Below, in pieces: positions 1 to 21,098 of a stretch of 21,098 nucleotides of DNA. A model generated the notes under the pieces. That model searched no databases, was not told the origin of the DNA, and saw only the letters and a program-made list of their open reading frames with translations. Numbering within the stretch: the stretch's first letter is position 1; every line of letters begins with the position of its first letter. The position numbers and the translations under genes were made by a program. The stretch is from Clostridia bacterium (GTDB taxonomy: Bacteria; Bacillota; Clostridia; UMGS1883; UMGS1540), in assembly GCA_045533905.1 (NCBI GenBank), contig JAZSIR010000015.1, positions 1 through 21,098 of the forward strand, written 5' to 3'.

Positions 1-4
1 AGAT

Positions 5-187
5 ATGCAAATAAAAGCTCCTGCCGTTCCTTACAAGGAAAGAATAGTAAATCGAATAAGAGAAAAATATTCTGTAAATGACGAGCTGGCAATATTGCGG
101 CAGAGAGACACGAAACCGGAAGAATTTGAGGAATACAATTCTTTTGTCGAGAAGGTCAAAGCCGAGGAAAGAAACAAGTTTGGTTGA
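5..187 (+). CDS. Small hypothetical protein, phage-like (probably 5'-truncated by the window edge)
   Basis: The frame is open to the window start. The sequence IREKYSVNDELAILRQRDTKPEEFEEYNSFVE resembles small gut-phage proteins (recognition from memory, not a search). Followed by a terminator. Confidence 0.6.
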   Translation: MQIKAPAVPYKERIVNRIREKYSVNDELAILRQRDTKPEEFEEYNSFVEKVKAEERNKFG

Positions 188-236
188 CAAACTAAAGCAT
201 TCGGAACACGTGCATAATACATGTAAAAATAACATA

Positions 237-272
237 AGGGTAGTGAGATTAAATTCTCCTACCCTATTTTTT
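237..272 (+). terminator. Intrinsic terminator after the phage-like ORF
   Basis: AGGGTAG-TGAGA..TCTC-CTACCCT stem followed by ATTTTTT. Confidence 0.7.
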
Positions 273-276
273 ACGG

Positions 277-341
277 TTTTCACATTTCTTTAAAACACAG
301 TTGAACTGGTATACTCTATATATTTTAAAGAAATATGAAAA
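277..341. repeat. Long inverted repeat (23-bp arms, 19-nt spacer)
   Basis: TTTTCACATTTCTTTAAAACACA (277-299) vs TATATTTTAAAGAAATATGAAAA (319-341). The 3 mismatches are all G-U pairs on the minus strand. Confidence 0.8.
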
Positions 342-415
342 GATTAAATTTGTAACAATACGACCGGTGAACCTTCTTGTTTAAAGTGTTTTTTTTACTC
401 CTTAAATTTCCTTTA

Positions 416-1474
416 TCACATCGTAAGCGCCTGTTTGCCGCAAGCACGGCATTTTTGGAAGCATTTATCGAGATTGAAGGCCACGCGCGGCAGATAGCCA
501 AAATCTTCTAAAAGCGTAAAAAGCGGAAAGAAAATGGCCATCGGCGGCAGCATCACGGAAACAACCCACGCTGTGACGCGATATGCGCCGAACACGAGCA
601 TATCCCGAAGCCACAGAGGAAGAAAGCAAAGCAGCTCGTAAAGCGGCGCCTCAAGGCCAAATAAAAGCTTAGACAGCCACGCCGAAGGGTAATTTGCCCC
701 TTCCAGTGTAATCCAGAAAATACCCATCAGAAGCAAAAACATAAGTGGAAATCCAAATGTTTTTCCCGTGAGCCATTTATCGATTTTTCTGTCTCTTTCA
801 ACTATCCCCTCGTGCGGTGTGCGCAGAACCTCTCGGCTTACTTCTTCCGCAAGACGTACAATCTCCGTAATATCCGGATTTTCTTCCCCGAATGAGAATC
901 CTTTCGGGGGCGTTTCCGCCACCTGCTTGACAGCGTCAAGTAGCCCTGAAAGGCCTGTACGCTTTCGCGCGGATGTGCCGACCACGGGCACACCAAGTTT
1001 TTCCGAAAGCGCCGGAAGGTCTATTTCGATATGTTTCTTTTTTGCTTCATCTAAAAGGTTTACACAAACGACCACGCTTGAAGTCGTGGCCAGAATCTGC
1101 AGTGCCAAAATGAGATTTCGCTCAAGACACGTGCCGTCGCATACCACAACAGTAACATCTGCCTCGCCTTCTAAAATAAAACCCCGCGTGACCTCTTCTT
1201 CGGCAGAATGCGCGGAAAGTGAGTAGCTGCCGGGTAAATCGACAATGATATACCCCTGATTTTCCGCATGCGCGTACCCCACGGCACTTGTGACCGTTTT
1301 CCCCGGCCAGTTTCCTGTGTGTTGCCGCATACCGGTAAGCGCATTAAAAACTGTACTTTTTCCTACATTTGGATTGCCCGCCAAGGCGACGACTACGTCC
1401 TGCGGGTCTTTCTTATTTATGTCAATACCGCAGTCGACTGCGGCTTTTCCGACGGATTGATTTGTAAGTCCCAT
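416..1474 (-). pseudogene. feoB: Ferrous iron transporter FeoB, 5' fragment (GTPase domain plus first membrane segments), interrupted
   Basis: GTPase motifs GNPNVGKS, TGNWPGKTV, DLPG and NLLD. Membrane motif LLEDFGYLPRVAFNLD. Stops at 352 aa (KQALTM*) just before the expected Gate motif (C)MGFGC; full FeoB is typically 600+ aa. Confidence 0.88.
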
Positions 1475-1477
1475 TCC

Positions 1478-1705
1478 CTACCCTTCGCTTTCTACCAAAA
1501 CTTTTGAAGCATCTTTCTTTCGAAGGGCAATGACTGCACCGCGCACAAGATATGCTGTGGGGTCGCCAAGTGGGCTTTTTCCAAGGCAAGTGAGAAGGGT
1601 GCCGTCTATAAGACCAATGTCACGAAGACGGATACTCATGCTGTCCTTCCCGGAAACTTTTTGAACCCGTCCCCTTTCTCCCTCCGAAAGCTCATACAGA
1701 TACAT
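1478..1705 (-). CDS. feoA: Ferrous iron transport protein A
   Basis: RLRDIGLIDG..SPLGDPTAYLVRGAVIALRKKDA FeoA signature. ATG at 1705 preceded by AAGGAG. Ends 3 bp before feoB. Confidence 0.93.
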   Translation of the reverse strand: MYLYELSEGERGRVQKVSGKDSMSIRLRDIGLIDGTLLTCLGKSPLGDPTAYLVRGAVIALRKKDASKVLVESEG

Positions 1706-1738
1706 TTTCTCATCTCCTTTCTTTTCGCTCTCATTTCT

Positions 1739-1767
1739 AAGATATGTCGAAAAGAAAGTTTTGGCTA
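1739..1767 (-). promoter_or_regulatory. Candidate feoAB promoter with overlapping Spo0A box
   Basis: TGTCGAA at 1745-1751 on + is an exact 0A-box consensus. Minus-strand CATATCTT (1739-1746) resembles a SigE/SigK -10. Alternative reading: a weak SigA promoter TAGCCA-17-TATCTT. Confidence 0.4.
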
Positions 1768-1790
1768 CTCGTAAGATACGGGAGAATGGC

Positions 1791-1821
1791 AAAAGGACCT
1801 GCAGTATCTGCAGGTTCTTTT
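1791..1821 (-). terminator. Intrinsic (bidirectional-type) terminator after ynbB
   Basis: AAAAGGACCTGCAG-TAT-CTGCAGGTTCTTTT. Confidence 0.85.
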
Positions 1822-1828
1822 CCGTAAA

Positions 1829-3082
1829 TTATTCTACTTTTAAAACTTCAGAAGCCGCCTTTAAAATAGCGAGCTTGCCGCTTTCATACGTAAGACCGCC
1901 CTGCATGTATGCAACATACGGCGGACGAATCGGCCCGTCTGCACTAATTTCAATAGAAGAGCCTTGCGTAAACGCACCGGCGGCCATGATTACAGCATCT
2001 GCATAACCGGGCATTGCCCAAGGTTCGGGCGAAACATGCGAATCTATGGGAGATGCTGCCTGCAGACCCTTGCAAAACGCAACAACACGCTCCGTGCTTC
2101 CAAAGCGGATGGCTTCGATAATATCGCTTCGCACTTCCCCTGGACGCGGGCACACATCATAGCCGAGTTTTTCCATCAGAGCGGCGCAGAAAACGGCGCA
2201 TTTTACCGCTTCGGCCACAACATGCGGCGCTAAGAAAAATCCAAGATACAAATCCTTCATAACACCGAAATTAGCACCGCCGTGAAGACCTAAGCCCGGT
2301 GCTGTAAGGCGGTCCGCCGCCAAACGGACATACTCCGCCTTTCCTGCAATATAGCCACCGGAAGGCGCCAGTCCGCCACCGGGATTTTTGATAAGGGAGC
2401 CTGCAAAAAGGTCCGCAAACGCCGGTTCTTCTGTGCCGACAAATTCACCGTAACAATTATCTACCAAAATCAGCACATCGCTTCTTCTTGCGCGGACAAA
2501 TTCTGCAAGGCTCGCCATATCCGCTACCGAAAAGCTTTCGCGCCAAGCATAGCCTTTGGAGCGTGTGATAAATACGGCTTTTACCTTCTCGTTTTTCAGT
2601 GCCTCTTCGATTTTTTCGTAATCGAAGGTGTCGTCTTTAAGTTCCACTTTATCGTACGAAATACCAAATTCCTTTAAGGAACCGCCCTCGTCACCGCAAA
2701 TGACATCCACAAGCGTATCGTATGGGTCCCCCGTTACGGAAAGAAGCATATCACCGGGGCGAAGTGCCGCAAAAAGCATAACCGTGAGTGTATGCGTACC
2801 GGAAATAAAGTGCGGACGCACAAGGGCCGCTTCCGTGCCGAACACATCGGCGAAAACTTCGTCTAATGTATCACGACCGACGTCATCATAGCCATAGCCG
2901 GAAGTGGGCATAAAATGCGCGGCACTGATTCTGTGCTTTCGAAACGCCGCGAGCACACGCGCCTGATTTATGCTTTCCCTTTTTTCGATTTCCGAAAACA
3001 GAGGACGAATGTCAGCCTCCACGGCGCTTGCCGCCTCGGCCGCACGCGCATCTATTCCAAGTTCTCTAAAAACTTCGTTCAA
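1829..3082 (-). CDS. ynbB: YnbB-family PLP-dependent enzyme (methionine gamma-lyase family / 'aluminium resistance' protein)
   Basis: Motifs GYGYDDVGRDTL, VRPHFISGTH, VDNCYGEF, PLP-lysine GSLIKNPGGG and MAAGAFTQGSSIEISADGP. TTG start overlaps the ACT gene stop. Confidence 0.9.
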   Translation of the reverse strand: MNEVFRELGIDARAAEAASAVEADIRPLFSEIEKRESINQARVLAAFRKHRISAAHFMPTSGYGYDDVGRDTLDEVFADVFGTEAALVRPHFISGTHTLTVMLFAALRPGDMLLSVTGDPYDTLVDVICGDEGGSLKEFGISYDKVELKDDTFDYEKIEEALKNEKVKAVFITRSKGYAWRESFSVADMASLAEFVRARRSDVLILVDNCYGEFVGTEEPAFADLFAGSLIKNPGGGLAPSGGYIAGKAEYVRLAADRLTAPGLGLHGGANFGVMKDLYLGFFLAPHVVAEAVKCAVFCAALMEKLGYDVCPRPGEVRSDIIEAIRFGSTERVVAFCKGLQAASPIDSHVSPEPWAMPGYADAVIMAAGAFTQGSSIEISADGPIRPPYVAYMQGGLTYESGKLAILKAASEVLKVE

Positions 3083-3510
3083 TTTCCGTACACAACCTCT
3101 CGTGATAATACCTCAATATTACCGTTTTTGAGGGCATTTAACGTCTTTTCGGGATCCTCTGTGCAGAGAATAGCGACGGCGCCGCTTGTAAGGTGGGCTG
3201 TGAATGCATACATGTATTCAATGCTAATTTCAGCCGCATCGAGTACCTGCATAACTTCGGCAAGGCTTCCCGGAGAATCCGTCAGCGGAACTGCGATAAC
3301 ATCCGTTACGCCAAACACAACGCCTGCCTCACGAAGTGCAGCCGAAGCTTCCTCGGGATTATTTACAATCAGGCGCAAAATGCCGAAATCCGTAGTGTCG
3401 GCAATAGACATCGCCTGCAGGTTAATATTTTTTTCTGCGAGAATACGGGCAATCTTTGCCATGCGCCCGGGTTTGTTTTCCACAAAAACTGAAATCTGCT
3501 GTACAAACAT
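3079..3510 (-). CDS. ACT-domain protein (double ACT, paaK-associated type)
   Basis: QQISVFVENKPGRM..LRLIV..DSPGSL..IEYMYAF. ATG at 3510 with AAGGAG RBS. Confidence 0.9.
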   Translation of the reverse strand: MFVQQISVFVENKPGRMAKIARILAEKNINLQAMSIADTTDFGILRLIVNNPEEASAALREAGVVFGVTDVIAVPLTDSPGSLAEVMQVLDAAEISIEYMYAFTAHLTSGAVAILCTEDPEKTLNALKNGNIEVLSREVVYGN

Positions 3511-3526
3511 GCGAATTTTCTCCTTT

Positions 3527-4834
3527 CTATGATAACAAACGCTTATCAATTACGCGCTTTGCCTTGCCTTCGCTTCTGGCAATGGTGCCGGGCTCTACGA
3601 GACGAACCTTGGCGCTGATACCGAGTACGCTGTCAAGACGGCTGCGGATTTTTGCACCGATATCTTCGAGGGTACGTACCTTATCAGAAAATACGCTTTC
3701 AGAAACTTCAATCTGTACTTCCATGATATCCAGATTATCTTTTCTGTCTACGATAATCATATAATGCGGAGACGTATCGCCTACATCTAAAAGCACGCTT
3801 TCAATCTGCGACGGGAATACGTTAACACCGCGGATAATAAGCATATCGTCTGTTCTTCCCGACGGCTTTGCCATACGGGCATGCGTTCTGCCGCATTCAC
3901 ATTTGGCGTGATTAAGACTCGAAACATCGTGTGTGCGGTAGCGAAGAAGCGGCAAGGCTTCCTTTGTAATGCAAGAGAATACCAATTCGCCGTTTACATT
4001 GTCTCCCATTTGCTGTTCTGTTTCGGGATCAATGATTTCCGGCAGGAAGTGGTCTTCCCAGATATGGAGACCGTTTTTATATTCGCAGTCCATGGAAACG
4101 CCGGGACCCATAACTTCACTGAGGCCATAAATGTCATGCGCATCAATGCCGAGGCTGCGCTCGATTTCTGCGCGCATCGGTTCGGTCCACGGTTCTGCGC
4201 CGAAAATACCGGTCTTCAGCTTCAAATCGCTCGGAGAAATGCCTGCTTTCTGGAGCGTTTCTGCAATATACAAAGCATAAGACGGCGTGCAGCAAAGTAC
4301 CGTAGTACCAAAATCCTGCATGACTGCAACCTGTCTTGCGGTGTTACCGGTAGAAGTCGGCACAACCGTAGCGCCGATTCTTTCTGCGCCGCCATGCGCA
4401 CCAAGGCCACCTGTGAAAAGGCCGTAACCGTACGAAACCTGGACTACCGAGCTTTTATCGGCGCCGGCCATGGTAAGGCACCGTGCCACGATTTCCGCCC
4501 ATGTGTCAAGGTCATTTTTTGTGTATCCTACAACTGTTTGTTTTCCGGTAGTACCGGAGGAAGCGTGAATACGCACTACCTCGTCCATCGGCACAGCAAA
4601 AAGCCCGAAGGGATAGGTGTCACGAAGGTCCTGCTTTGTTGTAAAGGGCAGCTTTACAATGTCAGCAGCCGTTTTAATATCTCCCGGCAAAACGCCAATC
4701 GCGTCCATTTTGGCACGATAGAAGGGCACGTTGTTATATACACGTTCTACTGTCTTTCTGAGATTTTCGGACTGAATCGCGAAAATCTCGTCGCGCGACA
4801 TAGACTCAATCTTTTCATTCCACATTTTGCTCAT
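3527..4834 (-). CDS. paaK: Phenylacetate-CoA ligase
   Basis: LPFTTKQDLRDTYPFG, AMP-binding HASSGTTGK, YGLSE, GRTDDMLIIRGVNVFPSQIE, GKAKRVID. RBS AAGGAG before ATG 4834. Confidence 0.95.
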   Translation of the reverse strand: MSKMWNEKIESMSRDEIFAIQSENLRKTVERVYNNVPFYRAKMDAIGVLPGDIKTAADIVKLPFTTKQDLRDTYPFGLFAVPMDEVVRIHASSGTTGKQTVVGYTKNDLDTWAEIVARCLTMAGADKSSVVQVSYGYGLFTGGLGAHGGAERIGATVVPTSTGNTARQVAVMQDFGTTVLCCTPSYALYIAETLQKAGISPSDLKLKTGIFGAEPWTEPMRAEIERSLGIDAHDIYGLSEVMGPGVSMDCEYKNGLHIWEDHFLPEIIDPETEQQMGDNVNGELVFSCITKEALPLLRYRTHDVSSLNHAKCECGRTHARMAKPSGRTDDMLIIRGVNVFPSQIESVLLDVGDTSPHYMIIVDRKDNLDIMEVQIEVSESVFSDKVRTLEDIGAKIRSRLDSVLGISAKVRLVEPGTIARSEGKAKRVIDKRLLS

Positions 4835-4839
4835 CGTAA

Positions 4840-5403
4840 TCACTCCTTATAGCCTAAAGCGAATGCTTTTTGGTTAATGTCCAAAAACTTCGGCGGCACC
4901 GTGCGCTCGATAGCGGCGAGCCATGCTTCCTTCGGGATATCTGTATGGGCGGCGAGTACGCCGATCAAAACAACGTTTACCGCCTTTTCGCTGCCGGCTT
5001 CGCGCGCTTTGGAAAGTGCATCTTCTGCCACAACATCCACACCCATTGCCGAAATTTTCCCGAGGATATCCGAAGGATATTCCATTTTCCCTGTAATTAC
5101 AGGCATCGGGTCTGTTTTCTGGGTGTTTACGAGAAGCTTGCCGCCTTTTTTGAGGTACGGCAGATAGCGATACGCCTCAAGTTCTTCAAACGCAAGTACA
5201 ATATCGGCTTCCCCTTCTTCGATGATCGGAGAATATACCTGTTCTCCGTATTTCACATAGGTAACAACGCTACCGCCACGCTGGGCCATACCGTGTACCT
5301 CAGATACCTTTACGTCATATCCCCCATCCTGCGCGACGCGCCCGAGGATTCTGCTTGCAAGGAGTGTTCCCTGTCCGCCTACACCGGCTATCAAAATATT
5401 CAT
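4840..5403 (-). CDS. iorB: Indolepyruvate:ferredoxin oxidoreductase subunit beta
   Basis: GVGGQGTLLAS..SEVHGMAQRGGSV. 4-bp overlap with iorA. Confidence 0.95.
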   Translation of the reverse strand: MNILIAGVGGQGTLLASRILGRVAQDGGYDVKVSEVHGMAQRGGSVVTYVKYGEQVYSPIIEEGEADIVLAFEELEAYRYLPYLKKGGKLLVNTQKTDPMPVITGKMEYPSDILGKISAMGVDVVAEDALSKAREAGSEKAVNVVLIGVLAAHTDIPKEAWLAAIERTVPPKFLDINQKAFALGYKE

Positions 5404-7130
5404 TTCGTTTCCTCCTTTGTGAGCGCACCGAATTTACATACATTCATGCAAAGACCGCAACCGTTGCAAAGCGTGGTATCAATCACAACGCCGTCTCTGT
5501 AGTTTATAGCAGGACATCCGATTTTCATACACATCTTGCACTTTTTGCACTTTTCCGCATCTACTTTCACGCAGCCGCCGTATTTTACGCTCTTGAGTAG
5601 TGCGCAGGGACGCTGTGCGATAATGACGGAAGGCTCGTCTTTGGAAACTTCTTCTTTTACAACCTTCTCAAAAGCATCTACATCAAACGGGTCAGCGATG
5701 CGAACGCTGTCAATGCCGATGGCGTGGCAAAGCGCTTCCAGGTCTACCTGCTTTGTAGGCTCGCCTTTCAGCGTAAGACCCGTAGTGGGGTTTTGCTGAT
5801 GCCCGGTCATACCCGTGATGGAGTTATCTAAGATAATCGTTGTGGATGTGCCTTTATTATACACAACGTTAATAAGACCCGTGATACCGGAATGCATAAA
5901 CGTACTGTCGCCGATAATCGCCACGGTTTTGGGGTCTTTGCCTGCGGCCATTTCCATACCATGCGCCATGCCGATGCCGGCACCCATGCAAACGCAGGTA
6001 TCAATGCTTTCAAGCGGTGCGAGTGCGCCGAGCGTATAACAGCCGATATCGCCCGTAACACGAAGACCGAGCTTTTTCAGCACATAATGCATACCGCGGT
6101 GCGGGCAACCCGGGCAAAGTACCGGCGGACGAACCGGAATGGCTTCTTCCGCTTTCTTTACTTCGACAGGTGCCTCGCCGAGGAGTTTTTCACGAATCAT
6201 CGCCGCCGTGATTTCGCCGCGAATCGGCAGAAGGGATTTGCCCTCTACCGGAATACCCATGCGCTTTACGTGGTTTTCAATAAACGGATCGAGTTCTTCT
6301 ACAACGTAGAGTTTTTCTACATTTTCTGCAAACTCGCGGATGATTTTTTCCGGAAGCGGGAATACCATACCGAGCTTTAAAAAGCTTGCATTCGGGATGG
6401 CTTCCTTCGCGTAGAAATATCCGGTACCTGCGGTAATAATACCGATTTTCTTATCGTTATATTCAATGCGATTGAGGTCCGAGGTTTCAGAAAATGCCGC
6501 CGCTTTTTCAAGGCGTTCTTCCACGACTACGTGTCTGCCGCGTGCCATAGCCGGCATCATAACATACTTCATGGCATCCTTTTCGTACGGCTTTACACCG
6601 ACTTCGACGCGGTCTGCAAGTTCCACAAGGCTCTGCGAGTGCGCAATGCGTGTGGAAAGGCGAAGGAGTACGGGCGAATCAAATTCTTCACTAAGCTCGA
6701 ACGCTTTCTTCATAAATTCTTTGCATTCGCCGCTATCAGAAGGTTCAAGCATTAAAACCTTTGCACTTTCTGCGTAATGACGGCTATCCTGCTCGTTCTG
6801 GGAGCTATGCATGCCGGGGTCATCCGCAACACAAATGACGAGACCGCCGCGCACGCCTGTGTAGCCGACCGTGAAAAGCGGGTCCGCCGCCACGTTAAGA
6901 CCCACGTGCTTCATGCAGGCACAGCTTCTTGCGCCGGCAATGGATGCGCCGATGGCCACTTCCAGTGCCACCTTTTCGTTCGGTGCCCATTCTGCATAAA
7001 TTTCATCATATTTTGCGGCATGTTCCGTAATCTCCGTACTCGGGGTGCCCGGATACGAGGAAAAAACTTTTGCGCCTGCTTCATATGCGCCGCGGGCAAT
7101 AGCCGCATTGCCAAGTAATAATTCTTTCAT
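5400..7130 (-). CDS. iorA: Indolepyruvate:ferredoxin oxidoreductase subunit alpha
   Basis: YPGTPSTE, MKHVGLNVAAD, SSQNEQD, CPGCPHR, TPP motif GDSTF..LDN, and C-terminal [4Fe-4S] Cys motifs. Confidence 0.95.
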   Translation of the reverse strand: MKELLLGNAAIARGAYEAGAKVFSSYPGTPSTEITEHAAKYDEIYAEWAPNEKVALEVAIGASIAGARSCACMKHVGLNVAADPLFTVGYTGVRGGLVICVADDPGMHSSQNEQDSRHYAESAKVLMLEPSDSGECKEFMKKAFELSEEFDSPVLLRLSTRIAHSQSLVELADRVEVGVKPYEKDAMKYVMMPAMARGRHVVVEERLEKAAAFSETSDLNRIEYNDKKIGIITAGTGYFYAKEAIPNASFLKLGMVFPLPEKIIREFAENVEKLYVVEELDPFIENHVKRMGIPVEGKSLLPIRGEITAAMIREKLLGEAPVEVKKAEEAIPVRPPVLCPGCPHRGMHYVLKKLGLRVTGDIGCYTLGALAPLESIDTCVCMGAGIGMAHGMEMAAGKDPKTVAIIGDSTFMHSGITGLINVVYNKGTSTTIILDNSITGMTGHQQNPTTGLTLKGEPTKQVDLEALCHAIGIDSVRIADPFDVDAFEKVVKEEVSKDEPSVIIAQRPCALLKSVKYGGCVKVDAEKCKKCKMCMKIGCPAINYRDGVVIDTTLCNGCGLCMNVCKFGALTKEETK

Positions 7131-7145
7131 ATTTTTCAGCTCCTT

Positions 7146-8642
7146 TTAAGCTTTCTTTTTCGTAACTAAACTCACAAGGGGCGTTACGAGAAGCGACACG
7201 CCCATGGCGATTACACCATAGATTGCCGCATTTCCGATTGCGCCTTGGAAATTTTCTGTAATTGTTTTAATAAGGGTCAGTACGCCTACGACCACGGTGC
7301 CGGACAAAAGACCGCACCAAGCGCCCGTTTTCGTAATCCACTTTGCCGATACGCCCCAGATGAATGGCCCGATAAAGCAGCCTGCCACCACGCCCCAAGA
7401 AAAGGACATAATATTTACAATAATCGAAATATTAGAGATGGCAAAGAGGAACGATAAAAAGATAAACAAAAGACATAATAGACGCGTAAGGAGCATCTGT
7501 GTCTTTTTCGTATGATTCGGTTTAAGAATCGGGAAAAGGTCTACACTGATTGCCGAAGCGCTACTTAACACAATGGCAGAAAGCGTGGACATAGATGCCG
7601 ACAAAAGAAGAAGCAGCATAACCGCCAAAATAATGGTGGAGAACAAATTCGTATCTCCCAGTGCCGCCATAAGTGTATTGGGAACAACAGAATCGTATCC
7701 GCCAAGAGGAAGTGTATTATCGAGGAAAATACGCCCGAGCGAGCCGGTAAAGTAAGCACCCACGCCAATCAAAAGACAAAATGCTGTTGCCACCACCGTG
7801 GCGGTTTTAATGGACTTTTCGTCGCGGATGGCATAATACTTTCCTACCATCTGCGGAAGCCCGAGCGTACCGACGCTCGTTAAAAGAATGTTAAAGAGAA
7901 GCGGTTTCCATCGACTTCCGCCAAAGGGGCTCAAAAGGTCCACACCGTCTGCCTCGCCAAACGCGCGAAGCTTTTCTACAGCACCTGAAAGGCCGCCGAC
8001 TTTCTCATGCCCCAAAAGAAGCGCGAGCATACAAATCACGCCGAAAATCATGATAAGACCCTGCACAAAATCTGTGCGCGAAGATGCGACATAACCGCCA
8101 AGCACCAGATAAATACTCGAAAGCACCGCGATTGCGAGCATCAAAACCCAAACATCCACGTTCGGGAAAATGACATTGAACATAGAACCGAGGCCTTTAT
8201 ATACAGCTGCCGAATACGGCACCAAAAATACGAAAATCACAAGCGCCGCGTATATCTTCATGGCCGTCGAACCAAAGCGTTTTTCGAAAAACTCCGGCAT
8301 CGTTTTGGCGCCGAGCGCATGTGTCATATTCCGCGTGCGACGAGCAAGGAGCAGCCAAGAAAGGAGGCAGCCTATAAGCGCGTTAAAAACGCCAATCCAC
8401 ATGCCGGAAAAACCTACCGTCCACCCTTGCTGTCCTGCATATCCTACAAAAATTACAGCCGAGAAATAGCTCGTGCCGTACGAGAACGCCGTGAGCCACG
8501 GCCCTATTTTGCGCCCTCCAAGTAAGAACCCTTCCATGGAGGATGCACGTTTTGCGCTATAGACCCCGATTGCAATCATTAAGACCGCAAAGAGACAGAG
8601 CGCAATGCTTGTGACAAGCTGTACATGTCCCAAATTTTCCAC
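7146..8642 (-). CDS. Sodium:solute symporter family protein
   Basis: Very hydrophobic 498 aa. FLLGGRKIGPW, TMPEFFEKRF, GGYVASSRTDFVQG, SASMST motifs. GTG start. Confidence 0.92.
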   Translation of the reverse strand: MENLGHVQLVTSIALCLFAVLMIAIGVYSAKRASSMEGFLLGGRKIGPWLTAFSYGTSYFSAVIFVGYAGQQGWTVGFSGMWIGVFNALIGCLLSWLLLARRTRNMTHALGAKTMPEFFEKRFGSTAMKIYAALVIFVFLVPYSAAVYKGLGSMFNVIFPNVDVWVLMLAIAVLSSIYLVLGGYVASSRTDFVQGLIMIFGVICMLALLLGHEKVGGLSGAVEKLRAFGEADGVDLLSPFGGSRWKPLLFNILLTSVGTLGLPQMVGKYYAIRDEKSIKTATVVATAFCLLIGVGAYFTGSLGRIFLDNTLPLGGYDSVVPNTLMAALGDTNLFSTIILAVMLLLLLSASMSTLSAIVLSSASAISVDLFPILKPNHTKKTQMLLTRLLCLLFIFLSFLFAISNISIIVNIMSFSWGVVAGCFIGPFIWGVSAKWITKTGAWCGLLSGTVVVGVLTLIKTITENFQGAIGNAAIYGVIAMGVSLLVTPLVSLVTKKKA

Positions 8643-8667
8643 TTTTTCTTCCGTCCTTCCGTACTAC

Positions 8668-8700
8668 AAAAATCTATATACACCGCCCCGTGCGGGTATA
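8668..8700 (-). terminator. Possible weak terminator after prfA
   Basis: Minus strand TATAC-CCGC-ACGGG-GCGG-T-GTATA then TAGATTTTT (bulged stem, displaced U tract). Confidence 0.35.
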
Positions 8701-8702
8701 CG

Positions 8703-9773
8703 CTACATATCTGTGCCTTTTAATTTCTCGCTCTGCGCATTCGTAATGAGGGCGTCGATTACTTCGTCAAGGTCACCGTTTAAAAAGGCTTCTATTTTAT
8801 AAATGGTGAGACCGATGCGGTGGTCGCTGATGCGTCCCTGCGGGAAGTTATAGGTACGAATTCGTTCGCTTCGGTCACCCGTACCGACCTGGCTCTTTCT
8901 TTCCTGGGCAATAGAATCGTGCTGCTGTTGTTGCATAAGGTCATAGATGCGGGAACGCAGAATTTTCATGCCCTTATCTTTATTCTTGTGCTGGCTCTTT
9001 TCATCCTGACAGGAAACGACAATGCCCGTGGGAATATGCGTGATGCGAACGGCGGAGTCGGTCGTATTTACACACTGACCGCCGGGACCGCCTGCGCGGA
9101 ACACATCGATTTTCAAATCATTCTGGTTAATTTCCACTTCCACTTCCTCGACTTCGGGAAGCACCGCAACAGTTACGGTGGAAGTATGAATGCGCCCACC
9201 GGATTCTGTGGCCGGCACGCGCTGTACACGGTGCACGCCGCTTTCGAACTTCAGGCGGCTATATGCCCCCTGCCCTTCAATCATAAACGAAATTTCTTTA
9301 ATACCGCCGATATCGGTGACGTTAGAACTTAAAACTTCGATTTTCCAGCGTCTTGCCTCGGCGTACATGGAATACATACGGTAAAGTTCTGCCGCGAAAA
9401 GGGCAGCTTCATCGCCGCCTGCGCCGCCGCGGATTTCCACGATAACGTTTTTATCGTCATTTGGGTCTTTCGGCAAAAGGAGGATTTTCAGTTCCTCGGA
9501 AAGTGCTTCGATTTTCTCTTTCGATTCCACGATTTCAGCCTGCAGCATTTCCTTAAACTCTTTATCCGTTTCCGTTTCAAGAAGAAGGTTTGCTTCCTCA
9601 ATCGTTTCTTTTGCGGCCTTGTATTCACGGTATTTATCGACAATGGGCGTAATGTCAGAATGCTCCTTGCAAAGCTTTCTCCACGTGTCCTGATCTGCAA
9701 TTACCGCGGGGTCGCTTATCTTTACGCTCAGTTCTTCATGTCTTGATTCAATAAAGGATAATTTCTCAAACAT
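8703..9773 (-). CDS. prfA: Peptide chain release factor 1
   Basis: [13 protein letters not shown] (RF1 PxT motif), GGQ motif, [17 protein letters not shown] at 9773 with GGAG RBS. Confidence 0.97.
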
Positions 9774-9807
9774 CGACTTTCTCCGTTCTGTTTCCATTTG
9801 ATATAGT

Positions 9808-9836
9808 ATTATATCACAAAGTGCTCCATTTGTCAA
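9808..9836 (-). promoter_or_regulatory. SigA promoter of prfA
   Basis: Perfect TTGACA-17 bp-TATAAT with extended -10 TG. Confidence 0.9.
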
Positions 9837-9861
9837 CGAAAAGTACGCGTAAAATACAGAC

Positions 9862-9899
9862 AAAAAGCACTTTGAAGGCTATCCCTCAAAGTGCTTTTT
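9862..9899 (-). terminator. Intrinsic terminator after rqcP
   Basis: AAAAAGCACTTTGA-N10-TCAAAGTGCTTTTT immediately after the stop codon. Confidence 0.85.
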
Positions 9900-9901
9900 A
9901 C

Positions 9902-10150
9902 TTATGCTTCCCCGATAATTCTGTACATGGAAGAGGCATCGTCCTTCGTGACATGTTCCTTCAAAGAAAGAACCTCTGCCCGTATGGTTTTTCCGCCGAA
10001 GCCAATCTCGATAACATCCCCGATTTTGACTTCTGCGCCGGCCTTTACAACGCGGTCGCCAATTTTTACGCGCCCGGCCGTGCAGGCCTCATTTGCCACA
10101 GTACGCCTTTTAATCAGGCGGGAAACTTTCAAAAACTTATCAATTCGCAT
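9902..10150 (-). CDS. rqcP: S4-domain RNA-binding protein RqcP/YabO (ribosome quality control)
   Basis: MRIDKFLKVSRLIKRRTVANEAC..VKIGDVIEIGFG, 82 aa. Confidence 0.88.
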   Translation of the reverse strand: MRIDKFLKVSRLIKRRTVANEACTAGRVKIGDRVVKAGAEVKIGDVIEIGFGGKTIRAEVLSLKEHVTKDDASSMYRIIGEA

Positions 10151-10167
10151 TTTGCTCTCCGAATGTT

Positions 10168-11874
10168 CTATTTGGAAACGCCCAAAAGCATATTGACGCT
10201 CTCGGAAATCGCTTCAATTTTTGCATCAATGTTGCCGCGTGCTACGCCTGCATAAATCTTGAATTTCGGTTCCGTGCCGGAGGGACGGAATGCCACCCAG
10301 CTCTTATCCTCCAGTTCAAAACGCAGAACATTGGAGGGCGGAAGCGATATTTTCGCACTTTTTCCGCTTTCAAGGTCGTACCGGATGCCTTCGGCAAAAT
10401 CGGTATAGGCAACAACGCGGGACCAGCCGATTACCTTCGGCACATCCTTTCGGAGATTTACCATAAGACTCTTGATCTTCTCCAGACCGTCAGTTCCTTC
10501 GAAATAGATGCTTCTCGCCCATTCTTTATGGATGCCGTATTTTGCATACAAATCGCGCATCACATCGCAAAGCGTCAGCCCGCGTGTCTGGTACCATGCG
10601 GCCATTTCGGCAATCATAAGGGAGGCTGAAACGCCATCCTTATCTCTTGCATAATCGCCCACAAGGTAGCCGTAGCTTTCTTCAAAGCCGAACACGAAGT
10701 TCATATCCCCTGCCTCTTCGTGAGTCCGGATTGTGTCGGCGATATACTTAAAGCCGGTGAGAACATCGATAAGCTCAACCCCATAGCGATCGGTTACACA
10801 CCGCACCATTTCAGAGGTTACAACGGTTTTCACAACATACGGATTTTCCGGCAGAAGCCCAAGACCGGTTTTCTGCGAGAGAATGTATTCCGTCAGAAGA
10901 ACGCCTGTCATATTCCCTGTAAATGCCACAAACGAGCCATCCGCCTCGCGGCCCAAAAGACCCACGCGATCAGAGTCGGGGTCGGTACCGATAATAATAT
11001 CGGCGCCTACGCGGTTTGCAAGCTCAATCGCGAGCGCGAAGCCTTCCTTTTCCTCAGGATTGGGGCTTTTAACGGTGGGAAATTCGCCATCGGGAGCTTC
11101 CTGTTCCGAAACGGTATATACCTTCTTAAAGCCTGCACGGCGAAGCACCTCTTTGACAGGCACTGCACCTGCGCCGTGGAACGGCGTGTAGACGATTTTA
11201 AGGTCGGCCGCAGTCTGCCCGAGGTCGCAATGAATCCTCTGCGACAAAACGGCTTCGTAATACGGCGTGTCCACCTCTTCATTGATATAACGAATGAGCG
11301 GATCGTCTGCCGCGCTTTCGGGAATATCCCCGAAAACATCGATTTCTTCCATTTTGTGCAAAATATAATCTGCCGCTTCGCCCGAAACCTGGCCGCCATC
11401 GGGGCCATAGACCTTATACCCGTTATACTTTGCGGGGTTATGGCTTGCAGTTACCACAATACCGGCCTCGCAGCCAAGGTGCCGTACCGCAAAGCTCAGT
11501 TCCGGTGTGGGACGAAGCTCTGTGAAAAGATACACGCGGATGCCGTTTCCGGCCAGAACGCGAGCTGCAGCGAGGGCAAACTCAGGAGAATAGTGACGGC
11601 TGTCATACGCGATGACAACGCCGCGCTCCGCGCCGCCCTGTTCCTTTACGTACATTGCAAGACCTTGCGTGGCACGGCGCACGGTGTATACATTCATACG
11701 GTCTGTACCGGCGCCTAAAATGCCGCGCAGACCACCCGTACCGAACTTCAGGTCGGAAAGAAAGCGTTCTTTTATTTCCTGTTCATTATCGCCGATAGCC
11801 ATAAGCTCAAGCTTTATTTCATCGTCGAGTTTATCATATGCAAGCCAAGCGTTATACTTTTCTAAATAATTCAT
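10168..11874 (-). CDS. pgm: Phosphoglucomutase / phospho-sugar mutase (PgcA-like)
   Basis: FGTGGLRG, catalytic TASHNP, metal loop DPDSDR, FEESYG, RPSGTEPK. Confidence 0.93.
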   Translation of the reverse strand: MNYLEKYNAWLAYDKLDDEIKLELMAIGDNEQEIKERFLSDLKFGTGGLRGILGAGTDRMNVYTVRRATQGLAMYVKEQGGAERGVVIAYDSRHYSPEFALAAARVLAGNGIRVYLFTELRPTPELSFAVRHLGCEAGIVVTASHNPAKYNGYKVYGPDGGQVSGEAADYILHKMEEIDVFGDIPESAADDPLIRYINEEVDTPYYEAVLSQRIHCDLGQTAADLKIVYTPFHGAGAVPVKEVLRRAGFKKVYTVSEQEAPDGEFPTVKSPNPEEKEGFALAIELANRVGADIIIGTDPDSDRVGLLGREADGSFVAFTGNMTGVLLTEYILSQKTGLGLLPENPYVVKTVVTSEMVRCVTDRYGVELIDVLTGFKYIADTIRTHEEAGDMNFVFGFEESYGYLVGDYARDKDGVSASLMIAEMAAWYQTRGLTLCDVMRDLYAKYGIHKEWARSIYFEGTDGLEKIKSLMVNLRKDVPKVIGWSRVVAYTDFAEGIRYDLESGKSAKISLPPSNVLRFELEDKSWVAFRPSGTEPKFKIYAGVARGNIDAKIEAISESVNMLLGVSK

Positions 11875-11897
11875 AGTCTGCCTTTCTGTCCTGCTTT

Positions 11898-13289
11898 TTA
11901 GAATACAAATGCATCCTTCAAGTAGTTTTCGAGGTCTTCCATCTTTACTCTTTCCTGCTGCATCGAATCTCTGTGGCGAATCGTTACGCTGCCGTCGGTT
12001 TCGCTGTCAAAGTCATACGTAATGCAGAACGGAGTTCCGATTTCGTCCTGTCTTCTGTAGCGCTTGCCGATACTGCCGGCCTCGTCATATTCGCACATAT
12101 ATTTCTTCGAAAGCTTTGCATAGAGTTCGCCGGCGCCATCCGCCAGTTTCTTTGAAAGCGGAAGTACCGCAATCTTAATAGGCGCAAGTGCCGGATGGAG
12201 ACGAAGTACAACGCGTGTGTCGCCGCCCTCAAGCTCTTCTTCATCATATGCATCTACTAAAAATGCAAGCGTTACGCGGTCTGCACCGAGCGACGGCTCC
12301 ACACAGTAGGGCACATACTTTTCGTTTGTAACCGGATCCATGTATTCCATATTTTCGCCGGAATGCATCGCGTGCTGCTTTAAGTCATAATCCGTTCTGT
12401 CGGCAATGCCCCAAAGTTCGCCCCAGCCAAACGGGAACATAAATTCGATGTCTGTTGTGGCGTTGGAGTAGTGAGAAAGCTCTTCCTGCGAATGGTCGCG
12501 CATTTTGAGGTTTTCTTCGCGGATGCCGAGGGACAAAAGCCAGTTTTTGCAGTAATCCTTCCAGTAGGCAAACCACTGGAGGTCTTCGCCCGGCTTGCAG
12601 AAAAATTCGAGTTCCATCTGCTCAAACTCACGGATACGGAAAATGAAGTTGCCCGGTGTGATTTCGTTACGGAACGACTTACCTACCTGCCCGATACCAA
12701 ACGGAATCTTGCGGCGTGTGGTACGCTGTACGTTCTTGAAGTTTACGAAAATACCCTGGGCCGTTTCGGGACGGAGATAGAGTTCAGAGCTCGAGTCCTC
12801 CGTAACGCCCTGGAAGGTTTTATACATAAGGTTGAACTTACGAATATCCGTAAAGTCATGCTTGCCGCACTTGGGGCACGGAATTGCATTTTCGCGGATG
12901 TATTCCAGCATTTTTTCGTTGGACCAGCCGTCTACCGGTTCGCTTTCGCCCTTTTCGGCCATAAAGTCTTCAATGAGCTTATCGGCGCGGTATCTTGCCT
13001 TACATTCGCGGCAGTCCATCAAAGGATCACTGAAGCCGCCAACGTGGCCGCTTGCCACCCATGTCTTCGGGTTCATAAGGATCGCTGCATCAAGACCTAC
13101 ATTGTAGGGCGATTCCATAATGAACTTCTGCCACCATGCACGCTTTATGTTATTTTTGAACTCTACGCCTAAAGGGCCGTAGTCCCAAGCGTTAGAAAGT
13201 CCGCCGTAAATCTCGGAGCCTGGATATACATACCCTCTCCCCTTACAAAGATTTACGATTTTTTCCATTGTCTTTTTCGTATTTTCCAT
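11898..13289 (-). CDS. glyQS: Glycine-tRNA ligase, alpha2 (homodimeric) type
   Basis: [48 protein letters not shown], anticodon domain [18 protein letters not shown] at 13289. Confidence 0.96.
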
Positions 13290-14521
13290 AACACACTTTC
13301 CTTTCCTGCCGCTTTCGGGCATACTCTGGCTTCTGCCATTTCGCAGTGTAAAAGGCGCCGGATGAGTGTATCCACTCTTTCTTTCGTTACGCTTTCCATT
13401 TCGGAAAGCACTTCCTCGGCGCAAGGTACTGTATCATACAAAAGCATATTGCGCCCGAGCGTCTGCATCCGGCCGCTTACGCTTTCTCTTCCCATTATGT
13501 AGCCTGTTCGCATTTGCGAAAGGCTTCTTACAAGTTCTTCCTCTGTAATGCCGTTTTGAAGAAGATCCTCTGTCTCCTTCCGGATTAATTCGCGGACCGT
13601 ATCCGCATTCTCGGGCGAAACCCCTGCATAGATAAGAAGCATTCCGGCATTTTTAAAACCTTCCGCCGCGGCATAGATAGAATAGGCAAGGCCTTTTTCT
13701 TCACGGATTTTCTGAAAAAGGCGCGAGGACATTCCGCCGCCGAAAGCGCCAACAAAGGCCGCCATCACGTACTTATCCGGATCATTTTGCGAAAGGCCGG
13801 GGTATCCTATGGCGATATGTGTCTGCTCGATATCCTTGGTTTTTACGATGTTTCCCGTGCAAAACGGAACCTCGGAATACGCCGTAAATACTTCCCCGCC
13901 CGGAAGGCTTCCAAAATACTTTTCAGCAAGTTCTATGACCTTTTCCTCATCAAATGCGCCGGCAATCGCCAGCACGGTATTATCCGCGGTATAGAATTTT
14001 TCGCGGAAGGCTAAAAGGTCGGCCGCGTGAATGTTTCCCACCGTTTCGCGCGTGCCTGCAATGCCGAAGCCCAAGGGGTTTTCACCCCACGCGAGCTTGG
14101 CAAGGCTTTCCACCGCCACATCCTCTGGGGAATCTTCGTACATACTGATTTCCTCGAGAATGACGCCTCGCTCAAGCTCCGTTTCTTCTTCACGGAGAAG
14201 CGAGTGGATATACATATCCGACAGAATATCAAATACCTTTTCAACATCTTCCTCTATGCTTTTTGCATAGTAGCAGGTGTATTCTCTTGTCGTGAATGCG
14301 TTGAGATGTCCCCCAATGGCATCCATTTCAGAGGCGATTTGCACGGCAGTGCGCCTTTCTGTCCCCTTGAAAAGCATATGCTCCATAAAGTGACTTATGC
14401 CGCCTTCCGCCGGTGATTCGGCGCGTGAGCCGACACCGACCCACACGCCAACAGAAACCGAACGGATATGCGGCATTTGTTCGCCCACCACACGCAAACC
14501 ATTTTTAAGCTTTACGTTCAA
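13253..14521 (-). CDS. M16 family zinc peptidase (YmxG/MlpA-like)
   Basis: Inverzincin motif [41 protein letters not shown]. Probable TTG start at 14521, just after the pnp stop. Confidence 0.92.
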
Positions 14522-14522
14522 A

Positions 14523-16604
14523 TTATTTCTCTTCCTTCGGCAATACTCTGGCGAGGTTGATGCGGCCCATCTTATCGATTTCGATAACGCGGACATCAAT
14601 GGTGTCGCCAATCTGTACTACGTCTTCTACCTTTTCTACGCGGCCGCGGTCAAGCTTCGAGATGTGCACAAGACCGTCTTTGCCGGGCAGGAATTCTACG
14701 AATGCACCGAAGTTCATAATGCGAACAACTTTACCGGTAAATTCCTGACCGGGTTCTACGTCGCTCACGATGCCCTTGATAATGCGCATAGCCTTTTCGC
14801 CTGCTTCCTGGTCAATCGTGGCAATGTATACTCTGCCGTCATCTTCAATATCAATCTTAACGCCGGTTTCAGCGATAATCTTCTGAATTACCTTACCGCC
14901 TGTACCGATAACGTCACGAATCTTATCCACGTCAATCGTCATAGTCATAATCTTCGGTGCGTACTGCGAGAGCTGCGGACGAGCTTCGCCAATGCAGGGA
15001 AGCATAATTTCGTCTAAAATCTTAATGCGGGCTTCCCGTGTCTGCATAAGAGCACGTTCGATGATTTCGGGCGTAAGACCGTCAATCTTAATATCTACCT
15101 GAATGGCTGTGATACCGTTTTTGGTACCGGCAACCTTAAAGTCCATATCGCCGAAGAAGTCTTCAAGACCTTGGATATCTGTCATGGTAATGAAGCGGTC
15201 GCCTTCTGTTACAAGACCGCAGGAGATACCGGCAACAGGAGCCTTAATCGGAACACCGGCGTCCATAAGTGCGAGTGTGGAGCCGCAAACACTACCCTGC
15301 GAGGTGGAACCGTTAGAGCTTAAAACTTCGGATACCACACGGATTGCATACGGGAATTCTTCTTCACTCGGGATAACCGGTTCGAGTGCACGTTCTGCAA
15401 GCGCACCGTGACCGATTTCGCGGCGGCCGGGACCGCGGGACGGTCTCGTTTCGCCTACGCTGTAGGACGGGAAGTTATAGTGGTGCATGTATCTCTTGTA
15501 TTCTTCGGTATCAATACCGTCGAGCATCTGCTGGTCGCCCATAGCGCCGAGGGTAACTACGGACATAACCTGTGTCTGTCCGCGTGTGAAAAGACCGGAG
15601 CCGTGCACGCGCGGCAGAAGTGCTACTTCTGCAGCGAGCGGACGGATGTCATAAAGACCTCTTCCGTCTACGCGGCGGCCTTCATCCAAAATCCAGCGGC
15701 GTACAATATACTTCTGAAGCTTGTACATTACACCGTCGATTTCCTCGGGGGTAACTTCTGTATCTGCATACTTTGCGTATACTTCTTCGTAAACCGGTTT
15801 TAAGCGTTCGTCGCGCTCGGTCTTATCGTTTGTATCGAGTGCCGCCTTTACCTTATCGGTAAATTCTGCACGGATTTCTTCAAACAGGGTTTCAGAAACC
15901 ACAATGCGCTGATATTCGCGCTTCGGCTTGCCGATTTCCTCTGCCATCTGGCGAATGAAGGCGCAAATCTTTTTGATTTCTTCATGTGCCATTAAAATAG
16001 CCTTCAGCATGATGTCTTCCGGCACTTCGTGTGCACCGGCTTCAATCATGTTTACCTTTTCAGCGGTACCGGCTACGGTAAGCTGCAGTGTGCTCTTTTC
16101 TCTCTGTTCGAGCGTGGGGTTAATGATGAGTTCGCCATCTACGAGACCCACCTGCACGCCTGCAATCGGGCCTGCAAACGGGATATCCGAAATGCAGATT
16201 GCGGCGGATGCGCCGATCATAGCGGCGATTTCCGGGGAATTATCCTGCTCTACGGACATAACCGTGGTAATAACCGTTACGTCATTACGAAGGTCAGACG
16301 GGAACAAGGGACGAATGGGACGGTCGATTACGCGGGAAGCGAGGATCGCCTTTTCGGAAGGCTTACCTTCTCTGCGGATGAAGCCACCCGGAATCTTACC
16401 GACTGCGTAAAGCTTTTCTTCATAGTCAACAGAAAGCGGGAAAAAGTCAATCCCCTCTCTCGGTTTTGCGGACATTGTGGCAGTTGCCATAACAGCCGTA
16501 TCGCCGTAGCGAACGAGTACGGCACCGCTGGCGAGCTGCGCGAGCTTGCCGGTTTCAAAGGTTAAGGTTCTACCTGCAAGGGTAGTAGAAAAAATCTTTT
16601 CCAT
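14523..16604 (-). CDS. pnp: Polyribonucleotide nucleotidyltransferase (PNPase)
   Basis: [37 protein letters not shown] domain (VIGTGGKVI) and S1 domain. GGAGG RBS before ATG 16604. Confidence 0.98.
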
Positions 16605-16638
16605 CTTATGTTTTCCTCCAAAAAATTTTATTTTTTTG

Positions 16639-16712
16639 GCCGCCGGGTCTAGCACTTAAATAAGCGTTTTTAAAGGCAAAAGCGCTTATGTAAACGCTAA
16701 ACCGCCGACAAC
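16639..16712 (-). promoter_or_regulatory. Long stem-loop in the pnp 5' leader (candidate RNase III processing site)
   Basis: GGUUUAGCGUUUA-C-AUAAGCG pairs with CGCUUAU-U-UAAGUGCUAGACC, with several G-U pairs that form only on the mRNA strand. Confidence 0.7.
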
Positions 16713-16747
16713 CTTCGGCATTTTAGATGCCATTTGCCATAGGGTGA

Positions 16748-16787
16748 AATAACAAGGCTTGCCGCAAAGTTTCCTCTGCGGCAAGCC
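16748..16787 (-). terminator. rpsO terminator
   Basis: GGCTTGCCGCAGAG-GAAA-CTTTGCGGCAAGCC followed by TTGTTATT. Confidence 0.8.
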
Positions 16788-16793
16788 AATTTG

Positions 16794-17057
16794 TTACTTT
16801 CTCAGGCCGAGCTTTGCGATGAGCTCACGGTATCTTTCGATATCCTTATCCATCAGATAATTCAAAAGACCACGGCGCTGACCAACCATCATCAGAAGAC
16901 CGCGTCTGGAATGGTGATCCTTCTTATGAACCTTAAGGTGTTCATTTAAGTGGTTGATGCGCTCGGTAAGGAGTGCAACCTGCACCTCGGGAGACCCGGT
17001 GTCTGTTTCGTGCACTTTGTAAGTGCTGATGATCTCGCTCTTTACATCTTTCTGCAT
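16794..17057 (-). CDS. rpsO: 30S ribosomal protein S15
   Basis: [42 protein letters not shown] before ATG 17057. Confidence 0.98.
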
Positions 17058-17080
17058 ATCTTTCACCTCCTTGTTTTGCT

Positions 17081-17138
17081 AAAATCCCCATGCAGCATAG
17101 CCCAAGGTCGGTTACTCCAAAAGCCAAGCCACAGGTTT
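17081..17138 (-). promoter_or_regulatory. Firmicutes-type S15 autoregulatory leader
   Basis: AACC..GCTTGGC..CCGAC..GGGGATT pattern between promoter and RBS, as in Firmicutes rpsO leaders. Confidence 0.65.
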
Positions 17139-17147
17139 ATCTATGAT

Positions 17148-17176
17148 ATAATACCACACTTTCCAACTGTTGTCAA
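17148..17176 (-). promoter_or_regulatory. SigA promoter of rpsO-pnp
   Basis: TTGACA-17 bp-TATTAT with extended TG and an A-rich UP element upstream. Confidence 0.88.
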
Positions 17177-17281
17177 ATCTTTTTTTGCGATTTTTTCGCT
17201 TTTTCTCTTACTCTTAGGATTCCGTTTTTCCGCAGCTTTATAAGAAGAAAATTTATTTTTATGATTTTTTGCAAAAAACAC

Positions 17282-17310
17282 TTTCCTTTTTCCCCCACTT
17301 GTGGTATACT
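17282..17310 (+). promoter_or_regulatory. Extended -10 promoter of the tRNA gene
   Basis: TGTGG-TATACT (17305-17310) 9 bp before the tRNA; weak -35. Confidence 0.6.
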
Positions 17311-17319
17311 ACTATCGTT

Positions 17320-17394
17320 GTCTCGGTGGCCTAAAGGATAAGGTAATGGATTCCGGTTCCATTGATGCGGGTTCGATTCCTGCCCGGGACGCCA
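17320..17394 (+). tRNA. tRNA-Arg(CCG)
   Basis: Cloverleaf: acceptor GTCTCGG/CCGGGAC, D arm GCCT/AGGT with A20, anticodon arm ATGGA-TTCCGGT-TCCAT (CCG at 17353-17355), T arm GCGGG-TTCGATT-CCTGC, discriminator G, encoded CCA. Confidence 0.96.
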
Positions 17395-17398
17395 AGAG

Positions 17399-17427
17399 AA
17401 AAAGACATCTTCGGATGTCTTTTTTTG
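17399..17427. terminator. Bidirectional terminator between the tRNA and the ECF gene
   Basis: AAAAAGACATC-TTCG-GATGTCTTTTTTT between convergent genes. Confidence 0.9.
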
Positions 17428-17434
17428 TTTTCCT

Positions 17435-19891
17435 TTATCCTGTCATAAGTCCGTATTTTGCCTTGATCCGCTCCAGCTTTTCAAGCATGGGGTCTGTGAT
17501 AAGCCAGAGGAAAAAGGCTGTGGCGGACGCGTGAATAAGGTCAACAGGTGCACCTGCAATGTATGCGGCCGCAAGCATTTCCCACGTGATTTTATTCTGC
17601 CACATAATCACAGAAGCAGGATTCATAATGCCGCCATAGATGAAAAGCGCCGTCAAAAAACCGAATATGCAAAGGAATATTTTGTTTTTTCCAAGGACTT
17701 TTCGGGAAGAAAGAACGCCTGCGATAAAACCGATGATACCTAAAGAGAACATCTGCCAAGGCGTCCACGGCCCCTGCCCGAAGAAAAAGTTTGAAACAAA
17801 GGCGGTGACGGCACCTACCAGAAAACCCGTCTCCCCACCGAAGCACACGCCGGAAAGAACAACAAGTGCAAGCGTTGGTTTGAATTCAGGAAGCATAAAG
17901 AAGGCGGCGCGGCCGGAAACGGCAATGGCGCATAGCGCGCTCACAAGCACCAGTTCCCGCGCTCTTGGTTTTCTCCGTTCAAACGCCATGCCGAATGGGA
18001 TCATCGCCTCCGCCAGAAGGAGGAAGCTTAAAATATAATACTTTCTTGCACCGAGGAACCTGTTGCCAAAATAAAGAGTAAACGGTATAAGCAGAAAAAG
18101 CCAGAAGGGCGCCGGAAATGTTCCCTGTTTTTGTTTTGCGCGGGATTCGGGTGCCTCTGCATATTCGACAGCATCCTTTTCTTTTGGGCCTGCGCCGCTT
18201 TTGGGCGTGGGCGTTTTTTTATCTTGCCCCCTCTTGCCGCCAAGCGCCAGAATAACATCCTCGGCCAAAACAGCATCCGGAAGGCAATGCCTTGCCATAC
18301 GGTTTGCGGCCGTCGTATAAAAATGCTTGCCGCTGAAAAATGTGCGCGGTGTGCCCTCTGAAGTGATGGCGCCGTCAAAGAAAAGCGCGCAGCGGTCCGC
18401 ATAGGCGGCACAAAACTCAATATCGTGTGATACCATAAGCACGGCTACGCCGCGTGCCCTGAGGACAGAAAGGATACCCGCAAATTCTTCTTTGAAGGCG
18501 GCGTCCATCCCTTTTGTCGGCTCATCCAGAAGAAGGATTTCCGGCGCTGCCAGAAGGATTTTTGCAAGGGCCGCCCTCTCCTTTTCGCCGCCCGACAAAT
18601 CGTACGGATGATATTCCAGAAGCTTTTCTATTTTGCAAAGCGCCGCAACTTCCTGTATCTTCGCTTCCTGCTCTTCCTGCGAAAGTGTGCTTTCCGCCAG
18701 CATCTCCCGCAAATCCAGATGCACGGTTTTCCGGGTAAACACGCTCTCGGGGTTTTGCGGCAAAACGCCAAGGAATCCGTGATACAAATTCCAGATTTTG
18801 GAGATGCTTTGTCCTTTTATAAGCACCTCGCCCCGGTATGGCCTATAAAGGCCCGCCGCGAGGGAAAGTGCGGTTGTTTTCCCTGTTCCGTTGCCGCCCA
18901 AAATGCAAAAGAGCTCGCTTTTTTTAAGCTGCAGGTTAAGGTCCTTTATCACATCGGGCATTTCCTTTTCGTACCGGAACCAGGCCCCCTTAATTTCGAG
19001 CACCGTCTCGCCATCTCTTTGCGGGGCATCTTTGGGGATTGCATCGGCGTTTACGGCATTTTTACTCGTATATTCTGAAAGCCACGCTCTCCCCTCTCTT
19101 ACCGACACCGGGCACGGCAGAGAATTCGGCACCGCACTATGTACGCGCACCGGCGTTGGGAGGGCCCGGTACATCGCATTCCCGTTCACCTTCAAAATCT
19201 CCCCTATTTCTCCGGGCGCCGCATCGGCAATGATTTTGCCTTCCTCCATCACAAGCACTCTGTCTGCAAACGGGAACGCCTCTTCAAGGCGATGCTCGGT
19301 GAGAATTACGGTCACGCCGAGCTCGCGATTAATTTTTTCAAGAATTTTCAAAAATTCGCCGGCCGCGATGGGGTCCAGCTGACTTGTAGGCTCGTCCAGT
19401 ATTAAAACGGACGGCTCCTGCACCATAACGGAGGCGAGGTTCAAAAGCTGCTTCTGTCCGCCTGAAAGCTCTGTCACTTTTTTATAAAACCAGTTCTGTA
19501 TGCCGAAAAAGGATGCCATTTCCGAAACGCGTGCGCGGATCTCAGGTGTTGTATACCCAAGGCTTTCAAGGCCGAAGGCAAGTTCGTGCCACACCGTATC
19601 GGTTACAATCTGATTTTCGGGATTCTGCATCACAAAGCCGATGCGCGCAGCTTGTTCCCGTGCATCCAGAAAAGAGGCTTCCCTTCCTTCGAAACGGATG
19701 CTTCCGTGCATTTTTCCAAAAGGAGCAAGCGACGGTTTTAAAAGCCGTAAAAGCGTTGTTTTTCCGCAGCCGGATTTTCCGCACAGCAAAACAAACTCGC
19801 CCGCGCCTACGCTGAACGTAACATCACGAAGCGCCGCATCTGTTCTATGCGGATATGTGAAACTCAAATTTTTGACCGCGATGCTTTCCAT
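17435..19891 (-). CDS. ECF transporter fusion: tandem ATPase domains plus C-terminal S component (CbrT-like, cobalamin-related)
   Basis: Two ABC domains (GKSGCGKT/LSGGQ/LDEPT and GGNGTGKT/LSGGE/LDEPT/SHD), a K/P-rich linker, then hydrophobic FKPTLALVVLSG..GFLVG..SNFFFGQGPWTPWQM. GGGAGGTG RBS before ATG 19891. Confidence 0.88.
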   Translation of the reverse strand: MESIAVKNLSFTYPHRTDAALRDVTFSVGAGEFVLLCGKSGCGKTTLLRLLKPSLAPFGKMHGSIRFEGREASFLDAREQAARIGFVMQNPENQIVTDTVWHELAFGLESLGYTTPEIRARVSEMASFFGIQNWFYKKVTELSGGQKQLLNLASVMVQEPSVLILDEPTSQLDPIAAGEFLKILEKINRELGVTVILTEHRLEEAFPFADRVLVMEEGKIIADAAPGEIGEILKVNGNAMYRALPTPVRVHSAVPNSLPCPVSVREGRAWLSEYTSKNAVNADAIPKDAPQRDGETVLEIKGAWFRYEKEMPDVIKDLNLQLKKSELFCILGGNGTGKTTALSLAAGLYRPYRGEVLIKGQSISKIWNLYHGFLGVLPQNPESVFTRKTVHLDLREMLAESTLSQEEQEAKIQEVAALCKIEKLLEYHPYDLSGGEKERAALAKILLAAPEILLLDEPTKGMDAAFKEEFAGILSVLRARGVAVLMVSHDIEFCAAYADRCALFFDGAITSEGTPRTFFSGKHFYTTAANRMARHCLPDAVLAEDVILALGGKRGQDKKTPTPKSGAGPKEKDAVEYAEAPESRAKQKQGTFPAPFWLFLLIPFTLYFGNRFLGARKYYILSFLLLAEAMIPFGMAFERRKPRARELVLVSALCAIAVSGRAAFFMLPEFKPTLALVVLSGVCFGGETGFLVGAVTAFVSNFFFGQGPWTPWQMFSLGIIGFIAGVLSSRKVLGKNKIFLCIFGFLTALFIYGGIMNPASVIMWQNKITWEMLAAAYIAGAPVDLIHASATAFFLWLITDPMLEKLERIKAKYGLMTG

Positions 19892-20751
19892 CTTCTCACC
19901 TCCCAAAACTCAATAATGACAGGACATATACAAAGGAATAAATAGGATAAAAATAAGCTTATCCCAAAGGGAGAAAGCGCCTCCCCTTGGATAGACGGGA
20001 AATACTGAAACCGCATCCCGCCCTGTACGCTTCCACAAAGCGTGTATGTGCCCAAAAGCAAAATAGAAATCAGCACTTTCCTATCGCGCTCATCAAATGT
20101 AAATATCGAGAACGCCGTTCTCCCCGGGAGGCCATACCCGCGTGCCTTCATACTGTCTGCCGTGTCTATTGCTTCTTCCAGTGCCCACGTTATCATACAG
20201 GACAAAATGGAAAGCCCGTTCTTTGCGCGGCGTATAAGGCTGCCACGCGACGCATCGCGCCCCATCGTGCGCTGTACGCGGGTGACGACTTTCAGCTGTG
20301 CCGAAAACTTCGGCACAAACCGGAGCGTCATAGAAAAGATAAGCGAAAGGCCCGGAATGATTTTGCCGAAGAGATAGATGAATTTATCACTTGTCATCAC
20401 CTCGTTAAAAGAGGAAAAATGGCAGATAACGCTCGCAAGCATCGCGGCCGCACAAAGGCCGTACATAATGGATTCAAGCGTAAGCGGATTGCCGCTTGGG
20501 AAATACGCCAAAATGGTAGCACCTTCGTGATTAAAGAGCGGGTTTATAAGTGCCATCATAAGAAACATCGGAAGCATATAGAAAATGTTCACCTTGATAG
20601 CTTTTTTCCCCTTCAGCATCACGGAATATGCAAAGCCCGATGCAAGGGATATGCCAAGGCACACAGGATGCATAAAAAAGCAGGAAAACCCGATGACAAA
20701 CAGAAAATATATGAAATTTACAATCGGATGATATGTTTTAAATTCACGCAT
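19864..20751 (-). CDS. ecfT: ECF transporter transmembrane component T
   Basis: YHPIVNF, INPLFNHEG, MTLRFVP, and the coupling motif TADSMKARGYG. Confidence 0.92.
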   Translation of the reverse strand: MREFKTYHPIVNFIYFLFVIGFSCFFMHPVCLGISLASGFAYSVMLKGKKAIKVNIFYMLPMFLMMALINPLFNHEGATILAYFPSGNPLTLESIMYGLCAAAMLASVICHFSSFNEVMTSDKFIYLFGKIIPGLSLIFSMTLRFVPKFSAQLKVVTRVQRTMGRDASRGSLIRRAKNGLSILSCMITWALEEAIDTADSMKARGYGLPGRTAFSIFTFDERDRKVLISILLLGTYTLCGSVQGGMRFQYFPSIQGEALSPFGISLFLSYLFLCICPVIIEFWEVRRWKASRSKI

Positions 20752-20772
20752 ATATGCGCCCCCTTTCTTCGC

Positions 20773-20820
20773 AAATAAAAAGCTGCGGCAATTTTTCTTT
20801 GCAAAAAAATTACCACAGCT
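20773..20820 (-). terminator. Second terminator-like hairpin in the ecfT leader
   Basis: AGCTGTGGTAATTTTTTT-GCAA-AGAAAAATTGCCGCAGCT then TTTTATTT. Confidence 0.6.
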
Positions 20821-20866
20821 GTGTTTTTCTGTGATGGTTCACAATTTGTTTGCGCGACAGCGGCGT

Positions 20867-20912
20867 AAACAAAAACGCCATCCCTTATGCCCACGGCACG
20901 TACGGGATAACA
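20867..20912 (-). terminator. Riboswitch expression-platform terminator
   Basis: TGTTATCCC..TGCC-GTG-GGCA..GGGATGGCG then TTTTTGTTT, directly 3' of the aptamer. Confidence 0.75.
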
Positions 20913-20913
20913 C

Positions 20914-21091
20914 CAAAGCAGGTCTTGTGGCTCGCACCATATAGACAAATCTGTCTACATTTTTATATCCTGCCTTCTCAGTTTCCCAATGACTATCTTT
21001 CGATAACGGATATAAAAACATTCGATGCACACACCGACAGTTTAACCGCAGGGGATTCTCACCCCATTCCCTTTTCACCGGATACGCCTTG
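20914..21091 (-). ncRNA. Cobalamin (B12) riboswitch
   Basis: GGTGAAAAGGGAA-TGGGG-TGAGAAT-CCCC, GTCATTGGGAAACTGAGAAGGC, B12 box GAGCCACAAGACCTGC, P1 CAAGGC/GCTTTG. Lies upstream of the ECF genes. Confidence 0.92.
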
Positions 21092-21098
21092 CCAAAGC

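Follow-up and report, generated by a model that had tools for sequence, protein, structure and literature searches.

The feoB locus and its left junction

The window, meaning the whole stretch of 21,098 nucleotides analysed here, is the entire contig C22 of a Clostridia bacterium assembly of 1.57 Mb that is 95.5% complete (labelled G000). Towards its left end lies a feoA-feoB operon on the reverse strand. The first gene, feoA (positions 1478 to 1702), matches PF04023 with an E value of 6e-18 and is followed by the 5' half of feoB (416 to 1474), whose 352 amino acids comprise the GTPase domain, the helical region and the start of the first Gate domain, which is cut after profile position 39 of 104. 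As a sequence-only reading of this DNA had stated, the frame is open to GKQALTM and then meets TGA (418-416) and TAA (415-413), and the product is the N-terminal half of FeoB (FeoB_N profile, E 8e-57). The host codons of feoB occupy 1474-419, and the stop codon comes from the inserted element. The same reading was right that clostridial FeoB runs on past the break, since intact relatives read MCMGFGCNAAG after ALT and continue for about 275-280 further residues. Membership in the FeoB family is indicated in the window by FeoB_N, the Gate start and the upstream feoA, and the homologs of the intact allele carry complete FeoB_N GTPase, Gate and FeoB_C domains. Two more full-length feoB genes are present in the genome, on contigs C13 and C15.

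Positions 1 to 418 form the AT-rich left end of an element that runs off the contig edge. The reported abrupt change in composition at the junction is borne out, with GC falling from 0.50 in feoB to 0.33, and none of the 406 other 418-nt windows of the contig is as low (minimum 0.39). The 3' end of a small ORF (2 to 187, forward strand) points at the junction and has no Pfam or PHROG match below E 0.05 and none among phage records. Over bases 1-173 it shares 96% identity with a small ORF from the tail/lysis region of a separate prophage of the same genome, integrated at the tmRNA gene (contigs C20 and C3). Further in, a 26-nt inverted repeat (270 to 348; arms 270-295 and 323-348, 85% complementary) marks the non-coding end of the element, and no recombinase remnant is evident in 188-418. 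Because bases 1-173 copy a gene of a prophage that is complete at its tmRNA site, the feoB element must be a separate, mostly unassembled and partly phage-derived one. The suggestion that it is phage-like is plausible insofar as 173 of the 418 visible bases copy a prophage gene, but this copy of one gene end is all the prophage coding sequence that is visible, and the attachment arm is nearer to those of an island-type recombinase clade than to phage-type arms.

The tyrosine-integrase prophage on C20 and C3 was itself considered as the feoB element and rejected, as its own tmRNA repeats bound it. It is a complete prophage in the tmRNA gene (C20:1-17489 and C3:98418-119622) and contains a giant ORF of 3247 aa and an AT-rich patch with a truncated second amidase.

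Anatomy of the attachment site

The crossover dinucleotide is the TG at 419-420 (reverse strand), the last two bases of the Met codon in ALTM|CMG, as deduced from the comparison of attL and attR in two relatives (G008 and G006) and from the symmetry of the attP arms about TG. The earlier placement at the TG of the following Cys codon is ruled out by G008, whose ends read ATG-G at attL and T-TG at attR. The element-side (P') arm (401 to 418, reverse strand) contains the TGA and TAA stops and is identical at 17 of 18 positions to the arm of L040, with related arms in G202, G081 and L039; when the L040 arm was searched against both strands of the 1.57 Mb with up to two mismatches, 401-418 was the sole match. 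The host (B) half (421 to 445, reverse strand), which codes for CGKQALT, was delimited by alignment to the intact attB of relatives, and its outer limit is approximate.

In seven pairs the element arms are inverted repeats about TG, with symmetry at 16, 15, 14, 14, 11, 10 and 9 of 20 positions, that is, at 14-16 of 20 in four of the seven; the lowest value is that of G202, which probably carries two stacked elements. The weak dyad TTA-TCACATCG-TAA that had been pointed out at 413-426 is present and its centre, 419-420, is the crossover dinucleotide, but taken alone it is at chance level, as 398 of the 21,084 14-mers in the window (1.9%) have such 3-bp-ended dyads. The window thus contains a 2-bp crossover with a host half and a foreign half, and the inverted-repeat symmetry is seen in the relatives for which both ends are available. 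On these grounds the junction is almost certainly the attL of a large serine recombinase (LSR) element, whose recombinase and 3' feoB half would lie on unassembled DNA.

The missing 3' half

A motif scan, tblastn, blastn and an HMM search of the genome for the feoB 3' half returned the two other feoB types only. The genome encodes four LSRs (on C7, on C8 and two on C11), with at most 35-40% identity to the island clade found at the same site in relatives; none of the four adjoins a feoB piece in this assembly, and the island clade itself is absent. The absence of a 3' half or recombinase, which had been named in advance as speaking against an insertion, is thus formally what this assembly presents, yet linked core genes are gone as well. 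Both tcdA and spoIIID, which lie downstream of feoB in most of the genus, are absent from the assembly (spoIIID is present in 20 of 21 relatives), and so are radA, rho, ftsY and spoIID, which come next in G005 and G007 and were named from reading of the sequences. Because this block of linked core genes is missing alongside, we attribute the absence of the 3' half and recombinase to an assembly gap. Among the assembled contigs from eight runs none covers 400-430, which is evidence neither way; the exact species-level junction was found in no metagenome contig, and neither an excised circle nor an empty site for this species was seen in assembled contigs.

Two further observations concern these genes. 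The LSR on C7 (1952-3304, L034) stands alone amid housekeeping genes in nine of nine genus genomes at 71-92% identity; it is conserved like a core gene and is 38-44% identical to the phage integrases at feoB. The spoIIID gene of three relatives (G006, G015 contig C17 and G013 contig C59) is itself divided in two or cut short near codon 35-43; in G006 the pieces lie at C112:1689-1829 and C118:20593-20724, the 3' one has an LSR as its neighbour, and the split feoB is about 1 kb away.

The same break in relatives and viral contigs

The same crossover is used in 10 other genomes (G006, G008, G041, G081, G086, G131, G187, G202, L039 and L040). Relatives combine the identical break with a serine recombinase and a start-less 3' half at the far end, which strongly supports the site-specific insertion that had been proposed. 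In a sample of the order, this feoB subtype occurs in 52 of 87 genomes and is intact in 45 and split in 7. The splits fall at the position seen in the window (site 1) in G000, G006, G008, G041, G081 and G086, and at a second site about 38 codons further on in G017; within the genus, three of nine genomes are split. Across the class, 72 of 150 scored genomes have the subtype (a weak paralog match in G144 was left out) and 7 are split, at site 1 in G000, G131, G187 and G202 and at site 2 in G017, G098 and G163. Contig breaks near the site in the intact G004, G117 and G155 were counted neither as splits nor as excision evidence; in G117 and G155 the junction is intact where the contig stops. Scanning the species collection with a pattern yielded five loci, namely the contigs of G006, G008 and G041 and the new L039 and L040.

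Viral contigs extend this distribution. Eleven viral loci contain the 3' half, of which seven begin at site 1 behind foreign DNA (four of them represent one phage lineage), three begin at site 2 and one is uninterrupted. Eight viral contigs are broken at the bases used in the window, comprising 7 of the 11 viral loci and L110. In L101, elements at both sites flank a 110-base piece of feoB. A third site, immediately ahead of the GTPase-domain motif TGNWPGK, is used in the viral contigs L103 and L110 (by a prophage with another LSR), and L110 is split both there and at site 1. Neither the arm of the window nor its attL pattern occurs in the viral contigs. A 19-nt arm pattern gave 23 matches in metagenomes, 21 of them unrelated and 2 of them feoB junctions of the L040 type.

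The split 3' halves are 58-82% identical to intact alleles, similar to the 66-83% among intact alleles, and the insertions could not be dated because dS is saturated. All eight split 3' halves examined are full length and free of stops. Excision on paper gives an open frame in all seven relatives with both ends, which mainly tests decay of the halves because the join was placed at the deduced crossover.

Recombinases and cargo of the feoB elements

The recombinase had been proposed to be of the serine or tyrosine kind; in relatives it is a large serine recombinase and not a tyrosine one. The elements of relatives contain a cognate LSR with resolvase, recombinase and Zn ribbon domains. One island-type clade (40-66% identity) lies beside att in G006, G008, G041, G086, G202, L039, L040 and L101, and a second, phage-type clade lies at attR in L092, L093, L095, L100 and L102. 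The L040 recombinase has no counterpart in the viral contigs and is at most 35% identical to phage records. Island-type elements range from 2.2 kb in G008, with a DNA-alkylation-repair gene and the LSR, to about 25 kb in G006, with polysaccharide genes, while the prophage contigs at site 1 contain repressor, terminase, baseplate and lysis genes. The same LSR clade is found either at attL pointing against feoB (L040 and the attL of G202) or at attR pointing with feoB (L039, G041 and G086), so over evolutionary time the element has reversed its orientation with respect to the TG core. The stop codon of the recombinase falls inside the att arm in L040 and G202.

Three of the seven complete island-clade LSRs have lost the coiled-coil region and kept the last strands, with 52-87 residues after the zinc ribbon compared with 167-186 in the others. 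The in-frame deletions are seen in L023:14477-15706 (G006), L024:2621-3973 (G008), L051:5152-6483 (G202) and L054:2574-3953 (G163), the last judged by length (459 vs 525 aa). The coiled coil was apparently lost at least two independent times at site 1 and once at site 2. In a Listeria integrase, deletion of the coiled coil is described as allowing attL x attR excision and impairing integration, with modest activity in vitro (PMC5499577), and the LSRs lacking it are candidate natural excision-only enzymes. The elements with arms nearest to that of the window (L040 and the attL of G202) have full-length enzymes, so the loss is not to be assumed for the copy in the window.

Core genes have been captured by some of these elements. 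The sole glgC of G017 over the cut-off sits between the feoB halves, and the sole clpB of G202 lies on the element side of attR. The cargo between the halves includes a complete glycogen operon in L027 (G017), a collagen-like protein and a glycosyltransferase in L053 (G098), clpB and pilus-like genes in L051/L052 (G202) and a polysaccharide synthesis cluster in L023/L028 (G006), the names other than glgC and clpB being given from reading of the sequences.

CATA motifs occur upstream of the LSRs of several relatives. A mother-cell-like motif before the G006 and G008 recombinases overlaps a perfect sigmaA promoter of a divergent gene, which mostly accounts for its conservation, and a mother-cell promoter for these two LSRs was downgraded for this reason. 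The recombinases of L040 and G202, closest by arm sequence, are preceded by sigmaA-like motifs. Promoter support for timed expression of the recombinase is weak.

A probably sporulation-associated feoB paralog

A predicted sigmaK-type promoter lies at 1739 to 1766 on the reverse strand, with a -35 element AGCC (1766-1763), a spacer of 16 nt and a -10 element CATATCTT (1746-1739), 44 nt before feoA. The pattern C[A/C]-N16-CATATNNT occurs 40-45 nt upstream of feoA in nine of nine genus genomes, with a variable spacer. A looser form of it is found before 7 of 789 other ORFs and before neither of the other feoB genes, and motifs resembling it stand ahead of dpaA, cotJ and sigK in this genome. In Clostridioides difficile, the feoA-feoB pair CD1518-CD1517 falls to 0.05 when sigK is mutated, and its mapped promoter is of the same RCA-16-CATA form (PMC3789822); it bears no Fur-box mark in the table of another study (PMC6311696). 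By gene pair and promoter form it is a candidate counterpart of the operon in the window.

The subtype is present in 68 of 118 spoIVA-positive genomes and in 4 of 32 spoIVA-negative ones, with a p value of 5e-6 that overstates the association because the genomes are related. In Vescimonas it is annotated beside sporulation genes. Control of this feoAB by sigmaK, as predicted from these features, is probable, and the paralog in the window looks sporulation-specific. It is dispensable for sporulation in many lineages, since 50 of the 118 spoIVA-positive genomes are without it, and selection to rebuild it may therefore be weak.

Proposed excision in the mother cell and its alternatives

The best explanation, to which we assign a probability of about 60%, is a skin-like intervening element that is excised in the mother cell to rebuild feoB. 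An LSR would have recombined attP with attB at the Met-codon TG, with the element arm supplying the stop, so that before excision only the 352-aa FeoB, without most of its membrane domain, could be made. Vegetative cells would carry the truncated and probably untranscribed gene, and growth would be served by the two other full-length feoB genes on C13 and C15. Recombination of attL with attR at a late stage of the mother cell would restore feoB for iron uptake during spore maturation, and the element would stay in the spore DNA. Timing of the excision is likely because transcription of this feoB copy is predicted to be confined to the late mother cell.

A less probable account is that the LSR elements simply settle in a third, dispensable feoB because its conserved motifs offer them a safe landing site, with the gene off while occupied and excision occurring only on prophage induction or transfer, without developmental timing. 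The two other full-length feoB genes, the 50 of 118 spoIVA-positive genomes that lack the paralog, the occupation of site 1 by prophage contigs that contain repressor, terminase, baseplate and lysis genes and the scattering of split alleles among intact ones in the tree speak for this account. It sits less well with the state of the genes and enzymes, as all eight split 3' halves examined are free of stops and truncations, and the halves remain intact where core genes have been captured or the element has shrunk to 2.2 kb. Moreover, 3 of 7 complete island-clade recombinases are without the coiled coil that efficient integration requires according to the Listeria work (PMC5499577), and among the matches listed, which are not a systematic survey, the other two feoB types show no splits. 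The captured glgC and clpB and the reduction to 2.2 kb in G008, both with intact halves, suggest long residence, and such signs favour timed excision over mere occupation of a landing site; intact halves could instead reflect recent insertion.

It is improbable that feoB is a naturally split transporter whose 3' half is translated alone from an ATG recreated at attR, which would make excision unneeded. The A-TG at attR does allow a start at MCMGFGC in L039, G041, G081, G086, G131 and G202, and an in-frame upstream ATG exists in G131 and G187, but G006 has CTG and G008 TTG at that position, the cut falls within the Gate domain, the halves lie 2-25 kb apart behind unrelated cargo and 45 of 52 alleles in the order sample are intact. 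An assembly chimera of feoB with a stray phage fragment, for which one could cite the end of the contig 418 bases on in a repeat shared with another prophage, is very unlikely because the next 18 bases match the arm of an independent element at 17 positions, uniquely in the genome, and 10 other genomes are broken at precisely this base.

Returning to excision in the mother cell, a broader version can be put forward as a tentative proposal only. The sporulation-specific feoB may be a class-wide hotspot in Clostridia with three sites, split in about one-tenth of its carriers, at which iron loading of the spore is gated by excision; some elements may have been domesticated by independent coiled-coil deletions into natural excision enzymes that work without a directionality factor and have lost the ability to spread.

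Relation to known intervening elements

The closest published parallels are skin in sigK, excised by SpoIVCA in Bacillus subtilis and by CD1231 with the directionality factor CD1234 in C. difficile, and vfbin in spoVFB (PMC10747680, PMC5595907). As described there, an LSR element splits a late mother-cell gene and precise excision restores the frame, as it would for feoB on paper. In contrast to these targets, feoB is an iron-transporter paralog rather than a regulator or spore enzyme, it has three sites used by unrelated recombinase clades, and the timing of excision is a prediction. The gin element in gerE of Bacillus cereus ATCC 10987 is described as an island of non-phage type whose cargo varies, and its target gene likewise belongs to the sigmaK stage (PMC5595907). 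A prophage occupies gerE in another species according to the same source, so that prophages share a site with islands at feoB as they do at gerE. Whereas gin has three recombinases and GirX, the island-type feoB elements mostly have one recombinase, in some cases without the coiled coil. SPbeta in spsM and yin in yabG (PMC4191935, PMC10747680) are cases of a sporulation gene occupied by a prophage or similar DNA that has an LSR at one of its ends, and the element in the window also ends in a phage-derived gene; unlike in those cases, its phage nature is indicated by 173 bases, and its arm groups with island-type elements. Convergence of diverse LSRs on one conserved coding site also resembles the target-gene clusters reported by Durrant et al. 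(2022; PMC10083194).

Neither feoB nor ferrous transport is named in the main text and searched supplements of Durrant et al. (2022; PMC10083194), and feoB is absent from the text of PMC5595907 and PMC10747680. A literature search for feoB in connection with recombinases or integration, which did not extend to Abe et al. (2013, Mol Microbiol), brought up no paper that names this gene as such a target. The gene would thus be a new target of an already known kind of element, putatively of the skin, gin, vfbin or yin type. If so, a transporter joins the few published sporulation genes that DNA excision restores, and attention is drawn to a little-studied FeoB paralog of the spore stage, one widespread among gut Clostridia. 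Insertions of this kind would also account for the annotation of such feoB genes as pseudogenes. In addition, several serine integrases that are unrelated to one another and share a single defined attB become available, and the natural variants without a coiled coil offer a direct test of the laboratory model of integrase directionality.

Elsewhere in the window, a tRNA-Arg(CCG) gene is located at 17320-17394, and the right end of the contig (20839-21098) shares a 65-base overlap with the end of C13.
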